Of a DNA stretch of 64,000 nucleotides, positions 1 through 64,000 are shown in pieces. Under the pieces are notes generated by a model. That model was not told where the DNA came from. It was given only the letters and a program-made list of their open reading frames with translations, and ran no database searches. How positions within the stretch are numbered: the first letter of the stretch is position 1; each line of letters opens with the position of its first letter. The DNA is from a virus (lineage: Duplodnaviria; Caudoviricetes), in IMG/VR virus record IMGVR_UViG_2524614838_000004, positions 1-64,000 of that record; one strand, written 5' to 3'. Both the position numbers and the translations under genes were made by a program.

Positions 1-825
1 GTGAAGACTTCATCATCAGAACTTAAAAAGCGTGCAAGGCGGAACTTAAAAGGCGGATACGGCCTGTGCATTGGTGCCCAATTTCTTGCAGGGGCAGTTC
101 TTGTGGTCATTTCCCTGGTGTATGTATTGACATCATTTTCCATGGGGCTGGTGAAAGATCCTTTTTCCGCCGGAATAAACAGCACATTTGCGGGAAATAT
201 GGCTTTGAGGGCAGGGATTTATTTATCCTTTCTGGTGATCCTTTCCGTATACAGCCTTTTAATACCCGGAACCCTTAAGATTTATCTGAATATGAGTACC
301 GGCCATAAGGCCAGGCTGTCTGATCTGCTTTTTGCATTTCAGAATAAACCGCATAAATTCATTGGACTTTATTTATTAAATGTTTTAATTGGATTTATAT
401 GGGCTATCCCGTATTTCGTGGTGCTTGCTGTTGCATTGATCACTGATTTCATACCGGTCATGGTGGTATTGCTGGTGCTTACGTATCTGTTTCTGCTCAT
501 TGGAAGCATCTTTACAATGCTGTGCTTATCCCAGTCCATGTATATCCTCATTGAATCTCCGGATCAGAGGGTATGGAGGTGCCTTAAGGAAAGCGCACAT
601 ATGATGAAAGGAAATAAAGGCAGGTTTTTTTATCTTTGTATAAGCTTTTCCGGCATGATCATCCTGGGATACTGTTCCCTTGGGATCGGTTTTCTTTGGA
701 TATTCCCTTATATCTATGCTACCATGACAGAGTATTATCTGGATCTTAAGGGGCAGTTTTCCCATAACTCCTTTGGAGGCGTTGAGGAAGCCTTTTCTCA
801 GTCCATGTGGGAAAATCAGTGGTAG
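1..825 (+). CDS. DUF975-family integral membrane protein (host)
   Basis: Multi-TM ORF with N-terminal ELKKRARRNLKG, and MKGNKGRFF...GIGFLWIFPY motif typical of DUF975. Confidence 0.75.
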   Translation: MKTSSSELKKRARRNLKGGYGLCIGAQFLAGAVLVVISLVYVLTSFSMGLVKDPFSAGINSTFAGNMALRAGIYLSFLVILSVYSLLIPGTLKIYLNMSTGHKARLSDLLFAFQNKPHKFIGLYLLNVLIGFIWAIPYFVVLAVALITDFIPVMVVLLVLTYLFLLIGSIFTMLCLSQSMYILIESPDQRVWRCLKESAHMMKGNKGRFFYLCISFSGMIILGYCSLGIGFLWIFPYIYATMTEYYLDLKGQFSHNSFGGVEEAFSQSMWENQW

Positions 826-877
826 AACCGTGTCATACGGGATGTGTGCGCATAGAATACACTAAGGAGGTGTATCT

Positions 878-928
878 ATGCGCATTTGTGAGTATATGCT
901 AAAATGGTATCAGTATTTGACACACTAA
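878..928 (+). pseudogene. 5' stub of an interrupted host gene (MRICE..., YlmC/YmxH-like start) running into phage DNA; candidate attL near 885-900
   Basis: Strong RBS TAAGGAGG at 863-870, ATG 878, 16-codon ORF ending head-to-head with the integrase stop; family assignment rests on five residues only. Confidence 0.5.
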
Positions 929-2499
929 ATTTTCGGATAAATTTTAAGGTTAAAATCTGGGATTTCTTTCTTGGTTCCGCGCTTTTCTTTTGAATATTCA
1001 ACCTTTTCCAAGACCTCCTTTAATAAAGTATTTTGTTCTTCTGGTGTTAACGTATTAAAATTATCTAGTAAAAACTCTATTTTCGGTATTAGCAACGTTC
1101 TTTTTTTCTCAAAATCCTCTTGGCGTTTTTGTTGTTTAAGTAGTTCATCTAGTGCATTTTGTGCGGAATTTATTTCCTCTCTTATTTTTTCCACCCTATT
1201 CTTCAGTGTATCTGCATCATAGACCCCTGTCTCAAATGCCTCATATGCCTTGTCTAACCGTTTTTTGTGCTTATCTATAAAATCCATAGTCTCATTTATT
1301 TTGGTCTGCGTAATAGCTATTCCAACAACTGAAAGTTGAGGAGAGGAAATGGAGATGCGATAATCAGCAAGCCAAGATCTCAATGCTAACATTAATTTAT
1401 CAATTACATCATCAACAGCGGCTCCGGGCATATCGCATTTCTTACATAAGAACAATTCTTGTTTAATTCTTCCACTAACTGGACGGCGAATCATTGTATA
1501 CCCACAGCCTTGGCATTTTAGAAGTCCAGCAAGAGGATTTTTGATTGTTCCACTTAGCCAAACAGGGGGTTTAGATCGAGAATTGAATACTTTTTGTGCC
1601 AGATCAAAGGTTTCTTTATCAATGATAGGTTCATGTAATGCAGGAAAATAATCACAATCTTTGTTGATTGGCGTAGAATTTTTAACAGTGCCATTAGTCA
1701 TGACCTTGACTATTTTGCGTCTGCCAGCTGGTATTTCTCCAATATATGTTCGATTAAGCAAGATATCACGTATGACGTTATGAGCCCATGTCTCACTATA
1801 CCTAGGCTTAATAAACATTTTGTCCAGTGTTTTACCGATAGCAGTAACACTGATAGGTTTATTATAGGTTTCTGGAGTTCCTGCAGTATACATAGCATAA
1901 ATCAAACGCACAATTTCTGCTTCTTCGGGAACTATTTTAAGGCTATAGCCTTTTTGTCCCTTTAGTTTATAGCGTTCATACCCAAATGGTGCTTTTCCCC
2001 AAGGCCATTTCCCTTCCTTGGCAGTGTTGTATTTTCCATCTCGTAATCGCCTACGAATTGTTTTATATTCGCGCCGGCTCATGAAAAGTCCAAATTCAGC
2101 ATACTCCTCATCAAACTCATTGTTGGGATCGAAGGTTTTCATCGGAGTAATTATCTTTGTATTGCCATATTTGAAAGTTTCCATAATGAGCCCCTGGTCC
2201 CTTGTATCTCCACGAGCCAAACGTTCCAGTTCTACGACTAGAACACCATTCGGTTGATCGTTTTCAATATCGGTAAGCAAACGCATCATTTCTGGCCTTG
2301 CGGCAATAGTTTCTCCGGACACAACCTCGCGATAAACTTTAGAAATTGAAATTCCTAAATGGTTAGCGAGCTCCTTCAAACGGTTCTCATGTCTAGCTAA
2401 AGTCTCGCCTTCTCCGTGTGCCTCTGCTTCTACATCTTCACGTGACTTGCGTAAGTACATATAATACTTACCATTGGGATCTAGCGTCAATTGTATCAT
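925..2499 (-). CDS. Large serine recombinase (prophage integrase)
   Basis: YLRKSRED catalytic motif, VVELERLARGD, recombinase domain, CxxC...CxxC zinc ribbon, coiled coil; start set at the RBS-preceded ATG 2499. Confidence 0.95.
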   Translation of the reverse strand: MIQLTLDPNGKYYMYLRKSREDVEAEAHGEGETLARHENRLKELANHLGISISKVYREVVSGETIAARPEMMRLLTDIENDQPNGVLVVELERLARGDTRDQGLIMETFKYGNTKIITPMKTFDPNNEFDEEYAEFGLFMSRREYKTIRRRLRDGKYNTAKEGKWPWGKAPFGYERYKLKGQKGYSLKIVPEEAEIVRLIYAMYTAGTPETYNKPISVTAIGKTLDKMFIKPRYSETWAHNVIRDILLNRTYIGEIPAGRRKIVKVMTNGTVKNSTPINKDCDYFPALHEPIIDKETFDLAQKVFNSRSKPPVWLSGTIKNPLAGLLKCQGCGYTMIRRPVSGRIKQELFLCKKCDMPGAAVDDVIDKLMLALRSWLADYRISISSPQLSVVGIAITQTKINETMDFIDKHKKRLDKAYEAFETGVYDADTLKNRVEKIREEINSAQNALDELLKQQKRQEDFEKKRTLLIPKIEFLLDNFNTLTPEEQNTLLKEVLEKVEYSKEKRGTKKEIPDFNLKIYPKI

Positions 2500-2544
2500 C
2501 TCCTTGTTAAATGTACGTAAAAAAGGGCATAAAAATAACACCCA

Positions 2545-2666
2545 TTGACCGGTTGCACCAAGGATGTTATAATGCGAGTGTCATACTGGTATTATATATT
2601 CTGGTGTTAACCGGATAATAGTATCTCTGCAAAGCCGTTCGGTGTTGGTAGCACTGGGCGGTTTTT
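2545..2666 (+). ncRNA. Candidate ~90-nt small RNA antisense to the bPH-integrase transcript
   Basis: TTGACC(2545)-17-TATAAT(2568); hairpin AAAGCCGTTCGGTG/CACTGGGCGGTTTT plus T-run at 2631-2666; no ORF. Confidence 0.5.
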
Positions 2667-2679
2667 GCTGTTTATTAGT

Positions 2680-3057
2680 CTATAAAGTATAAGAAGCTAT
2701 AAGTTGACCTATTCGTTCTATATCACATGAACCTGTAAATTCAAATTTTACTTTACCTGCGCCACTGAAATATACTTCTAATTCACTGTCTAAATCAAAT
2801 ACCCCAGATGTTTCTACGGAAAATACTTGTATTTTGGAATATGGCATCGAAGTGAAATCTTTCTTTGTGCCTGTCATTCCTTGAACATTTACAGAGATAA
2901 TACGCTTATTCGTAAAAACAACATAATCGCGCATTCCTTTGTAGCATCCTATCGTCTCCTCACCAGAGATATAAAGCTTGGTAACTCCATCTGCTATAGA
3001 ATTATCTACTTTTTTTAATTTTACAAAGGATCCATTTTTAAAATCAATCATACTCAT
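2680..3057 (-). CDS. Bacterial PH-domain (bPH_1-like) protein
   Basis: RDYVVFTNKRII.V.VQGMTG.KKDF.S.PYSKI..FSVETSG.FDLDSEL pattern. Confidence 0.8.
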   Translation of the reverse strand: MSMIDFKNGSFVKLKKVDNSIADGVTKLYISGEETIGCYKGMRDYVVFTNKRIISVNVQGMTGTKKDFTSMPYSKIQVFSVETSGVFDLDSELEVYFSGAGKVKFEFTGSCDIERIGQLIASYTL

Positions 3058-3081
3058 TTTCCTCTTTCTTTTGTTTTTTTA

Positions 3082-3744
3082 TTAAAACCCATGACCATGC
3101 AAATGGTAAAACTCCGCTTGTTCAAAAATATATCCTTCACCCATAAGAAATCGATGAGTACTAAAGAAATTGGAATCATATGTTGAGCATTCAGGTACCG
3201 GATCTATTTGGATTGGGATATCAGAAATATTACGTGGGAAAAACCAGTTGCAAATACTTTTATGTAAATCGCTCTTTATCCTTACATAATCAATTTTATA
3301 ATCTCTTGCTATCCGGTTAGCAGCCATACATGAAACATTAAATGTATTATAGATGTCCTTTACCGATTCACAATGCAAATACTGCATGATTGGCCTGGGA
3401 GCCAATATATTACTGGAAAAGAAGTCAGCCTCTTTCTCATTTTTTGGGCATTCTCCCACATGATTAAGAACAATATGACCAACTTCATGCATCAATGAAA
3501 AACGTTGTCGTTCTTTGTGGGGAAATTCATCGTTATAAAAAATTACACCTTGAAGAGTAAAAGCGTCATTACTAACCAAAAGACACTTTCTGGCTTTAGG
3601 CCCAGGGAGTTCCGAATATTTGTATAATGGAATCCCTAAACCTTTGATAATCTTAAAGCAATCAATAGGGAAACTTTTAATATTGCATTTCTTGTACACT
3701 TCTAATGTCTTTTCAATAATTCTGCATTGCTCCAACAAAATCAC
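3082..3744 (-). CDS. immA: ImmA/IrrE-family metallopeptidase (antirepressor protease)
   Basis: RQRFSLMHEVGH (HExxH) and EKEADFF, next to the repressor. Confidence 0.85.
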   Translation of the reverse strand: MILLEQCRIIEKTLEVYKKCNIKSFPIDCFKIIKGLGIPLYKYSELPGPKARKCLLVSNDAFTLQGVIFYNDEFPHKERQRFSLMHEVGHIVLNHVGECPKNEKEADFFSSNILAPRPIMQYLHCESVKDIYNTFNVSCMAANRIARDYKIDYVRIKSDLHKSICNWFFPRNISDIPIQIDPVPECSTYDSNFFSTHRFLMGEGYIFEQAEFYHLHGHGF

Positions 3745-3747
3745 CCT

Positions 3748-4074
3748 TTAATCATCGGACAGTAGAGTTCTTATAATGTCCTGTTTTTGTTCAAGCGTGA
3801 GTTTCTTTCCGTTCCTGGCGATAAGACTTTGGATGTCTTCATAAGTCGGCTCATGTATAGTTTTTGCTGCACCTTTTGCCATTTCATCTAACCCTTCAAC
3901 AGTAATACCCAATTCTTTACAAATGGATATAACGATGTTAACACTAGCTCCACCGACACCTCTTTTTAAAATAGAATAAAGAGTACTCTCTGAAATACCA
4001 CATTTTTCTGCAAAGGCTCTTTTGCTGAGTCCAGTATCATTAATCAATTTTTCTAATATTCTAGCTTTTTCCAT
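3748..4074 (-). CDS. XRE-family HTH immunity repressor (ImmR/CI-like)
   Basis: N-terminal HTH LSKRAFAEKCGISESTLYSIL; divergent from Cro. Confidence 0.85.
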   Translation of the reverse strand: MEKARILEKLINDTGLSKRAFAEKCGISESTLYSILKRGVGGASVNIVISICKELGITVEGLDEMAKGAAKTIHEPTYEDIQSLIARNGKKLTLEQKQDIIRTLLSDD

Positions 4075-4103
4075 TTTTCCACCTCACTTAATACAATAAT
4101 AGT

Positions 4104-4254
4104 ATACGCGCAATTACGCAAAAAGTAAAGCAAAATTTTCGCAAATACGCAAATGTGATCATGGATTAAAATATTCATGCAATTGCACGAATAAAGCCCT
4201 TGACAATACGTGCAATTGAGCGTATCATATAAGCAAGGTTAGCGCAGTTGCGCA
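4104..4254. promoter_or_regulatory. Lysis/lysogeny switch: rightward promoter and related GCAATTGC-core operators
   Basis: TTGACA(4200)-17-TATCAT(4223); TCATGCAATTGCACGA 4175-4190, TACGTGCAATTGAGCGTA in the spacer, GCGCAATTACGC near 4108, GCGCAGTTGCGC near 4242. Confidence 0.75.
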
Positions 4255-4273
4255 GATGATTGGAGGTGAGAAT

Positions 4274-4489
4274 ATGTATAAAAACCTTCTGTTTGCAATG
4301 AATGAGAAAAAAATAACGTTCACGCAAATATCTGAACTGCTTCAATGTCAGTTAAGGACAGTCTCAGAGAGGTGCAAAGGAGTGGTAAAAACAGAGTTTA
4401 CCGTTAGCGAGGCGCTACTAATGAAGAAAGTGTTTTTCCCCGAGTATGACTTCAACTGGTTGTTTGATAAAGAGAAGTTGTCAGCCTAA
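4274..4489 (+). CDS. Cro-like HTH regulator
   Basis: Small HTH (ITFTQISELLQCQLRTVSER...EFTVSEA), RBS GGAGGTG. Confidence 0.75.
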   Translation: MYKNLLFAMNEKKITFTQISELLQCQLRTVSERCKGVVKTEFTVSEALLMKKVFFPEYDFNWLFDKEKLSA

Positions 4490-4495
4490 TACAAA

Positions 4496-4507
4496 GAACA
4501 CACGTTC
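4496..4507. promoter_or_regulatory. Putative LexA/DinR (SOS) box
   Basis: GAAC-ACAC-GTTC matches the Firmicutes GAAC-N4-GTTC box; TATAAT at 4516. Confidence 0.5.
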
Positions 4508-4509
4508 GA

Positions 4510-4758
4510 ATGCTTATAATATACCACTATCATATGGACGTGTCAATGAAAAAAGGGGAGATAAGCGGGGAGGTGAGATTTAATTCTGTGAATGCTTGGA
4601 ATATAGTACCTGTGTATTTAATGACCTGCCTGTTGTGTATCATGTCATATTGGCACGGTCACAGCGAGGTAGGTTGGGGGAGAATGGGACTGCTGTATAC
4701 CATCATATTGGGATTCGTTTTTGCTGTGTTTGCAGTAAAGTTGCCAATATTTCGTTGA
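4510..4758 (+). CDS. Small membrane protein (true start probably downstream)
   Basis: Two hydrophobic segments; start uncertain. Confidence 0.4.
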   Translation: MLIIYHYHMDVSMKKGEISGEVRFNSVNAWNIVPVYLMTCLLCIMSYWHGHSEVGWGRMGLLYTIILGFVFAVFAVKLPIFR

Positions 4759-4848
4759 ACTCATTATATAAGGACGTAGTGTCTGGCTGGAAACAAGTAC
4801 AAACCGTACCACATAGTATCAATTAAAGGGATTAAAAAGAGGTGCTTT

Positions 4849-5010
4849 ATGAAAGTAAAGGAATACAAGTTTGATAATTGTACAATTGAAATTCATGATG
4901 ACTACCTTGTCGATGAAGTGAGAAAAAAAGAGATTCTCGAAAATGCGGGGAAAATTGTATCCAGAGCATTGGAAAGACAGCTCATGGAAAAGCAAAGCGG
5001 AACCGCCTGA
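4849..5010 (+). CDS. Hypothetical 53-aa phage protein (MKVKEYKFDNCTIEIHDD...)
   Basis: RBS AGAGGTG; below the ORF-track cutoff. Confidence 0.6.
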   Translation: MKVKEYKFDNCTIEIHDDYLVDEVRKKEILENAGKIVSRALERQLMEKQSGTA

Positions 5011-5049
5011 TATGGCGGGCACGATGGACAAGGAGGAGGTGAATGGAAA

Positions 5050-5190
5050 ATGAGCAGATTTACAAATGCAGAGCAGACAGATATCAATTTAGTTCCAGTT
5101 TTTGAGATGGACAAACAGATTATGCTTGAAAACTGGTATCCGGTATGTATTAATGATGGCCGAATTGTTGGAACAGAAGATGAAGATTGA
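5050..5190 (+). CDS. Hypothetical 46-aa protein
   Basis: RBS GGAGGAGGT upstream; fits operon spacing. Confidence 0.45.
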   Translation: MSRFTNAEQTDINLVPVFEMDKQIMLENWYPVCINDGRIVGTEDED

Positions 5191-5206
5191 GATGAGGTGA
5201 GGGAAG

Positions 5207-5536
5207 ATGGCAAAGATAGAAATTCAGAGTGAAGAAGTATTACTGAAAAAACTAGATGCTCTAGGCGTTACTGATGAGGACCAGAAGAAAGAAATTACCT
5301 GTAGCCTTATCGGGCACAGTAAAATTCAGACATTTTGCTTCGGATATTTTAATTGTGCAAGATGTGGAGATCAGATGGGTGATAGCTTGGGAGGTTATTA
5401 TCCCGGTGCGGCAGATGCCGTTATTGTAGGCCACAAATGTCCAACGTGTGAAGCAAATTTCAAGAAACTGACATGGCGTGATAAGGTGTTTTGCCCTGAT
5501 CCATTTGCTGATGATAAGAAAGGAGAAAAATCATGA
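5207..5536 (+). CDS. Hypothetical Cys-rich (zinc-binding) protein
   Basis: CARC and CPTC motifs; RBS. Confidence 0.7.
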   Translation: MAKIEIQSEEVLLKKLDALGVTDEDQKKEITCSLIGHSKIQTFCFGYFNCARCGDQMGDSLGGYYPGAADAVIVGHKCPTCEANFKKLTWRDKVFCPDPFADDKKGEKS

Positions 5537-5820
5537 AGTCAACTGGCATCATAAGAAGAATTGACGATCTTGGGAGGATTGTTATTCCAAGGGAGATACG
5601 GCGAAACATAAGAGTGACCGAAGGTTCCCCCATGGAAATCTTAGTAACAGAAGAAGGCGTGCTTCTTAAAAAGTATTACCCGCAGACAGTCCTTTTAGAT
5701 TTATTATCTACCATTGCTAAAGAAGTAGAGGAATTAAGTGCAGATCTAGGTCCGGAGAAAACTGGAGATATCAGACGATATATCAGAGATATTCAGAAGG
5801 CTCTTAAGGAGGATCTGTGA
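5533..5820 (+). CDS. AbrB/SpoVT-family DNA-binding protein
   Basis: MKSTGIIRRIDDLGRIVIPREIRR is the AbrB/SpoVT N-terminal signature. Confidence 0.9.
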   Translation: MKSTGIIRRIDDLGRIVIPREIRRNIRVTEGSPMEILVTEEGVLLKKYYPQTVLLDLLSTIAKEVEELSADLGPEKTGDIRRYIRDIQKALKEDL

Positions 5821-5999
5821 TGGACAAGCGGAAAATAGCTGAGATCATTTTACAGGCTATTGATGATCACGGACCAGTTCAGGTTAACTGGAGCATGGAA
5901 AATCAATGGATTAGTGCCATTCTAAGAGGCCTTACCATGGTTGATATGGCTGAAAAAGTAGAAACCCCAGGAGCGGCTACTCCCAGGGAATCAAGGTAA
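5817..5999 (+). CDS. Hypothetical protein
   Basis: Coupled overlap with the upstream gene. Confidence 0.6.
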   Translation: MMDKRKIAEIILQAIDDHGPVQVNWSMENQWISAILRGLTMVDMAEKVETPGAATPRESR

Positions 6000-6051
6000 C
6001 TGAAAATTAATTTACACCTCTATTATACAGGGGAGAACGGAGAAAATCAAG

Positions 6052-6324
6052 ATGGATGAATTATTAAAAGCGGTTCTTATGGAGCGGATGACGGACCGGA
6101 ATAAAGAAATAAGCGAAGCACCTGCGACAATTTCTTTTGAGAAAGAACATGGAATGGACGCAACCACGAAAATCAAAATGGAGGGACATGTATCTGTTTT
6201 ACTTTTTGGCTGTGAATGTTTGGTTTCAGAGACAGTTAAAAAGGCAAATGAAAATAAAATGGCACAGGCTCTTATTTTAAAACTGATGTACGAGAACATA
6301 AAAAGAGATTTAGAACTTAAATAA
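6052..6324 (+). CDS. Hypothetical protein
   Basis: RBS, operon position. Confidence 0.6.
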   Translation: MDELLKAVLMERMTDRNKEISEAPATISFEKEHGMDATTKIKMEGHVSVLLFGCECLVSETVKKANENKMAQALILKLMYENIKRDLELK

Positions 6325-6341
6325 GGAGGATAACAGACAAT

Positions 6342-6977
6342 ATGAGTACTATACAGAATAATACTGTTACATTAATCGGAGAGATTGTTTCCGGATTTAC
6401 ATACAGCCATGAGGTGTTTGGTGAAGGATTCTATACAGTGGACCTTTCTGTTAAGCGTCTCAGTGAACAGGTTGACATTATTCCGCTTACGATCTCAGAA
6501 CGCCTGATTGATAAAAACGAGATTTCCATGGGTGACACGATTGAGGTCATCGGACAGTTTCGCTCTTACAACCAGTCTGGACCAGAAAGAAAGAGACTTA
6601 TTCTTTCGGTGTTCGTAAGAGAAGTTAATTTTTTGGAAGAGGAATTTACAGATTACACCAAGACAAATTTAATCACATTAAATGGTTTCTTGTGCAAGCC
6701 TCCGGTTTATCGAAAAACTCCATTAGGGAGAGAAATTGCAGATTTGCTTCTGGCGGTAAACCGTCCGTATGCCAAATCAGATTATATCCCTTGCATTACA
6801 TGGGGGAGAAACGCAAAATACGCCTCAGGGCTTTTTGTCGGCACTCGACTGGAAATATATGGAAGAATTCAGAGCCGGGAGTACATTAAGAAACTCAGTG
6901 ACACGAAAGAAATAAAGCGCACTGCTTATGAGGTTTCCGTTTCAAAGATGGAGGTACCGGAAGATGATAAAAGATAG
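6342..6977 (+). CDS. ssb: Single-stranded DNA-binding protein, tandem OB-fold type
   Basis: NNTVTLIGE...YRKTPLGREIADLLLAVNRPYAKSDYIPCITWGRNA...GRIQSREY. Confidence 0.9.
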   Translation: MSTIQNNTVTLIGEIVSGFTYSHEVFGEGFYTVDLSVKRLSEQVDIIPLTISERLIDKNEISMGDTIEVIGQFRSYNQSGPERKRLILSVFVREVNFLEEEFTDYTKTNLITLNGFLCKPPVYRKTPLGREIADLLLAVNRPYAKSDYIPCITWGRNAKYASGLFVGTRLEIYGRIQSREYIKKLSDTKEIKRTAYEVSVSKMEVPEDDKR

Positions 6978-7419
6978 AGCAAAAGATATTTTGATTAAAA
7001 TGGGAATGCCAGCTTCGGTCAATGGGCTTGAATACATAGCTGAAGCTATGGGACTATTTGATTCCGAATTTTGTGGCATTAAAATCATGGCCTTATATGA
7101 AGAGATTGCTAAAAGGCATAACACAACCGGTACTGGCGTTGAGAGAGCTATCCGCCATGCGTTTGGAATTGTAGTAACAAAGGGGAAACTTTCATTGGTT
7201 GAAAAGTATTTATCCATTGATAATGCTACTAATTCCAATTTGTTAAATCTTCTCTATTATCGTTTGAAGCAAGAAGAAATGGAAGAAAATTCGTCTGAAA
7301 TGCAGGTAGTAATGCCGGAATCCAATCCGGAGAAAGGGACGGATCCGTATCAGACTTTGGAAGATGATATGATTTTGGCTGTCCAGAAATTTATTAAGAG
7401 TTTGAGGGAGGAAAATTGA
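6964..7419 (+). CDS. Spo0A C-terminal DNA-binding domain protein (no receiver domain)
   Basis: LIKMGMPASVNGLEYI...LYEEIAKRHNTT.TGVERAIRHA matches the Spo0A effector domain. Confidence 0.85.
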   Translation: MIKDRAKDILIKMGMPASVNGLEYIAEAMGLFDSEFCGIKIMALYEEIAKRHNTTGTGVERAIRHAFGIVVTKGKLSLVEKYLSIDNATNSNLLNLLYYRLKQEEMEENSSEMQVVMPESNPEKGTDPYQTLEDDMILAVQKFIKSLREEN

Positions 7420-7420
7420 A

Positions 7421-9424
7421 ATGCATGTAGTAAAGTTGATTAGTGCACACTGCGAAAACTTCAAGGGATTCAAAAGCTTTGATGTGCAGTTTGGGGACAA
7501 GATTACCCATATTAGAGGTGCAAACGGCCTGGGTAAGTCCAGCATTGCCGAATTGCTTATGTGGGTGCTTCATGGGGTAGGCAATGACCTGACCAGTAAT
7601 CCGAAGGTGCGCCGGGAAGTTGACAAGATCCCTGTGGCAGATGTCCCGGTGGTCGGTGAAATCACTATGGAAGTTGATGGGAAAGAAATCATTGCGAAGA
7701 AAGTCCAGAAACGGACCACTAAAAAAGACGGTAGCTATTCTGATGATAATACATATTCCATCAATGGTGTGGAGAAGAACTTAAAAGATTTCATCGGATA
7801 TTTTGACTTTGATTTCGACGATCTGCTCATGTGCATGAATATCGGAGCATTCCTGGCAAAGAAACCAAAGGAAATGAGAGAATTTCTCTTCAAGCTGCCG
7901 CAGGATATTTCCATTAACGACATTGTGAAAAAATATTCGGAATTTGCAGATCTGGTACCATTGCTTGAGAAGTATAACATTGATGAGATTTCTTCCATGA
8001 ATAAGGCCAGTGTACTGAAATTGAATAAGGAGATAGCTGGGTATCCTGGTCGTATTGATGAAGTTAATCGTCAAATCGTAGAGGACATTGATACTGCGGA
8101 GTTGGAATTACAGAAAAATGAATTGCAGCATCAAATTTCAAATATCGAAAAGCAGGAAGAAGATTCACTTGCGCAGGCTAAACTGCATGATTCCAGGACC
8201 AAGGATATCATGGAATTACAGTTTAAACGTTCGGAAATAGAACGGACAGGCAATTCGAAACTAATGGAGCAGAAGAAAGAAATCCAAAGGCGCATTGATG
8301 CAGCAGAAATGCAGTTTAGGAAGGCTATGAATGATTCAACTATGGCTGAAATGGATAAGCAGAGGGTATTGGAGGCTATAAAGCGAAAAACGGAGCAGAA
8401 GGCCAGTTTATTAGTTGAATACACCAATGTTTCACAGAATGTTTTTCCTTCTTATACGCCACTACCTGATTTGGGTTCTGATATATTTATTTGCCCTACT
8501 TGCGGGCAGGATTTGCCAGAGTCAGTTAAGAATCAAAAGCAGGAACAGTATGAGGTAAACAGCCAGCGACACCGTCAGCAGTATGATAATGATAAAAAGG
8601 AATGGGAGCAGCGGAAATTAGATCTTTTAACTTCCATTTCTGAAAAAGGCAGAACGTTAAAAGCGGACATTGAAAATCTGGAAAGTATTGATCTTGCTGA
8701 GGTCGAAAACCGTTTAAAATCTGCAAATGAACAGAAGGTTACTGCCAATAGTGCAAAGAATAAGGCGCTGGAAGAAATGAATGCACTCCCCACTCAGATA
8801 GATTTATCAGAGAACCAGGAATATGAAGCCCTTTGCCAGGAGATTGCCAAAAAGGAAGAAGCTTTAAGGGCCGTAAATACGGGTGCCGATTATCGGGCTA
8901 CGCTTCGGAACCAGAAAGCCGAAATTCAGGCCGAACTGGATTCTGTGAAAGAGAAAATTACCAGAATGGCTAAGAATGTGGAACTGGAAGAGAGGTTAAC
9001 CTTCCTGCGGAATGAGCAGTTGCAGAAAGAACAGTCAAAGGCTAATTGTGAAAGAATCCTTGATTTGCTGGATCAGCTTGACCAAAAGAAAAATGAACTT
9101 TTGGTTGATTCAATTAACAGCTACTTCGGCGGTAGGGTGACATGGGATTTATTTGCCTTTGCTAAGAACGGTGGATATAAAAAAGATTATTGTGTTCCAA
9201 GGATTGACGGCTATGAGATCCATGACAATACGGCGAACCACGGCAGGAAGATTGAAGCCATGATGATTATCGCCCTGACCATTCAGAAAATCGTGGGTAT
9301 TCAGTGTCCGGTTATTCTTGATGATGGGGAGAGCCTTGATCCATGGCGGCTCCCGGTATGTGACAGTCAATTAATCGTAATGAGCCGAGCTGATAACAAA
9401 GAGTTGATGGTTGAGATTAAATGA
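7421..9424 (+). CDS. SMC/RecN-like AAA ATPase
   Basis: Walker A GANGLGKSS, long coiled coil with CPTC hook, C-terminal VILDDGESLD. Confidence 0.85.
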   Translation: MHVVKLISAHCENFKGFKSFDVQFGDKITHIRGANGLGKSSIAELLMWVLHGVGNDLTSNPKVRREVDKIPVADVPVVGEITMEVDGKEIIAKKVQKRTTKKDGSYSDDNTYSINGVEKNLKDFIGYFDFDFDDLLMCMNIGAFLAKKPKEMREFLFKLPQDISINDIVKKYSEFADLVPLLEKYNIDEISSMNKASVLKLNKEIAGYPGRIDEVNRQIVEDIDTAELELQKNELQHQISNIEKQEEDSLAQAKLHDSRTKDIMELQFKRSEIERTGNSKLMEQKKEIQRRIDAAEMQFRKAMNDSTMAEMDKQRVLEAIKRKTEQKASLLVEYTNVSQNVFPSYTPLPDLGSDIFICPTCGQDLPESVKNQKQEQYEVNSQRHRQQYDNDKKEWEQRKLDLLTSISEKGRTLKADIENLESIDLAEVENRLKSANEQKVTANSAKNKALEEMNALPTQIDLSENQEYEALCQEIAKKEEALRAVNTGADYRATLRNQKAEIQAELDSVKEKITRMAKNVELEERLTFLRNEQLQKEQSKANCERILDLLDQLDQKKNELLVDSINSYFGGRVTWDLFAFAKNGGYKKDYCVPRIDGYEIHDNTANHGRKIEAMMIIALTIQKIVGIQCPVILDDGESLDPWRLPVCDSQLIVMSRADNKELMVEIK

Positions 9425-9819
9425 TGACCAATGACAGTCAGATTCGTATATCGGAGCTCATTCATGCAATAAAAATATTAATTGCGGTGGCTAATCGTCT
9501 GACAGATGAGGATATGGTACATCTGAATAAAGTCGCTGAATTGTTGGGAAAAAGTGGAGGAAAAGCTAAGGTGAAAAAAGCACAATTTGAAAAAGCTGAA
9601 CCAATCATGCAGCAGATAAAACATTTGAATGATTTAAAAAAGTCCATCAATCTGCCGCCGGAATGCTACACTGTAGAATTTAGACTTTCCTATGGGAGTG
9701 GAGTGATTGCCGACAATACTGACCTTGGTGCTTTAAGCATGAAGCGATTAATCAATGAATTTAAAAGTATCATTGATGAGCAAATTAGGAGTCTTGAAAA
9801 GGAAATGGAGGAAATCTAA
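9421..9819 (+). CDS. Hypothetical protein
   Basis: Coupled ORF. Confidence 0.6.
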   Translation: MMTNDSQIRISELIHAIKILIAVANRLTDEDMVHLNKVAELLGKSGGKAKVKKAQFEKAEPIMQQIKHLNDLKKSINLPPECYTVEFRLSYGSGVIADNTDLGALSMKRLINEFKSIIDEQIRSLEKEMEEI

Positions 9820-10050
9820 ATGCAGTTAATTAAAGCAAGGTACATCAAAAACGGAAAACCATCTGGCGGTACATACACTTTTCGTTCCTCTGAACCTGTA
9901 GTCCCCGGTGACAAGGTTCTTTTGCCCGGCGGCGGCCATGGGATCGTCGTTGATGGGAAAATTGACATGGAATGGGTAAATTCCTATGGTGAGGAAAATA
10001 TCAAGGTTATTGATGGCAAGGAGCCAGCAGAGGAGGCACAGGAAGTATGA
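9820..10050 (+). CDS. Hypothetical protein
   Basis: Coupled ORF. Confidence 0.6.
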   Translation: MQLIKARYIKNGKPSGGTYTFRSSEPVVPGDKVLLPGGGHGIVVDGKIDMEWVNSYGEENIKVIDGKEPAEEAQEV

Positions 10051-10283
10051 CCAATGAGCATTTCAATGTATATTCTTCCAGAATAGCACAGGAGCATTAT
10101 TGTAAAGAGTATAACTACCCTTATTTCGCTCCCGAAAGTGGTATTTGCTGGAGATGCAATCAGCAGATTTATGCTGAAGGTAAAAATCGTAGCGGAAATT
10201 TATCCAAGGGGATATCGGTTGAAAAGGCCGGGAGTGAGTTAATCACTGGCTGCCCTCATTGCAACTGGTCATATTGCGATTGA
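10047..10283 (+). CDS. Hypothetical zinc-binding protein
   Basis: CWRC and CPHC motifs. Confidence 0.65.
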   Translation: MTNEHFNVYSSRIAQEHYCKEYNYPYFAPESGICWRCNQQIYAEGKNRSGNLSKGISVEKAGSELITGCPHCNWSYCD

Positions 10284-10302
10284 CCGAGATTAAGGAGGAT
10301 TT

Positions 10303-10635
10303 ATGAAACAGAATCCTTGTAGATATTGTGCTTTGAGTTGGGAGCATAATGGCAAACATTACCCGTCTTACGAATCGCCTTGTGCTGAATGTGAAAATAT
10401 CAAGAAACACAAGGATTATCTGAAATCTAAACGATTATTTATGGAAGGTGTTCCAATCACATCACTTGATGAACTTTTGAAACAAAAGTGGGTTATGTGG
10501 TATCACCAGACAAGGCACATTGAAGTCATTAAACATACGCAGTTATCAACTGTCTTGCATTGGCTTGACAGGGGAGCATTTCATAAGGCAATCAGAAAAG
10601 AAAGTGAGAAAAACAGTGAACCAGGAATTAGTTGA
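10303..10635 (+). CDS. Hypothetical protein
   Basis: RBS AAGGAGG; CRYC and CAEC motifs. Confidence 0.6.
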   Translation: MKQNPCRYCALSWEHNGKHYPSYESPCAECENIKKHKDYLKSKRLFMEGVPITSLDELLKQKWVMWYHQTRHIEVIKHTQLSTVLHWLDRGAFHKAIRKESEKNSEPGIS

Positions 10636-11203
10636 AAGATTCGAAAAGTTGTTATTGGAAACAAAGCGTCCGGGAATTGAAAACCTTCTTGAATTTATTC
10701 GCAAGAGTGATTTTTATACGGCTCCGGCCAGTACCAGATTCCATGGAGCGTATGAGGGCGGTTTGTTGGAACACAGCATTAATGTTCTTGAATGCTTAGC
10801 AGAGAAGAAAGCAAGCTACAATGCTATTTGGCACAAAATATTAGTAAATGTACAGAGTGAAAGTATTGTAATCTCTTCTTTACTCCATGACCTTTGCAAA
10901 ACATATTTCTACACCACGGAAATGCGGAACAAAAAAGATGAATCCGGTGCTTGGGTGTCGGTTCCCTTTTATACAGTGAATGACCTCATACCCTACGGGC
11001 ATGGCGAGAAGAGTGTCATGATGATTGAGGAATACATAAAACTGTTACCGGCTGAAAGATATGCCATTCGTTGGCACATGGGTTCATATGAGCCAAAAGA
11101 ACTTTGGAATACCCTGGGGACAGCCATGGAGAAGTATCCTCTGGTCCTGGCATTGCATGAAGCGGATATGGAAGCAACTTATTTATTGGAAAAGGAGAAA
11201 TAG
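10616..11203 (+). CDS. HD-domain phosphohydrolase
   Basis: DFYTAPASTRFHG..EGGLLEHS, LLHDLCK, GHGEKS, AIRWHMG, LHEAD. Confidence 0.9.
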   Translation: MNQELVERFEKLLLETKRPGIENLLEFIRKSDFYTAPASTRFHGAYEGGLLEHSINVLECLAEKKASYNAIWHKILVNVQSESIVISSLLHDLCKTYFYTTEMRNKKDESGAWVSVPFYTVNDLIPYGHGEKSVMMIEEYIKLLPAERYAIRWHMGSYEPKELWNTLGTAMEKYPLVLALHEADMEATYLLEKEK

Positions 11204-11205
11204 AT

Positions 11206-12135
11206 ATGGCAAAACAGGAAGTGATGGCAACAGGAACACAGCAGGCAGCTCTTATTGTAAATAATCCATTTATTGACGGTTTAAGTGCGCAGCTAAAACA
11301 GAAGCAGGAATACGGGCTTACATTCCCGGCAGATTATAATCCAACAAATGCTTTAATGGGAGCGTATCTCATTTTAAAGGAGACGAAGGATAGAAACGGT
11401 AAATATGTTCTGGAAACATGCTCTCAGGCCAGCATTGCTAATGCACTCATGGATATGGTGACAATGGGCCTGTCAATGCAGAAACGGCAGTGTTATCCAA
11501 TAGCCTACGGCGGGAAGTTGCAGTGTCAGGTATCCTATCATGGACATAAAGCCATGGCTCACAGATATGGTGCCAAAGATATTAATGCAGAGGTTATCTA
11601 TGAAGGAGATACGTTCAAATACCATATTGAAAATGGTCGAAAGATTCTTGATGAGCATACACAGGATTTTGAGAATATCGATCTGACCAAAATCAAAGGT
11701 GCCTATTGCATAGTTGTCCTTGATGACGGCAGTACATACATGGAAGTGATGAATATTAATCAGATTAAGACAGCATGGAAGAAAGGTTATGGCTATAAGG
11801 AAAACAGCGGAACCCATGCGGAATTTACTGACATGATGGTTAAGAAAACAGTTACTTCCAGGGCTTGCAAGCAGATTGTACAGCAATATGGTGATGTGTT
11901 TACCATTGAAGCAGCTGATAAGGCAGAAGATATTGATTCTGTAGATGTAGTGGCAGAAGATGTTGCCCATGATGTCCAGAGTTACGCAAATGCTCAGGAG
12001 TTTCCAATGCCAGAGGAGCAGGAGCCGGTTGAACAGGAAGAATCACCTGCAGGTGAAGAAGTTCCAGATCAACAGGCAGGATCCAAACCGGAGCCAGCAC
12101 CGGCAGCTCAGCCGCAGAAGCCTGATTGGGCATAG
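11206..12135 (+). CDS. recT: RecT-family ssDNA annealing protein
   Basis: SIANALMDMVTMGLS..K.QCYPIAYG, VSYHG, EMMVKKT-like motif. Confidence 0.85.
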   Translation: MAKQEVMATGTQQAALIVNNPFIDGLSAQLKQKQEYGLTFPADYNPTNALMGAYLILKETKDRNGKYVLETCSQASIANALMDMVTMGLSMQKRQCYPIAYGGKLQCQVSYHGHKAMAHRYGAKDINAEVIYEGDTFKYHIENGRKILDEHTQDFENIDLTKIKGAYCIVVLDDGSTYMEVMNINQIKTAWKKGYGYKENSGTHAEFTDMMVKKTVTSRACKQIVQQYGDVFTIEAADKAEDIDSVDVVAEDVAHDVQSYANAQEFPMPEEQEPVEQEESPAGEEVPDQQAGSKPEPAPAAQPQKPDWA

Positions 12136-12144
12136 GAGGGTGTC

Positions 12145-12519
12145 ATGAGGATTGTTTCGCAGAATGGTAAATATGACGCTCCGTATGAGCAGTGTATCAT
12201 ATCCGTTAGAGGTGGCATGATAACAGCTGAAATTCCTTCAACTAATAGCAGTACATGTTCATTCCTCATGGGAGAATATTCTTCCCCGGAAAAGGTTCAG
12301 AAAGCCATGGAGATGTTACATAGGGAGTATATCGGCATAATGCCAAGCCTGATTATTTCAGATTGTGGTTTCTCCCAAACGGACTTAGAGGATTTAAAAC
12401 AATCCATGGTTGGCGGTCAGATTATGGTGCCAAGTCAAGGTGATGGGCGCGTTGAATATCATATGCTGCCCCAGATATTCCGCTTCCCGGCAGATGAGGA
12501 AATTGAGGTGGAGGAATGA
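12145..12519 (+). CDS. Hypothetical protein
   Basis: RBS; operon position. Confidence 0.6.
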   Translation: MRIVSQNGKYDAPYEQCIISVRGGMITAEIPSTNSSTCSFLMGEYSSPEKVQKAMEMLHREYIGIMPSLIISDCGFSQTDLEDLKQSMVGGQIMVPSQGDGRVEYHMLPQIFRFPADEEIEVEE

Positions 12520-12719
12520 GCGAAGCACAAAAAATAATTGACAACTTAGATGGAGAAGTACTTTGCAAGTATTGTACATTTAGTCTGGATTGCTCGGGTG
12601 GTGTAAAAGGTGGCCCAGATGGCCCAATCTTTCCGCCGTGTGCAGATGGGTTAGATGAATGTTATTTTGACTTAGATTCTTATCTTGAAGATTTAGAGAA
12701 GGAGGCTGAGATGGAGTAA
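12516..12719 (+). CDS. Hypothetical protein
   Basis: Coupled ORF. Confidence 0.55.
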   Translation: MSEAQKIIDNLDGEVLCKYCTFSLDCSGGVKGGPDGPIFPPCADGLDECYFDLDSYLEDLEKEAEME

Positions 12720-13099
12720 TGAAGAAAGAAGATTTCCATAAAGGCCAAACAGTGTATCTGCTACTTTTGTGCAATGCCGCCAGGGGTAAGCATGGTGAGG
12801 AACTTATAATGGAAGCCACTGTTACCGGAATCGGGAACAAGTATATCACTGTTTCTCCTGGTTATTATTCGAGAAATGTTCGATTTGAGATAGAGGATAA
12901 TTTCAAAGAACATTCAAATTACTCACCGGAGCATAAATTGTTTCTTTCAAGAGAGGAAATTGTAAATCGTCTTGAAAAAGAAGAATTACTTGCTTGGTTT
13001 CGGGATTCCTTTAAAAGTATCTTTTCGAAAAGAGTTTTTAGCTTGGTTGCACTTCGGGAAGCAAAGCAAATTTTAGAGAAAAGCGAGGTGGAAGAATGA
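12719..13099 (+). CDS. Hypothetical protein
   Basis: Coupled ORF. Confidence 0.6.
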   Translation: MKKEDFHKGQTVYLLLLCNAARGKHGEELIMEATVTGIGNKYITVSPGYYSRNVRFEIEDNFKEHSNYSPEHKLFLSREEIVNRLEKEELLAWFRDSFKSIFSKRVFSLVALREAKQILEKSEVEE

Positions 13100-13449
13100 T
13101 ATCAGCCGAGGAAAAAGAACAGTTAAAAGCCGAAATTATGGCAGAGGTCAAGGAAGAATTAAAAGGTACTTTAATCAGAGAAGATACTCAATCCGTTTTG
13201 GCAGAGGTCCGGCATAAGTGGTTTGGAAACTCTGGATATACCGGGAAAATGACCGAGGTATTTGATATATATACAGTTTGGAAGATATAGGAATGTGTAA
13301 GAAAAATCACCTGCCTTGTGTGTGGCGAAAACTATGTTCGCAGATTGTCCGGGAAAGAAGAAGTGGCAAACAGTGTAGCTGAATGTATCTGCCAGACTAT
13401 CTATAATGCAAGAAAATGGTCATTAGCCCAAAATGAAAAGGTCGATTGA
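13096..13449 (+). pseudogene. Hypothetical gene with an in-frame TAG at 13288-13290
   Basis: The same frame stays open for 52 more codons (ECVRKITCLVCGENYV...KVD) and ends just before the next ATG. Confidence 0.65.
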
Positions 13450-13450
13450 T

Positions 13451-13516
13451 ATGGTATTAAAAGTAATCGGCAGTTCCAGTAAAGGAAACGGATATGCCCT
13501 CAATAAAAGGAAGTGA
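13451..13516 (+). pseudogene. Orphan 5' copy of the MBL nuclease gene (MVLKVIGSSSKGNGYAL...)
   Basis: 21-aa ORF resembling the start of 14096 (MFLKCISSGSKGNAYAL). Confidence 0.65.
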
Positions 13517-13520
13517 TTTA

Positions 13521-14096
13521 ATGACTGAGGAATGGAAATGGATAAGCGGATTTGAAGGACGCTATTCTATTTCTAATATGGGAAGATTAAAAAGTTACTG
13601 TTCTGATAAATATGGGAAAATCATTTCACTAAAGAATCAGCATGGTTGGTATTTTACTGTAAATCTTCTGGATCAAGGTGGGAAGCGACATACGAAGCGG
13701 ATTCATGTAATGGTTGCTGAAGTTTTTATTGGAGAAATACCCAAAGGATACCATGTTCACCATAAAGATGGAAACAAGCAAAACAATATGGTTTCTAACT
13801 TAGAAATAATTCACCCAATGAAACATTATAAAGAAACCTTAAAAGAACACCCACAAATTGTTACTGGTATTAATTACTACAATCAATATGAAAAGCCAAA
13901 AGAAGTTTTAATGTATGATAAACAGGGAAATTACTTGGCTTGTTTCCCTAATTCCATCATAGCTGAAAAAATCACTGGAGTGTGTCAAAGAAACATTCTA
14001 CAAGTAGCAAGCGGTGAGGAATATAAGCCAGGGAGAACTAGAAAATCTGCCGGAGGCTATGTTTGGAAATATAAAGTAGAGAGGCAGGTGATGTAA
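13521..14096 (+). CDS. NUMOD4-HNH homing endonuclease
   Basis: EEWKWISGFEGRYSISNMGR (NUMOD4), HVHHKDGNKQNN..SNL (HNH), NUMOD1-like C-terminus. Confidence 0.9.
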   Translation: MTEEWKWISGFEGRYSISNMGRLKSYCSDKYGKIISLKNQHGWYFTVNLLDQGGKRHTKRIHVMVAEVFIGEIPKGYHVHHKDGNKQNNMVSNLEIIHPMKHYKETLKEHPQIVTGINYYNQYEKPKEVLMYDKQGNYLACFPNSIIAEKITGVCQRNILQVASGEEYKPGRTRKSAGGYVWKYKVERQVM

Positions 14097-14832
14097 TGTT
14101 CTTGAAATGTATCTCCTCTGGTTCAAAAGGAAACGCATATGCCTTGCAGGGTAAAGATGAAACTCTCCTGTTAGAATGCGGAAAACCTTTCATTGAAGTT
14201 AAAAAAGCCATTGATTGGCAAATTCTAAAGATTAAGGGTTGCTTACTATCTCATGAACATGGTTAGGCGACCACTCTAATAATACTAAAGATTTTCTAAA
14301 AGCCGGAATCCCGGTATATACCAACGATGAAACAAAACGAGCCGTGGGAGAAGTCCCCGGAGCACAGTTTTACAACGTGCTAGAGTTTAAAGCGGTTCAT
14401 ATTGGAGGATTCAAAGTTATTCCTTTCTTTGTTCCACATAACGGAACACCGAACTTTGGATATCTAATTGAACATAAGGAAATGGGAAGATTGCTATTTG
14501 CCACAGATTATGAATACATTCCGTACAACTTTAAAAAACAGCAGATTCAGCACTTTCTTATTGAAGCAAATTATCAGGTGCAGTTCATTGATAAGGAGAT
14601 CCCGAACTACGAACATAAGCTCCTGGGACACGCTTCCCTTGAAACCTGTATTGGAGCAATTAAAGCGAACCAGTCACCAAACCTTAGAACCGTCATAATG
14701 TGCCATCTGGGAGCCGGTTCGAGTGCTGGTAAGTATTTTATCAATGAAATGCAGAAAGAGACTGGCCGCAACGTTAATGTGGATTGTGCGGTACCTGGGC
14801 TTGTTGTGGAAGTAAATAAAGATCCATTTTGA
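14096..14832 (+). CDS. MBL-fold metallo-hydrolase (YycJ/WalJ-like nuclease) split by GGT-TAG-GC-GAC; 243 aa if 5 nt are bypassed
   Basis: ORF1 14096-14266 ends SHEHG*; a second frame starts GGC(14266) GAC CAC and runs to 14832 with H, D and H motifs (VPHN, FATD, MCHL). Confidence 0.8.
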
Positions 14833-14845
14833 TGAAAGGAGTTTC

Positions 14846-15412
14846 ATGAAAGACGTTGCGAGAGTAATTGTTACATACGATTGTCCCCGGAATTGTCCAA
14901 ATTGCTGTAATGAGCATATAGGCGATGTACCGGAGGTCAATTTTAAGGATTTATTGAAATATAAGGAGCTGGTCATTACTGGCGGCGAACCAATGGAAAT
15001 TGCCCCTCAAGTAGTGGAAATGATTCACCGTCTCTGGGCAAACGGATATAAGGGTAAGATTTGGCTTTATACGTCCTGCATTAAGACGGCGAGATGGGCA
15101 GATAGAGCGGTTTTGCGGCAGGTGAATGGAATTACATATACCTTACATCATAAACCGTCACAGAAAGATTTGAGTGATGTCCGTAAGCTAAACAAATTTC
15201 TTCTGGATAATCTTGATAACCGGAAGCATAACCGTTCTGACCGTCTATTGATTGACAGCCGGTGCTATACCGAGGAAGTTCTAAGCATTATCGGTTTATA
15301 TGATACCGGCACAAAGCATTGGTCAAGCATTAAATCTTTGGTATGGAAAGACGATGAATGTCCGCTGCCTGATAACGAGGAGTTGATATATTACGATTTG
15401 GAAAAGGAGTAG
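14846..15412 (+). CDS. Radical SAM protein
   Basis: CPRNCPNC (CxxxCxxC) and ITGGEP. Confidence 0.85.
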   Translation: MKDVARVIVTYDCPRNCPNCCNEHIGDVPEVNFKDLLKYKELVITGGEPMEIAPQVVEMIHRLWANGYKGKIWLYTSCIKTARWADRAVLRQVNGITYTLHHKPSQKDLSDVRKLNKFLLDNLDNRKHNRSDRLLIDSRCYTEEVLSIIGLYDTGTKHWSSIKSLVWKDDECPLPDNEELIYYDLEKE

Positions 15413-15415
15413 AAG

Positions 15416-16171
15416 ATGGATACTTTTGAGCAAAAAATAATTAGTGTTCTCAATGAAAAGTTGAATGATGGAACAGTTGAAAAAATCATTGAGGAAAAGT
15501 TAAAGAAAGGCATTTCAGAAGCGCTTGACGGTTTGTTTGGCTATCGTGGGGTAGCTAAAGAGGTCATTGAAGCCAAAGTAAAAGAAGTAATGCTGCCAGT
15601 AATTGAACAGCATGATTTTAACCAGTATGTTGTGAAACTGGATTCCTGTCTTACTGAAATTGTAAGCAGTACAGACCTGATAGATAACAAGAAAATGTTG
15701 GAAAATTTCCAGTCTATCATGAAAGAACCGGAATACAAGGAAATCAAGCTCTCAGATATCTTTGAACGGTACTGTAAGCATGTATCAGAGAATGTGGATA
15801 CAAGCGACTTAGAAGCGGACTGTGAGGACGGAGAGCCATATTATCAGAACGTAACAGCAAACATGGTAGTAGAACATGAGGATAAAGGATGGTTTAAATC
15901 CAGCTTTGATGATTGCTTTGTGAAATTCTCTTGCGATGAAGATGAAGATTTAAACTGCCAAGTCAAACTCTACAAAGATAGTAATGAGGATAAATGGGGC
16001 ATTTTAAAATGTTCTGATTCCATTGAAATCAATTCATTGAGAAATGTCAGTGACTTCGAAATATTCCTCTCTGTTTTGAAAAGAGGATTCATTAAAATCA
16101 TTCTGGATACGGAAAGTGAATGTGCGGATGATATTGAACCGGAAGAGAAGCCGGAATTTACATTGAGTTAA
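15416..16171 (+). CDS. Hypothetical acidic phage protein
   Basis: RBS AAGGAG; long ORF. Confidence 0.7.
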   Translation: MDTFEQKIISVLNEKLNDGTVEKIIEEKLKKGISEALDGLFGYRGVAKEVIEAKVKEVMLPVIEQHDFNQYVVKLDSCLTEIVSSTDLIDNKKMLENFQSIMKEPEYKEIKLSDIFERYCKHVSENVDTSDLEADCEDGEPYYQNVTANMVVEHEDKGWFKSSFDDCFVKFSCDEDEDLNCQVKLYKDSNEDKWGILKCSDSIEINSLRNVSDFEIFLSVLKRGFIKIILDTESECADDIEPEEKPEFTLS

Positions 16172-16267
16172 TTCATATGGGCGAAATCCCATTCAAAACT
16201 ATAAGACGTTTTTAACCCGGGTTGAAATAAATGTAACTTATTAATCGAGCCAATGGAGGAAAATATC

Positions 16268-16702
16268 ATGGCAAAAGTAAAGTTGGAAGAACTGGCAGAT
16301 GGCGGTTTGCAGGAACTGTATACAGTAGCACAAGAAAAGGTGTTACAGAATATGCAGGATCCCAATACTCCTTATAAAAACAAAAGAGCTATTACCATTA
16401 AGCTGACTTTTGAACAGAATGAGGACAGAGATGATACTCAAGTAAACATTTCTGTTGAAACAAAGCTGGCTCCTGTTAAGCCTATCGTTACCAGAATGGC
16501 AATCGGTAAGGATTTAAAGACCGGTAAGGTTTTCGCGCAGGAGTACGGCGGGCAGCTACGAGGTCAGATGTCTCTGGAAGATTACCAGACACCGCAGGGA
16601 GATTTAAAGGTTGATGGAAAGATTGTTGATCCTGAAACCGGAGAAATCAAAGAAGAATCAGATGGCAAAGTAGTTGATTTGAGAGCGGCCAAGCAGGCTT
16701 AA
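16268..16702 (+). CDS. Conserved phage protein
   Basis: LEELADGGLQE...NMQDPNT.YK.KR.IT.KLTF pattern. Confidence 0.7.
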   Translation: MAKVKLEELADGGLQELYTVAQEKVLQNMQDPNTPYKNKRAITIKLTFEQNEDRDDTQVNISVETKLAPVKPIVTRMAIGKDLKTGKVFAQEYGGQLRGQMSLEDYQTPQGDLKVDGKIVDPETGEIKEESDGKVVDLRAAKQA

Positions 16703-16716
16703 GGAGGATATGAATT

Positions 16717-17433
16717 ATGGATATGTCAAAAGAAGCATTACAATATGTGGTTGGATTAAAAGAAGCAAAGCTCCTGGATATTTACGGAGATAAATATACC
16801 GATAAGGAGATTTATCGTGTTGACAATAATCTTCGTGCGGCTGCCATTGAGATGAATACTCTTACCAGTTTGGTAGACTATGCCAAGTCATTTACTGTTG
16901 AGATGTCAGATCAAATGTTGGTGCAGGTGGTGTCCCCTACGGAAGTCAAATTGATTTCCTGCCTTGATTCAGATCGGAAACGTGAATGTCTTGTAAGTGT
17001 GAAAGCCATGATTCCGGAATTTGGGTACGGAAGATATATGGATCATGAAAGTTTCATCATTGCTTTACAGTCAAAATTCATTGAGAACAAAGACCGTGAG
17101 TTGCTGTTACGATTTGCCGGTACTGTGAAAGATGAATCTATTGCTCAATACGGGGACGACGGAGTTACTCAAAAAGCTACAATAAAAACAGGAATAACTT
17201 CTGTCGGCGAAGCAATTGTTCCGAATCCGGTTAACCTGAAACCGTTCCGTACCTTCGTTGAAGTGGATCAGCCCGAGAGCGCCTTTATATTCCGTATGCG
17301 TCAAAATAATGGTGTAGAATGTGCCATCTTTGAAGCTGATGGCGGCGCTTGGAAGAATGAAGCCATGAGAAATATCAAAAAATATCTTGGCTTTGCTCTG
17401 GAAGAATTACCTCATTTTACAGTGATTTCATAA
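16717..17433 (+). CDS. Conserved phage protein
   Basis: PNPVNLKPFRTF.EV.QPES.FIFR...ADGGAW pattern. Confidence 0.7.
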   Translation: MDMSKEALQYVVGLKEAKLLDIYGDKYTDKEIYRVDNNLRAAAIEMNTLTSLVDYAKSFTVEMSDQMLVQVVSPTEVKLISCLDSDRKRECLVSVKAMIPEFGYGRYMDHESFIIALQSKFIENKDRELLLRFAGTVKDESIAQYGDDGVTQKATIKTGITSVGEAIVPNPVNLKPFRTFVEVDQPESAFIFRMRQNNGVECAIFEADGGAWKNEAMRNIKKYLGFALEELPHFTVIS

Positions 17434-17484
17434 CATCATTACCGCCGGTTCAGTAATGGGCCGGCGGAGAAAGAAGGACATAGT

Positions 17485-17937
17485 ATGAACAGAGTGATTT
17501 TATGCGGAAGACTGACCCGTGACCCGGAAGTGAGATATTCCCAGGGTGAACGTGCTATGGCAATAGCAAGATATACTCTTGCCGTTGATCGTAGGGGGAG
17601 CAAGCGACAGGAAGGACAGCCAACAGCAGATTTCATTAACTGTATAGCCTTTGACAAAGGCGGAGAGTTTACAGAGAAATATTTTCGCCAGGGAATGAGG
17701 GTGCTTGTTTCTGGCAGAATCCAGACTGGCAGTTATACAAATAAGGACGGCGTAAAGGTCTATACAACAGATATCATTGTTGATGAGCAGGAGTTTGCTG
17801 ACAGCAAGAATGCTTCTTCAGGGGATTCCGGTGGCGGTAATCAGGCCACAAGCAGACCTGAGCCGTCCAACTCCATTGGAGAAGGATTCATGAACATTCC
17901 TGATGGCGTTGAAGACGAAGGCTTGCCTTTTAACTAA
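17485..17937 (+). CDS. ssb: Single-stranded DNA-binding protein
   Basis: MNRVILCGRLTRDPEVRYS; acidic tail ending DEGLPFN. Confidence 0.95.
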   Translation: MNRVILCGRLTRDPEVRYSQGERAMAIARYTLAVDRRGSKRQEGQPTADFINCIAFDKGGEFTEKYFRQGMRVLVSGRIQTGSYTNKDGVKVYTTDIIVDEQEFADSKNASSGDSGGGNQATSRPEPSNSIGEGFMNIPDGVEDEGLPFN

Positions 17938-17943
17938 TAGGGG

Positions 17944-18342
17944 GTGCCACATGTGAAAAAGAAAAACGAACCAAAGCCTTCCGAAGTAATAAAAGATTTC
18001 CTGGATTATCTGGCTGACTGCCAGAAAGAATATCAGGCAGCCTGTACGGAAATGTTCGCAGAAGATAAAAAACATCAGGACTTTGTCCATGCTATTGAGT
18101 TTGAAAATAACGCTAAAGAGCGGAGTAAAATAGCCACTCAATTCAATATCAGCCGGAACAGGCGCAGAGCGGCGAAAGACAGATCTCTTAAGCTTGAGCG
18201 GATTGCAAAGTTCTACTCTGACAAGGCAAATAAAACCTTCATTGACAAATTGCGTAGCATGGTTAGGGATCAGAAAGAAGAAGAGAAATGGCTTGAAAGT
18301 GAGCGAACCTATTATCCCAGAGGAGGTGATTCCATTTGCTGA
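17944..18342 (+). CDS. Hypothetical protein
   Basis: Operon position. Confidence 0.65.
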   Translation: MPHVKKKNEPKPSEVIKDFLDYLADCQKEYQAACTEMFAEDKKHQDFVHAIEFENNAKERSKIATQFNISRNRRRAAKDRSLKLERIAKFYSDKANKTFIDKLRSMVRDQKEEEKWLESERTYYPRGGDSIC

Positions 18343-19091
18343 TTTTGGAAGATACCAGACAGCAGGAAAAGAAGCATGAGACTAAGCATGAGTACTTCCG
18401 ACGTGTTGGAATTCATTATAATCGAACAGCTTTATATTGCGGGGATTATACTCTCCCGGCTAATCAGAGTGTTTGTATAGACACCAAAAAAGATATTCAT
18501 GAGCTTATCGGTGATATCCAGGTTAAGCAAATGCCAAAAAAAGAAGTGAAAGATAAAGTGTATGAAATCTGTGAAAATAAGCGAATTTCTTTTGATCTTG
18601 CTAATGATGTATATCATGCGATTTGTGATGATGACACAGATCGATTTGCAGAAAAAGATATTAATGAGGTTTGCTGCAAATATGCCATACCTGAGGGCAT
18701 CATAGTCTTATTTCAGGCTCTTTATGTTAAGCGACACGGATTCTTTCACCGGGGGCTTAAAAGGGCGCAGAATAGTGGAATACGGCTTTACATTTTGGTT
18801 GAGAATGAAGACAAGGTTACTTCCTTAGATGATTTATTTCATTGGCATAATCCCAGGCTTGATAAGTTGGTTAACAGTAATCAGATGTTGGGTTTTTGGA
18901 AAAATGGTAAGCCCATATATAAGAAGGTCAGGAAATATCCTTATGCGGCTACCGGAGAATGGTTAGAAAAGGCTTGTCTGACTATGGAATTAAAATATGG
19001 TTGTAAGTTTCTTTTCTGCAAACCGGAAGATTCCGGGGCTAAGATTTTAGAACTTTTAGGAGTGAATGAATATGCAGAAAAGACCTCCTAA
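18336..19091 (+). CDS. ERCC4-domain nuclease (resolvase-like)
   Basis: ILEDTRQQ...LYCGDY...CIDTKKDI.EL. Confidence 0.75.
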   Translation: MLILEDTRQQEKKHETKHEYFRRVGIHYNRTALYCGDYTLPANQSVCIDTKKDIHELIGDIQVKQMPKKEVKDKVYEICENKRISFDLANDVYHAICDDDTDRFAEKDINEVCCKYAIPEGIIVLFQALYVKRHGFFHRGLKRAQNSGIRLYILVENEDKVTSLDDLFHWHNPRLDKLVNSNQMLGFWKNGKPIYKKVRKYPYAATGEWLEKACLTMELKYGCKFLFCKPEDSGAKILELLGVNEYAEKTS

Positions 19092-19545
19092 GTGCTGTTA
19101 TCCAGATTGCTTTAATTGCCCTTATATTGATTGCAGATATGATCGCCTGGAAACAAAAGATTTCTCTGAGTCTAATAGCCGAGATTACGAACATTTTGAA
19201 GCGTGGAATGGTAAAAAATTGCACAGAAATGCTGGAAAGGAATACTATAGTGGCCGTCAAACGGCGGCCCAAAGAACAAGCAGAAAATATGTTGATCGGC
19301 ATGAGTATAACCAATCTTATTATAAGTTGTATCGGCAAGAAATTCTGGATAAAAGACGGGCTGAGTATGATACGGATAAAAATACAAAAAAGTGTCGGAA
19401 ATATGTAAAATCGCATTCCAGCGAAAGAAAACAGTATCAAAGTGATTATTATCAAAGAAACGCTGAAAGGAAACTGGAATATGCGCGGTTAAGATATCAT
19501 CAAAAGAAATCTCAAAAGCAAGTGGAAATTGACGGGAGGGTGTAA
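19066..19545 (+). CDS. Hypothetical basic protein
   Basis: CCYPDCFNCPYIDC N-terminus; K/R/Y-rich tail. Confidence 0.6.
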   Translation: MNMQKRPPKCCYPDCFNCPYIDCRYDRLETKDFSESNSRDYEHFEAWNGKKLHRNAGKEYYSGRQTAAQRTSRKYVDRHEYNQSYYKLYRQEILDKRRAEYDTDKNTKKCRKYVKSHSSERKQYQSDYYQRNAERKLEYARLRYHQKKSQKQVEIDGRV

Positions 19546-19547
19546 AT

Positions 19548-20312
19548 ATGACACATAGTTTTGACTCTGAGATAGCAGGAGAATATGGGATTTTAGAAGC
19601 AGTTCTCCTCAATCATATTTTTTATTGGATTGAAAAGAATCGTGCAAATGAACAAAACTTTTTTGATGGTACTTATTGGACGTATAACAGCACAAGGGCA
19701 TTTAATGAATTATTCTCTTATGTATCTGAACGGCAGATAAAGAATGCGCTGAAACATTTACGAGAAGAGGAAGTTATCATTACCGGAAATTATAATGAGA
19801 ATGCCTATGATCGTACTTTGTGGTATGCATTGTCCCAAAAGGGATTATCCATTGTGCAAAAACGTCCAATGGAAGAGACAAAAACGTCCAATGGAAAGGG
19901 CGATAATGTCCGACCTATACCAGATATAAAACCAGATAATAAACCAAATAAAGAACCAGATAATAATACAGTATCTAACGATACTGTTCGTAGCACTGAC
20001 GTGCAACGCGTCATTGGGGCTTGGAACTCTTTGCCAGCAGTGAAGCATGTAACAAGATTGGTTTCGGAATCACAACGCTGTGAATGGTTAAAAGTTCGGA
20101 TCAGGGATTATGGAATTGATGATGTTCTAAAGGCCATCGAAAACATTCGATATAGCCCGTTCCTCCTTGGGCAAAGCAAGGGAGGCTGGGTCATTACCTT
20201 TGATTGGTTTATCCGGCCAAACAACTTTCCAAAAGTGCTTGATGGTAATTATCTTGAAAACAAGCCAGAAGATCCGGAACCTGTAGATGATGGTGGAGAG
20301 GTATGGCAGTAG
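19548..20312 (+). CDS. Phage replication initiator
   Basis: MTHSFD.EIA.EYGI.EAVLL wHTH N-terminus; C-terminal TFDWFIRPNNFPKVLDGNY. Confidence 0.8.
   Translation: MTHSFDSEIAGEYGILEAVLLNHIFYWIEKNRANEQNFFDGTYWTYNSTRAFNELFSYVSERQIKNALKHLREEEVIITGNYNENAYDRTLWYALSQKGLSIVQKRPMEETKTSNGKGDNVRPIPDIKPDNKPNKEPDNNTVSNDTVRSTDVQRVIGAWNSLPAVKHVTRLVSESQRCEWLKVRIRDYGIDDVLKAIENIRYSPFLLGQSKGGWVITFDWFIRPNNFPKVLDGNYLENKPEDPEPVDDGGEVWQ
19857..19968. repeat. Origin iterons inside the initiator gene
   Basis: CAAAAACGTCCAATGGAA at 19857 and 19879 (22-bp period), a degenerate copy at 19901, then ACCAGATA(A)TAA-type repeats at about 19919-19968. Confidence 0.7.
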
Positions 20313-22342
20313 GACAGAAAGTATTCAAACCTGATGAAATCCGAAAAACAATCAACGTACTAAAGCCAGAGGGTGAATTGTTTGAGGTCCGTTGTCTGGA
20401 GGCAAATGGCCGGAAAGTATACAGCGGATACTTTAAATCTCAGGAATCCTTGATTGACCAGCTTTGTAGGCTGAATTCTACAGACAGCAATATTTACATA
20501 ACCCTGGGAAAGGTAAAAGAAGATTGTTATTCACGGGAGCAGCGAGAAAAGTTCGTCATGAATGCTAAGAATACAACGAATGACAATGATGTTGTGGGGT
20601 ATAAATGGCTTTTCATAGATGTTGATCCTCAACGGCCGGCCGGTGTATCTAGTTCGGACGAGCAGTTACAGGTGGCAAAGGAACGTGGCAATAAGATTTA
20701 TGTGTTCATGAGGAATCTTGGATTCAATGATCCGGTAACGGCATTGAGCGGTAACGGTATTCACCTGCTTTATCGGATACAGATTGCCAATAACGAGGAA
20801 AACAAGGCTTTGGTTAAAAAGTGCTTAGCGGCGCTGGATATGTTTTTCAGTGATGATGAACTGAAAATTGATACCACAAACTTTAATCCTTCCCGTATTT
20901 GTAAATTGTATGGGACCATGGCCCGTAAGGGTAGTAACACGGAGCAGAATCCCCACAGGCTAAGCCATCTGCTTTCAGAGGGGAGCAGGGAGCCAACAGA
21001 TAGGATATACCTGGAAAAGCTAGCTTCAATGATTCCAGAGAAGCAGGAAAAGCCTCAGAAGTATAACAATTACAATCCCAGGGAGTTTGATTTAGAGGAG
21101 TGGCTACAACGGTATAATATCCGATACAGAAAAGCCAGCTATAGTGACGGGACTAAATTCATTCTGGACGAATGTCCTTTTGACAGCAACCATAAAGGGA
21201 AAGATGCTTGCATTTTTCAGACTCGGTCCGGAGCCATTGGATTTCATTGCTTTCACAATTCGTGTTCGGATAAGACATGGCAGGACGTGAGAAAACTATT
21301 TGAGCCAGATGCTTATGAGAAGCGGCAGCAGGAGTATGAACGGAAGATCTATTCAAGGCTGCCAGTTCAGCAAAGGCCAGTTCAGAGTATAGTTCCGGTT
21401 CTAGGGAATCCGGTTTTCTTCACAGCGAGGAATATTCTGGATTTGCAGGTACCAGAGGAACGGTTTGTTAAAAGCGGAATTGCTGACATTGACAAGAAGC
21501 TTAGGGGATTGAAGAAAAGCTATGTTACAGTTATGTCTGGTTTGAGAGCCTCCGGCAAATCTAGTGTCATATCTGAAATGGCATTGGATGCTGTAGAATC
21601 TGGAAATAATGTCGGTATCTTTTCTGGGGAGCTGGCTCCTAAGAATTTCATGAGGTGGATGGACCTGCAGGCAGCCGGAAAAGGGTATACGGAGCCTACG
21701 CAGTTTGAAGGATATTACAACGTCTCCAGGAAATATAAAGAGCAAATTGCAGAATGGCTAGGGCAGCATTTCTACCTGTACAACAACGATTACGGCAATG
21801 ATTACCGGGCGGTGGCAGAACAATTTGAGAAGGCCATTGAGGAAAAGAAACTGGACTTACTGATTTTAGATAATCTAATGGCATTCAATATCCTTTGCTT
21901 ATCAGATAACAAATTTGAAGCACAGACGGCCTTCATTCTGGATATGCAGCGGATTGCTAAAAAACATAATGTTCATGTGCTATTCGTGGCACACCCAAGA
22001 AAAGCAATGGGATTCCTGCGATTAGATGATATTTCCGGAACTGCGGATCTGGGGAATGCCGTTGACAATGCTTTAATAGTCCACCGGGTAAACAATGATT
22101 TTAAGAGACTTGGCAAGCAGATGTTCGGGTGGAAAGATGATAACCCATTATTCAACGCAACCAACGTAATAGAAATCGCAAAGGATCGTGATGGTGGTAC
22201 ACAGGATCATTTTGTACCACTGCATTATGAGCAGGAGACCAAGCGACTGAAGAATTATCCGGCCGAAAATAAAATCTATGGCTGGAATAAATCAGATGAT
22301 GGGTTCCTGAATGTGGAGCAGGGCGAGATTCCCTTCGATTGA
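20303..22342 (+). CDS. Primase-helicase (primase-like N-terminus, DnaB-like C-terminus)
   Basis: FIDVD...SGNGIHL primase motifs; SGLRASGKSS Walker A, LILDNL, VAHPRK, IAKDRDGG. Confidence 0.85.
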   Translation: MAVGQKVFKPDEIRKTINVLKPEGELFEVRCLEANGRKVYSGYFKSQESLIDQLCRLNSTDSNIYITLGKVKEDCYSREQREKFVMNAKNTTNDNDVVGYKWLFIDVDPQRPAGVSSSDEQLQVAKERGNKIYVFMRNLGFNDPVTALSGNGIHLLYRIQIANNEENKALVKKCLAALDMFFSDDELKIDTTNFNPSRICKLYGTMARKGSNTEQNPHRLSHLLSEGSREPTDRIYLEKLASMIPEKQEKPQKYNNYNPREFDLEEWLQRYNIRYRKASYSDGTKFILDECPFDSNHKGKDACIFQTRSGAIGFHCFHNSCSDKTWQDVRKLFEPDAYEKRQQEYERKIYSRLPVQQRPVQSIVPVLGNPVFFTARNILDLQVPEERFVKSGIADIDKKLRGLKKSYVTVMSGLRASGKSSVISEMALDAVESGNNVGIFSGELAPKNFMRWMDLQAAGKGYTEPTQFEGYYNVSRKYKEQIAEWLGQHFYLYNNDYGNDYRAVAEQFEKAIEEKKLDLLILDNLMAFNILCLSDNKFEAQTAFILDMQRIAKKHNVHVLFVAHPRKAMGFLRLDDISGTADLGNAVDNALIVHRVNNDFKRLGKQMFGWKDDNPLFNATNVIEIAKDRDGGTQDHFVPLHYEQETKRLKNYPAENKIYGWNKSDDGFLNVEQGEIPFD

Positions 22343-22358
22343 GAGGAGAAAGGGTGAT

Positions 22359-22784
22359 TTGAATACTTACGTAATTACTTTGTCAGGATATGATATGCCG
22401 GCAACTGCTTACGGTGAAACACCGGGAAAAGCTAAGTATAATTTTTTCTTAGAAATGGGAGATTTTTTTGACAGTTTTGCAGAGTTTTTACGATTTGTAA
22501 AAAGTATAAGACTGGTCCATAAATTCAGACCATGTGATTTGTTTGGTGACGTTGAACAATTTGAGCAAATGAAAGAATACCGTAATATCACGTTTGCGTT
22601 CATGGGAATGAAGGTGATTTTGAAATCCAAAAGCAGAGGAAATATTAAAGGAACCATTGTTGGTTCAAATGACAGTATGAACCTGGATATATGTTTTGAT
22701 GGAACCTGTCACAAAGAGAATTGTCACCCACATTATGAATTGATTTATTTAGATAATAGTGGAAACATTATAGCCGAATTTTAA
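22359..22784 (+). CDS. Hypothetical protein
   Basis: TTG start after RBS. Confidence 0.6.
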   Translation: MNTYVITLSGYDMPATAYGETPGKAKYNFFLEMGDFFDSFAEFLRFVKSIRLVHKFRPCDLFGDVEQFEQMKEYRNITFAFMGMKVILKSKSRGNIKGTIVGSNDSMNLDICFDGTCHKENCHPHYELIYLDNSGNIIAEF

Positions 22785-22821
22785 TCGAGAATTAAAAATC
22801 AGGATAGAGAGGAGTAAAGGT

Positions 22822-23025
22822 ATGACAGAATATTTAGCGGAAAGAACCCTTGCAAATATGAGATTTGGCTTGTCCATAACAAAGCCGGGAATAAATGCTG
22901 TGAAAGAGAAGATGGCCCTTGAAATGGCTATAAGTGCTTTGCAAAAACAGATTCAGGCTCAGCCAGTAAATGATGGTGCATTCGGGAAATGCCCGGATTG
23001 CGGGAAGAAGATTCAAAATTGTTAA
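22822..23025 (+). CDS. Hypothetical protein
   Basis: RBS AGGAG; CPDC motif. Confidence 0.55.
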   Translation: MTEYLAERTLANMRFGLSITKPGINAVKEKMALEMAISALQKQIQAQPVNDGAFGKCPDCGKKIQNC

Positions 23026-23050
23026 ATTAATATTTTAAGGAGGAACGCAT

Positions 23051-23215
23051 ATGGAAGCTGATGAAAAGGTTGTTATAACAAAAGAACAATTAAGAGTATT
23101 GAGAGACGGCCTGTGTGTGTGGAATACAATTGTACTAAACAGTTTAACCGAGAGAGGGCGAACAAAATTGTACGATGCGCAGGACCTAGTGGAAAGGCTG
23201 TGGAACAACAAATAG
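23051..23215 (+). CDS. Hypothetical 54-aa protein
   Basis: RBS AAGGAGG; below the ORF-track cutoff. Confidence 0.55.
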   Translation: MEADEKVVITKEQLRVLRDGLCVWNTIVLNSLTERGRTKLYDAQDLVERLWNNK

Positions 23216-23231
23216 TAGGGAGGAGTGTAAA

Positions 23232-24149
23232 ATGCTTTTCTATGAATATTTTAAAAGTTGGTTCGAAGCATACAAAGCCGGAACGGTGGCAGAAGTGACA
23301 TTGTCAAAGTACCGGATGACATATATGCGGCTGAAAGAACTGGCGCCTACACTGGATTTAAAAGTAATAGGGCGCAGGGAGTATCAGCAATTAATAAATG
23401 ACTATGCGCTTACGCATGAAAAGCAGACAGTCATGGACTTTCATCGTCAGCTGAAAGCGTGTCTCCTGGACGCTTACGACGAAAAGTTAATAGAGCGGGA
23501 CCCTACGCGGAAAGTAGCAATCCGGGGGAAAATGCCGGCAGAAAAGAAAATGAAATATCTCAACAGAGATGAACTGGAAAAACTGCTGAATGTGTTGCCG
23601 CTTCATCCTGATCGGGTCGGATTCGATTGGCTTATATTGCTTCTGGCTAAAACGGGACTAAGGTTTGCGGAGGGGTTAGCATTAACGCCGAATGATTTTG
23701 ACTTTGCCAATAAAAAGATAAGGGTAAACAAAACCTGGAATTATAAATCTGCAAATGGAAGATTCATGCCTACCAAAAATCAATCCTCTGTAAGGGAGGT
23801 AACAATAGATTGCGGTTTGGCAGAACAGTTTGAGCAGTTGATCAAAGGATTTCCGGCAGATGAACCGTTTTTCTTTGATAAGGCAGACCGGATATTTAAT
23901 TCTACCTTGAATAATTATCTGGAAAGATATTGCAGAGAGGCAGGCGTGCCGGTGATATCCGCACATTGTTTAAGACATACACACGCTTCCGTCCTGCTTG
24001 CTGCCGGTGTGTCAATTCCGAGCGTTTCTAAAAGATTAGGACATTCGAACGTCACTACAACGCAGGATACATATATCCACATCATACGGGAGCTGGAGGA
24101 AAAAGATAAGAATAAAGCAATGGACTGCATGTCCAGTTTGTGCGGATAG
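23232..24149 (+). CDS. Tyrosine recombinase 1
   Basis: KTGLRFAEG, HCLRHTHAS, RLGHSNVTTTQDTY (R-H-R-H-Y). Confidence 0.95.
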   Translation: MLFYEYFKSWFEAYKAGTVAEVTLSKYRMTYMRLKELAPTLDLKVIGRREYQQLINDYALTHEKQTVMDFHRQLKACLLDAYDEKLIERDPTRKVAIRGKMPAEKKMKYLNRDELEKLLNVLPLHPDRVGFDWLILLLAKTGLRFAEGLALTPNDFDFANKKIRVNKTWNYKSANGRFMPTKNQSSVREVTIDCGLAEQFEQLIKGFPADEPFFFDKADRIFNSTLNNYLERYCREAGVPVISAHCLRHTHASVLLAAGVSIPSVSKRLGHSNVTTTQDTYIHIIRELEEKDKNKAMDCMSSLCG

Positions 24150-24160
24150 GAGGTGGCGGA

Positions 24161-24661
24161 ATGTCGCGTGATGTTTGGGGGACTTATGTTTCTCCTGATG
24201 ATTACATAAATGCCGCAAAATCGGGAATATGCAGGCAGACGGTTAATTCCAGGATTGCAATGGGGTGGAAAGCAAAAGATGCCATTTCTGCCCCTGTAAT
24301 GGCAACGAGTGAAGAATACAAGATATATAAGCAATTAGCAGAAAAGAATGGGATTGGTGCAAATACCTACAAGCGGAGAACACAAAGAGGCTGGACGCTG
24401 GAGGCCGCAGCAGTTACACCACTGGTCAGCAGAGCGGAAAGCATTGAAAGAACCAGAAAGACGAGGCAAAGGGTAATCCCCAAAGACTTGGTAATTCAAG
24501 CAGAAAGTAACGGGATATGTTACCACACTCTATACAGCCGCCTGCAGATGGGGATTCCAGCGGATCAGGCTGCAACAAAACCAGTGGTTACTGCCAAAGA
24601 CCACCCATGGAGGAAAGCCGAAACTGATAGAATAAACTTAATAATGCAAAAGCAATGCTAA
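24161..24661 (+). CDS. Protein with three repeated small HTH-like units
   Basis: Repeats of GI...T...R...GW....A...P. Confidence 0.6.
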   Translation: MSRDVWGTYVSPDDYINAAKSGICRQTVNSRIAMGWKAKDAISAPVMATSEEYKIYKQLAEKNGIGANTYKRRTQRGWTLEAAAVTPLVSRAESIERTRKTRQRVIPKDLVIQAESNGICYHTLYSRLQMGIPADQAATKPVVTAKDHPWRKAETDRINLIMQKQC

Positions 24662-24709
24662 TAAATAAAGAAAATTGGGATATCCGGCTGAGCCGGAGGA
24701 AGGGGGAAC

Positions 24710-24889
24710 ATGGAAAATAATAAAGTTACTGTCCGTTGGTGGGATGGTTATATGGAGGATTTTGAAGCTACAGAGGTGAGATTTGGGAGTGATTTATTAT
24801 TCCTTCGCTTGACAGATGGAAAGAACAGACAAATACCGTTACGTGGTGTAAGGTGGTTCGGAATGAGCCAGGAAAGTCACCAAAACTGA
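24710..24889 (+). CDS. Hypothetical 59-aa protein
   Basis: RBS; below the ORF-track cutoff. Confidence 0.6.
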   Translation: MENNKVTVRWWDGYMEDFEATEVRFGSDLLFLRLTDGKNRQIPLRGVRWFGMSQESHQN

Positions 24890-24906
24890 AATTTGATTTA
24901 TAAAAA

Positions 24907-24954
24907 GAAAGGAGCCGGAACCTTTCCGGAAAACAGGCGCGCCGGGTTCCTTTC
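24907..24954 (+). promoter_or_regulatory. SD-sequestering twin-palindrome leader, copy 1
   Basis: GAAAGGAGCC/GGTTCCTTTC stem enclosing TTTCCGGAAA and GGCGCGCC; ATG 6 nt after the stem. Confidence 0.7.
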
Positions 24955-24960
24955 GAAAAA

Positions 24961-27468
24961 ATGGATTATTTAAAGTTTTTGAAATCCAAGATTGAGATTG
25001 CAACAGATACGGGTTTTACAGTAGATCGTAGCAGTATCAACAAGGCATTGAAATTTCATCAGAGTGACGCAGTTGCATGGGCTCTGAAGGGCGGTTGTCG
25101 GGCATTATTTGAAAGTTTCGGATTGGGAAAAACTGTTCAGGAAATAGAATTCTGTTATCAGGTTATAAGAAAGTTTGGCGGCAAAGCCCTTATTGTTTGT
25201 CCATTAGGTGTTAAGCAAGAATTCATAAGGGATGCTCAAAATATTCTCGGTTATGAAAAGCCAGTATATGTTAGGACTATGAAAGAAGTTGAAGCTGCAG
25301 GTGCCGGTATTCTGATTACAAATTATGAACGTGTTCGTGATGGAGATATTGATCCAAGCTACTTTACGGCAACGTCTCTTGATGAAGCCAGCGTCCTCCG
25401 GAGCTTTGGAAGTAAGACTTATCAAACCTTTTTGGACAAGTTCAAAGAGGTTCCGTATAAATTGGTAGCCACGGCTACGCCTAGCCCGAACAAATACAAA
25501 GAACTGATACACTACGCAGGATATTTGGGAGTTATGGATACCGGGCAGGCTTTGACAAGGTTCTTTCAGCGGGATTCTACAAAGGCCAATAATTTAACCC
25601 TATACCCGAACATGGAAGATGAGTTCTGGTTATGGGTGAGCAGCTGGGCATTATTTATTACAAAGCCTTCTGATGTAAATCCAGATTATTCAGATGCTGG
25701 ATATATTCTTCCACCTTTAGATGTAAGGTGGCATGAACTTCCTATAAATTACGGAGACACAGCAGATAGAGATGGCCAGTTCCAGTTATTTAACGAAGCG
25801 GCGGCCGGCCTGAAAGAAGCAGCGCAGGTAAAGCGTGAGAGTATTGATGTTAGAACGGAGAAGATGAAAGAGATTCTTGAATCTGATCCGGAGGCTCATT
25901 TTATTATATGGCATGACCTGGAAGCGGAGAGACTTGCAATTAAGAAAGCGGTACCTGGAGTTGTTGATATTTATGGTTCCCAGGATTATGAAACCAGGGA
26001 ACAAAGGGTTATAGACTTTTCAGAGGGCAGTTGCCAGTATTTCGCAACAAAAAAAGAGTTATCAGGATCTGGTTGCAATTTCCAGAAACATTGTCACAGA
26101 GAAATATTTCTGGGGATCGATTATGAATTTAATGACTTTATCCAGGCTATTCACAGATGTTTCCGTTTCCTCCAGGATAAGTCGGTAATTATTGATATTA
26201 TCTACATGGAAAATGAGAGAGAAATAAAAGACGTATTGCTGGAAAAGTGGAAGAATCACAATCACATGGTTGAAAAAATGATTGAGATTGTGAGAAAGTA
26301 TGGATTGTCAGCAGCAGGGAAAGAAAAACGCTTGGAGCGGAAGATGGGAGTTGAAACAGTGAAGGTCAAAGGGAAGAAGTATACGGCAGTTTACGATGAT
26401 TGCGTAGAAGAAACAAGGCGTATGGAAAGTAACAGTGTTGGCCTGATTCATACATCAATACCTTTCGGAAACCATTACGAATATTCGGCCAATTATAATG
26501 ATTTCGGGCATAATCAAGATACAGAAAGATTCTTTGAGCAGATGGATTTCCTTACACCGGAACTTTTTAGAATGCTGCAACCTGGACGAGTGGCCGCTAT
26601 TCATGTTAAGGACCGTGTGCTTTTCGGAAATGCAACAGGGACCGGAATGCCAACTGTAGAGCCGTTTCATTCACTTTGTATTAGCCATTATATGAAACAT
26701 GGCTTTCAGTATTTTGGCATGATTACGATTGTTACAGACGTGGTGAGGGAAAACAATCAAACATACCGGCTTGGGTGGACCGAGCAATGCAAAGACGGTT
26801 CTAAAATGGGAGCAGGTTGTCCAGAATATATTTTACTCTTTAGAAAACTACCTACTGACAGATCAACAGCTTATGCAGATGTCCCTGTTCATAAGACCAA
26901 AGAAGAATATACCAGGGCGCAATGGCAGATAGACGCTCACGGATTTTGGAGATCTTCAGGTGACCGCCTTATTAGAAAAGAGGAATTAGAAAATGTTTCA
27001 GTAAAGAATCTTCAGGCTATTTATCGAAAATATAGCAGGGACCATGTTTATGATTATAAAGAGCATGTAGAGCTGGCTAAGAAACTTGATACGGAAGGTA
27101 AACTCCCAGCTACATTTATGGTGGTTGCGCCGGGAAGCTGGACATGGGAAGTATGGGACGATATTAACCGTATGCGCACCTTAAATACTACACAGAGCCG
27201 GAGAAGAGCACAGCTCCATGTATGCCCTTTACAGCTGGATATTGCAGAACGAATTATTAACAGATATTCCAACGAAGGCGACCTTGTAGCGGATCCGTTT
27301 GCGGGCCTTATGACGGTTCCTATGACTGCTATTAAAATGGGTCGGAGAGGATATGGAATCGAATTAAATCCGGATTATTTCAGAGATGGCGTTGGATACC
27401 TGCAGGCGGCAGAGGACAATATAGATACACCTACATTGTTTGACTTTATGCCAGAAATAATTAGTTAA
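24961..27468 (+). CDS. SNF2-like helicase fused to an N4/N6 DNA methyltransferase
   Basis: FESFGLGKT, LDEAS, ATATPSPN; TSIPF and DPFAGLMT methylase motifs. Confidence 0.85.
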   Translation: MDYLKFLKSKIEIATDTGFTVDRSSINKALKFHQSDAVAWALKGGCRALFESFGLGKTVQEIEFCYQVIRKFGGKALIVCPLGVKQEFIRDAQNILGYEKPVYVRTMKEVEAAGAGILITNYERVRDGDIDPSYFTATSLDEASVLRSFGSKTYQTFLDKFKEVPYKLVATATPSPNKYKELIHYAGYLGVMDTGQALTRFFQRDSTKANNLTLYPNMEDEFWLWVSSWALFITKPSDVNPDYSDAGYILPPLDVRWHELPINYGDTADRDGQFQLFNEAAAGLKEAAQVKRESIDVRTEKMKEILESDPEAHFIIWHDLEAERLAIKKAVPGVVDIYGSQDYETREQRVIDFSEGSCQYFATKKELSGSGCNFQKHCHREIFLGIDYEFNDFIQAIHRCFRFLQDKSVIIDIIYMENEREIKDVLLEKWKNHNHMVEKMIEIVRKYGLSAAGKEKRLERKMGVETVKVKGKKYTAVYDDCVEETRRMESNSVGLIHTSIPFGNHYEYSANYNDFGHNQDTERFFEQMDFLTPELFRMLQPGRVAAIHVKDRVLFGNATGTGMPTVEPFHSLCISHYMKHGFQYFGMITIVTDVVRENNQTYRLGWTEQCKDGSKMGAGCPEYILLFRKLPTDRSTAYADVPVHKTKEEYTRAQWQIDAHGFWRSSGDRLIRKEELENVSVKNLQAIYRKYSRDHVYDYKEHVELAKKLDTEGKLPATFMVVAPGSWTWEVWDDINRMRTLNTTQSRRRAQLHVCPLQLDIAERIINRYSNEGDLVADPFAGLMTVPMTAIKMGRRGYGIELNPDYFRDGVGYLQAAEDNIDTPTLFDFMPEIIS

Positions 27469-27482
27469 AATATTATCCAATA

Positions 27483-27664
27483 TTGAATAATATCCGTATG
27501 TGAAGTATAATAAATCAAAATGATGAAGGAGTATGAAAGGAGACAGAAATTTGAAGAATTGGGTTAAATGGGTGAACGTAGCAGCTGTAGTTTCTATTGG
27601 AATTTGTATTACTAAGAATCTTAATTGCTTATGGGCGTTTTTCATTCCGGTTTTCTGTGAATAA
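27483..27664 (+). CDS. Micro-moron: own promoter plus a 43-aa hydrophobic peptide (ORF 27533-27664)
   Basis: TTGAAT-17-TATAAT at 27483-27511; RBS; hydrophobic peptide. Confidence 0.55.
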
Positions 27665-27680
27665 CGGAGGTATACCGGCT

Positions 27681-27836
27681 ATGAGATATAACTTACATAT
27701 GTTTTTACGAAAGACAATAATGCGGTGGACCAGGAAGAACTGCGGTACCTGCAAGCATTATGACGGAAGATTTGGTGATGAGACCTGCTTTACCTGTGAG
27801 CGGAGTATAAAGGCGGTGGGATATGAACGAAGGTGA
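27681..27836 (+). CDS. Hypothetical Cys-containing protein
   Basis: RBS GGAGG; CGTC and CFTC. Confidence 0.55.
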   Translation: MRYNLHMFLRKTIMRWTRKNCGTCKHYDGRFGDETCFTCERSIKAVGYERR

Positions 27837-28242
27837 ACTTAGGAAATACTGGTCCGCTTATACGGACGCTTGGAAACTTATGAAGAATCGTCAGATGGTA
27901 AGACCGGAGCATGTAGCACAAATGATAAAGAAGCATGAGAATCCTGTCATGAGTAGGCTGTTCTGCCTGGTGGTCTGGCAAGAAATAAAAAGGATTAAAG
28001 CTGGGGGCACTTCTCTTCTGGATAAGCAGTACGAAGAATGCCTTACCGGAGCATGGAAACTGTTTAAGAAGTACAGCGAACCGAATGATACAGATGAATA
28101 CTGGAATGGTCTTGTTGACATGATTGGAGCCATGTCCAAAGAATATAGCAATTGTAGTTTTATAAGCAATCTCCTGGTCCATGTTACGCTGGAAGAACTT
28201 GAGCGGATTTGGAGAGCCAGTAAGAAAGTAGGTGAAAAATGA
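27823..28242 (+). CDS. Hypothetical protein with an internal duplication
   Basis: YTDAWKLMK / LTGAWKLFKK repeat. Confidence 0.65.
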   Translation: MNEGELRKYWSAYTDAWKLMKNRQMVRPEHVAQMIKKHENPVMSRLFCLVVWQEIKRIKAGGTSLLDKQYEECLTGAWKLFKKYSEPNDTDEYWNGLVDMIGAMSKEYSNCSFISNLLVHVTLEELERIWRASKKVGEK

Positions 28243-28625
28243 AATTACAGGCCACAGAACATAGTTATTATTGTAGCGAAAGCAATCATTATGTCGGCAA
28301 TCAGCATGGTGAAAATTTCGGAAGATGCGAATATGATACGTGGGCAGATTTTCAAGAAGAATGGCTTGATTCAGACGGCGTAAGCATTGATATTGACTAC
28401 AATCTATGTTTTCGCTTTGATATTGAGCAGAAACACAATCCAGATACAGATGAGCCGATAGCTGAATTTGAGCTTTGGTTATTCTTTATGCTACAAAGAA
28501 AAGGGATTTATCGCCCGGTATGGATTAAGCATATTGATGAAAAGGACATGCCTGGAATAAAAGGCTTTTTGGAAAAACAATGGCACTACATACAGTACCA
28601 ATGGAACGAGTTGATTGAAAAATAA
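28239..28625 (+). CDS. Hypothetical protein
   Basis: Coupled ORF. Confidence 0.65.
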   Translation: MKLQATEHSYYCSESNHYVGNQHGENFGRCEYDTWADFQEEWLDSDGVSIDIDYNLCFRFDIEQKHNPDTDEPIAEFELWLFFMLQRKGIYRPVWIKHIDEKDMPGIKGFLEKQWHYIQYQWNELIEK

Positions 28626-28626
28626 T

Positions 28627-28671
28627 GAAAGGAACCGTTCCCCGGCCGGGAGAGTGTACACGGAACCTTTT
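28627..28671 (+). promoter_or_regulatory. SD-sequestering twin-palindrome leader, copy 2
   Basis: GAAAGG-AA-CCGT/ACGG-AA-CCTTTT stem enclosing CCCGGCCGGG and GTGTACAC; ATG 6 nt after the stem. Confidence 0.65.
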
Positions 28672-28677
28672 TGAAAA

Positions 28678-30066
28678 ATGAAAGATGTAATTATAGACTA
28701 CTTCTGCGGTGGTGGAGGTGTAAGTGTTGGTGGACAGATGGCCTGGGGGCGTAGCTTCGATTTTGCAATTAATCATAGTCCTTCAGCCATATCAATGCAC
28801 AAATACAATCACCCGTATACGCACCATTTTCCAGAAGATATCATGAGAGTAAAAATTGGAAAATTTCTTTCATGGGGGCAGAGAGTTAGCTTTGTTTGGG
28901 CAAGTCCAGACTGTACCTCGCATTCGAATGCAAAAGGAGATAAGCCCATAGAAAGAGGATTGCGAATACTTCCAATGGGTGTCTGGAAGCAATGCAAACT
29001 GATTTTAAAAGCAACAGGGAAAGTTCCAGAAGTTATTATGATGGAAAACGTTAAAGAAATCCAGAAATGGGGACCTCTAGATAAGAACGGTAAGCCCATT
29101 AAGGCCCGTGAAAGTGAGTATTACAATAAATTTATTCGCCTTATGAAAGCTTTTGGGTATGAGTTTGAATGCAGGGTTTTAAATTCTGCTGATTATGGAG
29201 CGCATACAGCCAGGGTGCGCTGGTATGGACAATTTAGGTGTGATGGTAGGCCGATTGTTTGGCCGGAGCAGACACATTCTAAAGGTGGTGTAAATGGCCT
29301 AAAGCCTTGGGAGCCGATTAGTCAGGATATTGATTTTACGGATTTAGGCAACCCTATATTTACTAGGAAACGGCCTTTGAAAGATAAGACACTGAGCCGT
29401 ATCGCAGCCGGGATTAAAAAGTTTGTAATTGATGATCAGAACCGGTTTATTCTTCCGGACAAAGTGGCGGCGCCGTTTTTAATACAATATCATTCCGAAA
29501 CAGTAAAGGGAGAGGTCCGGGGCCAGAGTTTAAAGGAGCCAATACAGACTATTGATACTGCAAACCGTTATGCTCTTGTAACCTGTTTCCTATCGAAGTT
29601 TTATAAGACAGGAACGGGCCAGACAATAAATGAGCCAATCCATACGATAACCACCTCTCCTGGGCATTTTGCTTTGGTGTCAGCTTTCTTGATTAAATAT
29701 TACAGCGGAGACATCGGCCAGAGTTTAAACGAGCCAATCCATACGATTGTCACAAAGGACCGGTTTGGTCTTGTCCTTGTGGTAATAGATGGAGTAACAT
29801 ACCAAATCATAGATATATGGTTCCGAATGTTGAAGCCTGAAGAACTGAAATTGGGACAGGGATTTCCAAAGGATTATATCATTGATTTTAAAATGCCGAA
29901 TGGTAAGCCTTATCCTAAAACAATGCAGGTTGAGAAAATCGGAAACAGCGTTGTCCCCCTGATGGCAGAGAAGCTTTGTTATACAGCTTGCCCTTATCTA
30001 AAGGTGGGGGAACGAATGCCGAACATGAGGATTGATGATAGCCAGGAGCAGCTTAGGTTTGCTTAA
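28678..30066 (+). CDS. C5-cytosine DNA methyltransferase
   Basis: DYFCGGGG, WASPDC (PC-equivalent), MENV, ADYGA..AR.R, KIGNSV. Confidence 0.9.
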   Translation: MKDVIIDYFCGGGGVSVGGQMAWGRSFDFAINHSPSAISMHKYNHPYTHHFPEDIMRVKIGKFLSWGQRVSFVWASPDCTSHSNAKGDKPIERGLRILPMGVWKQCKLILKATGKVPEVIMMENVKEIQKWGPLDKNGKPIKARESEYYNKFIRLMKAFGYEFECRVLNSADYGAHTARVRWYGQFRCDGRPIVWPEQTHSKGGVNGLKPWEPISQDIDFTDLGNPIFTRKRPLKDKTLSRIAAGIKKFVIDDQNRFILPDKVAAPFLIQYHSETVKGEVRGQSLKEPIQTIDTANRYALVTCFLSKFYKTGTGQTINEPIHTITTSPGHFALVSAFLIKYYSGDIGQSLNEPIHTIVTKDRFGLVLVVIDGVTYQIIDIWFRMLKPEELKLGQGFPKDYIIDFKMPNGKPYPKTMQVEKIGNSVVPLMAEKLCYTACPYLKVGERMPNMRIDDSQEQLRFA

Positions 30067-30096
30067 TATGATTGAAGAATATCAGGAGGTTGAGAC

Positions 30097-30324
30097 ATGA
30101 AATATAAATGTATAAAGCAAATGTGCTTAGAAAAGGTAGATGGGGACGGCTTCAGCATTCCGAATGAATACGGAATTGTGCCGGTAGGTTCTATCTGGCA
30201 TGAAGATAAATCAAGCATTATTGGTGGTGAAATTCATCTGGAATGCGCAAGCGGAGCAGAGGATTTGGGCTGGATAGAAATTTCTAAAAAGGATTTGGAG
30301 GAGTTTTTTGAATTAATAAGCTAA
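30097..30324 (+). CDS. Hypothetical protein
   Basis: RBS AGGAGG. Confidence 0.6.
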   Translation: MKYKCIKQMCLEKVDGDGFSIPNEYGIVPVGSIWHEDKSSIIGGEIHLECASGAEDLGWIEISKKDLEEFFELIS

Positions 30325-30344
30325 GGCTTTTGAAGAGGTGAGCT

Positions 30345-30821
30345 ATGAGCAGTAGGCCAGAGGTTACAAAATTTTTATCATTGTCTATCCAGAAGCACAT
30401 AAACCCCAATAATGACCCAAGAATTTACTGGGCGGCAGAAGTGACATTTGACTATGCCACCAGTAATGCGGTCCGGGTCGATTATATGAAATTTAAACCA
30501 GTAAACAATACGGTATCTGGTATTGAAAAGGGGGACTTCTACTGCTTTGAAGTGAAGTCCTCGGTGGAAGATTTTCATTCAAAGAACGGACATAATTTCT
30601 TGGGCGATTTCAATTATTATGTCATGCCTGAGGAAGTATACGAAAAAGTGAAGAATGAAATACCGTACAGAATCGGGGTATATGTTCCTGATGGAAAGAA
30701 TTATCAGGGCGATTGGTATGATTTAAAATCTGTCAAGAAAGCCGTGAGGAAAGACAGGGACAGATCGGTACCAGAAATGTTGCTAATGATGTTTCGGTCA
30801 GCAACAAGGAGAAGTGTCTAA
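30345..30821 (+). CDS. PD-(D/E)xK nuclease-like protein (MmcB-like)
   Basis: AEV...RVDY...CFEVKSS.EDF pattern. Confidence 0.6.
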   Translation: MSSRPEVTKFLSLSIQKHINPNNDPRIYWAAEVTFDYATSNAVRVDYMKFKPVNNTVSGIEKGDFYCFEVKSSVEDFHSKNGHNFLGDFNYYVMPEEVYEKVKNEIPYRIGVYVPDGKNYQGDWYDLKSVKKAVRKDRDRSVPEMLLMMFRSATRRSV

Positions 30822-30858
30822 TCTGGAATTCTCTTAGCAGTGGAAGAAAGGAAGCATT

Positions 30859-31125
30859 ATGGAAATAGGCGAATTAGATATGCATTGTGGCAACTGTGGT
30901 GTAATTGATTATTGCACAGAACCGTTTGAAACGCCAGCTTTATGCTGTGTCAGTGCACTTGCTGATGTTTCCGAAGAAGATTATATTCAGCTGGCAGAAG
31001 AAATAACGTCAGAGGAAATTGAAGAGAAACAGCGGCAGTATGAAGAAAATGGTGTGGGCTGGACGGACGAGGATAAAGGGGCTATTTGCGATATCGTACT
31101 GGAAAAATTGTTTTCAAAAGAATAG
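30859..31125 (+). CDS. Hypothetical acidic protein
   Basis: RBS; CGNC motif. Confidence 0.6.
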   Translation: MEIGELDMHCGNCGVIDYCTEPFETPALCCVSALADVSEEDYIQLAEEITSEEIEEKQRQYEENGVGWTDEDKGAICDIVLEKLFSKE

Positions 31126-31154
31126 GATTTAAAAGAAATATTGTTCCTTGATAA

Positions 31155-31183
31155 TTGAATATTGATGGTTGGTGGTGTATAAT
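31155..31183 (+). promoter_or_regulatory. Moron A promoter containing the left 17-nt inverted repeat (31157-31173)
   Basis: TTGAAT-17-TATAAT; GAATATTGATGGTTGGT. Confidence 0.75.
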
Positions 31184-31217
31184 TATCTTATCAAATTTTA
31201 TACAAGGGGGATAAGAA

Positions 31218-31589
31218 ATGGAGCAAAGAATTATTAATGGTCAAGCATATGCACACCCGTTTGAGTACATCATGCGTGACGTATTCCAATGTGACAGAGG
31301 CGGAGCTTGCGGAATGGCAGATGCTGATTTTATTAGAAAGCATCCTTATACAGCGGTAGCAGCAACATGTATGTACATATATGCTAATGCCGACGAGAAG
31401 AAAAAAGAAGAAATAGAGAAATTTCTTGAAGATGCCTATTTTCATTTCCAATTTGACTTAGACACACTTCTCTCATTTGAAACGAATGAGAAAGAAATTG
31501 ATGGTGGATCATATACTTTGAGTTATGATAACGGAGAAGCAACAATTGAGGCGCTTGAAGAAAAGTTCAGGAATATTTGTAAGAAATAA
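31218..31589 (+). CDS. Moron A, hypothetical acidic protein
   Basis: Own promoter, RBS and terminator. Confidence 0.75.
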   Translation: MEQRIINGQAYAHPFEYIMRDVFQCDRGGACGMADADFIRKHPYTAVAATCMYIYANADEKKKEEIEKFLEDAYFHFQFDLDTLLSFETNEKEIDGGSYTLSYDNGEATIEALEEKFRNICKK

Positions 31590-31593
31590 TTGT

Positions 31594-31629
31594 AAAAACC
31601 AACTATCAATATTCGGTAGTTGGTTTTTT
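31594..31629 (+). terminator. Moron A intrinsic terminator containing the right repeat (31598-31614)
   Basis: ACCAACTATC-AATATTC-GGTAGTTGGT followed by a T-run. Confidence 0.8.
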
Positions 31630-31641
31630 GTTACCCAAAAT

Positions 31642-31689
31642 GAAAGGAGGTCGGAGCTTCTGGCCAGGAGACACGTGTCGGCTCCTTTC
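31642..31689 (+). promoter_or_regulatory. SD-sequestering twin-palindrome leader, copy 3
   Basis: GAAAGGAG/CTCCTTTC stem enclosing CTGGCCAG and GACACGTGTC; ATG 6 nt after the stem. Confidence 0.7.
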
Positions 31690-31695
31690 GAGAAA

Positions 31696-32790
31696 ATGTA
31701 TTTGCTTAAAGAAGGATTGAAATTCCCTAAAACAACGTTTGTCAATATGAAACATATGCCATTTGAGATAAAACCATCTTTTAGCGCACAGCGCATAGTA
31801 CAGTGGCACGAACATTGGGGTGGATTAATTTACATAGCATTTAGCGGAGGTCTTGATAGCACGGTGTTGGCTCATTTAGTCTGCATGACTTATCGAGAAT
31901 ATGGACTGACCGGAGAGATACCATTGGTTTTTTGTGATACTGGAGTGGAATTCCCGGAGATTAGAAAATTTGTTAAGGAATATGTCGCATGGTTGAAAAC
32001 CCAATTTCCAGAGCTGACTATTACTTTAAAAATAATGTACCCAAAACATAATTTCAAGTGGGTGTGTGAGCATAAAGGATTTCCTCTGATCAGCAAAGAT
32101 ACAGCCAGTAAGATTAAAAAGTTAAGACATGGAAAACTAAGCGAGAAGTATCGCAATTATCTTCTTAATGGTGATGAACGTGGAAAATTTGGCATGTTGG
32201 CTAAAAAGTGGCATTATCTAGCGGATAAACAGATTACAGAAGAGGATATTTCGGACATATGCTGTGAGATTCTTAAAAAAGAACCTTTCAAGAGATATGT
32301 AAAGGAGACAGGTAGATATCCATTTATCGGGATTACACAGGACGAGGGATTTCGTCGAGAAAATCAGTACAATCATACGGGGTGCAACGTATATGATGGT
32401 ACTACCATTAAAAGTCAACCGTTAGGATTCTGGACGAATCAGGATGTTCTACAGTATAAAATGGAGAATGAAATTCCCATTTGCTGTGTATATGGAGAGG
32501 TAAGAAAGAATCATTGTGGGATATATGAATTAACGGGAGAACAAAGAACTGGTTGTATCATATGTGGCTTTGGCTGTCATCTGGAAGCAGAGCCGAATCG
32601 CATACAACGCCTGGGAACTTCTTCTATTGATACACATAGAGAAGTATATAATTGGGGAATGAGAATTGAGAACAATGGAGTTACTTATCAAGAAGCATTG
32701 AAACATTGTGGCGTAGCTACGGAGACCTGGGAATCGATTGGGCAAATGAATCTTGCTGATTTTCTGAATGAAGAAAGGAAGGAACTCTGA
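31696..32790 (+). CDS. PAPS-reductase-family (PP-loop) protein
   Basis: AFSGGLDSTVL, CDTGVEFPE, CC..LKK, QRTGC..CGFG. Confidence 0.85.
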   Translation: MYLLKEGLKFPKTTFVNMKHMPFEIKPSFSAQRIVQWHEHWGGLIYIAFSGGLDSTVLAHLVCMTYREYGLTGEIPLVFCDTGVEFPEIRKFVKEYVAWLKTQFPELTITLKIMYPKHNFKWVCEHKGFPLISKDTASKIKKLRHGKLSEKYRNYLLNGDERGKFGMLAKKWHYLADKQITEEDISDICCEILKKEPFKRYVKETGRYPFIGITQDEGFRRENQYNHTGCNVYDGTTIKSQPLGFWTNQDVLQYKMENEIPICCVYGEVRKNHCGIYELTGEQRTGCIICGFGCHLEAEPNRIQRLGTSSIDTHREVYNWGMRIENNGVTYQEALKHCGVATETWESIGQMNLADFLNEERKEL

Positions 32791-32791
32791 A

Positions 32792-32995
32792 ATGGCACAA
32801 GTAAAATGGTTAGATGAAACCTGTAACTGCTGTGGTAAGCCAATTAACAGTTGGGATAAGCGAATATCAAAGGTCCTGGCCTATAAATATCCTTGCTGTG
32901 AGAAATGTATAGCAAAGGAGTATGATGTGGCAGTAGGAGCTCTTAGAAGCCGCATGGAGGATTATTTTGGCATTAGGCCATGCATGGGGATATAG
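32792..32995 (+). CDS. Hypothetical zinc-binding protein
   Basis: CNCC and CEKC motifs. Confidence 0.6.
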   Translation: MAQVKWLDETCNCCGKPINSWDKRISKVLAYKYPCCEKCIAKEYDVAVGALRSRMEDYFGIRPCMGI

Positions 32996-32998
32996 GTA

Positions 32999-34186
32999 AT
33001 GGAAAAAGAATATAATTTACTTACCAAAGAGCTTTTGGCGGAGGGATACACGGTTGATAATTTCCCTGCTTATGTGAGGATATGCACTTCCAGATTTTCA
33101 GGAGACAATCCACTTTTTAATTTGGCAGGCGGATTTGAATATCTTCCATCATACAGAGATGAATTTATATATAAAACAGGCTGTGGAATGTATGTAAAAG
33201 GGAGCCATGTACTTAGCGATATGAGCTATATGGGTATTGATTGGAGCCATGAAAATAACTGCCCGGTTATCCGTTGTCCTTATGATAGAGCTGATTGTCC
33301 GGATAATAATGAGATTTTACATGGTTTGCAAGGCGGTGGCCTGTGTATCCAATGCTGGTGTGTCTGTCATAAGACCCAAGAAATATATGATTATGAAAAT
33401 AGTTTGGAAAAGGCCAATAAAGAACGCAACGATGAAATAGACCGAAAATACAAAGAATATGTTGAAACTCACCATGGCAGAGTGTGCCGCAATCACATGG
33501 GTTATGATGAGCGAATAAGGACGTGGAGCCAGTATTATGAACCTTCCAGATGTGCTAAAATTTGCTATAGTCAGGACGGATATTGCCCTATACTTGGAAA
33601 ACAGTTAAACAAGAAGCGTGGAAATGTTTATTATGATTTAAAAACCAGTTGTCGCCGGCATGATGATACAATCTTCAATGGGGACCATTCGGTCTCAGTC
33701 GAAAAAGGTATCCGGTATTTTGACCGTCCTGTTAGTATGGATATTTGTGAGGCATTTATTAAAGTACAGTCTGGTAATATTTATGAACGCCTAAAACGTA
33801 ACGTGCGTTCCGAGCAATTTTTTGACAAGAGTTATTCCATAGAGGTCTTGAATATTCGAGCAGAATCGAAACCCAGCAGAGATTTATTACAAGACTTGCA
33901 GGACATAAAAGACGGAATTCAGGTTACTCATGCAACCGATGTGGAAAAGCTTTCTAAGAGTGCAAAAAGAGAACAGCGCCAGATTACGAAGCAAAAGAAA
34001 ATTGAGAAATTAGAAAAGAAAATACTTGAGGTCGGATATGAGAATTTTGAAGAGTTTAGCCTTGATAAGATACATGCTGATAAATGGCTTTCGGAAGAAC
34101 GAATAGAAGAGTTGGAAAATATACGAAAACAGAAGATAAAAGAAGAACAGGAGAAACCAGTACAGTTAAGCCTGTTTGATTTGTAA
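32999..34186 (+). CDS. Cys-rich hypothetical phage protein
   Basis: 395-aa ORF ending PVQLSLFDL (clamp-binding-like motif). Confidence 0.7.
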   Translation: MEKEYNLLTKELLAEGYTVDNFPAYVRICTSRFSGDNPLFNLAGGFEYLPSYRDEFIYKTGCGMYVKGSHVLSDMSYMGIDWSHENNCPVIRCPYDRADCPDNNEILHGLQGGGLCIQCWCVCHKTQEIYDYENSLEKANKERNDEIDRKYKEYVETHHGRVCRNHMGYDERIRTWSQYYEPSRCAKICYSQDGYCPILGKQLNKKRGNVYYDLKTSCRRHDDTIFNGDHSVSVEKGIRYFDRPVSMDICEAFIKVQSGNIYERLKRNVRSEQFFDKSYSIEVLNIRAESKPSRDLLQDLQDIKDGIQVTHATDVEKLSKSAKREQRQITKQKKIEKLEKKILEVGYENFEEFSLDKIHADKWLSEERIEELENIRKQKIKEEQEKPVQLSLFDL

Positions 34187-34200
34187 ACTTTAAATATATA

Positions 34201-34346
34201 GCCGGGGCAGAGTCCCCGGTAAAAAAATAACCCGAAAAGAACATACATTCGAATCAATAACAATAAACAAGCGGCAGAGTCCCCGACCAAAGTTCTTCTA
34301 CCGCTTTACGCTTAAGGACATTATAAATCAAATTGTCTCCTTAAGC
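34201..34346 (+). promoter_or_regulatory. Structured leader of recombinase 2 with a 13-bp direct repeat and a near-LexA box
   Basis: GGCAGAGTCCCCG at 34206 and 34273; GAACATACATTC at 34239-34250; three hairpins. Confidence 0.5.
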
Positions 34347-34379
34347 AACTGAAATTTATAGAAAAGGAGATTACATGTT

Positions 34380-35417
34380 ATGAATGGACAAACTGTTAAA
34401 GCACAGGTTATCAATAATATTATTGTTGCTATGGCAGGGCATGTGGCGAAAGATGTTCTGGATATTCTTCATCAGGTGATTGTAAAAGAATTTGTAAATG
34501 TCAATATGGAAGAGATAACAACCCTCCCGGCAGAGTACCAGAATGATACGGATCAGAAGAATAAGTATATCATTCAGCTTTTCATCGTCAAGAAGAAAAT
34601 CAAGGATAATACAAAGGAAGCGTATCTTAGTGCCATTAAGCGTCTGATTACCCTGATTGATAAGCCATTGGACCGAATAGAGGAATCCGATATCAGCTAT
34701 TATCTGTCCTGGTATGAGAAGCGGAATATTAATGCCGGCGGTAAGAAGAATCAGGCCGTGACCGTGAATAATGAAAGACGTTTCCTGTCAGCATTCTACA
34801 CCTGGATGAGGAAGGAAAAGTTAATCAGTGACAATCCTGTGGAGGCAACAGATCCGCTGAAAACAATTCGAAAGCCGATTGATTATTTTAAACCAGAAGA
34901 GATGGCGAAGATGAGGGACGCATGCAAGAATTCTAGAGATCGCGCATTAATTGAAGTGTTGCGGAGCACCGGGGCCAGAGTGGGAGAGTTGGTTGAGATC
35001 ACCCTTGACCAGATAGACTGGAATACCGGGGATATTATGATTCAGGGGGAAAAGAATGACAGGTATGAGCCTATATTCTTAGATGATGAAGCGCGGTATT
35101 ATTACAGGCAGTATCTGGATTTAAGGAATGATGAAAGTCCGTTTATGTTTCCACAATGTAGGGCACCTTATTGGAAAATGTCAACGTCTGGAATCCGGAG
35201 CGTTATAAAAACCATTGGCAATCGAGCAAAGTTGAAATGCCGAGTGTATCCTCATAAATTGCGTAAAACTCTGGGAATGAGCCTTAAAAACAAGGGAGTG
35301 GACCTTGGCACCATTCAGGAGATTTTGAGGCATTCCAGTCCGTCAGTAACGGCTATTTATTACGCTCAATCTACACCGAATACATTAAGAAGTGTGAGAG
35401 AGAGGTGTGCAGGATAA
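34380..35417 (+). CDS. Tyrosine recombinase 2 (with N-terminal SAM-like domain)
   Basis: STGARVGE, PHKLRKT, ILRHSS..VTAIY. Confidence 0.9.
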   Translation: MNGQTVKAQVINNIIVAMAGHVAKDVLDILHQVIVKEFVNVNMEEITTLPAEYQNDTDQKNKYIIQLFIVKKKIKDNTKEAYLSAIKRLITLIDKPLDRIEESDISYYLSWYEKRNINAGGKKNQAVTVNNERRFLSAFYTWMRKEKLISDNPVEATDPLKTIRKPIDYFKPEEMAKMRDACKNSRDRALIEVLRSTGARVGELVEITLDQIDWNTGDIMIQGEKNDRYEPIFLDDEARYYYRQYLDLRNDESPFMFPQCRAPYWKMSTSGIRSVIKTIGNRAKLKCRVYPHKLRKTLGMSLKNKGVDLGTIQEILRHSSPSVTAIYYAQSTPNTLRSVRERCAG

Positions 35418-35788
35418 TGGGAAATAATACAAGAAATCAATTAAAAAATCTGGTTACCATTAATGCTGCAATCGAAGAAGCAGGGGAAGAAATCCAGATG
35501 GTGCAGAAGGAAATGAATATTCATGGCCATGATAAAAAGTATGTTTCTGCTTTGAATGCGCTGAATCAAAAGATTGTATATTTTCGGTATCAGAAAGTCA
35601 AAGTCTGCATGGATTTGTATGATAAAATTGAAGCCATTGAAGATGAACAGGAGAAGCGGTTGCTTAAGTACCGATATATAAGAGGTTACCGATGGGAGAT
35701 TATTGCTGATAAGATGGGATATAGTGTCAGGCAGGTTTTCAATATACACAATAAGGCCATCAAGTTACTTTGCATAGAAGTGCAGTGA
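35417..35788 (+). CDS. ArpU/RinA-like transcriptional activator 1
   Basis: LLKYRYIRGYRWEIIADKMGYSVRQVFNIH sigma-4-like HTH. Confidence 0.75.
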   Translation: MGNNTRNQLKNLVTINAAIEEAGEEIQMVQKEMNIHGHDKKYVSALNALNQKIVYFRYQKVKVCMDLYDKIEAIEDEQEKRLLKYRYIRGYRWEIIADKMGYSVRQVFNIHNKAIKLLCIEVQ

Positions 35789-35829
35789 ATCTTTGTGATA
35801 TGCTCCAAATTATAAAGGAGGCTTATTGC

Positions 35830-36585
35830 ATGAACAGTTTTATTAGTTGGATTGGTGGAAAGAAGTTATTGAGAAAGCAGATACTGGAACAGTTCCCGGA
35901 TCAGGATTCCTATAACCGGTATATTGAGGTATTTGGCGGAGCTGGCTGGCTATTATTTTCAAGAGATAAACATGCTCCTTTGGAAGTCTTTAATGATGTC
36001 AACGGGGAATTGATCAATCTATACCGGGTGGTTAAATATCACCCGGAGCCATTGCAGAAAGAGATGGAATGGTTATTAATGTCTCGCGAGCAATTCTTTG
36101 ACGAACTGAATCGAAACACCAGAGGAGTGACGGATATACAACGCGCTGCTAGGTACTTCTGTTTGATTAAGGAAAGTTTTGGAACAGACTGCAGATCATT
36201 TGGAGTGAGTTCCAGAGACATACATAAGGCAGTGGATTATTTGAAAGATGTATCAAATCGATTGAACCGCGTCGTTATTGAAAACCAGGACTTTGAACGA
36301 CTGATAAAAACATATGACAGGCCAGATTCGTTATTCTATCTGGATCCTCCATATTACGAAGCAGAGAAATATTATCCGGACCGGTTCAATCCGGAGGATC
36401 ATGAAAGGCTGTGTAAATGCCTGAGTGATTTAAAGGGAAGATTCGTTTTATCTTATAACGATTGCCAGCAGATACGTGATTTGTATGAGGGATATACTAT
36501 CATTGAAGTTGACAGAATGAATAATTTGTTGAACAAGGATAGGAGCAGGAGATACAAGGAGTTGATCATAAAGAATTTCAAATAA
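35830..36585 (+). CDS. Dam-like (D12 class) N6-adenine methyltransferase
   Basis: WIGGKK, EVFGGAG, NDVNGEL, FYLDPPY. Confidence 0.92.
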   Translation: MNSFISWIGGKKLLRKQILEQFPDQDSYNRYIEVFGGAGWLLFSRDKHAPLEVFNDVNGELINLYRVVKYHPEPLQKEMEWLLMSREQFFDELNRNTRGVTDIQRAARYFCLIKESFGTDCRSFGVSSRDIHKAVDYLKDVSNRLNRVVIENQDFERLIKTYDRPDSLFYLDPPYYEAEKYYPDRFNPEDHERLCKCLSDLKGRFVLSYNDCQQIRDLYEGYTIIEVDRMNNLLNKDRSRRYKELIIKNFK

Positions 36586-36913
36586 GGTAAATGATTTTGA
36601 TACCCCCCGGGTATGCGTTTCTTAATCTGGAATGCTCATTTTGAAACTTTGAAAATTAACGTTAAAAATCTGACTTAGATTGTGCTGATATTTTGAAAAA
36701 AATCCAGTTCATATCCTTGTGATATTTTGAAAATTTTCAGATTGCTCTTGTAAAGGATTATCGTTCTTGCTATGATTATGCAGGCATTACCACATGGCTT
36801 AATCCCCAGCCAGGGCCTTGTATTTGCCCCGCAGAGGGCATTAAGATAGCACGTGGTCACTTGATCGCATTTAGAGACCCGAACCAATATAAAGGCTATT
36901 TGGTGTTATGATA

Positions 36914-37003
36914 TCATATGCCAGTAGAGACTTCAAGGACAAAATCAGAAAGCCAATTGAACCGCCAGAATGGTGGCCCGCGTTGCGTAGCTTTATCAAA
37001 CAT
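36914..37003 (-). CDS. 29-aa peptide MFDKATQRGPPFWRFNWLSDFVLEVSTGI
   Basis: Very strong RBS GAGGAGGT ahead of the ATG. Confidence 0.45.
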   Translation of the reverse strand: MFDKATQRGPPFWRFNWLSDFVLEVSTGI

Positions 37004-37019
37004 AAGCTTGTACCTCCTC

Positions 37020-37256
37020 ACTTAGATTTTTGCATACATCAAGCCGCGCCCGTCCACGTCCTGCCCCGTGGCTTTGTAGGGCGTAGCCTGATCATATGCG
37101 GGGTGCTATCGTGCAACCGTTTAAACGCCGGATTACATCACCGGGGCGGTGTAAGATGGATAGTTGCCGGCTTGCGTCAGGCAGTAGGCAGGTACACGCC
37201 TTTAGCAAGTGCTTAATGGCCGCCGCCGGAATCGAACCAGCGGTACTCCAACGGCC
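37020..37256 (-). ncRNA. tRNA-minihelix (37217-37256) plus a GC-rich multi-stem RNA
   Basis: Acceptor GGCCGTT/GGCGGCC-A, T arm GCTGG-TTCGATT-CCGGC; several further long-range helices downstream. Confidence 0.5.
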
Positions 37257-37264
37257 TGCGAGTG

Positions 37265-37585
37265 CTATTTTTCGATGTATCCAGCTTTTTCGAGTGCTAG
37301 AGCCACAGGGTCAGTTATACTGACTATGGCATAGGTGTTCCAACCATTTTCTACTACGGTGTGGACGATAGCTTCAGCACCCATACGGCGACACCACTTA
37401 GCGAAACGTTCGATATTGCTTCGAAAACAACGGGGGTATTTATAGCGCTCAAGGTTAATGCAGTATAAGTACCCGGCTATGCAACCGGGGTACTTGGCGT
37501 AATTTGTTATCTGATGAATTAACGCGACCCTCCTATAACGGCCCTGATATCCAAGTAAGGTGTCAACATATTTTGGTATGGTCAT
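37265..37585 (-). CDS. Hypothetical protein (leftward cluster)
   Basis: RBS-preceded ATG 37585. Confidence 0.65.
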   Translation of the reverse strand: MTIPKYVDTLLGYQGRYRRVALIHQITNYAKYPGCIAGYLYCINLERYKYPRCFRSNIERFAKWCRRMGAEAIVHTVVENGWNTYAIVSITDPVALALEKAGYIEK

Positions 37586-37682
37586 CTTTCCTTTTTCTTC
37601 CCTTATCCCTGGGAGCCGGGAAATAAAAGAACGGTGGCGGACTGAACCGCCCACGGCTTAACCGTAACCGCCTAAATTGGAT

Positions 37683-38117
37683 TTACTGGACCATGGTTTT
37701 AATAAAATCATCTATGCTGTTATTTGCAGTAAAATAATTTGCTGGGAAGTGCTGATCCACTATCTTTTTCAGTGCTGATATTGCGCTTTTTAAGGTTTTT
37801 TATGGTTTGTATAAAGTCCAGTAGTCTTGATATTCATTTAATAACTCAGAGAAGTAAAAATCCTTTTGCATTATCACGTATTGCCCGTCTTGGGATTTTA
37901 CCATGTAACTGTTCTTTATTTCCTCTTCTCTTTCTTTAAGCATATTCCGATCGCTTTCCTCTTCAACAATTTCAACAGAATTGCATTTCTGGAGGTTATC
38001 AGAAACAATTCCGATATTAAAAACTTTCCCTACGTAATAAGCTGTAGCTTCTTGAACTGTCCCATTGAAGCGTGTTGTTGTGTTGTCACCGTTTGCATAA
38101 TTTACTTTAATTGTCAT
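37683..38117 (-). pseudogene. Probably two small genes: first stop lost, second has an in-frame TAA at 37800-37802
   Basis: Internal RBS plus ATG (MLKERE); frame continues KTLKSAISALKK...TMVQ after the TAA. Confidence 0.5.
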
Positions 38118-38188
38118 AGTGTTGTCCTCCTAAAATTTGGTAATCCGGCGGTTGCTTTGACGCTACGGCTTGACCGCCGCCGGTTAAA

Positions 38189-38395
38189 TTAGATAATTGC
38201 AATTCGCTTGTCTCCACTGTCAAGGGCTTTCTGGAGCTTGTTAGACATACTGGTTAAGTTCTCCGCTTTGAGATTTAAGAGCCCCTTTTCAATGGTGCTT
38301 GCTTCGGGGGACGCGGCGGCATTTGTATTGATTGCCGCATTCCTATCAAGCTCCCCAATAATCCATGCAATTTCAGTTGTTGTCAAATTAATCAT
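38189..38395 (-). CDS. Hypothetical protein (leftward cluster)
   Basis: RBS GGAGGT. Confidence 0.6.
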   Translation of the reverse strand: MINLTTTEIAWIIGELDRNAAINTNAAASPEASTIEKGLLNLKAENLTSMSNKLQKALDSGDKRIAII

Positions 38396-38687
38396 TCTGT
38401 TACCTCCGATTTTTTGTTTTCCTCCGCTCTGCATTTACCAGGGCTTGTGACCTGCGGAGCTTGTCCGGCTGCATTAGAGGGGCGGCAGTGGCCGCCTAAT
38501 AAGCGAATTTCGAATTGAAGATGATGGACATGTAATGAGATTTTGAAACTCTTATCGGCCGGAAGTTCAGGCAACCTACTTGCTGGCCTATGTAGTAGTG
38601 GTTGCATTTTGAAATTTTGCAGATCCAAATTTTATTTTGATTCCAGTTATCTACCCTGTGTTCTGTTTTCATGTGGAGCTCCTTTCC

Positions 38688-39023
38688 TTAAGCGAATATG
38701 AAATTGTGAATCTTATTTTTCATGGTAGCAGGCATTAAGAAAGCGTAACCAGTGCGAACTCTCCAGCTACAAACTGCACGAGTAGCAATGTAAAGCCGTT
38801 TCTGCTGTTCACTATCAAGTTGTAAAACTTCTATAATCGCCTGAACTGCGCTTTGTGCTCTATCGTGTGACTGATTGGCATATGACAGGTGATCTTTGCG
38901 TTTTTTCAAGCCATCAAAATCTCCGTTGTAAAGTGTCTTCCCAGAATAGCAATAATCGTTATAACAGGTGTTTTGTTCCTCGACTAAATCAATCAGCCTT
39001 TCGATGTCAATGTTCATTTTCAT
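38688..39023 (-). CDS. Hypothetical protein (leftward cluster)
   Basis: RBS AAAGGCGGT. Confidence 0.65.
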   Translation of the reverse strand: MKMNIDIERLIDLVEEQNTCYNDYCYSGKTLYNGDFDGLKKRKDHLSYANQSHDRAQSAVQAIIEVLQLDSEQQKRLYIATRAVCSWRVRTGYAFLMPATMKNKIHNFIFA

Positions 39024-39115
39024 AATTTCTACCGCCTTTCAATGCGACTTGTTTATAAGTATCCCGACCGCCAGCCGGCGGTTTCGTCTTAATTTTCAAA
39101 GACTCTTCAGGGGAT

Positions 39116-39316
39116 TTATTCTCTATTTTCTAATTCTTCTTTTGCTGATTTCAAAATATCATCATCATAAACAGAATTGGCAATCTGTATTCTTACTACT
39201 TCCATTCCGTAACTTTCAAGGTATTTTTTACACTCTTTGGTGCTTTTAAAATATCTATAGTCTTTGTAAACTTCCTTGGTGTTTGGATATGTCATAATAA
39301 ACTCGAATAATTCCAT
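39116..39316 (-). CDS. Hypothetical protein, first gene of the leftward cluster
   Basis: RBS AAAGGCGGT; consensus promoter upstream. Confidence 0.65.
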   Translation of the reverse strand: MELFEFIMTYPNTKEVYKDYRYFKSTKECKKYLESYGMEVVRIQIANSVYDDDILKSAKEELENRE

Positions 39317-39366
39317 GATAGTTACCGCCTTTCGATTGACTTATTTGTGTTGCTTGCTATGTTTAT

Positions 39367-39459
39367 ACTATATCACTTTAGAAAGTGACTGTCAAGCGAT
39401 TTTATAACTTTCTTAAGTGATAAATATGATTTGACTTTTTGTCAAAGATATTTTATACT
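39367..39459. promoter_or_regulatory. Divergent promoters with two 16-bp operators
   Basis: Minus strand TTGACA-17-TATAGT with TCACTTTAGAAAGTGA (39373-39388) as spacer; TAACTTTCTTAAGTGA (39405-39420); plus strand TTGACT-17-TATACT. Confidence 0.8.
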
Positions 39460-39482
39460 TAATTAACTGGAGGAGGTGCGTT

Positions 39483-39725
39483 ATGTTACGATATAAAATA
39501 GATGTTGCTGATGCCTTGGAGCGCAAAGGGTTTAATTTGTATAAGGCAAAGACGACAAAGCTTTTAAGTCAAGACACACTAAAGAAAATTAAGAAAGAGG
39601 ATACTACTATATCCTTAGAAAGCCTTAACCGGATATGTCTAATATTGGATATGCAACCAAAGGATTTGATAGAGTTTAAAGCAACTGAAGAAGAAGAGGA
39701 AATAAAAAAGAAACATAACTTTTAA
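39483..39725 (+). CDS. Cro/C1-type HTH regulator (Aca-like context)
   Basis: ISLESLNRICLILDMQPKDLIEF HTH_26-like pattern. Confidence 0.85.
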   Translation: MLRYKIDVADALERKGFNLYKAKTTKLLSQDTLKKIKKEDTTISLESLNRICLILDMQPKDLIEFKATEEEEEIKKKHNF

Positions 39726-39733
39726 AAAATGTC

Positions 39734-39762
39734 TTGAAAATAACTTTTGGAAGTGATAATAT
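39734..39762 (+). promoter_or_regulatory. Promoter with a third operator copy
   Basis: TTGAAA-17-TAATAT; TAACTTTTGGAAGTGA at 39741-39756. Confidence 0.7.
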
Positions 39763-39813
39763 AGGGGCAACAAATAAAATACCTTGCAAGACAAGGGAGA
39801 AAAGAGGAAGATT

Positions 39814-40077
39814 ATGATGACAAGAGAAAGGGCATGGGAGTTAGCAATCGAAGGGATTGAAAAAGCGTATGAAGAAAAATTCGGGGAACCGTTATGGCAG
39901 GCCTTTGGAAACTCCGTAGCCTATCAAACATATCTTCGGCAGATCGAGAACGATAGCGATTTCTCAGATCTTGATGAGTATGCAACGGAGGAAGAGTACA
40001 AAGATTCTTGGTATAAGTGGTTCATGGATGAAGCCGAAGAGATCACGGATAATGACCGAAAGGAATATCAGTTATAA
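39814..40077 (+). CDS. Small very acidic protein
   Basis: 87 aa, 24 D/E versus 9 K/R, aromatic-rich. Confidence 0.7.
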   Translation: MMTRERAWELAIEGIEKAYEEKFGEPLWQAFGNSVAYQTYLRQIENDSDFSDLDEYATEEEYKDSWYKWFMDEAEEITDNDRKEYQL

Positions 40078-40110
40078 TAATTTATGTCTGAATCCAGAAA
40101 GGCGGAGGAT

Positions 40111-40812
40111 ATGAGGCAAGTGAGAGACTTAACCGGCCAGCGATTCGGCAGGCTTGTAGCTAAGTATCCCACAGACAAGAGACTCGGTACATCCGTGATT
40201 TGGCATTGTGCCTGTGACTGTGGGAAAAGCTGTGAAGTTGCTGCCGTGAATCTTTTGGCAGGAACTACTAAAAGCTGTGGGTGCTTGCGAAGCGAAGCGG
40301 CGAAAGAGCAAATCGATAAAAACAGAAATCCGAAGTATATCGACATCACGGGCAGGACCTTTGGAGAGCTTACCGCGAAGTATCCCCTCCTGGACGGAAA
40401 GCGTGGCAAGGGTATGAGTATGACTTGGCATTGTGAGTGCAGTTGTGGAAAGGCGGTCGATGTGCCATATGGCAGTCTAGCAAGTGGGAGTACGACATCA
40501 TGTGGCCATGTTTGTGTGGACAAGATTAGGGAGCTTTATGTCAACGGTACAGCCCCGTGTAAATTGACATCCACGATTAGTGCGTCAAATAAATCCGGAG
40601 CTACGGGCGTGTATTACAACAAAGTGCGAAAAAAGTGGATAGCCCAAATAATGTTTAAGCGCAAGAATTATTATCTCGGAGGTTACGATGTTTTAACTGA
40701 TGCAATGGACGCACGAAAGCAAGCAGAGAAAGAGATTTACGGTCCTTTCTTGGAGTGGTACGCAAAAGCATATCCTGATCAGTGGGAAAGATTGCAGAGA
40801 AAGAAATGTTAA
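40111..40812 (+). CDS. AP2-domain DNA-binding / endonuclease-associated protein
   Basis: Two DLTGQRFGRL..WHC.C.CG..TxSCG repeats; C-terminal AP2 (GVYYNK..KKWIAQI...YYLG). Confidence 0.8.
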   Translation: MRQVRDLTGQRFGRLVAKYPTDKRLGTSVIWHCACDCGKSCEVAAVNLLAGTTKSCGCLRSEAAKEQIDKNRNPKYIDITGRTFGELTAKYPLLDGKRGKGMSMTWHCECSCGKAVDVPYGSLASGSTTSCGHVCVDKIRELYVNGTAPCKLTSTISASNKSGATGVYYNKVRKKWIAQIMFKRKNYYLGGYDVLTDAMDARKQAEKEIYGPFLEWYAKAYPDQWERLQRKKC

Positions 40813-40986
40813 GGACCGGCGGTTGTTGGCTCTTTTCGTATACATTTTGATTCCAATTTGTACACAAAATGTTTCCACAGATTTAGATATAGATATATAA
40901 ATACATTGCGCAAAAACATGATCATTGCATCATATGCAAGGCCGGACTTCTCCAAAAACTCTATAATGATTAATAAATAAAAGTTA

Positions 40987-41170
40987 TTGACAGATATTGG
41001 ATATTCTGTTATCGTAAAGATAATTGAAAGAAGGCCGTATATAGCCACGTTAATATATACATTTTCGGAGGATAGGGATATATAGATTTTATATATTACT
41101 CCTTCACCCTGGTAGCTCTAGGAGCCGTGACCCGTTGCATAACGTACTTGCAACAGGTGGCGGCTTTTTT
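40987..41170 (+). ncRNA. Candidate ~150-nt small RNA
   Basis: TTGACA-17-TATCGT; long hairpin 41123-41165 plus T-run; no ORF. Confidence 0.4.
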
Positions 41171-41335
41171 ATTTGGCCGTAAATCGATTTTAAGGAGGTA
41201 GACGAGAAAATGTCCGCGGAAGAGATTGGAAACGGCGTAAGATGGCAATATGAACGCTAAAACAGCATTTGATCTATAGGTTATAGTACAACTAGAACAA
41301 ATTCAGAATGAATCTAAAATTGAGGGGTGAGGCAG

Positions 41336-41506
41336 ATGAAAGGAATGAGTGATAAATGTGATCGGAAAAGTTGCCGGTTTTGTGAGACCGGTAAATGCAC
41401 AGATCAGGAGCAACGGAACGAATGCTTAGGCCTACTCTTTCAAATCCTCCCCGATCCTGATGACCGGATAACATTTGCCCTGGTAGACCAGGTTGTAAAA
41501 AATTAA
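41336..41506 (+). CDS. Hypothetical Cys-rich 56-aa protein
   Basis: RBS GGGGTGAGG. Confidence 0.5.
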   Translation: MKGMSDKCDRKSCRFCETGKCTDQEQRNECLGLLFQILPDPDDRITFALVDQVVKN

Positions 41507-41626
41507 ATAAACCTACTGGGATATCAATGATAAGTACCCAGATGTTAAATATATAAAGCTTTTATATGTATCTGTATGATGTATATATGATACCCGTATA
41601 AGAGCCAGAAAGGAGTTATAAATATT

Positions 41627-42271
41627 ATGCCTAAGTCAGATGAGTATACAGTAGATGGCTTTGATATAGAGCTTGATACAGATGATAAAGATACAGACGA
41701 TAGAGATTATATTAATAATATTACAGCTACAATTATGGATATATCTAATGAGTTTATAAAGAGGCATAGTAATATTAATCTATGTTCTTCTCAAGGATTA
41801 TCTGAGTTATTAAAGGATATAGGACGTAAATATAAAGTTGGATTTAATACAGTCACTAAAGAGTATGATATCAAAGAACTAAATATATTATGGGACATCT
41901 ATACAGTTATCTGTTGTACATGTAGGATTAAGCCCACACTGCTCCGCTTTAGTATGATGGCGGGTATTAACAAGGACACGATAAACAGCTGGTTAAAAGG
42001 TGAATTTGATGGGCGGGTCGCTTCCGGCCATTCCGTTTCGGCACAAAAATGGAAATCGGAATGCGAGTCAACTTTGTACGATGAGGTAATCCAAACCGGC
42101 AATATCGGCTGTATGTTCGCCCTAAAAGCCAATTATGGATACCGGGATAATGTCCAGATCATAGCCTACGATGATAAGGCCGGGAAACCGGAATACACCC
42201 GGTCGGAGATTGAGGACAGAGCAAAAACAGTGGACCTGCTGCCGGGATCGGCTGACGAACTACCGGATTAA
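41627..42271 (+). CDS. Probable terminase small subunit
   Basis: HTH (FSMMAGINKDTINSW), GNIGCMFALKANYGYRD; no other TerS candidate seen. Confidence 0.6.
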   Translation: MPKSDEYTVDGFDIELDTDDKDTDDRDYINNITATIMDISNEFIKRHSNINLCSSQGLSELLKDIGRKYKVGFNTVTKEYDIKELNILWDIYTVICCTCRIKPTLLRFSMMAGINKDTINSWLKGEFDGRVASGHSVSAQKWKSECESTLYDEVIQTGNIGCMFALKANYGYRDNVQIIAYDDKAGKPEYTRSEIEDRAKTVDLLPGSADELPD

Positions 42272-42309
42272 AGGCAAAAGAAAAGCCCCGGCGAATGCCA
42301 GGGCAGATG

Positions 42310-42888
42310 TTAAATCAAGAATAAATGTTTCTGTATTGCTTCTTCGACTTGTTTCGGTTGTATACCGATATATCTTTGAGTAACGGCGGTACTTGAATGT
42401 TGCAGGAGTTGCCGAACGATTTCAATGTTGTAGCCATTGCTGTTATAAATGTCGGTAGCATAATACTTGCGGAAGCTGTGAGAACCGATATTTTCAAGGC
42501 CTAGAGATTCACAAGCCAGTTTTAAATGCTTTTGTATGGCTCTTTCGCTTATGTCAAACAGCTTTGCACGGCTTGAAATGCCGTTATCAAGCGCATATTG
42601 CAAGATGTAATTATACAGTTCGACCGGTACAGTAAAATTCCTTTGCTTTTTAGTTTTCCCCTCTGTGATGTCAAGGCGATAGCGTTCGCCGTCTTTGATT
42701 ATGTCACAGGCATGGAGCCGCAGCACATCGCCTATACGTAAGCCCAGGTTGGCTTCCAGCACTAAGGCAGTAGCGATCCGGTTGTTTGGCTTACAGATGG
42801 TTCCGTCCTTGGCCGTAAAGCCGGACCGGATAGTGTCAATGATAAGCTGATATGTTTCTCTGGTTAGTGCAACTGTTTTTTTATTCAT
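42310..42888 (-). CDS. Tyrosine recombinase 3 (catalytic domain only, resolvase-like)
   Basis: NLGLRIGD, GSHSFRK, LLQHSS..VTQRY; promoter TTTACA-17-TATTAT at 42952-42980. Confidence 0.9.
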   Translation of the reverse strand: MNKKTVALTRETYQLIIDTIRSGFTAKDGTICKPNNRIATALVLEANLGLRIGDVLRLHACDIIKDGERYRLDITEGKTKKQRNFTVPVELYNYILQYALDNGISSRAKLFDISERAIQKHLKLACESLGLENIGSHSFRKYYATDIYNSNGYNIEIVRQLLQHSSTAVTQRYIGIQPKQVEEAIQKHLFLI

Positions 42889-42904
42889 TCTGTACTCCTC
42901 CTTA

Positions 42905-43018
42905 AAAGTTCGTAAAACACCTATTAAAAGTTCGTATAATCTATTGATACCATAATACCATATGATGAAACCATTGTAAATACGTAATAGTTCGTAATTT
43001 GATTATTTTACGAACTTT
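42905..43018. repeat. Four AGTTCGTA arms: candidate lox/res site
   Basis: AAAGTTCGTAAAA (42905) and perfect inverse (43006-43018); AAAAGTTCGTATAA (42926); AGTTCGTAA-10-TTACGAACT (42989-43016). Confidence 0.65.
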
Positions 43019-43165
43019 GAAAACGCAAGCAAATAAGACACCCGGCAGGGGGGGTCTATAGGAATTGATTTTTAGGCGTAGTTGGGTCCCGAAGTAACGA
43101 AAAAATCAAAAAAGGCTTTTTATCAAAGTCAAGAATCTGATCAAGAAAGTAAAGAGGTATTCATC

Positions 43166-43624
43166 ATGGTAGACCTTACAGGAAAATTTATAACCACTAC
43201 GACAAATGAAGAAAGTGAAAGATTGCTTAGAATGGCTTCTGCACGAGGATATAGAACAGATATTGGATTGAAAGCAATGGTCAACAATAGATTATTCTAT
43301 TTCTCTGAATTTCCTAAGTGGATATCTACTCCGGCTTATTTTCATTCACCAGATAATGCTTATACATACCAGGAATTATTTGGTGAAGAAGATGAGGAAA
43401 TGAGCAGGATACTATCTGATTCATTGCGCTTCTGCCGGGCTCATGGATATAGCATTTTCAGGATTTATGTTGATGAAGAAACCATGGCATTTAAGGGCAA
43501 GGCGATAGCCAAAGGAATTTCAGGAGATCGTAAAGAAATTGATATGAGCATTGGGAAACCTATTAAGCTTTCAAAAGCTGATATTGAACTGCTTGTAGGC
43601 TGTCCTGTTGAAATCGTTTCTTAG
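43166..43624 (+). CDS. Hypothetical protein
   Basis: RBS AGAGGT. Confidence 0.65.
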   Translation: MVDLTGKFITTTTNEESERLLRMASARGYRTDIGLKAMVNNRLFYFSEFPKWISTPAYFHSPDNAYTYQELFGEEDEEMSRILSDSLRFCRAHGYSIFRIYVDEETMAFKGKAIAKGISGDRKEIDMSIGKPIKLSKADIELLVGCPVEIVS

Positions 43625-43684
43625 AAAAGTGATTCTCAAATTTTTAAAAAATATAAAAAGGCCTTTTCCCGGGAGGATACATAA

Positions 43685-44131
43685 ATGTTCAATCGAAAAT
43701 TATTGTTTGCCAAAAGGCATAGAGGAACTTTCCTGTTTGCTTTTGTAAATTTCAAAACTCAGGAATGCTATGAATGGTATATCCAGTTCTCTTTAAAAGA
43801 TCCTTGGTGGGTTCCCAAATATGATCCGTACTACCTCAATGGAAAATGCCCATTAGCCGGCTGGTTATTTTTCTACTTTGGCAGACATACAAGAGGAGCT
43901 GTTATTCCTTGTCAGGAAAGTGATATTCATGAGGGCGAGAAACCTATAATTGATAAGGCCGGGAATCTGTATATGATTTATAATCTGCCAGATGAAGAAC
44001 TGGCCAGAAAGTTCCGGCGGACGATTCTCCGGTATAACTGTGATGTTGAAATCGAGAAAGATGGCGATAACGTGACACTTGTTAATCGGGTCCGGTCCAG
44101 AAGATGGATTTCAATTTTTCTTAAAAAATAA
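43685..44131 (+). CDS. Hypothetical protein
   Basis: RBS GGAGG. Confidence 0.6.
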   Translation: MFNRKLLFAKRHRGTFLFAFVNFKTQECYEWYIQFSLKDPWWVPKYDPYYLNGKCPLAGWLFFYFGRHTRGAVIPCQESDIHEGEKPIIDKAGNLYMIYNLPDEELARKFRRTILRYNCDVEIEKDGDNVTLVNRVRSRRWISIFLKK

Positions 44132-44151
44132 AAAAGGGGTTGTAGGAAGTC

Positions 44152-44277
44152 ATGATTAATATAGCAGCAATAATAGCGTCACAGACAGCAATGCGTGCCG
44201 CAACGCAATTTACTTTGAATCAGGCAAAAAGGAGACGTGAAGAGGAAGCAAAAAGAAAAGATAAGCCTAAAAAGTAA
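44152..44277 (+). CDS. Hypothetical 41-aa peptide
   Basis: RBS; hydrophobic start, charged tail. Confidence 0.4.
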   Translation: MINIAAIIASQTAMRAATQFTLNQAKRRREEEAKRKDKPKK

Positions 44278-44381
44278 ATCTACGGGTTCCGGCGTGCATG
44301 GGAAGCCAGATTAAATGCGGTCAATCAGGTGGCGGCACCTGGGCGTAAAGTAGCCCGTAACTGGAATATGAGGTAAATATA

Positions 44382-44684
44382 ATGAGTGTAAGTAATGATT
44401 CGTATTATAAGCCAGAGGAAGCGTTACAGGAATTAATGCTTCAAGAGCGTATTCTTTGTACTGCTATTGATATTCAGGCGCTACTTGGCCTTTTGGTGGA
44501 TAAAGGGATTATTTCGAAGGAAGAGATTGATATGTTTAGAGACAGGGTTCGAAATCTTCCGAAGTACAAAAACTCTATTGAGGAAATAGAGCGGTTGAAA
44601 AAGGGATTTTCAGTTGCTAAAGATAATCCAGAAGCATATTTGAAAGCAATTTTAAATGCAAAGATGAGTGGCAAAATAAAATGA
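44382..44684 (+). CDS. Hypothetical protein
   Basis: RBS GAGGT. Confidence 0.65.
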   Translation: MSVSNDSYYKPEEALQELMLQERILCTAIDIQALLGLLVDKGIISKEEIDMFRDRVRNLPKYKNSIEEIERLKKGFSVAKDNPEAYLKAILNAKMSGKIK

Positions 44685-44709
44685 ATTATTGAATTGGGGA
44701 GGTTATGAA

Positions 44710-45666
44710 ATGTCAAAAGTAGAAATCAAAAACGATAAAGTAAATAATTCAGTGTTATTGAATGGAACAGATATAAGCAATCTCTTATCTGGGGTTGATT
44801 TGAGGATAGAAGCTGGGTGCTACCCAAATTTAACTCTTTATGCTCCGTTGGTGCCATCAGCAGCTATATTGCTGAACAATGCAGAGGTTAAGATTGATAA
44901 TAAATTACTCCAGATTGCAGCAGAAATCATGCGAACTGAATTTATGCAGAAAGGTGACTGGTACAATGCTCTGGTAGATTCCATTGCACAGTATTTGAGA
45001 GCCATTCCAGCCAATGAAGGTTTATACAGCGTAGCGGAGGGACTTGCAGACCGTATTGTTGGTGCAGAATCGGACCGGGACAGCATTGACAATCTGGACC
45101 TTACTGTCAGGACATATAACTGTCTGAAACGTGCAGGTGTGGAAACAGTGAGCCAGCTTCGTCAGATGTCAGCAGTTGATTTTGCGAATGTAAAAAACTT
45201 CAGTCAGCGGTGCTTTGAAGAAGTTTTGGAAAAGCAAAAAATTATAAGTGCTGAGAAAGGGGACTCCATGGACAAGAAAGAATTGGCAAAGCTCATTGAT
45301 GGGTATGAATACAGATCCGAACCTGAACCGTTTAGTAGTGTTAGGCAGGCAGCGAAAGAAGCTGGTTTGGTTATTGTTAGCGGAGCTTCAGATGATCTAA
45401 TGATTTTTGATGGGGCCATTTATGATGAGGGTGGCTGCTTTGACGGTGGAAAGGTATTCTTTGACCGGAATGGCGTATCACAAGATGATTCAGAGCGTGC
45501 AAACTGCATTGAAGCTTTCTGGTGCGATAAGTCCGCAATAGATGAATATGGGAATGTCATTACCTGGACATATAAAACGGATATTCCACACGAAACATTC
45601 ATGATGTATGAGGACGGGCAGCCGTATTGCCGGGGTATTGTGTTTGATTTGGCAGATGTGAAATAG
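44710..45666 (+). CDS. Protein with an RNA polymerase alpha-CTD-like domain, read in frame into a second ORF (internal RBS and ATG at 45268)
   Basis: SIDNLDLTVRTYNCLKRAGVETVSQL...VKNFSQRCFEEV. Confidence 0.75.
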   Translation: MSKVEIKNDKVNNSVLLNGTDISNLLSGVDLRIEAGCYPNLTLYAPLVPSAAILLNNAEVKIDNKLLQIAAEIMRTEFMQKGDWYNALVDSIAQYLRAIPANEGLYSVAEGLADRIVGAESDRDSIDNLDLTVRTYNCLKRAGVETVSQLRQMSAVDFANVKNFSQRCFEEVLEKQKIISAEKGDSMDKKELAKLIDGYEYRSEPEPFSSVRQAAKEAGLVIVSGASDDLMIFDGAIYDEGGCFDGGKVFFDRNGVSQDDSERANCIEAFWCDKSAIDEYGNVITWTYKTDIPHETFMMYEDGQPYCRGIVFDLADVK

Positions 45667-45668
45667 GG

Positions 45669-45842
45669 GTGAGAGAATTGGAAGCATTGAAGTGGATTGT
45701 TACGGTTTGGAATGTATTTATGGTGATTTTTATTCTTTGGTTTTCCAGGGGACTGATCTGGAAGAGAGATAAGGCAGCAACAGTCGGATTTGGTGTTATG
45801 GCAATCATGTATATTCTGGCTTTGCCGCTAATATGGAGGTAA
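45669..45842 (+). CDS. Small membrane protein
   Basis: Two hydrophobic segments; GTG start. Confidence 0.5.
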   Translation: MRELEALKWIVTVWNVFMVIFILWFSRGLIWKRDKAATVGFGVMAIMYILALPLIWR

Positions 45843-45847
45843 CTGAT

Positions 45848-46153
45848 ATGATTTGTTTCTCAGAGCAACAGAAACAGGAAATAGTACATACAGGAATACT
45901 GGTAATTGAGTTCAAGAGGTCAATTGTAAAGGTCTTTGAATCCCTAAAAGACGTGATTGTGATTGTAAACGATGTATTGCTACAGTTTGCAGATAGAATC
46001 CTCAAAAGTGTACAGATAATTTGTAAAGAATACCAAAGTATGCCACCAAAGGAAAAATATAAGGGGGTCCGCGGGCTGGACAAGTGTGGATACACTGAAA
46101 AAGAAATTAACTTGATGGTAGGGGGAACATACCACTGCCGCAATAATTGTTAG
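45848..46153 (+). CDS. Hypothetical protein
   Basis: RBS GGAGGT. Confidence 0.55.
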   Translation: MICFSEQQKQEIVHTGILVIEFKRSIVKVFESLKDVIVIVNDVLLQFADRILKSVQIICKEYQSMPPKEKYKGVRGLDKCGYTEKEINLMVGGTYHCRNNC

Positions 46154-46167
46154 GGAGGATATTGGAA

Positions 46168-46710
46168 ATGAAGAATTGGAAAGTGTTTGTAATTGGAGCT
46201 GCTGCAGTATTTGCAGTGATTTTAATGGGAGTGTTTGGAATCCAGGGAAGCCAGAATAAGGCAATCTACCTGGAAGAATCCATTCAGACGGCTCAGTCAG
46301 ATATTAAGGTGCAAGAAAAGCGCCGGGTAGATTTGGTTTATAACCTTGCGGATTGCGTAAAGCAGTATGATAAGCACGAGGCAGATACCCTGACAGCGAT
46401 TGTAGAGGGGCGGGGCAGTACTGGAGATATTGAGAATGTGACAACGGCAATAACGGCGGTATCTGAAGCTTATCCGGAATTAAAGAGTAATGAGAATTAT
46501 AAGCAGCTCATGACTGAATTAGCCACAACCGAAAATCTGATGGCACAGTACCGGGAGAATTATAACCGGCAGGTGGGTGCATATAATCGTTATGTTAAAG
46601 GATTCCCAGCCAGAGTTTATCTTGATTGGTGCGGATATGAACGTCAGGATTACCAGCGATTGGATTACAATGCCCCGTCAGATGCTCCTCAGAATTTGTT
46701 TAAAGAATAG
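46168..46710 (+). CDS. lemA: LemA-family protein
   Basis: N-terminal TM; KRR.DLV.NLAD.VKQY; EAYPELKSNENY..LM.EL..TEN....R..YN. Confidence 0.85.
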   Translation: MKNWKVFVIGAAAVFAVILMGVFGIQGSQNKAIYLEESIQTAQSDIKVQEKRRVDLVYNLADCVKQYDKHEADTLTAIVEGRGSTGDIENVTTAITAVSEAYPELKSNENYKQLMTELATTENLMAQYRENYNRQVGAYNRYVKGFPARVYLDWCGYERQDYQRLDYNAPSDAPQNLFKE

Positions 46711-46721
46711 GAGGACGATTC

Positions 46722-46916
46722 ATGGAAGAATTAAAGATGTCCATAGATGAGATGATTTCAACACTTGATGGTGCAAGCGGACGGTTAACCGTTGAAGCGC
46801 TTAAGAACCCGGTAATCAGGGAAGCAAAGGAAATGGTTATGAAAGTCAGCATAGCCCTTGGAGAATTAGCAGAGGAATTGGAAGAATCTGCTTACCTTGA
46901 AATTGACGAAGATTAA
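46722..46916 (+). CDS. Hypothetical protein
   Basis: RBS AGGAGG. Confidence 0.6.
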   Translation: MEELKMSIDEMISTLDGASGRLTVEALKNPVIREAKEMVMKVSIALGELAEELEESAYLEIDED

Positions 46917-46928
46917 AGAGGACTTGAT

Positions 46929-47669
46929 ATGAAAAGGTCATGGGATTTTGGAGATTTTGAAATCACATTACGAGAAGTCATAGCCAGCGTTACCATTGTT
47001 GCTGTTATGTTCCTGATTGGATTTGTGATAGCTGGGAAAATAGAAGCTTACCAGATGGATAAGAACGCTGAATATAATAAGGCGGTACATATTACGGACA
47101 CAGAAATGTTCCGTTATGGCATGGACACAAGCCTTGGGAATGCTTTTGTTTATGGGAACCTGCAAGCAGTTGATCCGGTGACATACCCTGAAATTGGCGG
47201 AGAGTACTTATATGTAGAAAAAGTGAAAGAAAGATATACAAGACATACCAGAACAGTTCATCATTCGAATGGAAAAACTTCATGGACAACAACTGAAACA
47301 TATTGGACATGGGATAAGGTCGGATCAGAAAATATACATTCGAACAATATACGGTTTTTGGAAATTGAATTTCCCTATGGAAAAGTAGTTATTCCACATA
47401 GTGAGTACATGGAAACAATTAAAGAATCAAACAAGATCAGATATAAATATTATGGTTGCCCGAAAGAACACACCGGATCCATATATACATTTCTGAAAGA
47501 TGGCACCATAGCAGACAATACGGAATTCTTTAAAAATATGAATATTGAAGAAGCGTTGAATCAAAAGACTTCTGGAATTGGATTATGGCTGTTTTGGATA
47601 TTCTGGATTGCTTTAACTGGTGTCGTGATGTTCGGATTCTATTACCTGGATAACGGATGGTTAGAGTAA
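46929..47669 (+). CDS. Two-TM membrane protein with a large soluble loop
   Basis: N- and C-terminal TM helices; follows LemA. Confidence 0.75.
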   Translation: MKRSWDFGDFEITLREVIASVTIVAVMFLIGFVIAGKIEAYQMDKNAEYNKAVHITDTEMFRYGMDTSLGNAFVYGNLQAVDPVTYPEIGGEYLYVEKVKERYTRHTRTVHHSNGKTSWTTTETYWTWDKVGSENIHSNNIRFLEIEFPYGKVVIPHSEYMETIKESNKIRYKYYGCPKEHTGSIYTFLKDGTIADNTEFFKNMNIEEALNQKTSGIGLWLFWIFWIALTGVVMFGFYYLDNGWLE

Positions 47670-47792
47670 AAATTTTCTCCTCATAGCTGTTTGCTGTTAA
47701 GGCGGAGCGAATCTGCCGTGAGGTTTTTATCCTTGTCTCCACTTAGTGGGATTTTCTGCATAAAGTCCTGTCGATGGGAGATGTATGGATAG

Positions 47793-47904
47793 CAGGTATT
47801 AGTTTTATGATGGTTAAAACAGGCAGAAGCGTATGTGAAGACATGCAGGTTGACAGACATACGTCAGGAAGCAAGACATGCGGTTCGAATCCGCATATAC
47901 CTGT
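47793..47904 (+). ncRNA. tRNA-like RNA with an expanded anticodon domain
   Basis: Acceptor CAGGTAT/ATACCTG, D arm GTTT/AAAC with GG, T arm TGCGG-TTCGAAT-CCGCA; ~57-nt insert with a CGTATGT/ACATACG stem. Confidence 0.6.
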
Positions 47905-47905
47905 T

Positions 47906-48082
47906 GGGAATGATCTGGCTTAGCCAGTCAGAGAATTTCAAGTAAGAGGTTGCAAACTTTTGCGTGATTGCGGTGGTGGTTCAAATCCACAATCCCGTTA
48001 TATGAGTATGTGTGAGGCTAACATTGAAAGTATGGCAGGTAAGGCGTAGGGATAATCGCAGGTTCGATTCCTGCCACCGCAA
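47906..48082 (+). ncRNA. Two overlapping degenerate tRNA-like folds
   Basis: T loops TTCAAAT and TTCGATT; TT-GCA-AA loop; acceptor TGCGGTG(47969)/CACCGCA(48075). Confidence 0.45.
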
Positions 48083-48101
48083 TTTATAAAATTGTTTAAG
48101 A

Positions 48102-48174
48102 GGGGAATAAGCTAATCTGGTGAAAGCGCCTGCCTGAAGAGCAGGAGAGATAGGGTCGGAACCTATACTTCCCA
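48102..48174 (+). tRNA. tRNA-Phe(GAA), non-canonical
   Basis: CCTGC-CTGAAGA-GCAGG anticodon arm; T loop GTCGGAA and one acceptor mismatch. Confidence 0.6.
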
Positions 48175-48194
48175 TTTGCTTCTTTTTTTCATTC

Positions 48195-48449
48195 ACAGCC
48201 GAAAGCGACAACCTAATGGAGCAGGTGCAGGGTCTAATAGGATTGTGGTTGTGTCTAAGAGTTGCATCATAACTAAGGAAGCAAGCGTTGCCGAATAGCT
48301 ATCGGCTGATGTGAGAGTGAGCGCAACGCCTTACAGAGAATGACAATGCCTGCTGAAAGCGCCCGGAGCGTATTCGTGCACAAGTACGCTTGCGAAATCT
48401 CCATAAGAGGGTGAGTAGACGGTATGATAATCTAAGCGGGCCGTGCTTA
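48195..48449 (+). ncRNA. Candidate structured ncRNA between tRNAs
   Basis: GCAGG/CCTGC, GCGTTGC/GCAACGC, GCCGA/TCGGC, AGCGTA/TACGCT and ACGG/CCGT helices; no ORF. Confidence 0.5.
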
Positions 48450-48522
48450 GGACCCTTAGCTCAGAGGTCAGAGCCTCCGGCTTCTAACCGGAATGTCCTG
48501 GGTTCGAATCCCAAAGGGTCCA
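48450..48522 (+). tRNA. tRNA-Arg(TCT)
   Basis: GGACCCT/AGGGTCC acceptor, TCCGG-CTTCTAA-CCGGA, GGTTCGAATCC. Confidence 0.9.
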
Positions 48523-48700
48523 TTGGTGGCTGAAAGTTTAGTGTGAACGTAATAAGCCAAATTCCTCATGTGAGAAAACACATGGGAACTCATGAATATG
48601 GGTGAATGGCATTTGGAAAATCCTTATTTCTGTTCTTAGTAGCCAGTAAGTGAACGTGCTTCATGCAAGTGGTTTGCGTGGATATGGTTCTACCCCACGA

Positions 48701-48772
48701 TGGGCTATTGCCAAACGGTAAGGCACAGGATTTTGATTCCTGCATTTCCCGGTTCGAATCCGGGTAGCCTGA
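48701..48772 (+). tRNA. tRNA-Gln(TTG)
   Basis: TGGGCTA/TAGCCTG acceptor, CAGGA-TTTTGAT-TCCTG, GGTTCGAATCC. Confidence 0.9.
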
Positions 48773-48787
48773 TTTGCACATTGGAAA

Positions 48788-48816
48788 TTGAATATTGATG
48801 GTTGGTGTGGTATAAT
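48788..48816 (+). promoter_or_regulatory. Moron B promoter containing the left 17-nt inverted repeat (48790-48806)
   Basis: TTGAAT-17-TATAAT with TGn; repeat identical to moron A. Confidence 0.75.
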
Positions 48817-48847
48817 TTTTCTATTACAAATGATGAGGGGGGTTATT

Positions 48848-49882
48848 ATGGATAAACGATATCAGGTTTTTGTTAGTTCAACATATAAAGATTTACAAGA
48901 TGAGCGTAAAGAAGTTATGCAAGCATTACTTGAATTAGACTGCATACCGGCTGGAATGGAACTTTTTCCAGCTTCGAATGATGACCAATGGACTTTAATA
49001 AAAAAAGTTATTGATGACTGTGACTATTATATTTTGATTTTAGCAGGTAGATATGGTTCTGTTAATGAAGATGGTATGGGTTATACTGAAATGGAATATC
49101 GATATGCTTTGGCGGCGAATAAGCCTATAATAGCTTTTCTGCATAAAAATCCAGGAGATATATCATCAGCTAAAACTGAGGATACGCAAGAAGGTAAGGA
49201 AAGATTAAATCTATTTAGGGATTTGGCCCAAAAAAAGATGACTAAATATTGGACTAACCCTTACGATCTAGGAAGCGTAGTTTCAAGGAGTATGATTACT
49301 CTTATTAAAACATTTCCTGCTACAGGGTGGGTCAAAGCTGATAATATAACAGATGAAAATACGATGAAAGAATTACTTAGACTTCAAAAAGAAAACAAAG
49401 AATTAAAAGAACAACTGGAGTTAAGTAATATTCAAGCACCTGATGGAGCGGAAAATTTCTCACAAGGTGAAGATACAATTGTATTGAATTTCGTGTATAG
49501 GTATTTTGATAAACAAAACAATAGATATTCAAGCTCAATGGATTTTGTGTTTACATGGAATGAATTATTTAAAGTTGTAGCTCCTTATTTGGTTAATGAA
49601 TGTGACGAGGTAGATATGACAGAGGTTATTACAACCTACATGAAAGAAAAATGTCATGATGAAATAATAATTTTAAAGTCAGAAATGAAAATACGGTCAT
49701 TTGATAAAATTCAATTAAAAGTTGGTCATTTTCAAATAATCAAAGTACAATTTCAAGCACTTGGATTGATACAGAAAAGTATCAAGAATAGAAGTGTTAA
49801 AGATAACTTAACATACTGGAAATTAACCCCATATGGAGAGAGGATAATGACTCAATTAGTCGCAATTAAAAAAGAAAAATAA
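48848..49882 (+). CDS. Moron B, DUF4062 (TIR-like) domain protein
   Basis: YQVFVSSTYKDL.DER..V..ALLE...P.GMELFPA...CDYYILILAGRYGS...TEMEY.YA; AT-rich. Confidence 0.85.
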   Translation: MDKRYQVFVSSTYKDLQDERKEVMQALLELDCIPAGMELFPASNDDQWTLIKKVIDDCDYYILILAGRYGSVNEDGMGYTEMEYRYALAANKPIIAFLHKNPGDISSAKTEDTQEGKERLNLFRDLAQKKMTKYWTNPYDLGSVVSRSMITLIKTFPATGWVKADNITDENTMKELLRLQKENKELKEQLELSNIQAPDGAENFSQGEDTIVLNFVYRYFDKQNNRYSSSMDFVFTWNELFKVVAPYLVNECDEVDMTEVITTYMKEKCHDEIIILKSEMKIRSFDKIQLKVGHFQIIKVQFQALGLIQKSIKNRSVKDNLTYWKLTPYGERIMTQLVAIKKEK

Positions 49883-49889
49883 GATTTCG

Positions 49890-49924
49890 CTACCAACTAT
49901 CAATATTCGGTTGGTAGTTTTTTT
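49890..49924 (+). terminator. Moron B intrinsic terminator containing the right repeat (49892-49908)
   Basis: CTACCAACT-ATCAATATTC-GGTTGGTAG followed by a T-run. Confidence 0.8.
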
Positions 49925-49945
49925 ATGGGAAAATGAGGTGGGAAC

Positions 49946-50083
49946 ATGAGTAACGTTGAAATAGTATTTATGGTGATTAAATTCGTAGTATTTTTATACG
50001 CAGCTTGGAAGTTTGTAACTGGAGATAAGGAAAAGATAAGTACGTTATGGTATGGAATATTCCTGATAGGTTTATTGCTGTGA
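49946..50083 (+). CDS. Small membrane protein
   Basis: 45 aa, two hydrophobic segments, RBS GAGGTG. Confidence 0.55.
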   Translation: MSNVEIVFMVIKFVVFLYAAWKFVTGDKEKISTLWYGIFLIGLLL

Positions 50084-50091
50084 GGTGGATT

Positions 50092-50274
50092 ATGGACGGA
50101 TTCCAGCTTTGCTTACGTAACTTTTGCTCTTACTGCCCGGATTTTGAGCCGGAGGTCGATAAAGAGGATTGTACCTTGATCGGGGATTCTTCTTCCAAAG
50201 TCATGAATATTATCCGGTGCCAGAATGAGGGCCGGTGTATCAATATTGTGGAAAATTTGGAAGGTAGGGTATGA
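50092..50274 (+). CDS. Hypothetical protein
   Basis: RBS; Cys-rich. Confidence 0.55.
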   Translation: MDGFQLCLRNFCSYCPDFEPEVDKEDCTLIGDSSSKVMNIIRCQNEGRCINIVENLEGRV

Positions 50275-50570
50275 CTATGCCGCCGAAATGGAATGAAAGC
50301 CCGGAAACGGTATATATGCGTGGTACTGATGGCACGGAGATCCCTGTAAGTGATATTCCAGTGCTTGATTTTAAAATGGACCAAGATGAAGAACTGCAAA
50401 AGGCCATAGACGAATTTAAGAAGCCTGTTTCCTTGGATTTCTCAATGGCTGTGTTATTACCACCGGGAGAATTGGCCGCTGTCATATGTGGTTTATGTAC
50501 CTTGGAGCAGGTCCAGCAGAATAATTGGCGGCGGCTTCATGGCATGCCTATGAAAAGGAGGACGAAATGA
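50271..50570 (+). CDS. Hypothetical protein
   Basis: Coupled ORF. Confidence 0.6.
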   Translation: MTMPPKWNESPETVYMRGTDGTEIPVSDIPVLDFKMDQDEELQKAIDEFKKPVSLDFSMAVLLPPGELAAVICGLCTLEQVQQNNWRRLHGMPMKRRTK

Positions 50571-50953
50571 GATTAAGAGATGTTTTGGCAGTTATTGATG
50601 ATAATGAAACGGTTGCTATCAGCCTTGATTATAAGAGCCTAAAGAGCTGTGAAAAATTAAGAAGAGAGCATTTAATTGATCTGCTTGATATGACGGTAAA
50701 GGGTGTTAAGACTGAAAGTTGCTCAATGCTGTTTATCACAGGAGAAGCAACGATTACAAGTGATACAACCAACCTACATGCAGATGAGATTGAGCATTTT
50801 TTACGGGTAGAGATTGAAGTTTCAAGGAATCGTATTGAAAGTAAAGAGGAAATTAGAGCCTTTAATGGTGTAGGGGTTGGACCTGAAGCCGCAAAAGAAT
50901 TGAATAAACGGCATATTGCGTTTTGCCAGCAGCTATTAGATATGATTCATTAA
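50567..50953 (+). CDS. Hypothetical protein
   Basis: RBS AAGGAGG. Confidence 0.55.
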   Translation: MRLRDVLAVIDDNETVAISLDYKSLKSCEKLRREHLIDLLDMTVKGVKTESCSMLFITGEATITSDTTNLHADEIEHFLRVEIEVSRNRIESKEEIRAFNGVGVGPEAAKELNKRHIAFCQQLLDMIH

Positions 50954-50977
50954 AACCTGTAGGAGGTTGGGGAAATT

Positions 50978-51184
50978 ATGGAAAAGAGTAATCCAGTTGT
51001 AATATATCGTTGCCGCCGGTGCGGTAAAGAATTTCAAGAGACAGGTGTTATAAGAGGAAGCATGCAAACTAATGGTGTTGATGTGCCTGTTGGTCCAGTT
51101 TATTTGTATCATCTTTGTGATGATGGCATATTTGGACTGGATGATTTAATCGGAGGATATGAGGTGAAAACAAAAAATGGATAG
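50978..51184 (+). CDS. Hypothetical protein
   Basis: RBS; CRRC motif. Confidence 0.55.
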   Translation: MEKSNPVVIYRCRRCGKEFQETGVIRGSMQTNGVDVPVGPVYLYHLCDDGIFGLDDLIGGYEVKTKNG

Positions 51185-51449
51185 AGGCTATACAGCTAAA
51201 GAGGGATTAGAAATGGGGGAAAGCATAATGGCAGGTTTTATAAGTGGTTTTAAAAAATCCATGAATCCTCCGGAAGATGGATTTGACGGGCAAGCGGATA
51301 TAAGAATCTTACCAGATGGAAGCCGTTGGGCAGTTTGTCCTTATTGTGGAAAAAAGGCAGTAAAGATTTTGCCAGAAACAAAAATACATATGATGCCGTA
51401 TAAATGCAAGAACAGCAAGTGCCAAAGTGATTTTATTGTAAATGTATAA
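51177..51449 (+). CDS. Hypothetical zinc-ribbon protein
   Basis: CPYC and CKNSKC motifs. Confidence 0.6.
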   Translation: MDRGYTAKEGLEMGESIMAGFISGFKKSMNPPEDGFDGQADIRILPDGSRWAVCPYCGKKAVKILPETKIHMMPYKCKNSKCQSDFIVNV

Positions 51450-51532
51450 AGTGATTTTTAAAGTCTGATTTAAACCAGTGCCTTGTGAGCCTTCGGACCT
51501 TTGTTAATAACAGAGGAAGGAGGCTTTTTTCT

Positions 51533-53200
51533 ATGGATTTCCAGGAACACCGGGAAATAATCAAAAAATTAAAGCGGCAGATTGAATCACCGCCTTCTTA
51601 CGACATTCTAAACATTCTGTTATCAGAACTCCAATATACAATGCAGGATAATCCGGATTTGCCCGTTGAGGAACGGGATTTCATCATGACCTATTCCGGG
51701 TTTATCAAGAAATGGGCCGTCACTAGATTTGTCCAGACAATGGATACCTGTTGGGATGATCTGTACTGGAAAACATTGCATTTTGAGGCTCCGTATTTAT
51801 TCGAATCGTATCTGATTTATCTGGAGAAGAATCGGGAAGCGAAGGATCGCTTTTATTTACCGAAACGCAAGCAGCTGAATAAGCATGGATTGATTCAGGC
51901 CATGCAGGATCTGGAAGATGATAGGCTGGATATCTTAAGCATATCAATGCCACCTGGGACGCAGAAAACGACCTTGGAGAAGTTCTTTGCCTCATGGGTA
52001 ATTGGCAAGCACCCAGATGATTTCAGTTTGTTCTATTCCCATAGTGGCGATATTACCAGAATGTTCTATGACGGTATTTATGACATCACTACAAATTCAG
52101 ATGAATACACCTGGAGCGAAATATTCCCAGACGTGAGACTTGAAAGTACGAATGCCAAGACTGAGACAATAAATTTTAATAAATACAAACCTTTCCCCAA
52201 CATACAGTGTACGTCCATTGGCTCAAAGAATGCCGGTAAAGTTAGGTGTAACCGGTACCTGTATTGTGATGATCTTATTGGCGGCATTGAAGAAGCTCTG
52301 AATAAGGTTCGGTTAGATAAACTTTGGTCCCTATACAGTGTGGACGGTAAACAGAGAAAAATGGACGGCTGTAAAGAGATTCACATAGCGACGAGGTGGT
52401 CTGTCCATGATGTGATTGGACGAATAAAAAACCTATATCAAAAAAGCGACAGAGTGAGATTTATTGAGGTTCCAGATATTGATCCAGTGACTGAGGAATC
52501 AAACTTTGACTATGAATACAATGGCTTTTCAGTAGCTTTCTTTAATGATCAGGCACTGGCTATGGACGAAATTTCTTATAAGTGTCTTTATAAAAGCCAG
52601 CCTATTGAACGTGAGGGTCTGCTATATCATGAAGATGAATTAAGACGATACTTTACACTTCCGCAGGGAGAACCTGATGCCTTACTTGGAATATGTGATA
52701 CGAAGGACAAAGGAACAGACTTTATGTTTCTTCCTTGCGTGGCTCAGTACGGAAGTGATTATTACTGCCTGGATTGTGTTTGTGATGATAATTCTGACTA
52801 TGGAATTCAATACGAAAGGTGCTCCCAAATAATAGTGGATAATAAGCTGCAGCAGTGCCAGTTCGAAAGCAATAATGGCGGTAGCCGGGTAGGGTACGAA
52901 GTGAATAAACTGGTGGAGCAAAAGAATGGCCGTTGTAACATCACCACTAAATTCACTGATAGCAATAAGGAAACAAAGATTATCGTAAATGCGGACTGGG
53001 TAAAGAAACATGTTTTATTCAAAGATTCTTCTCTTTACAAAGCCAAAAGTGATTATGGGGTTATGATGAGTTTTCTGCTTAGTTATTCAGTGAAAGGTAA
53101 GAACGTTCATGATGATGTACCCGATGGCTGGGCGCAGTTTGCATTGTTCACACAAAATATGGGTGGCGCTAAAGTCACAGTTTTCCAGAGACCGTGTTAA
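51533..53200 (+). CDS. terL: Terminase large subunit
   Basis: SMPPGTQKTT Walker A-like, YCDDL, IATRWSVHD, CDTKDKGTD, FESNNGG, HDDVPD. Confidence 0.9.
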   Translation: MDFQEHREIIKKLKRQIESPPSYDILNILLSELQYTMQDNPDLPVEERDFIMTYSGFIKKWAVTRFVQTMDTCWDDLYWKTLHFEAPYLFESYLIYLEKNREAKDRFYLPKRKQLNKHGLIQAMQDLEDDRLDILSISMPPGTQKTTLEKFFASWVIGKHPDDFSLFYSHSGDITRMFYDGIYDITTNSDEYTWSEIFPDVRLESTNAKTETINFNKYKPFPNIQCTSIGSKNAGKVRCNRYLYCDDLIGGIEEALNKVRLDKLWSLYSVDGKQRKMDGCKEIHIATRWSVHDVIGRIKNLYQKSDRVRFIEVPDIDPVTEESNFDYEYNGFSVAFFNDQALAMDEISYKCLYKSQPIEREGLLYHEDELRRYFTLPQGEPDALLGICDTKDKGTDFMFLPCVAQYGSDYYCLDCVCDDNSDYGIQYERCSQIIVDNKLQQCQFESNNGGSRVGYEVNKLVEQKNGRCNITTKFTDSNKETKIIVNADWVKKHVLFKDSSLYKAKSDYGVMMSFLLSYSVKGKNVHDDVPDGWAQFALFTQNMGGAKVTVFQRPC

Positions 53201-53214
53201 GGAGGTTTTACTAT

Positions 53215-53802
53215 ATGGCAAAAACATTGAGGAATCCAAAGAAAGAAAACTTAAGTCTATGGAATTCTTATCATAGCATGAAAAAACGCTGTTTAAATCC
53301 TAATTGCAAGCGCTATAAAGACTACGGTGGAAGAGGAATCAAGATATGTGAAGAATGGCTTAAAGGCTTTGATGCATTTGCAGATTGGGCAAAAGCAAAT
53401 GGATACAGGAACGGATTGACCATAGAGCGAAAAGATGTGAATGGCAATTACGAGCCGGATAACTGTATATGGATCACAAAGCAACAGCAGGCTTTTAATA
53501 AAAGGGATTCAATATTTGTCACTTATCGAGGACGGACAAAAGATTTAATGGTGTGGTGTAATGAATTAGGGCTGACGTATGATACATTTCATAACCGTAT
53601 TACTTGTGGGTGGTCCCCTGAAAAGGCATTTGAAAGCCCTGCTAACGGAAAATCTTTTGCTCAAGTGTGTAGGGAGCATGGTTTAAAACCAGCAACGGTT
53701 AGAGATAGAGTTTACAAATTGGGTTGGGACTTAGAAGTTGCATTGAATACGCCAAGTGCAGGCCTGGGAGCCAATCAGCAGACTTATATGGGGAGGATTT
53801 GA
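53215..53802 (+). CDS. HNH-family homing endonuclease
   Basis: MKKRC.NPN..RYKDYGGRGI.ICEEW...TIERKDVNGNYEPDNC. Confidence 0.85.
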   Translation: MAKTLRNPKKENLSLWNSYHSMKKRCLNPNCKRYKDYGGRGIKICEEWLKGFDAFADWAKANGYRNGLTIERKDVNGNYEPDNCIWITKQQQAFNKRDSIFVTYRGRTKDLMVWCNELGLTYDTFHNRITCGWSPEKAFESPANGKSFAQVCREHGLKPATVRDRVYKLGWDLEVALNTPSAGLGANQQTYMGRI

Positions 53803-53804
53803 TT

Positions 53805-54236
53805 ATGAAATTAACGAGAGAATATTTAGCGACTTATACATATCTGGAATCCGAAATTAAGCGTCTTAGGCGCAGGATAAAATACTATGAAAATAATCCA
53901 TTGACTTCTGAATATGGGATTGTGAAAGGATCTTTAAAGCAGTTCCCATTTACGGAATGTCATTTTGTAGTTTCAGGGGCAAACGTGAAATCGAATGAAG
54001 AAAGGGAAAAGGCGGTTCGGCAGCTCCTAATAGATTTGAAAGGTAACGAGCAGCTTTTTGAAGATATGAAATTGGAGATAGAATGTTTTCTTGAAAAGTT
54101 GGGTCCGGAGCAGGTGGAAATTAAGCAGATCCTGTATTATAGATATGTTGAACACTGGCCTTATGACGAGATTGCAAAGAAATTGAATTATGATAGGACA
54201 ACCATTCAAAAGAAGATTGAAAAGTTTTTGAATTAG
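53805..54236 (+). CDS. ArpU/RinA-like transcriptional activator 2
   Basis: ILYYRYVEHWPYDEIAKKLNYDRTTIQKKI. Confidence 0.75.
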   Translation: MKLTREYLATYTYLESEIKRLRRRIKYYENNPLTSEYGIVKGSLKQFPFTECHFVVSGANVKSNEEREKAVRQLLIDLKGNEQLFEDMKLEIECFLEKLGPEQVEIKQILYYRYVEHWPYDEIAKKLNYDRTTIQKKIEKFLN

Positions 54237-54361
54237 TTACAATAGAAATAGAATTTTATTGAATATCGTTGCAATTAGGTATGAATTGATATAATATTTT
54301 TATATAACTTGAATGAACTAATCTGTTTACTATTTAGAAAAAACATTAATGGAGAATTAAT

Positions 54362-55294
54362 ATGAAAAAACCAAAGGTATTAGGAAAAAACAATATAAGA
54401 GGAACAATATACGTTGATGATTTTAAATTTAGTAGTGGTCATAGCGCACCAATTTACGAAGTTTTTGACTGTCATGGATTAAATAAAATTATTGGTTATG
54501 CCAAACTTTTAAATCAGGAATATGGAAAAGTTTATTACAGAGGACAATGTAATTTATATGAATCGTTGTTGCCCAGTTTATTTCACGAAAAAACAAATAA
54601 AAGTGGAATGAAAATTTCTAAACTAAAAAAAATTATCAATGCTTCTTTAAATGATAAAAAATTTTCAAAAGAAATACATTTAAACAAGGATAACAAAAAT
54701 TCATATGATATTATTGAAGGTATGTTGCAGCATTATGGGATTAATACTCGCTGCATTGATGCGGTAGATAATCATTGGATTGCATTATGGTTTGGTTTAA
54801 ATAAATATTACTGTCAAAGTATAGGGAAAATTACCTACGCAACATATATTAATAGAATTAAAAATAATTATAGTTCTGAAATGATAACGAGAATATTAAA
54901 AGGCGATGATCCGTTAAGGTATCAATATGTTATGTTAATTGCGGCAGATAGTAATGAAGCAATTAATGGTGTTGAAAACGGAAATGATATAATAACAATT
55001 GACTTAAGAATTGCATTACCTTCAACTTTTTTAAGACCACATGCACAACATGCAATTATACTAAAAAAAAGATTACATGATAATTCTTGTGATTATGATA
55101 TCTCTAGAAATGTCGTAGGCATATTGAAGGTTCGAAATGATATAGTCTATTCTTGGTTGGGGGATGGAGAACTTGTAAAATTCAATAATCTTTTCCCCTC
55201 TCCATTTTATGACAATGCATATAGAATTTTGTTACAAAGAGATGATTTATTTAATGATGGGAAAAATTCGATTGTGCGGTATACTTATGACTAA
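54362..55294 (+). CDS. FRG-domain protein (AT-rich moron)
   Basis: YYRGQ..LYESLLPSLF; MLQHYGINTRCID..DN.WIALWFG; RPHAQHA. Confidence 0.85.
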   Translation: MKKPKVLGKNNIRGTIYVDDFKFSSGHSAPIYEVFDCHGLNKIIGYAKLLNQEYGKVYYRGQCNLYESLLPSLFHEKTNKSGMKISKLKKIINASLNDKKFSKEIHLNKDNKNSYDIIEGMLQHYGINTRCIDAVDNHWIALWFGLNKYYCQSIGKITYATYINRIKNNYSSEMITRILKGDDPLRYQYVMLIAADSNEAINGVENGNDIITIDLRIALPSTFLRPHAQHAIILKKRLHDNSCDYDISRNVVGILKVRNDIVYSWLGDGELVKFNNLFPSPFYDNAYRILLQRDDLFNDGKNSIVRYTYD

Positions 55295-55299
55295 AAGAA

Positions 55300-55388
55300 A
55301 ATTTCCCACATTTCCCATTTCATATATGTTAAAATGATATTGTGGTATAGAATGAAAAGAAAGCGTTATCCTAGAGATGGCGCTTTTT
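55300..55388 (+). promoter_or_regulatory. Probable activator-dependent late promoter and hairpin
   Basis: TTTCCCACATTTCCCATTTC repeat then TAAAAT -10; AAGCGTTATC/GATGGCGCTT hairpin. Confidence 0.45.
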
Positions 55389-55409
55389 GTTATGTCTGGA
55401 GGTGGGGAT

Positions 55410-55808
55410 TTGGCATTTGAAGGCTGGCTATTAAAAATAAATGGAACAGTGTTTCCAACTGAATTGATTGCGCTGGAATCCTATAAATGTATACCAGATC
55501 AGATAATGGACCTGGACCCCTACAGAGATGGAAGTGGGGAGTTACATCGTAACGTATTGCCACATACAGCTACGTCCATGGAATTCTCCACCACGCATCT
55601 GCGATTGAGAGATGTTGACAGACTAAACGCCTTTGTCCCCCATGGTAACAGGGTAAAATGTGAAATAGAATATTGGAATCCCAATACGTCCTCGTATAAG
55701 TCGGGGGCGTTTTATATTTCCGATATTCCGTATGAAATTGTAAATATTGATGAGAAAAGAAAGGATATACTATACAAGCCTATTAAGATAACAATAACCG
55801 AGTATTAA
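55410..55808 (+). CDS. Distal tail-type protein (DUF6711-like)
   Basis: RDGSGELHRNVL motif; precedes the tail-tip gene. Confidence 0.7.
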   Translation: MAFEGWLLKINGTVFPTELIALESYKCIPDQIMDLDPYRDGSGELHRNVLPHTATSMEFSTTHLRLRDVDRLNAFVPHGNRVKCEIEYWNPNTSSYKSGAFYISDIPYEIVNIDEKRKDILYKPIKITITEY

Positions 55809-55821
55809 GGAGGCTAGATCT

Positions 55822-57819
55822 ATGCTGAATATCCCAGAAGAAATAAAAGAACTGTTTCGGGCAGATAATGCCCGGTCAGAAACTGTAAAGCATTTGAAAC
55901 TTCGTTTTTATGATGAGGAGATAAGGCTACTTTTTCCAGAAGATACACTCTTCCCATCAGATGACTTATTTCCAGTTGATCAGGAACCGGTCTATGTGAT
56001 AGATAACAGTCAGATTTATTCTGAATCACTGGCAATAGAGGAAAATCTATGCGCAAGTCAAGACTTGGCATTTGGAGAATGTAATTCATCACAGTTTGAG
56101 ATAACGGTGGCTGATGTTTTGATGGACCTGACTGGAAAAGAATTTATGGCCACTGTTGAAATCGGTGGTTATGAAATGGCGTTGGGTATTTATAGGGTAG
56201 ATAGTTTTGAGCGTCAGGCTGATAGACGAATGAAAAAGATTGTTGCTTATGACAGAATGCTGAAATTTGATATTGATGTAGCGGATTGGTATCGGGGACT
56301 TACCTTTCCTATGACTTTGAAGCAGTTCCGGGATTCGTTATGCGCTCATGTGGGAGTTACACAAATCACGGCTACTTTACCTATGGACGATATGCAGTTG
56401 ACTAAAACTATTGATCCAGAGCAATTGAATGGCCGTAAGGTTTTAATGGCTATATGCGAAATAAATGGGTGCTTTGGAAATATTGATAAGACTGGCAGGC
56501 TTACATATAAATTCCTTGGAACTTCCGGTTTGTTTCCATCTGAAACCTTATTTCCTGATGATGAATTATTTCCCGCTGAGATGACTAATGCGGAAACTTT
56601 ATCCTACTACAAGCAATCGGAAACACATTATGAAGACTATTTGGTCAATCCTATTGACAAGGTGCAGATCAGACAGGAGGAAGGTGACGTTGGGGCTTCC
56701 TATGGACCGGGAAGTAACTGCTATGTAATCCAGGGGAATTTCCTGGCATATGGGAAGTCAGCTGAACAGCTTCTTGCGATTGCTTCCACGGTTTATGATC
56801 AGGTTTCCGGAAGGATTTATAGGCCGTGTCAAATCGTTGGCCCGGCCCTTCCTTGGGTGGAAGTTGGGGACGGCATTATCTGCTATACTACTGATGATGT
56901 GATTGAAACCTATTGTCTTAAGCGGACAACGAAAGGTATTCAGGGTATGATGGATACTTACGAGGCTAGCGGCAATATTGAACAGGAGCAGAGAACCGGC
57001 CTAAGTGATCAGATTATTCAATTGGAAGGTAAGACAGCTGTCATCAAGAAATCAGTTGAAGAAGTATCTGTTAGGGTAACAGATCTGAAGGAATATACCG
57101 AAGCGCAATTTAAGGTGACAGCTGACCAGATCCTTGCGGAAGTTACCAGGGCAAAACAAGCCGAAGCATCATTGAGTATTCGCGCTGATCAGATTGCTAC
57201 ATCGGTAACGAATCTTGCCAATGATACCAATTCCCGATTTACGCAGACGGCAAATCAGATTGCCCTGAAGGTAAGCAAGGGTGATGTTTCTTCACAGCTT
57301 TCAGTAGAGAGTGATAAGGTAACGATATCCAGCAATAGGCTCATTGTAAACAGTACAAACTTTCAACTTGATGGAAATGGAAATGCCACATTTAGTGGAA
57401 GAGTACAAGGAGCTCAGGTGATTGGTTCTTCCATAAGTGGCGGCTCCATCAATATAGGCAACGGTACTTTCTGGGTGGATTCAGGAGGGAATGCTGCTAT
57501 TAATGCGGGAAATATTGATCTGGGACCTATAAGTATTAATTCTAATTATACAGATTTGGGAGCGTTTAGAGTATCCGGAAATCAATATGGGGCCTTTTTT
57601 AGTCAGAATGATGAAATATGGCTCTATACGAGTGCATGGCCGCTTGGTAACGGTCCAGCCCTTGAATTTAAAAGGGGAGGGACCGTTACAACAAGAATTG
57701 GATGGGGTGGAATGAATACTCAACAAATTAATTGCAATGATATATATTTAGACGATCCCTGGGTTGCTGGTTGGAGTCTCGTGGATATGCTGAAAGATAT
57801 TTATAACAGATTACCATGA
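55822..57819 (+). CDS. Tail-tip / baseplate hub protein
   Basis: FGECNSSQFEI, ICEINGCFG.I, GPALPWVEVGD, coiled-coil region with ITQTA-type repeats. Confidence 0.8.
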   Translation: MLNIPEEIKELFRADNARSETVKHLKLRFYDEEIRLLFPEDTLFPSDDLFPVDQEPVYVIDNSQIYSESLAIEENLCASQDLAFGECNSSQFEITVADVLMDLTGKEFMATVEIGGYEMALGIYRVDSFERQADRRMKKIVAYDRMLKFDIDVADWYRGLTFPMTLKQFRDSLCAHVGVTQITATLPMDDMQLTKTIDPEQLNGRKVLMAICEINGCFGNIDKTGRLTYKFLGTSGLFPSETLFPDDELFPAEMTNAETLSYYKQSETHYEDYLVNPIDKVQIRQEEGDVGASYGPGSNCYVIQGNFLAYGKSAEQLLAIASTVYDQVSGRIYRPCQIVGPALPWVEVGDGIICYTTDDVIETYCLKRTTKGIQGMMDTYEASGNIEQEQRTGLSDQIIQLEGKTAVIKKSVEEVSVRVTDLKEYTEAQFKVTADQILAEVTRAKQAEASLSIRADQIATSVTNLANDTNSRFTQTANQIALKVSKGDVSSQLSVESDKVTISSNRLIVNSTNFQLDGNGNATFSGRVQGAQVIGSSISGGSINIGNGTFWVDSGGNAAINAGNIDLGPISINSNYTDLGAFRVSGNQYGAFFSQNDEIWLYTSAWPLGNGPALEFKRGGTVTTRIGWGGMNTQQINCNDIYLDDPWVAGWSLVDMLKDIYNRLP

Positions 57820-57911
57820 TGGCCTTAAATATTCATATTTCATAAGAAATAGGAAGGAGGGTTGATTTAAAAGAAAATAGTGGATATAATACAGATAAGG
57901 AGGTAATGTCA

Positions 57912-58427
57912 ATGAAAAGAATAAAAATAGTATCTATATTAGCTGTATTATTTATCACCTTATTTTCTTTTAATGCTTTTGCCATGGGGAAAGAATATAG
58001 AGAACCTGAACGCCCATCACCACTAAACGAAGAACTTGGTAAAGGGTGGACATGGTTAAGCGATGATACTTGCGCACAATTTAAAATGTCAGAAGACATT
58101 AAAATAAGTAACATCAAAAGAATGTTTGACCTTGGAATGGTGCGTGGTTGGCAAGGTATACAGAACCGTGACACTTATTCCGGAAAATGGTCCCAGTCTT
58201 CAGAAGGAATCTGGTCATTCGAGTTTGACGATAAAACAATTCCGGTGGGAGTAACTAAGATTGACGGCGTTCTATATGCCTTTACAGGCTATGGAGAACT
58301 GAAGGCCGATTATGAGTACTATGATGGCCTTAAGACTGGTGCAGATGGCCTTGTGACGGCTGACAGTGCAGAGTTTAAGGACTGGCTTGCAACGCAGTAC
58401 CTTCCTGAATGTACAAGCCACGAATAA
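57912..58427 (+). CDS. Secreted moron protein with a cell-wall-binding-like repeat
   Basis: Signal peptide ending AFA-M; GVTKIDGVLYAF; promoter TTGATT-17-TATAAT; terminator at 58447-58474. Confidence 0.75.
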   Translation: MKRIKIVSILAVLFITLFSFNAFAMGKEYREPERPSPLNEELGKGWTWLSDDTCAQFKMSEDIKISNIKRMFDLGMVRGWQGIQNRDTYSGKWSQSSEGIWSFEFDDKTIPVGVTKIDGVLYAFTGYGELKADYEYYDGLKTGADGLVTADSAEFKDWLATQYLPECTSHE

Positions 58428-58499
58428 TTTAATAAAAACTATTACAGAGAGCGAGGATTATTCCCCGCTCTTTTTGTGTGCCGAAAGGAGTAAGAAGCA

Positions 58500-58859
58500 A
58501 TGGAAATACATAGTTTGGAAATCGACATCGATGTTGGCGTTTTAAAGATCAACGGAAGAGATTATAAAGAAAAACCTATTGTTGTTACGCTCCCGGGTCC
58601 GGAAGGCTGGCCGTTGGTGAGACTTTTTAATGCTGAAAAAGCAACTGGAATTCCGGGAGCGTGTGATGAGTTAACAGTATCCTACGTGGAAAAAGTGGAG
58701 GTGAAGGAGATGTCAGAAGAACAGAAAAGATTAGAAAAGGCGCTATTAGATTTCATTGAAAGAGTTTCAAGTAATGCTGCTTCTGAGAAAGAAGTAGAGA
58801 TTATCCCAGAAGCAGCATTGGCCTTGATTGAATTATGGAAGATTACGAGATCATTCTGA
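58500..58859 (+). CDS. Hypothetical protein
   Basis: RBS AAGGAG; converges on 58851-59033. Confidence 0.55.
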   Translation: MEIHSLEIDIDVGVLKINGRDYKEKPIVVTLPGPEGWPLVRLFNAEKATGIPGACDELTVSYVEKVEVKEMSEEQKRLEKALLDFIERVSSNAASEKEVEIIPEAALALIELWKITRSF

Positions 58860-59033
58860 TTCGTATGTATCTTCAAGTAATTCTACAAACTCATTGTAAA
58901 TTTCACGCATAAATAAGGCCACGTTCTTTCCGGTCTTTTCTTCCATCGTGATAACTGAGTTTGACAATTTGGCTACCATCAATTCTTTGGTGTAGTCTAC
59001 AGCAACTTTTTTGATTCTAGGATCCAAAGCCAT
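58851..59033 (-). CDS. 60-aa antisense-oriented moron protein (MALDPRIKK...)
   Basis: RBS GAAAGGAGA before ATG 59033. Confidence 0.65.
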   Translation of the reverse strand: MALDPRIKKVAVDYTKELMVAKLSNSVITMEEKTGKNVALFMREIYNEFVELLEDTYESE

Positions 59034-59135
59034 GTTATTTTTCTCCTTTCTTCTGTACTTGGCCGGGCATGACCTGTAATCACAGTATAGAAGATTTGGG
59101 AGAATATGGCAATTCACTTTAAGAAAGGAGAGTCT

Positions 59136-59456
59136 ATGAATAAAGTAATTACTTTTACAGAGGAGCAGGTGCTGCAAATTCAATACATGCTGAATGCTGT
59201 CACAGTGACCGGGATCCAGAATGCCAAGCAGATAGCGGCCATTGCGCAAATGTTGGAGCTGGGAACGCCGGGTGAAATTAAGGAACCTGAAAAGAAAGAA
59301 AATCATTATTCCTCGGATGATTGGGAGAATCCGCCTGAACAAAAGACCAGTGTTAGTGATACTCCCTCTAAAAGGCCTGTCCATAGTAAATGGGAAAAGT
59401 TATCCGACATTGATGCTAGGGTCAATGAGGAGGAAAAGAAAGAGGGTGAAGGTTAA
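59136..59456 (+). CDS. Hypothetical tail-associated protein
   Basis: RBS AAAGGAG. Confidence 0.6.
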   Translation: MNKVITFTEEQVLQIQYMLNAVTVTGIQNAKQIAAIAQMLELGTPGEIKEPEKKENHYSSDDWENPPEQKTSVSDTPSKRPVHSKWEKLSDIDARVNEEEKKEGEG

Positions 59457-60571
59457 TGGCATTGCAACCATTTTACACCGTTACAGATTGGCAGAACTTG
59501 CCATCGCAGAAAACAGCACTAAATCGGACTAATTTACTTCACACGGAAAATGGAGTAAAGGAACTGGATAACAGGACCGTACAGCTGGACGCAAGCAAGG
59601 CAGATAAATCCCTGGTTAATGCTTTGGTAAAAGACATTACGGTGGACGCTGACACCGGAATATTAACAATAACCTATCAAAATGGTACGGTTAAGACTTA
59701 TGATCTGGATATTGAAAAGGTAGTAACAAACTTTGATATCAACGATGATAATGAGTTAGTGCTTACCCTGGCAGACGGTACGCAGAAGATCATTGATCTT
59801 ACCAGATTTGTTTATTCGGTAGCAAGTACGGCCACTATCTCCATGACGATCACTGACCGAGTCATGCGGGCGACTATTGTTGATGGTTCCGTAACCATGG
59901 CAAAATTAGATGCTGCTATTCAGACAGAATTCCGGCAGTATATGCTTGACGCTCAGGCCGCCCGTGATGCCGCCCTTCAGTATCAATTATTTGCTAAGCG
60001 GTACACGCTTGGAGATCAGAGTTTTCCAGGGAGTGAAATAGATAATGCTAAATATTATTACGAGCAGACGAAAACCGCAGAGGAAAATGTAATCCAGAAT
60101 GCTCAATCCGCTGCAGAGAGTGCCGGCACGGCTACGGAGCAGGCCACGATTGCAACGCAAAAAGCCACAGCTGCTACAGCTGCCACGAATACGGCAACCG
60201 CAGCGGCACAAACGGCTACGGAGAAAGCCAACGCAGCAGCAGCCAGTGAGCAGGTGGCAACACAGAAAGCGGCAGCTGCAGGGGCCAGCCAAATAGCGGC
60301 AGCTCAGAGCGCCACTGAAACCTCTGATAGTGCGTTACAGGCCAAACGATATGCAATAGGCGGCGTGGTGCCGGAAGATCCGGAAGATAATGCAAAATGG
60401 TATTATCAACAAACAAAGAATCTGAAAGAACAGGTGGACGCGGCGGCTAAGATATCGGTTCCACATTTTTATGTGGATCCTGTCACTATGCAGCTCATGA
60501 GTGATACGGAAGCCAAGGGTATGAGGTTTTGGTACAATAATGGAAAGTTTTATGGGGAGGTGACAGCATAA
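59456..60571 (+). CDS. Tail fibre / upper-baseplate shaft protein
   Basis: Ala/Thr/Gln-rich coiled coil, repeated NAKYYYEQ/NAKWYYQQ. Confidence 0.75.
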   Translation: MALQPFYTVTDWQNLPSQKTALNRTNLLHTENGVKELDNRTVQLDASKADKSLVNALVKDITVDADTGILTITYQNGTVKTYDLDIEKVVTNFDINDDNELVLTLADGTQKIIDLTRFVYSVASTATISMTITDRVMRATIVDGSVTMAKLDAAIQTEFRQYMLDAQAARDAALQYQLFAKRYTLGDQSFPGSEIDNAKYYYEQTKTAEENVIQNAQSAAESAGTATEQATIATQKATAATAATNTATAAAQTATEKANAAAASEQVATQKAAAAGASQIAAAQSATETSDSALQAKRYAIGGVVPEDPEDNAKWYYQQTKNLKEQVDAAAKISVPHFYVDPVTMQLMSDTEAKGMRFWYNNGKFYGEVTA

Positions 60572-61443
60572 TGGCTGAAATATATGGAACAATCGGGATC
60601 CGCCCTATGGGGGAATATAATCCTGATACAAAATATGAATTGTTGAATTTAGTCAATTATGACGGTAGCAGCTATGTAGCTCATACAGAACCGCCGTTGG
60701 GAACTCTGCCATCGAATACGGCATACTGGCAGGTATCAGCCCAGGGAACCAGTAAAGCTACGGCTGACAGCGTAGGAACGGTAAAGCCGGACGGAGTAAC
60801 AACGGAGGTTAGCGCTGATGGTACATTGAGTGCTAAAACTGCCTCGCAATCCACTGCTGGTATGGTGAAGGGTAGCCAAGGTATTACGGTAGGGACGGGC
60901 GGCGCAATTGATGTGAATACGGCCTTTACGCAGGCCACAGAACTGGCCAATATTATAGCCGGGGAAGCAATTGCGCAGGTGCTGGGGAAAATATCTAAGG
61001 CTATTGCAACAACAATGAACTTAGATCAAAACGCCTTACTTAAGAACATGCTGACTAATATGGATGCCAATGATCAGAATAAGATCAATACCGCTGCATA
61101 TGTACATACTCTTACGGAGCGCATTGGCATGAGTACAGAGCTGACTGCAGGTGCCAATTTAACCGCAGCCCTTAATGCACTAAATAGCAATTTACCGAAC
61201 CTAATCATAGCACAATCACAAACGCTTCCGGAAACAGCGGTACCGGCTAATGGTTATGTTGATATTTCGTACACCCCTACGCCCATAAACGGATATACTC
61301 CATTTCAGTATTCGCTTTGGTCTGGAGGGAATCCCTCTGTCGGTATTGTGGCTATCACATCCAGTTTGGTCAGGTTACGTAATTTTTCTGGTGCATCAAT
61401 AAATGCCACACCAATTATATCGGTGACATATAAAAGGGCCTAA
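60571..61443 (+). CDS. Receptor-binding tail fibre with exchangeable C-terminus (tip 1 currently expressed)
   Basis: GEYNPDTKYELLNLVNYDGSSY carbohydrate-binding-like start; ALNSNL crossover motif. Confidence 0.8.
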   Translation: MAEIYGTIGIRPMGEYNPDTKYELLNLVNYDGSSYVAHTEPPLGTLPSNTAYWQVSAQGTSKATADSVGTVKPDGVTTEVSADGTLSAKTASQSTAGMVKGSQGITVGTGGAIDVNTAFTQATELANIIAGEAIAQVLGKISKAIATTMNLDQNALLKNMLTNMDANDQNKINTAAYVHTLTERIGMSTELTAGANLTAALNALNSNLPNLIIAQSQTLPETAVPANGYVDISYTPTPINGYTPFQYSLWSGGNPSVGIVAITSSLVRLRNFSGASINATPIISVTYKRA

Positions 61444-61725
61444 ATGCTCATTTTTCGACCCAAGATCCCCATGTATTGACCCTCGTTCTTATCCAAAATC
61501 TAGGGGCCACCTCTAATGAGGTAAATTTTTGGATCGCGAAAGATGATGAGTCAATAAACATTGTTTCTACAATGCCGTGGAACGCAGCAGGAAGATTAGT
61601 GCAACTACTTGCTGCCCTGTATACAGAAAGAACATTGATGATGGTTGGAATTTCATTCAGATTTCCAGCATACTCACCTCTGTTTACTACCTTTGCGGAA
61701 ATATTGTTTAAATTGCTATTTAGTG
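61178..61725. mobile_element. 548-bp invertible tail-fibre segment bounded by 17-bp perfect inverted repeats
   Basis: CACTAAATAGCAATTTA at 61178-61194 and its exact inverse at 61709-61725. Confidence 0.9.
61448..61723 (-). other. Silent alternative tail-fibre tip (91 aa, pyocin-knob-like)
   Basis: Start-less open frame LNSNLNNISAK...GNLNEI...CTNLPAAFHG...QKF...WIRTRVNTWGSWVEK*, in frame with the repeat. Confidence 0.85.
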
Positions 61726-61797
61726 AAGAAAAGAAACTTGTAAATCACAGTCCCATAAGGGGCTTATTTTTATGCTCATCTGAGCGGAAAGGAAATT

Positions 61798-62208
61798 ATG
61801 AGTAATATAAGAATCGAAAGAATTAAGTTTGGTACTCAGGAATTCGATCTGATCGCAGCCGGGGTTAATCTTGGAGAAAGTGGTGGAACCATTGCCTTTT
61901 TGAAAGGGTCCGCTTCTTTCGAGTCCATCGAAGCTGCCTTGAAAGAAAATGGAAGCATAGTACAGATCGGATTATCCGGAGAGCCGGACTGGACCCGGTC
62001 TGACTTAGTTTATGCGGGCAAGCTGGCAAAACAGTCCGATCAGGTTATCGGCACGGCAGAAGATGGTGTGACCTCCATCACAGCAGATGTCATAACCGCC
62101 ACTTTTCGCACACCGGATCTGACCGAAACCGTAAAGGAACAGGCTGCAGAGATCAAATCATTAAGAGCAACTGTTGACACATTAGTATTATCAAGTTTGG
62201 AGGGATAA
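61798..62208 (+). CDS. Hypothetical tail-assembly protein
   Basis: RBS; position before an XkdX-like gene. Confidence 0.65.
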   Translation: MSNIRIERIKFGTQEFDLIAAGVNLGESGGTIAFLKGSASFESIEAALKENGSIVQIGLSGEPDWTRSDLVYAGKLAKQSDQVIGTAEDGVTSITADVITATFRTPDLTETVKEQAAEIKSLRATVDTLVLSSLEG

Positions 62209-62210
62209 GC

Positions 62211-62339
62211 ATGTTTGATACATTAATGAGATTATTTGATAGCGGCAAGGGCCCGCTGACAACTGCAATGTTGGCGAATGCAGTCATTAAGAAATGGATT
62301 ACCGAAGAACAGAAACAGGAGATCCTTGCATCTAAATAA
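62211..62339 (+). CDS. XkdX-like small protein
   Basis: AVIKKWITEEQKQEI motif. Confidence 0.7.
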   Translation: MFDTLMRLFDSGKGPLTTAMLANAVIKKWITEEQKQEILASK

Positions 62340-62358
62340 ATGAAACGGAGGTGCTGCC

Positions 62359-62685
62359 ATGACTGAAACGGAGGTTGCGGTTAGATTGGAAGCCCATGAG
62401 CATGAAATAAAGTCTTTGAAACACCGAATGGAAGATCAGGAAGAACAGAGCAAATCTATACAGGACCTGGTTCTATCGGTAAAGGAATTAGCTCTTAATA
62501 TGCAGGCAATGCTTAAGGAGCAGGGGAGCCAGGGGGAAAGGTTGGCTAAATTGGAGGCAGCTCCAGGAGAAACATGGAATAACATGAAACGGACGTTTGC
62601 AAACAGATTTATTGATATCATTGCCGGGGCGCTTGCTACCGGCATTATTGTTATGATAATTCAAAATTTAAAAATAGGAGGATAA
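62359..62685 (+). CDS. Lysis-accessory protein (coiled coil plus C-terminal TM)
   Basis: EHEIKSLKHRM coiled coil and one TM; precedes the holin. Confidence 0.65.
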   Translation: MTETEVAVRLEAHEHEIKSLKHRMEDQEEQSKSIQDLVLSVKELALNMQAMLKEQGSQGERLAKLEAAPGETWNNMKRTFANRFIDIIAGALATGIIVMIIQNLKIGG

Positions 62686-62689
62686 TATC

Positions 62690-62893
62690 ATGAACAAAGA
62701 TTATATGGTAAAGTGGGCAAAGGCAGCAGGAGTAAGAGCGGTAAAGACGATGGCGCAGACAGCTATTGCAACAATCGGGACAACGGCGGTAATGTCCGGT
62801 GTAGATTGGATTATGGTGGGATCAGCAACAGCACTGGCCGGGATCCTTTCCGTACTTACATCGGTAGCTGGACTGCCGGAGCTAAAAGAATAA
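62690..62893 (+). CDS. Holin (r1t-like)
   Basis: AAGVRAVKTMAQTAIATIG...VDW..V.S...LAGILSVLTSVAGLPE. Confidence 0.9.
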   Translation: MNKDYMVKWAKAAGVRAVKTMAQTAIATIGTTAVMSGVDWIMVGSATALAGILSVLTSVAGLPELKE

Positions 62894-62963
62894 CAAGTTG
62901 TAACGTCACAACTTTTCGGGCCTGGGATCTCCCGGGCCTTTTCTTTTTGATTGGAGGATTATC

Positions 62964-63824
62964 ATGGAGATTAAAAAACTACTTACACCGTATAACCATA
63001 ATATCGGCACTCTGGATCGTATCAAGTACATCGTGATCCATTATGTTGGGGCCCTGGGAGGTGCAGAAGCAAACTGTAAATACTACGCGTCCCAATACAT
63101 TGGAGCCAGCGCTCATTATTATGTCGGGTTTGATGGGGGAGTTTGGCAGTCTGTTGAGGATCAGAACATAGCATGGCATTGCGGAGCAAAAACCTATACT
63201 CACCCGGAATGCCGGAATGCAAACAGCCTGGGGATCGAGCTCTGTGTTAGGAATAAGGGGAGTCAGGCGGATACAAGCTGGGATTGGTATTTTGAGGAGG
63301 CTACGGTGCAGGCAGCCATTGAACTGACCAAGGAACTGATGGCGAAGTACAACATCTCTGCAGATCATGTAATACGGCACTATGATGTGACCGGGAAGAT
63401 TTGTCCCAATCCTTATGTTTATAATCACACACAGCATACTTGGGAGGCATTTAAGACGGCTCTGACGGCTACACCGGAAAAGAAATTCGGCTGGCTCCAG
63501 GAGGACGGCGGATGGAGATTCTACAACGGTGATACCGGCGAGTATGTCCGTAATGATTGGCACCAGGATCCTGATGGTAAATGGTACTGGTTTGATGGTG
63601 CCGGTATGATGGTCTCAAACGTCTGGTATCAGCACAAGGGCGCATGGTACTACCTGGGACCAGACGGCGTTATGTGTGCTTCACAACTTGTAGAAAATTC
63701 CGGAAAGATTTATGCGGTAGATGCGGATGGTAAAATGGTTACTGAACCTGTAATGTTAACTCCTGATGCTGATGGTGCATTGCAGTATCCGGGGTTAGCT
63801 AACCAATTATTTACCAACCTTTAA
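62964..63824 (+). CDS. Endolysin: N-acetylmuramoyl-L-alanine amidase with cell-wall-binding repeats
   Basis: YIVIHY, ASAHY, AWHCG, SLGIELC, VIRHYDVTGKICP; WYWFD/WYYL repeats. Confidence 0.95.
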   Translation: MEIKKLLTPYNHNIGTLDRIKYIVIHYVGALGGAEANCKYYASQYIGASAHYYVGFDGGVWQSVEDQNIAWHCGAKTYTHPECRNANSLGIELCVRNKGSQADTSWDWYFEEATVQAAIELTKELMAKYNISADHVIRHYDVTGKICPNPYVYNHTQHTWEAFKTALTATPEKKFGWLQEDGGWRFYNGDTGEYVRNDWHQDPDGKWYWFDGAGMMVSNVWYQHKGAWYYLGPDGVMCASQLVENSGKIYAVDADGKMVTEPVMLTPDADGALQYPGLANQLFTNL

Positions 63825-63871
63825 ATTGTAAGTATATTTGAAATGAAGTTAGGTGAAGATAATTGTAAAAT

Positions 63872-64000
63872 ATGGATGAAATAGAAAGGAAAGTGTGGTA
63901 TAATGGCAATCAATGGGGGGTACATAGATGTGAAGAATGAAAATGCATTAATTGCTTTAGCCTATATAAAAGAAACAGATAATCCATTAACAGTATTTTG
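63872..64000 (+). other. Start of a post-lysis moron (promoter plus ORF running off the window)
   Basis: TGGTATAAT extended -10 near 63896-63904, AT-rich open frame. Confidence 0.4.

Follow-up and report, generated by a model that had tools for sequence, protein, structure and literature searches.

How can a phage gene whose reading frame stops in the middle of its metal-binding motif encode a working enzyme? The locus that raises this question lies in a 64,000-nt stretch of a Caudoviricetes genome (IMG/VR record IMGVR_UViG_2524614838_000004, positions 1 to 64,000; hereafter the window). Read directly, the window carries CAT GAA CAT GGT TAG GC GAC CAC at 14252-14274, just as an earlier note on this DNA had described it, with the stop falling immediately after HEHG. 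The first open reading frame (ORF1, 14096-14266) encodes 56 amino acids that end in SHEHG and is closed by TAG at 14264-14266, while the downstream frame, +2/-1 relative to ORF1, reads GGC GAC CAC (G-D-H-S-N-N) and stays open until a TGA at 14830-14832. The same note had proposed a programmed 5-nt hop from GGT (14261-14263) to GGC (14266-14268), and the frames bear out its reading: re-pairing at GGC yields HEHGDH and a product of 243 amino acids, and a -1 shift gives HEHGLGDH; a +2 shift gives HEHGGDH. The motif pattern of the site occurs once in the window versus not at all in 100 shuffled versions. The features of the locus, all on the + strand, are listed below.

13451..13516, +: 5′ remnant of a resident MBL gene, 17 codons (MVLKVIGSSSKGNGYAL) followed by NKRK and a stop; left cassette junction
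13521..14096, +: free-standing HNH homing-endonuclease gene (Pfam HNH_3, 4e-12; NUMOD4, 6e-10; PHROG HNH endonuclease families)
14096..14263, +: MBL hydrolase ORF1, codons 1-56, ending in S-H-E-H-G, the first half of the metal-binding motif; weak match to Pfam Lactamase_B
14231..14280, +: predicted RNA hairpin whose 3′ arm spans the site from take-off codon to landing codon, stop included (z -3.1)
14261..14263, +: candidate take-off codon GGT (Gly56), GGT in each of the 78 pattern matches
14264..14266, +: UAG stop in the ORF1 frame, which would occupy the A site during take-off; the landing codon begins with its G
14266..14268, +: candidate landing codon GGC, at which the same peptidyl-tRNA-Gly would re-pair without adding a residue
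14269..14832, +: MBL hydrolase ORF2, from GAC CAC (D-H), 187 codons to TGA; PHROG 392 in an intact homologue

Taken jointly, the two ORFs correspond to one protein that is colinear with uninterrupted homologues. No gaps are needed to align the 243-aa hop product with intact homologues of 243 amino acids; it retains 22 of 22 invariant residues, and is identical to its closest intact homologue at 216 of 243 positions. A database comparison with the C half supplied 77 homologues for judging the spacing of the motif, and 66 of them are full length. Exact H-x-H-x-D-H is present in all 66, none has one or two extra residues, and five read HEHGDH. Two uninterrupted genomic alleles, CAT GAG CAT GGT GAY CAT, are equivalent to the gap allele minus 5 nt. 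Judged by these comparisons, the +5 hop is the only event that restores exact HxHxDH spacing at a gap of the window's type.

This spacing bears directly on conventional -1 (or +2) frameshifting at GGT TAG, which would deliver one of the two lengthened motifs given above. The downstream frame is the -1/+2 frame, a stop codon in the A site can stimulate shifts, and GGN would in this case be a conserved Gly codon; however, frameshifting would insert 1-2 residues into a motif that keeps its exact spacing in every one of the 66 intact homologues, and neither tRNA-Gly nor tRNA-His could re-pair at -1. A TGA within CA-TGA-A closes the downstream frame on its 5′ side and limits the overlap of the two frames to ~10 nt (GCATGGTTAG), a stretch that contains no slippery site of the type X XXY YYZ (or Z ZZN). 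Frameshifting would also leave unexplained the +6, +7, +10, +11 and +12 designs that relatives carry at the same site, and we consider it highly improbable. For the +5 hop, tRNA-Gly(GCC) can read both GGT and GGC; the host has three genes for it, in addition to two tRNA-Gly genes with UCC and one with CCC. The weak TGGT/ACCA hairpin that the earlier note had placed around the stop does exist, but the predicted fold is the longer hairpin at 14231-14280, with a folding energy of -14.1 kcal/mol and a z-score of -3.1. No RNA structure is common to all allele groups, the other groups having different local (8-bp) hairpins or none; a search for a stimulator shared across the groups, whether a hairpin or a Shine-Dalgarno-like element, found none, and a strong Shine-Dalgarno stimulator is absent upstream of the window's site.

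To what kind of enzyme does the interrupted motif belong? Intact homologues match PHROG 392 (‘metal-dependent hydrolase’) together with Pfam Lactamase_B and Lactamase_B_2. A structure model of the MBL protein (pLDDT 92) has YhfI and BA1088 as its closest Foldseek matches (TM 0.72-0.74), followed by PhnP, RNase Z and Apyc1 (TM 0.62-0.69), suggesting a putative phosphodiesterase-type MBL resembling YhfI, PhnP and Apyc1. HxHxDH together with the downstream His/Asp/His ligands on an MBL fold is present in the product only if the hop occurs. Profile matches to the Apyc1 structures 7u2s, 7u2r and 7t28 (E ~1e-4) cover the N-terminal 60 residues only, Apyc1 itself scores lower than YhfI (TM 0.62-0.65), and a sequence search of the PDB with the C half alone returned no match. 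Some phage homologues are annotated as ‘Apyc1-like’. The main return of a family-wide genome search, a chromosomal YycJ-like MBL gene, was set aside as a member of a different family.

The proposal of a hop had been weighed against the possibility that close homologues are uninterrupted and this allele is unique. Most close homologues are indeed intact, and in the clade closest to the window uninterrupted alleles form the majority; the gap allele nevertheless has many counterparts. In 49 genomes of the genus, the same gap is found in two further species (G064 and G015), while four relatives (G056, G059, G003 and G024) are intact at this position and read HGH[L/S/A]DH. A degenerate pattern for H-E-H-G-TAG-G-D-H, in which GGN was permitted at take-off, matched 70 IMG/VR contigs and eight GTDB genome contigs; one of the latter (L097) is probably a chance match, which leaves seven GTDB genomes. 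The matches include Faecalicatena contorta JCM 6483, Lacrimispora xylanisolvens, a Roseburia MAG and other Lachnospiraceae. CAT GGT TAG G is common to every match, such that the take-off codon is invariably GGT, and the landing codon in relatives is GGA, GGC or GGT, its first two bases being GG without exception. Both halves are open in every complete locus, with a C half of 171-205 codons, and the 68 complete loci encode 54 unique proteins in at least ten groups whose mutual identity is 30-48%. Including similar gaps of the form “codon, stop, matching codon”, we count a total of ~175 related loci, most of which adjoin an HNH gene. At the DNA level the gene has no match among cultured and deposited phages; protein matches in these phages are at most 40% identical, and all of them are intact. 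Interrupted genes have been mis-annotated as pseudogenes or as two fragments, and databases contain 172-aa “proteins” of this kind.

Recurrence on this scale also bears on whether the five nucleotides are ever present in the translated message, as RNA editing, splicing, DNA heterogeneity or an assembly error could each remove them at the level of nucleic acid. Such an explanation appears exceedingly unlikely to us: the identical gap is found in dozens of independent assemblies, of isolates as well as metagenomes, and no sequence by which an intron could be defined is common to the gaps, which range from 1 to 12 nt.

We next consider selection on the two halves. The window and the G015 allele differ by 105 substitutions over 737 nt and by no indels, with dN/dS of 0.088 in the N half and 0.129 in the C half (dS 0.69) versus 0.8-2.0 when the wrong frames are read; third codon positions account for 61 of the 94 differences in the C half. 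In the 13 gap-type groups with enough sequences, which include both designs with imperfect landing codons, median C-half dN/dS is 0.06-0.29, with dS above 1 in some, although these low values may partly predate invasion because homing can place a gap in genes that have already diverged. In the N half, which is carried by the cassette, median dN/dS is 0.04-0.2 in most types and reaches at most 0.5 in two. Catalytic residues are invariant, none of ~100 unique interrupted alleles has a second lesion, and both halves are still open in alleles that now lack the HNH gene. The earlier note's check, that homologues should conserve the gap with both halves under purifying selection, thus held, and simple decay of the prophage, which it had regarded as a real alternative, is contradicted by the recurrent gap, the open halves and dN/dS of about 0.1.

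The gap is not of a single kind. HNH-linked MBL genes carry about a dozen gap designs of 1-12 nt at the same motif position, with shifts of +1, +4, +5, +6, +7, +10, +11 and +12. They are listed here with their shifts.

GGT TAG GN: +5, the window's type
GGC TAG GA: +5
GGT TGA GC: +5, landing codon AGC
TAT TGA C: +4, landing codon GAC
CTT TGA C: +1, the prfB shift site
CTC TGA CTT/CTG; GGA TAA GGA; GGT TAA GGA: +6, in frame
CTG TGA C CTG; CTT TAG G CTT: +7
CAT TAG C CAT: +7, one codon upstream of the other designs
GGT TAA TTAA GGC/GGA: +10
GGT TAA CCCAT GGC: +11
GGT TAA ATACTG GGC: +12, in frame

Every design opens with an in-frame TAG, TGA or TAA exactly where the next residue belongs, and in most of them the first two bases, or all three, of the codon before GAY CAY match those of the take-off codon. 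The matched pairs are GGT..GGN, GGA..GGA, CTG..CTG, CTC..CTT, CTT..CTT and CAT..CAT, meaning that take-off and landing codons covary across relatives as Gly-Gly, Leu-Leu and His-His. On these sequences, frameshifting or readthrough would lengthen the motif differently for each design, whereas re-pairing would give canonical HxHxDH wherever the landing codon matches. Two persistent designs, TAT TGA C|GAY and GGT TGA GC|GAT, match their landing codons at positions 2 and 3 only, and the matched flanking codons could in part be the footprint of insertion, i.e., a short duplication, as opposed to a decoding requirement.

The designs are also informative with respect to a split enzyme, in which no recoding is needed because the 56-aa N fragment would associate with a C fragment that has its own translation start. 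Homing endonucleases are known to make genes in pieces (cited in 10.1101/2022.08.31.505936), and the variant GGT TGA GC has a TTG in the D-H frame. In the window, however, the downstream frame has no ATG, GTG or TTG start before the GTG at 14344, and initiation at this codon would lose the D-H ligands; in-frame designs likewise lack starts, and matched take-off and landing codons would be left unexplained. We therefore regard a split enzyme as very unlikely. Comparative support for the programmed 5-nt hop is by contrast strong, comprising conservation across divergent proteins, selection, motif spacing and codon covariation, and by these measures the site is a real, conserved recoding site. 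Because ~175 loci keep such gaps under selection, ribosomes most likely hop over the gap as they do in T4 gene 60; the hop itself and its efficiency are what we infer.

The HNH homing-endonuclease gene that adjoins the MBL gene, and which the gap tracks, was absent from the earlier note. It lies directly upstream on the same strand; its frame is open from 13494, the conserved ATG at 13521, which follows a ribosome-binding site (AAGGAAGTGA), is probably its start, and its stop codon shares one base with the MBL ATG. The HNH catalytic motif shows no change across 12 homologues. Homologues that are 42-71% identical are found 2-22 nt upstream of interrupted MBL genes, and those of 50-65% identity, on the same strand, precede MBL genes of very different groups. 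The note had instead tied the hop to a limit on the level of a nuclease partnering RecT; this proposal is unsupported, its sole basis being a RecT gene 2 kb upstream.

To sample loci independently of the gap pattern, we used the HNH protein to search IMG/VR and metagenomes. All HNH homologues of at least 42% identity for which downstream DNA is available are directly followed by an MBL gene. Among the parsed loci sampled in this way, 97 MBL genes are interrupted and four intact, while loci sampled by the MBL gene comprise 18 intact alleles, none with an HNH gene (0/18), and four interrupted alleles, two of them with one (2/4); these counts include related and partly duplicated contigs and are descriptive, not a test. 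Among loci with the window's gap type (GGT-TAG-GGN), 32 of 73 have an HNH gene whose end lies 2-22 nt upstream of the MBL start, and the other 41 have none. A search for related loci with a single HNH protein recovered two loci only, and against the phage collection the HNH protein matched a single metagenomic record (MT838995.1) and no cultured phage.

Several observations indicate that the element moves. The HNH gene is present in some close alleles and missing in others. HNH proteins that are 82% identical adjoin C halves just 34-36% identical; conversely, the window and L102 have MBL halves that are 86-98% identical and HNH proteins that are 54% identical. Sequence comparison thus points to discordant histories of the HNH and MBL genes. 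In addition, positions 13085-13500 of the window are 95% identical to L187, an uninterrupted locus without an HNH gene, in which the same bases begin the MBL gene. Because the remnant at 13451-13516 matches the start of the L187 MBL gene, the cassette must have entered a resident MBL gene after codon 17. The cassette's own MBL 5′ segment is complete, of a different type (MFLKCIS...), and bears the gap. Of 115 loci with an HNH gene, 31 (the window and 30 others) have a remnant of 12-30 MBL codons ahead of it, and the one at 13451-13516 is a homing footprint. A second copy of the cassette was sought in the same genome and not found.

These footprints raise the alternative that a selfish cassette has knocked out a dispensable gene, with homing spreading an inactivating insert and the signal of selection predating each invasion. 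The discordant histories and the remnants of repeated invasions would fit this scenario, as would the intact state of most close relatives. Against it, ~100 unique interrupted alleles are free of a second lesion, alleles without the HNH gene retain both open halves, and the N half borne by the cassette evolves at the low median dN/dS given above (up to 0.5 in two types). Moreover, a knock-out requires neither a stop exactly after the x residue of the motif nor a matching landing codon before GAY CAY, and about a dozen designs have both. We consider a knock-out unlikely. On the evidence of these sequences, the most likely account of the site is a programmed +5 stop-hop that travels within an HNH homing cassette, and we assign a probability of about 0.72 to the overall reading that 14096-14832 is a working phage MBL gene read by such a hop and that the gap is part of the cassette.

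Under this reading, peptidyl-tRNA-Gly(GCC) would sit on GGU at 14261-14263 while a slowly decoded UAG in the A site gives it time to re-pair. The tRNA would then release GGU and re-pair at GGC five bases further on, where full Watson-Crick pairing replaces a G-U wobble, and decoding would restart at GAC CAC to complete the HEHGDH motif and the 243-aa enzyme. The junction peptide expected from the hop is ...SHEHGDHSNNTK, with the tryptic form GCLLSHEHGDHSNNTK. Prophages of cultivable strains (for example Faecalicatena contorta JCM 6483 and Lacrimispora xylanisolvens ASCUSBR21) carry the site, such that the stop-hop idea can be tested directly.

As for the origin of the gap, the HNH gene would have invaded the resident MBL gene after codon 17 and brought its own gap-bearing MBL 5′ segment. 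The analogy with T4 mobA/gene 60 makes it probable that the gap disrupts the target of the endonuclease in the highly conserved HxHxDH codons; the disrupted target would shield the carrier from its own nuclease, and hopping would preserve the function of the enzyme. Conservation, selection, the HNH linkage and the mobility footprints are direct observations, and the role in immunity is one that we infer, since 41 of 73 gap alleles have no HNH gene and four HNH-bearing alleles are intact. In its general form, namely that free-standing HNH endonucleases of gut Firmicute phages target the metal-binding motif of an enzyme, where its coding sequence varies least, and travel with a 1-12-nt stop gap that masks the target while ribosomes hop, this is a model toward which we lean by a narrow degree. 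The HNH linkage suggests a general route by which selfish nucleases may enter the codons of catalytic motifs without killing the gene. Should the hop be real, the natural variants would amount to a set of mutants, already made, from which the rules of peptidyl-tRNA re-pairing could be worked out, and the roughly twelve independent designs could yield comparative rules for take-off, landing and gap length.

How does this system relate to those already known? Our search of a literature library found no report of an HNH-linked MBL stop-hop system. The ‘cyclic-nucleotide phosphodiesterase’ frameshift cluster of Antonov et al. 2013 was considered as a prior report and rejected, as it involves an A_AAA_AAG slippery site in other genes.

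One of the designs resembles the +1 site of prfB (RF2), CUU UGA C: two loci (L276 and L294) have CAT CTT TGA C CAT, where a +1 shift gives HEHLDH. The window's site differs in that it needs +5, and it has neither a strong upstream Shine-Dalgarno element nor any autoregulatory logic. Longer natural gaps are known from the mitochondria of Magnusiomyces, which contain ‘byps’ of 27-55 nt. In the terminase gene of Streptomyces phage phiHau3, bypassing takes place at rare UUA codons, and the junction peptide was identified by mass spectrometry in E. coli (PMC10732093). These cases share with the MBL gene natural coding gaps crossed via re-pairing of peptidyl-tRNA; they differ in having a rare sense codon in the A site or far longer gaps, and in their gaps, which lie outside catalytic motifs and are not accompanied by a homing endonuclease.

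The geometry itself has been built artificially, and synthetic stop-hops in E. coli are inefficient, at about 1%, which weighs against a hop here. Weiss, Dunn, Atkins and Gesteland (1987) constructed synthetic +5 and +6 stop-hops in E. coli reporters (reviewed in PMC5009743), and as of that 2016 review natural counterparts of the in-frame stop-hops had long been presumed but none was known (PMC5009743). The synthetic sites have the same geometry as GGU-UAG-GC here and as the in-frame +6 relatives, but they are artificial and operate at a low level, whereas the sites we describe are natural, conserved and under selection.

The remaining comparison is with the gene 60 bypass and MobA cassette of T4, reportedly described by Huang in 1988 and by Bonocora in 2011. 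Gene 60 is 50 nt in its gap, in contrast to 5 nt here and 1-12 nt in relatives; we identified no conserved take-off stem-loop or nascent-peptide signal at the MBL site; and the target here is an MBL hydrolase whose gene is unsplit. The nuclease also differs, being of the NUMOD4/HNH_3 type, and its immunity role would follow by analogy. In T4, take-off occurs at GGA before UAG, and the gap protects against the HNH nuclease MobA (Manning & Atkins, 10.1101/2022.08.31.505936). Both systems have a Gly take-off codon directly before UAG with a matching Gly landing codon, a gap in the metal-binding region of a phage enzyme gene, and an HNH homing-endonuclease gene directly upstream, in an element that is mobile among related phages. 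If our reading is correct, short stop-hops would exist in nature as a family of varied forms, and these loci would be a second counterpart of T4 mobA/gene 60, reduced to a minimum.

Among relatives of the phage metallo-beta-lactamase-fold hydrolase (MBL) gene whose HxHxDH motif is split by a stop-containing gap, a design with a Tyr take-off codon, CAT TAT TGA C GAY CAT, persists at about 20 loci, including L113, L114, L123, L126, and L259-L275. For this design dS reaches up to 1.2, with dN/dS of 0.14 in the C half of the gene (after the gap) and 0.06 in the N half. At the landing codon, GAC, only positions 2 and 3 fit tRNA-Tyr, and decoding may proceed either by a +4 hop, yielding HEHYDH, or by a +1 shift, yielding HEHYDDH. 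At one metagenome locus (L297) the gap is shifted one codon upstream and reads CAT TAG C CAT GGA GAC CAT, a +7 design with matched His-His codons.

Interrupted alleles of the Gly, Tyr, and CTT types all carry Glu (GAG or GAA) as the first x of HxHxDH, a position that is mostly Gly in intact, uninterrupted homologues. In the interrupted alleles GAG sits three bases before the take-off codon, where it may act as a Shine-Dalgarno-like stimulator or may merely be a sign of shared descent. Four loci have the homing-endonuclease (HNH) gene directly upstream of an intact MBL gene: L116, L124, and L291 (THRHFDH), and L277 (HAHTDH). Their motif codons are unlike the usual ones; such alleles may have a natural resistance to cleavage, or the accompanying nucleases may differ in specificity.

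The family is systematically mis-annotated in protein databases: the deposited 172-aa 'proteins' P0022, P0030, P0035, and P0036 are C-half fragments of interrupted alleles, for which gene callers placed the start at an internal GTG.

Several other genes of the window are of note:

10520-12135, HD-domain protein gene and RecT gene, about 2 kb upstream of the MBL gene
14846-15412, small 4Fe-4S (Fer4_12) protein gene, PHROG 31524, just downstream of the MBL gene
48450-48522, tRNA-Arg(TCT) gene
48701-48772, tRNA-Gln(TTG) gene

The earlier note had cast the MBL protein as the partner of RecT, a proposal whose sole basis is this position of the HD-domain and RecT genes; four small genes of no assigned function lie between the HD-domain/RecT genes and the MBL region. 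Several relatives (L010, L013, L014, L183, and L189) keep the Fer4_12 gene co-linear with the MBL gene. The two tRNA genes may belong to the phage itself, or they may indicate where a prophage ends.

A further design has the sequence of a known recoding site. Two relatives, the metagenome loci L276 and L294, read CAT CTT TGA C CAT at the shared motif position, and re-pairing at +1 on CTT TGA C would result in HEHLDH; CUU_UGA_C is the classic +1 shift site of prfB.

Follow-up and report, generated by a model that had tools for sequence, protein, structure and literature searches.

A leader of ~55 nt precedes three DNA-modification genes in the window, by which we mean the whole 64,000-nt stretch of DNA analysed. 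Taking family and proposed mechanism together, we hold with moderate confidence that such leaders form an undescribed family of cis-acting mRNA elements gating the translation of phage DNA-modification genes. Members occur on several hundred contigs of gut phage and metagenome origin and share a constant design. A strong Shine–Dalgarno (SD) sequence, AGAAAGGAG, which is a near-perfect match to the 3′ end of 16S rRNA, is paired with a pyrimidine 3′ arm; an inner arm is able to pair with that 3′ arm in place of the SD; and two perfect palindromes of 8–14 nt, an A-rich tail and the start codon complete the element. The start codon lies ~48 nt 3′ of this sole SD, after a tail that is itself devoid of an SD. 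The copies in the window (W1, W2 and W3) are composed as follows.

24907..24916, + strand: W1 SD and 5′ arm of the outer helix, GAAAGGAGCC (sequence; paired in the MFE structure)
24917..24922, + strand: W1 inner arm GGAACC, alternative partner of the 3′ arm (helix P2; folding energies, covariation across classes)
24923..24932, + strand: W1 palindrome 1, TTTCCGGAAA (sequence; self-duplex −12.5 kcal/mol, hairpin 0 kcal/mol)
24936..24943, + strand: W1 palindrome 2, GGCGCGCC (sequence; same word in other phages, classes C and D)
24945..24954, + strand: W1 3′ arm/anti-SD, GGTTCCTTTC (sequence, RNAfold, family helix pairing)
24955..24963, + strand: W1 A-rich tail GAAAAA and start codon (ATG 24961; sequence)
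24961-27468, + strand: gene downstream of W1, 835 aa, SNF2 helicase-N6/N4 methylase (Pfam SNF2-rel_dom and N6_N4_Mtase)
28623-28625, + strand: stop codon of the ORF upstream of W2 (sequence)
28627..28680, + strand: W2, whole element, before the C5 methylase gene (28678-30066; sequence, fold, Pfam)
28627-28636, + strand: W2 SD arm, GAAAGGAACC (sequence)
28637-28641 with 28662-28666, + strand: W2 inner helix, GTTCC with GGAAC (sequence, fold)
28641-28650 and 28654-28661, + strand: W2 palindromes, CCCGGCCGGG and GTGTACAC (sequence)
28662-28672, + strand: W2 3′ segment, GGAACCTTTTT (outer pairing AAAGG/CCTTT; ATG 28678)
31597..31629, + strand: putative terminator-like hairpin with T-run, directly 5′ of W3 (read from sequence)
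31642..31698, + strand: W3, whole element, before the PAPS-reductase-like gene (31696-32790; sequence, fold, Pfam)
31642-31649, + strand: W3 SD arm, GAAAGGAG (sequence)
31653-31657, + strand: W3 inner arm, CGGAGC (sequence, fold)
31660-31667 and 31670-31679, + strand: W3 palindromes, CTGGCCAG and GACACGTGTC (sequence)
31680-31689, + strand: W3 3′ arm, GGCTCCTTTC, followed by the tail GAGAAA and ATG 31696 (sequence)

The original prediction placed three hairpins with a sole and paired SD at these positions. Both the sequence and RNAfold confirm them, in a family larger than first reported, and no second SD was found near the ATGs of W1, W2 and W3 (three of three starts). Pairing of the full SD arm, also predicted, does not extend to W2, where the SD pairs only through AAAGG/CCTTT and the inner helix GTTCC/GGAAC is separate. 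The ATG had been put 6 nt after the stem, which fits the tails of W1 and W3 and fails as a general rule, the tail measuring 5–10 nt family-wide. Likewise, the distance between palindrome centres is as described in W1, W2 and W3 (12, 12 and 11 nt), while family-wide it ranges from 10 to 15 nt. The upstream ORF ends immediately before W2 and leaves no room for a promoter, so that control of this copy is post-transcriptional.

A chance origin of the window copies is excluded. Palindromes of at least 8 nt occur in the window once per 262 nt. A loose scan of the 6.38-Mb genome returned 1660 SD-pairing hairpin candidates, only eight of which hold twin palindromes of at least 8 nt in the loop; three of the eight are W1–W3, and one further hit is a copy read in reverse. 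The whole-genome scan gave three leader copies, all within one prophage. In other genomes the flank pattern had ~115 chance matches, with twin palindromes in two. The single-sequence fold z-scores of W1–W3 are weak (−0.8 to −1.1), so that thermodynamics alone would miss these elements.

RNAfold pairs the SD in all of W1–W3 (−13.9 to −18.2 kcal/mol), and the MFE structure does so in all 15 classes (−13.8 to −20.3 kcal/mol). Folds leaving the SD free cost 5.8–11.2 kcal/mol extra and use the inner helix in most classes; with the SD of W1 held free, the MFE structure is GGAACCU/GGGUUCC at −11.4 kcal/mol. Among 44 distinct family members the outer helix is 97.7% paired. It alternates between G•U and G–C at two positions where the opposite strand would have A•C mismatches, and these G•U pairs show that the sense RNA is the strand in which the structure is read. 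Pairing of this kind, across the 15 classes and 44 members, is what defines generic SD-sequestering leaders, in which translation would be repressed by the pairing. Between classes, the inner arm and the 3′ arm change together (GAACC/GGTTC, GAGAC/GTCTC, GGGAC/GTCTC with a G•U pair, GGAGC/GCTCC and GGAAGCT/AGCTTCC), and the flipped form GTTCC/GGAAC is also present.

The proposed search for homologues was borne out: covariance model R2 detects the leader in 7 of 150 sampled host-family genomes, and palindromicity is conserved across the family. A flank-only pattern retrieves more than 60 members from 114 viral contigs, and all 120 stem-anchored metagenome matches carry the element. In line with the failure to match a named RNA family, cmscan against Rfam 15 (24000-33000, E up to 10) gave no sense-orientation match over W1–W3, the sole overlap being an antisense STnc290 hit of 20.5 bits against a gathering score of 60, and our literature search found no paper that describes the leader. 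The SD, the anti-SD and the tail make up the invariant positions, while the loop content is wholly different between classes; the conserved unpaired ligand pocket of a riboswitch was accordingly not found. In Murimonas intestini, a leader homologous to W2 has a different stem but retains both words, and copies inside one phage always differ, giving two or three distinct word pairs per phage. The nearly complete constancy of sequence within a class, linker bases included, exceeds what pairing needs and could reflect recent spread instead of selection.

The loop words are the most unusual part of the leader. The family has ~15 distinct first words and ~16 distinct second words, all perfect palindromes of at least 8 nt, in agreement with the claim that the words differ between copies yet stay palindromic. 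The second word has nine different central tetranucleotides, and all nine are palindromic. Selection on self-complementarity, as had been suggested, is supported by near-identical leaders whose palindromes differ only through double compensatory substitutions. At least four such changes are independent, one of them at the central dinucleotide: CCGGCCGG becomes CAGGCCTG or GCGGCCGC, CGATATATCG becomes GCTATAGC, GTGTACAC becomes GCATATGC, and GAGCTC becomes GACGTC by a swap of the two central bases. In ~250 class-A copies we found no internal single mismatch, only end-position changes and two indel singletons. Preservation of the palindrome through compensatory change is the signature expected of kissing-loop or palindromic dimerisation elements, and the RNA may form dimers.

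Genes that follow the leader almost always serve DNA modification, as had been proposed, and it was correctly noted that the Dam-like gene of the window (35770-36585, Pfam D12 class) lacks it. Downstream types comprise N6_N4, D12 (Dam-type) and C5 methylases, SNF2 helicases or helicase-methylases and PAPS_reduct proteins, together with one weak Radical_SAM-like gene and small ORFs translationally coupled to a C5 methylase. The idea that different palindromes confer gene specificity is not supported, since one identical leader (class A) is shared by genes of at least five families, and SNF2-methylase genes that are themselves near-identical have different leaders in front. Close homologues of the PAPS-reductase gene (64–69% identity) have a plain ribosome-binding site in the leader's place, so the leader is dispensable for this gene.

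We regard a translational lock with loop words that pair between RNA molecules as the best reading of these data, although in our estimate it could equally turn out right or wrong. The default fold would hide the SD, so that potentially harmful enzymes are made sparingly. Capture or release of the SD would let the 3′ arm switch to the inner arm, folding the ~35-nt insert into a compact stem and bringing the SD to ~12 nt from the AUG in what would amount to a split ribosome-binding site. The effective spacing in this proposed 'on' fold (~12 nt plus the helix end) is long, which counts against it. Most likely the palindromes would pair with those of a second leader RNA, giving dimers or chains, because a single strand cannot pair the words along their whole length; intermolecular pairing would also be the most economical reason for full palindromy. 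It would superimpose sequence-specific control on the lock, either tightening or relieving it. The further suggestion that dimerisation opens the SD finds no favour in nested cofold models, which keep the SD paired in the dimer and so offer no evident route to activation, kissing complexes lying outside such models.

The main alternative, which we consider rather unlikely, is that each palindrome forms a mini-hairpin within one molecule and that the hairpins and the closing stem make a compact three-way junction, stabilising the SD lock or shortening the SD–AUG spacer with no pairing in trans. RNAfold indeed predicts such junctions for classes A and F and for W3, U•G pairs sometimes lengthen the stems (classes A, W3 and F), the linkers are A-rich as in many junctions, and the first word has covarying flanks on either side of an unchanging GGCC or CCGG core, as in a stem capped by a conserved tetraloop. 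The class B word (14 nt) and the class F words (12 and 12 nt) are long enough for real mini-hairpins in a three-way junction, and intramolecular folding would explain this part of the data. Most palindromes are, however, too short for hairpins and are predicted to be stable as self-duplexes: nearest-neighbour energies for the isolated words give −6.6 to −26.7 kcal/mol for the self-duplex and ~0 for most hairpins (0 for ~12 of 20 words), many words (GGCGCGCC, GTGTACAC, GATATATC, GCATATGC) allowing only a 2-bp stem with a 4-nt loop. Moreover, a hairpin loop need not be self-complementary, yet palindromy extends to the centre in all of the ~30 distinct words, and in one variant CG has taken the place of the central GC. 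A role of the palindromes as DNA methylation or restriction sensors had been put forward as well and appears improbable. In this reading, methylation or restriction targets, or operators, would signal how far the phage genome is modified and regulate the modification genes in return. In its favour, the element is tied to modification genes of unrelated folds, Type II recognition sites are typically perfect spacer-less palindromes of 6–8 bp, and phage Mu mom is controlled partly via Dam sites. Against it, methylase sites would require neither the covarying bases that flank the GGCC/CCGG core nor words of 12–14 nt; word identity shifts between nearly identical phages; five different enzyme families stand behind the same leader; and the core 4–6-mers are common elsewhere in the prophage, with no sign of avoidance. 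The location between SD and AUG, always in sense orientation, and the stem G•U pairs meaningful only in RNA, together with the variable words and W2 abutting a stop codon, also set the leader apart from methylation-sensitive restriction–modification promoters or operators of the C-box or CfrBI type.

Another account, to which we give little credence, takes the element chiefly for a portable mosaic-boundary or recombination module, or a mobile insertion into a ribosome-binding site, that spreads among phages, its palindromes being upheld by template switching within inverted repeats and not by functional selection. Homology between phages does end exactly at the element: in 104 distinct class-A contexts the element shows 98% identity, against unrelated DNA upstream (0.29–0.34 identity) and 84–75% identity in the downstream coding sequence. 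The identical class-A element occurs before different genes, close homologues have a plain AAAGGAG-N7-ATG where W3 has its insert, and half of the second W3 word (GACACG) matches their plain spacer. Against this, the element always has one orientation, provides the sole SD of its gene, set at a constant distance from the start, and is confined to one functional gene class; copies in one phage are never alike, and mutational bias could not create the SD/anti-SD and inner-arm complementarity. Nor does a recombinase travel along, as the two tyrosine recombinases of the window occur in 1 and 7 of 182 element-bearing loci. Three copies only, always sense, that carry the gene's SD and lack co-conserved recombinases are not those of an integron attC, REP or MITE-type repeat. 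It is similarly doubtful that the loop words are read by a dedicated trans-acting factor that opens the lock, be it a phage small RNA or a small RNA-binding protein like Com of phage Mu. In phage Mu a hairpin keeps the mom modification gene closed until the zinc-finger protein Com opens it, and several small Cys-rich ORFs lie in this part of the window (27597-27836, 32768-32995 and 30859-31125). Yet no adjacent zinc-finger activator emerged, small CxxC...CxxC ORFs within −1200 to +600 nt being found in 4 of 101 contexts, below the background of ~0.14 per 1.8 kb, and beyond the modification genes no window gene is common to the 182 loci. Several factors would be needed for the two or three word pairs of one phage, and no word has a second cis copy that could serve as RNA partner.

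Com–mom nevertheless resembles the lock with intermolecular word pairing that we prefer, in that an mRNA hairpin over the translation start, as found here, buries the ribosome-binding site of a phage DNA-modification gene which is harmful if mis-expressed and lies inside a longer transcript. It differs in having no sequence or Rfam relationship with the present leader and no known twin palindromes, whereas the present leader has its SD ~48 nt from the AUG and an alternative inner helix. Genes 38 and 25 of phage T4 have split ribosome-binding sites, in which a hairpin between SD and start codon brings the SD to a workable distance. P2 would do so here, as covariation and folding energies suggest, although the T4 SD is not known to be sequestered by the same 3′ arm and the T4 sites have no known palindromic loop words. 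Palindromic dimerisation loops are known from the HIV-1 DIS (GCGCGC or GUGCAC) and oskar mRNA, where loop-exposed self-complementary words are likewise variable between lineages yet palindromic and find their full partner only in a second RNA copy. Those are single 6-nt hairpin-capping loops of eukaryotic or viral RNAs involved in packaging or transport, while the phage leader has two words of 8–14 nt in one large loop and its dimerisation is predicted. The guanidine-II (mini-ykkC) riboswitch is also a small SD-controlling element with two hairpin-like modules whose self-complementary loops pair loop to loop. It needs conserved ACGR loops and a ligand, whereas the present words differ in every class, so that the leader has no conserved ligand pocket, and the Rfam search at E up to 10 gave no match to it. 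The survival of the palindromes through paired mutations points to an unusual control element of phage DNA-modification genes that may act by RNA self-pairing.

Inspection of the sequence finds the three leaders W1, W2 and W3 at exactly the positions given in the original prediction, and all follow a common plan. An extended Shine–Dalgarno (SD) sequence, (A/T)GAAAGGA(G/A), is succeeded by a short inner arm, a first palindrome, a linker of 2–3 nt and a second palindrome, and then by a 3′ arm of pyrimidines that complements the SD, an A-rich tail devoid of an SD, and the ATG. The window, a prophage that also encodes a terminase, a DnaB-like helicase and an SbcC-like protein, carries them ahead of the following genes.

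Leaders in the window and the genes that they precede
W1, 24907-24963; gene at 24961-27468, SNF2-helicase/N6_N4 methylase
W2, 28627-28680; gene at 28678-30066, C5 methylase
W3, 31642-31698; gene at 31696-32790, PAPS-reductase-family protein

RNAfold pairs the SD in all three leaders. Shuffle z-scores of the folds are only −0.8 to −1.1, so that the case for the leaders rests on architecture and comparison and not on energy. The density of palindromes of at least 8 nt in the window is one per 262 nt. A loose scan of the host, a 6.38-Mb single-contig genome, for SD-pairing hairpins preceding a start codon returned 1660 candidates, only 8 of which had two loop palindromes of at least 8 nt; three of these 8, together with the reverse reading of one of the three, are the window copies. 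An enrichment of TTCCGGAA in the window was only apparent and equals the genome-wide frequency.

W2 starts one base past the stop codon of the ORF before it, within an operon whose best promoter-like site lies 1.1 kb upstream, so that control must be post-transcriptional. A promoter scan gave shuffle background and tied no promoter to the elements. A terminator-like hairpin (AAAAACCAACTA...TAGTTGGTTTTTT, 31597-31629) ends 12 nt 5′ of the W3 leader, and expression of the PAPS-reductase-like gene would thus need read-through or a promoter that escaped detection. Other features of this region deserve mention. The DNA-modification block in mid-prophage is flanked by two tyrosine-recombinase (Phage_integrase) genes (23232-24149 and 34380-35417). 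Small Cys-rich CxxC...CxxC ORFs are interspersed among the modification genes (27597-27836, 30859-31125 and 32768-32995); the one at 32768 overlaps the PAPS-reductase-like gene at its end, and its product may be a partner subunit. At 35405-36585, the gene for a D12 (Dam-type) methylase and an ORF of 127 aa, which weakly matches sigma-70 region 4, overlap each other; the pair recurs in 18–24 of the element-bearing loci and has no twin-palindrome leader in the window.

The leaders belong to a real, widespread and previously undescribed family. When IMG/VR was searched with a pattern of the flanks only (GAAAGGA...CCTTTYGARAAA), more than 60 of the 114 matches listed were true members, all with twin palindromes, while the same pattern gave mostly chance matches in a one-genome-per-species control, with twin palindromes in 2 of about 115. 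A metagenome scan anchored solely on the stems of class A (classes being leader versions with different words, as we call the palindromes) yielded at least 120 matches, many from human gut metagenomes by record name. With a covariance model derived from the members, the element was detected in 7 of the 150 genomes sampled from the host family. The classes misalign in a plain MAFFT alignment, so that RNAalifold found no structure there, and a hand-given structure with covariance-model alignment was used instead. In Murimonas intestini DSM 26524, which represents another genus of the host family, a C5-methylase homologue has a leader of the same design with a different stem and the same two words (CCGGCCGG core and GTGTACAC). 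A second gene there has a nearly W2-like leader with GCATATGC in place of GTGTACAC, a difference of four bases that leaves the word palindromic. Rfam 15 holds no family resembling the leader, megablast of 24000-33000 against a phage collection gave no match, and no description was found in the literature searched.

Comparison across the family defines what is conserved. In a set of 44 distinct sequences, 97.7% of the SD/anti-SD helix is paired, with two pairs alternating between G•U and G-C; since a G•U pair would be an A•C mismatch on the other strand, the structure is that of the sense RNA. The inner arm, an alternative partner of the 3′ arm, covaries between classes (GAACC/GGTTC, GAGAC/GTCTC, GGGAC/GTCTC, GGAGC/GCTCC, GGAAGCT/AGCTTCC); in W2 and one M. 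intestini leader (G041a) the inner helix is flipped (GTTCC/GGAAC) and coexists with the outer one. In the fold model, forced opening of the SD costs 5.8–11.2 kcal/mol, whereupon most classes fold via the inner helix. These data show, at the level of modelled folds, that the sense RNA locks the SD and has an alternative inner helix. About 15 first words are known, centred mostly on GGCC or CCGG and once on TGCA, and about 16 second words, centred on TATA, ATAT, CGCG, GCGC, GTAC, ACGT, TGCA, AGCT or GATC; every one is a perfect palindrome of 8–14 nt. Among some 250 class-A copies, otherwise 98% identical, the words differ by paired substitutions, CCGGCCGG becoming CAGGCCTG or GCGGCCGC, and CGATATATCG becoming (C)GCTATAGC(A); other word changes affect end positions only, save for two indel singletons. 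In class I, GAGCTC becomes GACGTC, its two central bases being exchanged. The core of the original prediction, selection for self-complementarity, therefore holds: as read from the sequences, the paired changes show that selection acts on the full self-complementarity of both loop words. A hand tally of U•G against C•A next to the first word, at its first flanking position, gave 5 against 5 and is uninformative. Within the SD-sequestering class the leader forms a new variant, in which the property under selection is unusual.

Other features vary. Tail length ranges from 5 to 10 nt, and the distance between word centres from 10 to 15 nt instead of the 11–12 nt first described, which rules out a fixed spacing of one helical turn. 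Nor are the palindromes gene-specific, as had been suggested: an identical class-A leader heads genes for SNF2-methylase, for C5 (329 aa), D12 Dam-type and N6_N4 (280 aa) methylases, and an ORF of 90 aa that is coupled to a C5 methylase, while near-identical SNF2-methylase genes have class A, B or G leaders. Leaders of one phage always differ from each other (the window and contigs L029, L267 and L278). The ORF of ~90 aa (MKNSELKEY... or MTNSELKEY...; contig L080, reverse strand, 10288-10570, also L100 and L126) ends in ...GGAGGTGxTGCCATGA, overlapping the C5 methylase start, so that here the leader controls a coupled two-gene unit. As a general rule translational coupling was rejected, since only about one third of contexts have the end of an ORF within the 12 nt upstream. 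The assignable downstream genes comprise three unrelated DNA methylase classes, SNF2 helicases (or helicase-methylases), a PP-loop enzyme of the PAPS_reduct type, a gene that matches radical-SAM weakly, a small ORF at the head of a methylase operon and, in one case, an HNH endonuclease. In this last case (contig L414, reverse strand, about 1505-2150) the HNH_3 gene, which does not encode a modification enzyme, may be a homing endonuclease inserted in front of the original gene. In most close homologues of the W3 protein (64–69% identity) the gene starts from a plain AAAGGAG-N7-ATG site, indicating that the leader is gained and lost. The plain site (AAAGGAGACACGAG-ATG; contig L389, 1480-1500) has AGGAGACACG in common with the W3 leader interior (31668-31677), a sequence likeness hinting that the leader grew via inverted duplication around an ancestral ribosome-binding site.

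How might such a leader work? The lock would hold translation of the modification enzymes low. On engagement of the SD, the 3′ arm could swap to the inner arm, compacting the insert and placing the SD about 12 nt from the AUG, much as the split sites of T4 genes 38 and 25 have their SD brought near the AUG by folding. As for the words, palindromy runs through their centres, many would leave just 2-bp stems, and hairpin energy is ~0 for most as against −6.6 to −26.7 kcal/mol for the self-duplexes, so that on these models the most plausible partner of a word is its counterpart in a second RNA molecule; with two words in each RNA, closed dimers or chains would be possible. A monomeric three-way junction would suit the classes with long words but accounts neither for 8-nt words nor for palindromic centres. 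The specific mechanisms of the original prediction are unproven and in part contradicted. The idea that dimerization opens the SD found no support, as nested cofold models, which do not cover kissing complexes, keep the SD paired in trans in the dimer. A search for a second cis copy of each word as long-range partner found none above chance.

The gene association would also fit a sensor or operator in duplex DNA. This conflicts, however, with the covariation of the flanks, the 14-nt words, the G•U pairs and the site between SD and AUG; moreover, words turn over between near-identical phages, and palindrome cores are not avoided in the prophage. Identity between contexts is 0.29–0.34 upstream, as for unrelated DNA, 0.98 in the element and 0.84 down to 0.75 in the coding sequence. 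Such a sharp homology break, like the plain ribosome-binding sites of homologues, is what a mobile or mosaic-boundary module would leave, its palindromes being kept by template switching, but the fixed orientation, the SD/anti-SD design and the limitation to one gene class would remain unexplained, and no recombinase is linked. An integron-like reading was likewise rejected, the two window tyrosine recombinases occurring in only 1 and 7 of 182 leader-bearing loci. A Com-like activator is not supported either, since zinc-ribbon neighbours are not enriched near the element.

Tentatively, then, the leaders might be sequence-addressed RNA–RNA self-association switches that set translation by the local concentration of the mRNA in question, a possibility that we rate as rather unlikely at present. 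Transcripts of the same gene would pair as dimers or chains through the two words of each leader, their concentration would be low in the lysogen and high in lytic replication, and different word pairs would prevent cross-talk among the several leaders of one phage.

Phage DNA methylases and related enzymes decide survival of host restriction and rewrite bacterial epigenomes; to our knowledge, how their expression is restrained is understood for very few. The leader is common in phages of human-gut Lachnospiraceae type, and its occurrence with enzymes of unrelated folds signals that DNA-modification genes have a regulatory need in common. For a bacterial cis-regulator the leader has an unusual anatomy, in that palindromy itself is conserved, through compensatory changes within two neighbouring words. 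Even without intermolecular pairing, it provides a new, easily searchable marker of phage DNA-modification cassettes. If the words do pair between molecules, the leader would be a natural, compact and programmable RNA self-association module, and the role of mRNA–mRNA pairing in bacterial gene control would become directly testable. A self-association switch, if true, would represent a new principle of bacterial or phage gene control that requires neither protein nor ligand.

Follow-up and report, generated by a model that had tools for sequence, protein, structure and literature searches.

A recurrent accessory-gene cassette of Lachnospiraceae prophages with a promoter complementary to its own terminator, and its possible part in antitermination

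Cassette A and its setting in the prophage

The stretch of DNA considered here, 64,000 nucleotides long and called the window below, is a prophage of the 6.4-Mb genome G000. Positions ~31127-31640 of the window hold cassette A, in which one gene is enclosed by two short sequences (the arms) that are complementary to each other. The parts of the cassette and three genes of its surroundings are as follows.

28678-30066, plus strand: C5 DNA methyltransferase gene, followed by small ORFs and then by cassette A
31127..31156, plus strand: A/T-rich, UP-element-like upstream part of the promoter module, conserved with other cassettes
31155..31183, plus strand: predicted sigma-A-type promoter TTGAAT-17-TATAAT (promoter scan, 10/12 matches; predicted start ~31190)
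31157..31173, plus strand: left repeat GAATATTGATGGTTGGT, the putative antiterminator strand, found by repeat search and covarying with the right repeat
31218..31589, plus strand: cargo A, a 123-aa protein without an assigned family and the sole ORF between the arms
31594..31632, plus strand: predicted intrinsic terminator, a 14-bp hairpin with the loop AAUAUUC and then UUUUUUGUU, from the fold of the own-promoter transcript
31598..31614, plus strand: right repeat ACCAACTATCAATATTC, which is the terminator 5' arm (10 nt) and the whole loop (7 nt)
start at about 31696, plus strand: PAPS-reductase-like gene downstream of cassette A, followed by further genes
34380-35417, plus strand: tyrosine recombinase gene in the middle of the prophage

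An earlier sequence-only reading of this DNA claimed that the promoter spacer is the complement of the terminator. A repeat search of the window finds the inverted repeat 31157-31173 / 31598-31614 to be real, with 16/17 positions complementary (94%). The sole mismatch, a G at position 11 of the left repeat against a T in the right, is a G.U pair in plus-strand RNA, and all 17/17 positions can pair, as had been stated. There are 424 nt between the arms, whose starts are 441 nt apart, with a complete ORF in between. The left repeat overlaps the -35 box and the spacer of the promoter, and is part of a run of heptamers (TTGATAA/TTGAATA/TTGATGG/TTGGTGG). The right repeat was described as the 5' arm plus loop of the terminator hairpin, and repeat search and fold agree on this. 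The hairpin itself (31594-31628, with a 7-nt loop) is followed by a T-run of six T. It is present as claimed, but the stem given as 10 bp folds as 14 bp, and the 10 bp are only its G/C-containing core. The predicted fold shows no hairpin within the promoter module, whose partner is the terminator at the far end. A search of 30800-32000 against Rfam with E up to 5 returned no family match, only noise. The strand opposite the terminator was considered as well as a site for an antisense promoter; this was rejected, there being no -10 at a usable distance.

The genes around cassette A are all on the plus strand. In the gap that separates the terminator from the PAPS-reductase-like gene, the promoter scan found no promoter-like site; the genes downstream therefore need transcription across the terminator. 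A close relative with the slot empty was looked for and not found; the cassette-free homologues of the PAPS-reductase-like gene are only 35-40% identical and so uninformative. Right after the terminator, at 31642-31689, there is a hairpin that pairs a Shine-Dalgarno-like word, GAAAGGAG, with CTCCTTTC and lies 6 nt ahead of the PAPS-reductase-like gene's ATG. This leader also stands behind the terminator in several relatives (L003, L004, L005, L028). Alongside the tyrosine recombinase gene in its middle, the prophage has a large ORF of serine-integrase size at its end (925-2541).

Recurrence of the frame and the variety of its cargo

Inverted repeats of 17 nt with at most one mismatch and 100-1500 nt apart are expected by chance at 0.48 per dinucleotide-shuffled window, and 19/60 shuffled windows had at least one. 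The pair of cassette A alone is not significant, and the case therefore rests on recurrence; it is recurrence, not the single pair, that rules out a chance origin of the design. Within the window, the identical pair of 17-mers is found again at 48790/49892 around an unrelated cargo (cassette B).

48450-48522: tRNA-Arg(TCT), upstream of tRNA-Gln
48701-48772: tRNA-Gln(TTG), immediately upstream of the cassette B promoter
48788..48816, plus strand: predicted cassette B promoter TTGAAT-17-TATAAT, with the identical left repeat at 48790-48806
48848..49882, plus strand: cargo B, a DUF4062-domain protein (PF13271) of low G+C (0.31)
49890..49924, plus strand: predicted cassette B terminator, with the identical right repeat at 49892-49908

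The arms of cassette B are 1102 nt apart, again across a complete ORF. Its stem register is shifted by 2-3 nt (CTACCAACT/GGTTGGTAG) and the 3' arm differs, with the 17-mer unchanged. The upstream context resembles class II (the classes are given below) and the 3' arm is of type b, yet both ends carry class-I 17-mers; matched 17-mers track each other, not their flanks. The order of tRNA and then cassette, with other cargo, is also seen in the relatives L142, L148, L154 and L019.

A search of other genomes for the 17-mer pair, as the sequence-only reading had advised, was productive. In all, 111 non-identical cassettes were collected, each around a single and different cargo gene, from Lacrimispora and other Lachnospiraceae (Mediterraneibacter, Blautia, Dorea, Enterocloster); a first set of 70 of them was used for many of the counts below. 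A pattern search found the motif in 49/49 genus genomes, strongly enriched over a control with the pattern reversed. In a DNA search of 36 genus genomes, 28 had separate short matches to the promoter piece and to the terminator piece, with spacings that were often 300-1100 nt. The class-I promoter module was found in 56 contigs (Lacrimispora, Mediterraneibacter, Blautia, Dorea, Enterocloster, Lachnoclostridium, Tyzzerella and others), and also in viral contigs of IMG/VR, where scans with 15- and 17-nt patterns return mostly chance matches and only loci with paired sites were kept. The frames fall into two main classes.

Class I frame: promoter module ...TTGATAATT-GAATATTGATAGTTGGT, terminator ACCAACTATCAATATTC-GGTAGTTGG
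Class II frame: promoter module ...CATTGAAAACT-TAATATTGATAGTTAGT, terminator ACTAACTATCAGTATTA-AGCTGGTAG

Across cassettes the module 5' of the 17-mer is A/T-rich and UP-element-like, and most class-I cassettes have the same 30 nt ahead of the 17-mer. The -35 takes one of two positions relative to the 17-mer in 67/70 cassettes: TTGAAT stands at -2, TTGATA at +5, a shift of 7 nt, and the -10 follows after exactly 17 bp. By this geometry the predicted transcript begins downstream of the 17-mer, and at the level of sequence the earlier claim that the left repeat of cassette A precedes its start (~31190) extends to those same 67. Using crude ORF calls, 40/70 cassettes are co-oriented with both flanking genes (6 have one flank that could not be called). 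Others are antisense to their neighbours, for example G000:4622039-4622513, or stand before a convergent gene, and the complementarity is kept. Behind class-II terminators the word AAATCAGGTAAACTGAAATTT is often seen, reaching into the A/T-rich part of the next promoter module; examples downstream of terminators come from L002, L020, L144, L146 and L147.

The cargo is where cassettes differ. A single cargo gene lies on the cassette strand in 69/70 cases, and all 70 cargo proteins are different. Those that can be recognised include GNAT acetyltransferases, DUF2971 proteins (the PADLOC candidate PDC-S31), DUF4062 proteins (PF13271 was matched in 2 cargo proteins), an Mrr-type nuclease (Mrr_cat) and MsrA, besides a HAD hydrolase, an adenosine deaminase, a MutS domain V protein and many membrane proteins or proteins of unknown kind. 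Cargo A matched nothing in Pfam, PHROG or PADLOC. It has 11 homologues (59-97% identity); no relatives were found in IMG/VR, and the phage GenBank collection gave one weak 10% match only. Its structure model (pLDDT 91.7) consists of helices and one beta-hairpin, with a conserved Cys/Gly-rich loop, CDRGGACGMAD. Foldseek returned nothing for the model at E <=0.001 and no convincing PDB match, and the best VIA Z score, 5.7, is within noise for helical proteins. Cargo A homologues at 75% and 60% identity sit outside any such frame. Because these distant homologues occur without the frame, the frames are a property of these phages, with cargo captured into them. A copy of cassette A with 87% identical cargo is found in another context, on a contig labelled as a Paenibacillaceae MAG and in G032; there a GNAT cassette precedes it and a DUF4317 gene follows, the flanks are unrelated, and the homology begins at the A/T-rich part of the promoter module (~31127-31128). 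On these comparisons cassette A is one copy of a modular frame by which Lachnospiraceae prophages carry single accessory genes. The frame consists of a strong predicted sigma-A promoter module, the cargo and a predicted intrinsic terminator, and its -35/spacer sequence is the reverse complement of the terminator 5' arm and loop.

Inverted repeats around single, highly diverse genes, the occurrence of the same cassette in different contexts and the tyrosine recombinase gene at 34380-35417 could together mean that the arms act as DNA. In that case a mobile or invertible cassette would have them as its ends or as sites for recombination, and a recombinase, transposase or gene conversion would maintain their match. 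We regard this as distinctly unlikely. The block shared between copies of cassette A, ~31128-31640, runs ~29 nt and ~26 nt past the arms, and the arms are therefore not transposon-like termini; the alternative that the sequence-only reading itself had raised, a recombination site, is disfavoured, as is a transposon end by this extension of homology past both arms. Inversion of the segment as DNA had been named there as one outcome that would speak against the design, and no inverted forms were seen among the 70 cassettes: the cargo has the same orientation to promoter and terminator in 69/70, the -10 being next to the left arm, as seen in assemblies, not reads. Different matched variants coexist in one phage, which a single protein does not explain, G.U-type mismatches persist in many cassettes, and cassette B has no recombinase nearby.

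Genome G000 contains further copies of these modules. About 20 kb past the end of the window there is a class-II cassette on the minus strand, G000:C1:4622039-4622513, with a 139-aa cargo ORF (by crude calling) that overlaps the promoter 17-mer. It is flanked by a plus-strand gene for 1456 aa, tape-measure-like by its size, and by other plus-strand genes, and is thus antisense to them, with matched ends. Class-II modules or cassettes also occur outside the prophage (G000:C1:834750-835366, 2089147-2093000, 2650103, 3973837 and 4156642). In some of these, diverged terminators still pair with their own promoter through G.U; the one at G000:4156642 retains pairing by four G.U pairs. One cassette outside the prophage is apparently broken by a 398-aa minus-strand ORF. 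Around a third of the class-II promoter copies in G000 are without a recognisable complementary terminator. A solo class-I terminator with one loop change, G000:C1:5281066-5281098 on the minus strand, stands behind a chromosomal gene and near a tRNA gene, and no promoter module was found upstream of it.

Coupling of the two arms and predicted RNA folds

The match between the arms was compared with what exchanged partners would give. In the 70 cassettes, the arms pair at 1076/1120 positions (positions 1-16), which 0/5000 shuffles of the terminators reached. When the shuffling was restricted to groups of the same promoter class and terminator class, 41/5000 reached it. For the 111 cassettes the figure is 1697/1776, again with 0/5000 partner shuffles reaching it. 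A partner search that used no terminator consensus looked, up to 3 kb downstream of each class-I promoter, for the best RNA duplex; it covered the 54 sites with enough downstream DNA, and at 48 of them this duplex fell on a hairpin followed by a T-run. As partner of a terminator, its own upstream promoter beats the promoter of the next cassette by 13 to 4. A unit built around the junction, in which a terminator is inherited together with the next promoter, was rejected on this better match to the own upstream promoter.

The pairs found at three positions of the 111 cassettes were as follows.

Position 1: G-C 63, U-A 16, plus wobbles
Position 11: A-U 84, G-C 23, G.U 3, A.C 0
Position 15: G-C 78, A-U 14, G.U 12, A.C 4

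Compensated double changes occur at positions 1, 2, 10, 11, 15 and 17, among them changes in single lineages at position 2 (L008/L268), position 10 (L009) and position 17 (L148). At position 6 there is a double change only by way of G000:2092825, where promoter C6 is opposite G12 of a class-II terminator. By the counts at position 11, the G.U of cassette A is the intermediate between A-U and G-C. Position 1 (1/17) pairs with the last base of the loop, so its covariation cannot come from the hairpin stem. On the plus strand, G.U outnumbers A.C by 72 to 28, a ratio that shrinks to only 11 vs 8 when distinct position types are counted; the excess is suggestive of plus-strand specificity. The compensatory changes and the partner-shuffling tests support a coupling of the arms by selection, as opposed to chance or plain descent.

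It is worth setting this against the view that the frames are kept only as a good promoter, a good terminator and homology arms, much as in the PeSL cassettes discussed below, and that the complementarity is a functionless relic of an inverted duplication. Constant frames with variable cargo would suit such a history, as would conservation that ends near the transcript start and at the 5' arm, the cargo A homologues outside any frame, and the shuffling mediated by PeSL promoter/terminator repeats (PMC2839356). A relic, however, would decay by uncompensated changes only, and double compensatory changes are present at seven positions (position 6 only if G000:2092825 is counted). There is not one A.C at position 11 among 111 cassettes, and the partner-specific matching is above that of class-level shuffles. 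In our judgement the relic is very unlikely. We give a still smaller share, as something improbable, to the suggestion that both arms are bound, as operators, by one DNA-binding regulator, which would loop or co-regulate the cassette. In its favour, a TTGATAN heptamer run makes up the left arm and lies over the -35, which is an operator-like position. Yet cassette-specific matched variants are found in one phage (L008/L268, L002, L139), no conserved regulator gene accompanies the cassettes, and there is no apparent reason for placing an operator in a terminator hairpin.

What the pairing could do in RNA was addressed by folding, and all folding figures given here are equilibrium predictions. 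For the RNA 31120-31632, both the minimum-energy and the centroid structure have a long-range helix between promoter module and terminator that consumes both terminator arms; with wobble extensions the helix of cassette A comes to ~20-25 bp. RNA that starts at 31190 is predicted to form the 14-bp terminator hairpin. The earlier claim that pairing over 17 nt competes with the terminator stem is thus upheld by the predicted fold, which flips from terminator to long-range helix once the upstream arm is included. Over 70 cassettes the mean energy is -24.1 kcal/mol for the duplex vs -12.4 kcal/mol for the hairpin, and the duplex is the more stable in 67/70. Partition functions of 26 short cassettes give read-through RNA a helix probability of 0.93 and a terminator probability of 0.04, and give own-promoter RNA a terminator probability of 0.87. 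As long as the terminator is yet to be transcribed, the left arm is not unusually accessible, with an unpaired probability of 0.41 against 0.42 for average RNA.

The same covariation and folding evidence fits a long-range helix that is selected for some other job at the RNA level than antitermination. Examples would be an RNase III site that cuts the cargo from polycistronic phage RNA, or a structure that stabilises or silences read-through RNA. Stems that flank rRNAs are RNase III processing sites, and the helix of ~20-25 bp with wobbles has a length that RNase III could use. However, the complementarity always covers exactly the terminator 5' arm plus the loop, even where the hairpin is in another register. 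A processing stem would not need such coverage, whereas blocking a terminator does, and in any case the hairpin is necessarily lost once the helix forms. Another RNA role is unlikely, in our estimate.

A possible switch set by the promoter of origin

Prophages need to express cargo in the lysogen without their neighbouring lytic genes, yet lytic transcription has to run through the insertions. The textbook solution for read-through of prophage cargo is a processive antiterminator protein. For the cassettes described here, we infer a route that would depend on where a transcript begins. Transcripts from the cassette's own promoter would start ~17-24 nt downstream of the left arm; not containing that arm, they would let the terminator fold and would stop, and this termination would shield the downstream phage genes in the lysogen. 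Read-through transcripts from the upstream phage operon would include the left arm, which could pair with the emerging 5' arm and loop over 17-20 bp (~-24 vs ~-12 kcal/mol for the hairpin). With the hairpin blocked, RNA polymerase would proceed into the PAPS-reductase-like and following genes. Promoter activity, transcript start, terminator efficiency and antitermination itself are what we infer in this scheme.

We lean slightly towards the view that read-through RNA does ignore the cassette terminator. The fuller reading is about evenly balanced in our judgement: that the -35/spacer doubles as an RNA antiterminator across the whole cargo gene, giving Lachnospiraceae prophages a protein-free plug-in frame for defence and accessory genes in essential operons without polarity, with a terminator opaque to the cassette's own transcripts and transparent to those of the phage operon. 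Several points weigh against antitermination. The pairing must span 270-1600 nt in the short time before the 3' arm is made, which is a kinetic race. Antisense cassettes keep their pairing, some class-II promoters are without a matching terminator, and there is the solo terminator. This phage may also possess a processive antiterminator protein. Whatever the fate of the terminator, the conserved frames probably also provide homology for swapping cargo between phages.

Several known systems resemble parts of this arrangement. In 2000, Juhala, Hendrix et al. reportedly described morons, the promoter-gene-terminator units of lambdoid prophages. As in morons, one accessory gene, equipped with a sigma-70-type promoter and an intrinsic terminator of its own, sits between co-oriented phage genes; at the sequence level the promoter is directly 5' of the gene and the terminator directly 3'. 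The cargo (GNAT, DUF2971/PDC-S31, DUF4062, Mrr_cat) is typical of morons and defence genes too. In classical morons, however, promoter and terminator are unrelated, and late read-through depends on the processive antiterminators of the phage (N, Q), whereas here a conserved frame is reused for more than 100 cargos and has complementary, covarying ends.

Attenuators such as the trp leader, T-boxes and riboswitches share the competition of an upstream strand with the 3' arm for the terminator 5' arm, and the mutually exclusive structures. The cassettes likewise have an upstream strand that is complementary to the terminator 5' arm and, in the predicted folds, excludes the hairpin, and this alternative pairing is backed by covariation. 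Attenuators, though, act in a leader of ~200 nt or less that senses a ligand, a tRNA, a ribosome or a protein. No compact 5' leader with a sensor is found here: the arms span a complete ORF and match no Rfam family. The competing strand is part of a promoter and 270-1600 nt upstream, with the whole gene in between, and the promoter that made the RNA would itself be the 'signal'.

The 'fold-back inhibition' that protects IS10/IS50 from outside promoters is said to go back to Davis, Simons and Kleckner in 1985, and it is this that the cassettes resemble most closely in logic. There too, a sequence just 5' of the element's own start is complementary to a downstream segment, and the structure forms only in read-through RNA. 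The target in IS10/IS50 is the ribosome-binding site of the transposase and the result is silencing; in the cassettes a terminator is targeted, and read-through is predicted. In lambda sib/tI retroregulation, N-modified polymerase reads through the terminator and thereby completes an RNase III site. In lambda sib/tI, as it would here, the promoter from which an RNA started decides what becomes of it at a downstream terminator region, but through N-modified polymerase there and an upstream complementary strand here.

PeSL cassettes of T4-type phages are repeated strong sigma-70-like promoters with A/T-rich upstream sequence and terminator hairpins (Arbiol et al. 2010, PMC2839356). They mark the borders of variable accessory ORFs and likely promote modular shuffling (PMC2839356). 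Strong predicted promoters with an A/T-rich upstream region, repeated at the borders of variable ORFs, are present here as well. Among the marks of a PeSL is recombination between units, with gene shuffling or mini-circles as its products; in the present cassettes cargo differs within constant frames. The PeSL stem-loop is local, inside or beside the promoter, whereas here the promoter pairs with the terminator past its own gene; PeSLs belong to T4-type phages and the present frames to temperate Firmicute phages. PeSLs leave covariation across a gene unexplained.

Processive antitermination on mobile elements is known from lambda N/Q, HK022 put, conAn and Tn916 canT (PMC8191782, PMC11658703). 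The problem is a shared one: long operon transcripts must pass internal terminators that insulate a silent element. In these systems RNA polymerase is modified once and all downstream terminators are affected, whereas antitermination here would be specific to one terminator, free of protein and repeated for each cassette. Of the processive RNA elements (put, EAR, canT), none gave an Rfam match here, although a new element could escape Rfam. The design departs from defining features of each system compared, be it attenuators, morons, PeSLs or processive antitermination. The sequence-only reading knew of no description of this design, and the literature searched contained none, neither of the design nor of the motif strings.

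If the proposal is true, a terminator that is disabled only in upstream RNA, by a strand hidden in the cassette's own promoter, would be a self-contained alternative to an antiterminator protein. It would extend the logic of attenuation to the kilobase range and offer synthetic biology a natural cassette that is 'insulated but transparent'. Because the frames are easily recognised, they also flag more than 100 genes as candidates for expression in lysogeny, many being defence-like or of unknown kind. For the gut Lachnospiraceae phages, the proposal would explain how swappable cargo slots can exist in early and late operons.

What the first reader, a model, noticed from the sequence alone, without database searches (positions are those of the whole stretch)
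48788..49924. Self-antiterminating moron cassette B: same 17-nt pair around an unrelated DUF4062 gene
Seen: identical left (48790-48806) and right (49892-49908) repeats to cassette A, 17.6 kb away, around a different 1-kb cargo. The terminator 3' arm differs (GGTTGGTAG versus GGTAGTTGGT) while the 17-mer, including the G-U position, is unchanged. Inference: the 17-mer is constrained by something other than the terminator stem, which supports the long-range antiterminator model and a reusable cassette chassis. Here it would guard the path to terL. Pairing must span about 1.1 kb, which is the weak point.
Basis: partly seen in the sequence, partly recalled or inferred. Interest (0 to 1): 0.8.

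Follow-up and report, generated by a model that had tools for sequence, protein, structure and literature searches.

The report
Promoter-terminator-matched prophage gene cassette
A prophage gene of unknown function sits in a standard plug-in cassette, reused around dozens of unrelated genes in Lacrimispora phages, whose promoter carries a 17-base copy of the reverse complement of its own terminator, which may let transcripts from upstream pass that terminator.

Summary
The 17-mer pair at 48790-48806 and 49892-49908 is identical to that of cassette A (0 of 100 shuffles reach four copies).

- **A family, not a pair.** I found 107 such cassettes in Lacrimispora prophages, other Lachnospiraceae and gut viral contigs. 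Each has a conserved sigma-A-type promoter, one sense ORF and a conserved intrinsic terminator. Among the 46 genus cassettes the cargo falls into 39 unrelated groups.
- **Placement.** The left 17-mer always lies upstream of the predicted transcript start. The right 17-mer always covers the terminator 5' arm plus loop.
- **Constraint beyond the hairpin.**
  - Pairing holds through five different hairpin registers.
  - It co-varies at positions 1, 11, 13 and 15.
  - The terminator 5' arm matches the promoter copy better than its own 3' arm.
- **Context.** Cassettes sit in tight operon junctions, and related phages have empty sites. The repeats lie inside the inserted block and there is no target duplication, so they are not transposon ends.

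My best reading, at about 45% and untested, is a read-through-specific long-range antiterminator. The rivals are a recombination linker or ancestral palindrome, a protein site, and a processing stem.

I found no description in the papers searched. Earlier notes of this scan report similar cassettes on other DNA.

The parts
48701..48772 (+). tRNA-Gln(UUG). It is the conserved left neighbour of this cassette slot in related prophages.
   Evidence: ARAGORN and Rfam. The same tRNA followed by the same promoter block occurs in G012, G016, G029, G033 and G046.
48773..48789 (+). Conserved upstream block of the promoter module (TTTGCACATTGGAAATT).
   Evidence: It is shared by the cassettes of this sub-family in other species. 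It is not part of the inverted repeat.
48788..48816 (+). Predicted sigma-A-type promoter: TTGAAT, 17-nt spacer, TATAAT with a TG extension. The predicted transcript start is near 48823.
   Evidence: Consensus scan, 10 of 12 matches plus TG. The module is conserved in 60 promoter-type copies in the genus. The promoter is predicted only.
48790..48806 (+). Left 17-mer GAATATTGATGGTTGGT, covering the end of the -35 box and the spacer. It is present only in RNA that starts upstream of this promoter.
   Evidence: In all three promoter registers seen in the family it lies upstream of the predicted start.
48835..48842 (+). Ribosome-binding site (GAGGGGGG) of the cargo gene.
   Evidence: Read from the sequence; it lies 5 nt before the ATG.
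48848..49882 (+). Cargo gene: a 344-aa DUF4062 protein of unknown function.
   Evidence: Pfam PF13271, E = 6.8e-30. No PADLOC hit. More than 7,500 full-length homologues, mostly unnamed; the named ones are from Bacillota.
49892..49908 (+). Right 17-mer ACCAACTATCAATATTC, covering the terminator 5' arm plus loop. It is the reverse complement of the left 17-mer with one G.U.
   Evidence: Predicted duplex energy with the left copy is -22.5 kcal/mol.
49888..49924 (+). Predicted intrinsic terminator: a 10-bp stem (including CTACCAAC/GTTGGTAG), a 10-nt loop and a T7 tract at 49918-49924.
   Evidence: ViennaRNA gives -12.6 kcal/mol. The simple scan missed it because its loop limit is 8 nt.
49935..50083 (+). 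RBS and 45-aa ORF that begin 11 nt after the T tract. It is the first gene of the run leading to terL (51485-53200).
   Evidence: No promoter above chance level lies between 49925 and 51485. terL is assigned only by a sub-threshold Pfam hit (E = 0.00067, 20.3 bits against a cut-off of 27).
31155..31629 (+). Sister cassette A. Promoter 31155-31183, left 17-mer 31157-31173, 123-aa cargo 31218-31589, right 17-mer 31598-31614, 3' arm 31615-31624, then the T-run.
   Evidence: The terminator hairpin is predicted at -16.1 kcal/mol.

Best explanation
Cassette B is one copy of a standard single-gene expression cassette used by temperate phages of Lacrimispora and some other Lachnospiraceae. It has a conserved sigma-A-type promoter, one cargo ORF (here a DUF4062 protein) and a conserved intrinsic terminator. 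It sits inside a co-directional phage operon, between tRNA-Gln and the small genes that lead to terL.

Proposed mechanism (inferred, not shown):
1. RNA started at the cassette's own promoter begins about 17 nt after the left 17-mer. It lacks that sequence, so the terminator hairpin forms and the transcript ends at 49924. This insulates the downstream packaging genes from the cargo promoter.
2. RNA coming from upstream, such as the tRNA operon during lytic growth, contains the left 17-mer.
3. When the terminator 5' arm and loop emerge, the left 17-mer can pair with them over 16-17 bp (-22.5 kcal/mol), against 10 bp (-12.6 kcal/mol) for the hairpin. The terminator is then pre-empted and transcription continues towards terL.

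The signal sensed is therefore where the transcript began. The same conserved end modules also let related phages swap cargo by recombination.
For: **Shown**
- The repeats are real and non-random.
- 107 cassettes have the same architecture. At core positions 2-16, 1525 of 1605 pairs are Watson-Crick and 36 are G.U.
- Cargo is a single sense ORF in 44 of 46 cassettes, in 39 unrelated groups.
- The left copy is upstream of the predicted start in all three promoter registers.
- Complementarity covers loop bases and bases upstream of the stem, through five different hairpin registers.
- Matched changes:
  - Position 11: A-U 47, G-C 56, G.U 4, A.C 0.
  - Position 15: G-C 89, A-U 8, G.U 7, A.C 1.
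  - Position 13: a three-way change in the cassette at L053:7480.
- The terminator 5' arm keeps a T that wobbles with its own 3' arm (59 cases, against 7 T-A and 1 C-G). The same T is Watson-Crick with A9 of the promoter copy in 96 of 107 cassettes.
- 59 of 86 family terminators have the upstream reverse-complement match, against 5 downstream and 2 with a reversed query.
- The minimum-free-energy fold of read-through RNA forms the 17-bp helix and no hairpin. Own-promoter RNA forms the hairpin. Across the family this holds in 34 of 44 and 42 of 44 cassettes.
- The downstream gene is co-directional in 40 of 46 cassettes. Its RBS starts a few nt after the T tract in roughly half of them.
- Empty sites are tight stop-to-RBS junctions. 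The terminator must therefore be passed for downstream expression.
- No known antitermination RNA is present in the window.

**Inferred**
- The pairing forms in time during transcription.
- The promoter and the terminator are active.
Against:
- Pairing must span 0.25-1.45 kb (1.1 kb here) within the fraction of a second before the 3' arm emerges.
- The left 17-mer is not predicted to be especially free before the terminator appears: a median of 6 of 17 bases are unpaired.
- The strand-specific signature is weak overall. G.U against A.C is 36:20 among cassettes and 25:17 among distinct combinations.
- A.C mismatches recur at positions 3, 5 and 16.
- Some cassettes have terminator loops with indels that cut pairing to 10-12 bp.
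- 27 of 86 family terminators lack a close upstream partner.
- The covariation is equally expected if one protein reads both sites, or if promoter and terminator are inherited as linked modules.
- The architecture was not found for unrelated terminators: 2 of 146. There is thus no independent, convergent example in these data.
Confidence: 0.45

Rival explanations
1. Recombination linkers or an ancestral palindrome. The promoter and terminator modules are conserved because they are the homologous ends through which related phages exchange cargo, as with PeSL elements. The promoter 17-mer is merely the loop plus 3' half of an ancestral terminator-like palindrome (ACCAACTATC-AATATT-GATAGTTGGT) that happens to carry -35-like hexamers. 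The complementarity then has no RNA function.
For: - The same slot holds different cargo in different species.
- Empty and occupied sites differ by a block replacement with no target duplication.
- Terminator-then-promoter composites occur in tandem arrays.
- The loop core AATATT is itself palindromic, so the promoter copy is also a near-direct repeat of the terminator loop plus 3' arm.
- The feature is confined to one homologous family.
Against: - It does not explain why the terminator 5' arm and loop stay an exact, ungapped complement of the promoter copy, while the direct-repeat alignment needs an indel and a mismatch.
- It does not explain why the 5'-arm T is kept although C would pair better with the terminator's own 3' arm: 59 wobble against 1 C-G.
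- It does not explain why loop bases are conserved through five stem registers.
Confidence: 0.25
2. Protein binding site. A phage or host DNA-binding protein recognises the asymmetric 17-bp site at both ends of each cassette. It would repress the cargo promoter, perhaps with looping to the second site. Sub-families would then reflect different protein specificities.
For: - The sequence is conserved whatever the promoter register.
- Both sites change together between sub-families.
- There is no strong overall G.U excess over A.C.
Against: - The window holds only the four cassette copies and none in the immunity region, so this is not the prophage repressor's operator.
- No candidate protein was identified.
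- A second operator would not need to be always inverted and always exactly on the terminator 5' arm plus loop.
- Hybrids at the sub-family positions 11 and 15 are 11 G.U against 1 A.C, which a DNA reader does not predict.
Confidence: 0.15
3. Processing stem. In read-through RNA the two 17-mers pair to form a double-stranded stem that RNase III cuts. This excises the cargo mRNA from the phage polycistron, as leader-trailer stems do around rRNA. The idea is compatible with antitermination rather than exclusive of it.
For: - The same long-range helix is predicted.
- It brackets exactly one gene, from upstream of its RBS to just after its stop: 2-14 nt after the stop in about 28 of the 46 genus cassettes.
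Against: - 16-17 bp is short for RNase III (own knowledge).
- The helix overlaps the terminator arm, which a pure processing site would not need.
- No complementarity extends beyond the 17-mers.
Confidence: 0.1
4. Terminal inverted repeats of a transposable element moved by a transposase acting in trans.
For: An inverted repeat brackets a small cargo, and there are many copies with different cargo.
Against: - The inserted block begins 37 nt outside the left repeat and ends about 24 nt outside the right one.
- It replaces 26 nt of the empty site.
- There is no target-site duplication.
- Cassettes sit in a few fixed slots.
- The cassettes scanned carry no transposase.
Confidence: 0.05

Closest known systems
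PeSL (promoter-early stem-loop) cassettes of T4-type phages (Arbiol et al. 2010, PMC2839356; Comeau et al. 2014, PMC4122927)
   Same: - Short conserved promoter and terminator motifs are repeated through a phage genome.
- They flank single, mostly unknown, non-essential ORFs.
- They give transcriptionally self-contained modules.
- They serve as linkers for cargo insertion, deletion and replacement between related phages.
   Different: - PeSLs are composite stem-loop-plus-promoter units acting as direct repeats in virulent T4-like myoviruses of Gram-negative hosts.
- Here the promoter and terminator are separate modules at the two ends of each gene, in temperate Lachnospiraceae phages.
- Here the promoter carries an exact reverse complement of the terminator 5' arm plus loop. 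I did not see that feature in the parts of the PeSL papers I read (abstracts and term-matched passages).
- No sequence similarity was tested or is expected.
Phage morons (Juhala, Hendrix and co-workers; own knowledge)
   Same: A promoter-ORF-terminator unit is inserted between two genes that are adjacent in related phages, and its cargo is unrelated to the neighbours.
   Different: Classical morons are individual insertions with their own idiosyncratic signals. Here one standard chassis recurs around at least 39 unrelated cargos. No moron has been described, to my knowledge, with a built-in way to let operon transcription through.
Transcription attenuators (terminator and antiterminator alternative pairing, trp or riboswitch type; own knowledge)
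   Same: The three-segment logic is the same. Segment 1 pairs with segment 2 more stably than segment 2 pairs with segment 3, and only the 2:3 pairing is a terminator.
   Different: Attenuators lie within a leader of 100-300 nt before the gene and sense a ribosome, protein, tRNA or ligand. Here segments 1 and 2 are separated by the whole gene (0.25-1.45 kb), and the input would be the transcript's start point.
IS10/Tn10 fold-back inhibition (Davis, Simons and Kleckner 1985; own knowledge; no paper describing it was found in the library)
   Same: A sequence just upstream of the element's own transcript start is present only in read-through RNA from outside. It pairs with a downstream segment, so externally and internally started RNAs behave differently.
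   Different: In IS10 the pairing hides the transposase ribosome-binding site to silence read-through RNA. Here it would hide a terminator arm to let read-through RNA continue.
Lambda sib/tI retroregulation of int (own knowledge)
   Same: The fate of RNA at one terminator depends on which promoter it came from.
   Different: Lambda relies on N-modified polymerase and RNase III cleavage of the extended hairpin, not on a cis-complementary upstream segment.

Membership tests
Phage moron | Own promoter directly upstream of the cargo | tested here: inconclusive
   Consensus TTGAAT-17-TATAAT with a TG extension. The module is conserved in 60 copies. No transcript start data.
Phage moron | Own intrinsic terminator directly downstream | tested here: inconclusive
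   A 10-bp hairpin at -12.6 kcal/mol plus a T7 tract. It is predicted only.
Phage moron | Inserted between genes that are adjacent in related phages | tested here: met
   Shown for a sister slot of the same cassette family: empty L282 against occupied L266, L279 and L281. For the tRNA-Gln slot itself only differently filled sites were found, and no empty one.
PeSL-type regulatory cassette | Conserved promoter and terminator motifs repeated around unrelated single ORFs | tested here: met
   107 cassettes. The 46 genus cassettes carry 39 cargo groups.
PeSL-type regulatory cassette | Composite stem-loop-plus-promoter unit acting as a direct repeat on both sides of the ORF | tested here: not met
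   In the window the left end has only the promoter and the right end only the terminator. Composites occur only in tandem arrays elsewhere, such as L053, L073 and L033.
PeSL-type regulatory cassette | Recombination between the motifs, giving mini-circles | not testable with these tools
   It needs inverse PCR on induced cultures.
Terminator/antiterminator attenuator | Two mutually exclusive helices sharing one segment, with the non-terminator helix the more stable | tested here: met
   -22.5 against -12.6 kcal/mol in B and -16.1 in A. The minimum-free-energy fold switches with the transcript start. This holds in 34 of 44 cassettes.
Terminator/antiterminator attenuator | All segments lie within a short leader upstream of the regulated gene | tested here: not met
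   The segments are 1,102 nt apart here, and 243-1,453 nt across the family, on either side of the ORF.
Terminator/antiterminator attenuator | Covariation that keeps the antiterminator pairing | tested here: inconclusive
   Two Watson-Crick pair types occur at positions 1, 11 and 15, and there is one three-way change at position 13. There are few independent events, and the same pattern is expected for a shared protein site.
TIR-bounded transposable element or MITE | Inverted repeats at the extreme ends, with a target-site duplication | tested here: not met
   The repeats lie 37 and about 24 nt inside the inserted block, there is no duplication, and 26 nt are replaced.
Integron gene cassette | Promoterless ORF plus an attC site, next to an integron integrase | tested here: not met
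   Each cassette has its own promoter. Cassettes lie singly in phage operons. An integron integrase was not searched for.

The most novel reading that the evidence does not exclude
These phages carry a plug-and-play gene cassette whose terminator is conditional on transcript origin. It stops RNA made from the cassette's own promoter. It is disarmed in cis, across the whole gene, by a 17-nt sequence found only in RNA arriving from upstream. Accessory genes could then be dropped into essential phage operons without polarity and without any antitermination protein.
Probability: 0.4. Interest if true: 0.85.

Novelty: new variant of a known kind. Interest (0 to 1): 0.72.

Why it matters
Phages pick up accessory genes (defence, resistance-like and metabolic genes) as self-expressed units. 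How such a unit can sit inside an essential operon without blocking it has only been explained where the phage has a processive antiterminator.

- **If the pairing works as proposed.** It would be a protein-free, portable solution: a terminator that tells apart transcripts by where they started. That would be a new regulatory principle, and an attractive insulator part for synthetic biology.
- **If the RNA model fails.** The family still gives a defined, searchable signature for cargo slots in Lachnospiraceae phages. These are common gut and environmental anaerobes. The slots hold many uncharacterised single-gene candidates, including matches to predicted defence families (PDC-S31, PDC-S15) and an Mrr-like nuclease, besides DUF4062 and GNAT acetyltransferases.

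Tried and rejected
- **Public phage records.** Megablast of both cassette regions against phage records found nothing.
- **Defence annotation of the window's cargos.** PADLOC gave nothing for either.
- **Neighbouring genes.** PHROGs gave no regulator or terminase-small assignment for the small ORFs at 49946-51449.
- **Known antitermination RNAs.** Rfam found only three tRNAs.
- **Antisense promoter in the right copy.** Rejected, because no -10 follows it on the minus strand.
- **Fold-back masking of the cargo RBS by the left 17-mer.** Rejected, because there is no complementarity.
- **Longer complementarity beyond the 17-mers.** None seen.
- **Accessibility of the left 17-mer before the terminator emerges.** Not distinctive.
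- **Unrelated terminators with the same upstream-complement design.** A scan of about 1.5 Mb of phage-rich loci found essentially none: 2 of 146, one of them a divergent family member.
- **Overall G.U against A.C asymmetry as proof of RNA-level selection.** Too weak once redundancy is removed.
- **Cis against trans permutation test.** p < 1e-4, but I discount it because it mostly reflects sub-family structure.
- **Literature.** Searches for a described self-antiterminating moron or a Lachnospiraceae cassette family found none.
Full report
**1. The observation**

The left 17-mer GAATATTGATGGTTGGT is at 48790-48806. The right 17-mer ACCAACTATCAATATTC is at 49892-49908. It is the reverse complement of the left copy, apart from one position that reads G.U on plus-strand RNA.

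The same pair stands at 31157-31173 and 31598-31614. The window holds four copies within 3 mismatches. Shuffles give a mean of 0.34, and none of 100 shuffles reaches four.

The left copy lies inside a consensus promoter. This is TTGAAT, 17 nt, TATAAT with a TG extension, at 48788-48816. The predicted transcript start near 48823 is therefore downstream of the left copy.

The right copy is the 5' arm and loop of a hairpin followed by seven T (49888-49924). The hairpin is predicted at -12.6 kcal/mol.

The cargo is a 344-aa DUF4062 protein. It has thousands of full-length, uncharacterised homologues; the few that carry names are from Bacillota.

**2. Where the window lies**

The window is a prophage in a 6.38-Mb genome. 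It carries a serine recombinase at 925-2541. The ORF at 51485-53200, taken here as terL, has only a sub-threshold Pfam match to a T7-terminase RNase H-like domain (E = 0.00067, 20.3 bits against a cut-off of 27).

**3. It is a family**

- With one mismatch allowed, 40 of 49 genomes of the genus carry the 17-mer. The reversed control gives almost nothing. The copies are very often convergent pairs 300-1,100 bp apart.
- In one genome from each of 400 other Lachnospiraceae genera, only 3 have an exact copy.
- Named hits include Enterocloster, Hungatella, Butyribacter and Mediterraneibacter.
- From forty 20-kb regions I extracted 46 promoter-to-terminator pairs. The viral and named contigs gave 77 more. 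After removing duplicates there are 107 cassettes, with 56 distinct 17-mer combinations.

**4. Anatomy of the family**

- *Cargo.* Each cassette has one sense ORF (44 of 46), 47 to 565 aa long. In about 28 of the 46 genus cassettes the stop codon lies 2-14 nt before the right 17-mer. The 46 cargos fall into 39 unrelated groups.
- *Cargo families.* They include GNAT acetyltransferases, DUF2971 (PADLOC candidate PDC-S31), an FRG-domain protein, a match to PADLOC candidate PDC-S15, an Mrr-like nuclease, MsrA, a short-chain dehydrogenase, RidA, TraX, a glyoxalase and DUF4062.
- *Promoter module.* It is conserved for some 30-45 nt upstream of the 17-mer. It is used in three registers, with the -35 box upstream of, at the start of, or inside the 17-mer. 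In all three the 17-mer is upstream of the predicted start.
- *Terminator module.* It has at least five registers of stem relative to the 17-mer:
  - sense positions 1-10 (the main type, and the G11 type);
  - positions 5-12 (the TAATA type);
  - positions -3 to 7;
  - positions -2 to 8 (window cassette B);
  - an extended stem that takes in the former loop.

  In every register the 17-mer is on the 5' side.

**5. Evidence that the complementarity is constrained**

- At core positions 2-16, 1525 of 1605 pairs are Watson-Crick, 36 are G.U, 20 are A.C and 24 are other mismatches. The end positions 1 and 17 fray.
- The bases that pair with the promoter copy include terminator loop bases and bases upstream of the stem. 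The hairpin itself does not constrain these.
- Matched changes occur between sub-families:
  - Position 11 is A-U in 47 cassettes, G-C in 56, G.U in 4 and never A.C.
  - Position 15 is G-C in 89, A-U in 8, G.U in 7 and A.C in 1.
  - Position 1 changes from G-C to U-A.
  - One cassette (L053:7480) has changed position 13 in the promoter copy and in both terminator arms together.
- In the main stem register the 5' arm keeps a T. That T forms a wobble with the G of its own 3' arm (59 cases, against 7 T-A and 1 C-G). It is Watson-Crick with A9 of the promoter copy in 96 of 107 cassettes. The 5' arm is thus tuned to the promoter copy rather than to its own partner.
- The window's two cassettes are hybrids.
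- In a scan of all hairpin-plus-T-tract sites in the fetched loci, 59 of 86 family terminators had an upstream match (2 mismatches or fewer) to the reverse complement of 5' arm plus loop. Controls gave 5 downstream and 2 with a reversed query. Only 2 of 146 unrelated terminators had such a match.

**6. Genomic context**

The downstream gene is co-directional in 40 of 46 cassettes. In roughly half of them its RBS begins a few nt after the T tract, which leaves no room for a promoter.

One recurrent slot lies before a conserved small gene that begins LRKSSKD. For this slot I found both occupied and empty sites. The empty sites are tight junctions: a stop codon, about 20 nt, then the RBS.

I compared an empty site (L282) with occupied sites that have a homologous upstream gene (L266, L279, L281).
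- The inserted block starts 37 nt upstream of the left 17-mer and ends about 24 nt after the right one.
- It replaces 26 nt of the empty site.
- There is no target duplication.

The 17-mers are therefore not transposon termini.

The tRNA-Gln slot of cassette B holds a different cargo in G012, G016, G029, G033 and G046. No empty version of it was found.

Between 49925 and terL there is no promoter match above chance. The window has no Rfam antitermination RNA.

**7. Thermodynamics**

- The duplex of the two 17-mers is -22.5 kcal/mol. The hairpins are -12.6 (B) and -16.1 (A) kcal/mol.
- RNA that starts 60 nt upstream of the left copy folds, at minimum free energy, with all 17 long-range pairs and no terminator hairpin. 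This holds whether the RNA is cut just after the loop or after the T tract.
- RNA that starts at the predicted native start forms the hairpin.
- Across the family this holds in 34 of 44 read-through RNAs and 42 of 44 own-promoter RNAs.
- This shows what is favoured at equilibrium, not what happens during transcription.
- My rough estimate (inference) is as follows. The 5' arm is exposed for a few tenths of a second before the 3' arm emerges. With a tethered partner at an effective concentration of tens of micromolar, and ordinary RNA association rates, capture is possible but not assured.

**8. Reading**

The best fit is a terminator that depends on transcript origin.
- Own-promoter RNA lacks the left copy and stops.
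- Operon RNA carries the left copy and passes.

This explains several features together:
- the placement of the left copy upstream of the start;
- the fixed overlap of the right copy with the 5' arm;
- conservation beyond the stem;
- the retained wobble;
- insertion into tight operons.

It remains an inference. The test that could separate RNA pairing from strand-symmetric DNA-level explanations is only weakly positive overall: 25 G.U against 17 A.C among distinct combinations. It is clearer at the sub-family positions 11 and 15, at 11 against 1. I estimate these as perhaps 7 or 8 independent events.

The rivals are given with their evidence in the Rival explanations section:
- a PeSL-like linker or relic of an ancestral palindrome;
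- a protein site present at both ends;
- an RNase III processing stem, which is compatible with antitermination.

**9. What is known**

The closest described systems are PeSL cassettes of T4-type phages and classical morons. The logic resembles attenuators and IS10 fold-back inhibition.

I found no description of this family, or of a self-antiterminating moron, in the papers searched.

Earlier unchecked notes of this scan report inverted-repeat-bounded promoter-gene cassettes in a gut Clostridia phage. They also report a 15-nt upstream complement of the terminator in another genome, read there mainly as cassette ends. The sister cassette A was noted on this window.

**10. Verdict**

The feature is real, recurrent and apparently undescribed. 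The chassis idea is established here. The antiterminator idea is the leading hypothesis, but it has not been tested.

Noticed in passing
window 48102-48174 (+): A third tRNA-like gene found by Rfam (44.8 bits) but not by ARAGORN. It lies upstream of tRNA-Arg (48450) and tRNA-Gln (48701), so the cassette follows a three-tRNA cluster.
   Followed up: no
window 31630-31700 (+): The terminator of cassette A is followed by a conserved leader (..ATGAAAGGAGGTCGGAGC..) before the PAPS-reductase-domain gene. The same leader follows cassettes in G006, G016 and G033 (loci L035, L040, L047, L049). It therefore marks a second fixed cassette slot. Another first-stage note describes it as a hairpin that locks the Shine-Dalgarno sequence.
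   Followed up: partly
L005 (G000:C1:5281081-5281097), outside the window: A lone terminator-type copy (GTATATTGATAGTTGGT with the standard 3' arm and T-run) lies after a 165-aa ORF in the same genome. No promoter-type partner is within reach.
   Followed up: partly
L053 (G044:C1:2387000-2406999): A dense array of at least six cassettes from different sub-families lies within about 10 kb. Terminators are followed within 60-90 nt by the next promoter, and the spacers between them contain a small conserved hairpin-like word (ATCAGTTAAACTGAT).
   Followed up: partly
L094, L096, L119, L184 (Lachnospiraceae genome contigs and one gut viral contig): A terminator variant carries an 11-nt insertion (AATAACGAATA). 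It turns the former loop into extra stem, so the whole 17-mer becomes base-paired within its own hairpin.
   Followed up: partly
L053:7892, L068:9704, L012:1500: In these cassettes the terminator loop is replaced (ACCAACTATCAACCAGGTAGTTGG). Only about 12 of 17 positions can then pair with the promoter copy. They are natural test cases for whether loop pairing matters.
   Followed up: no
window 925-2541 (-): A large serine recombinase (Resolvase, Recombinase and zinc-ribbon domains) lies at the left end of the prophage.
   Followed up: no
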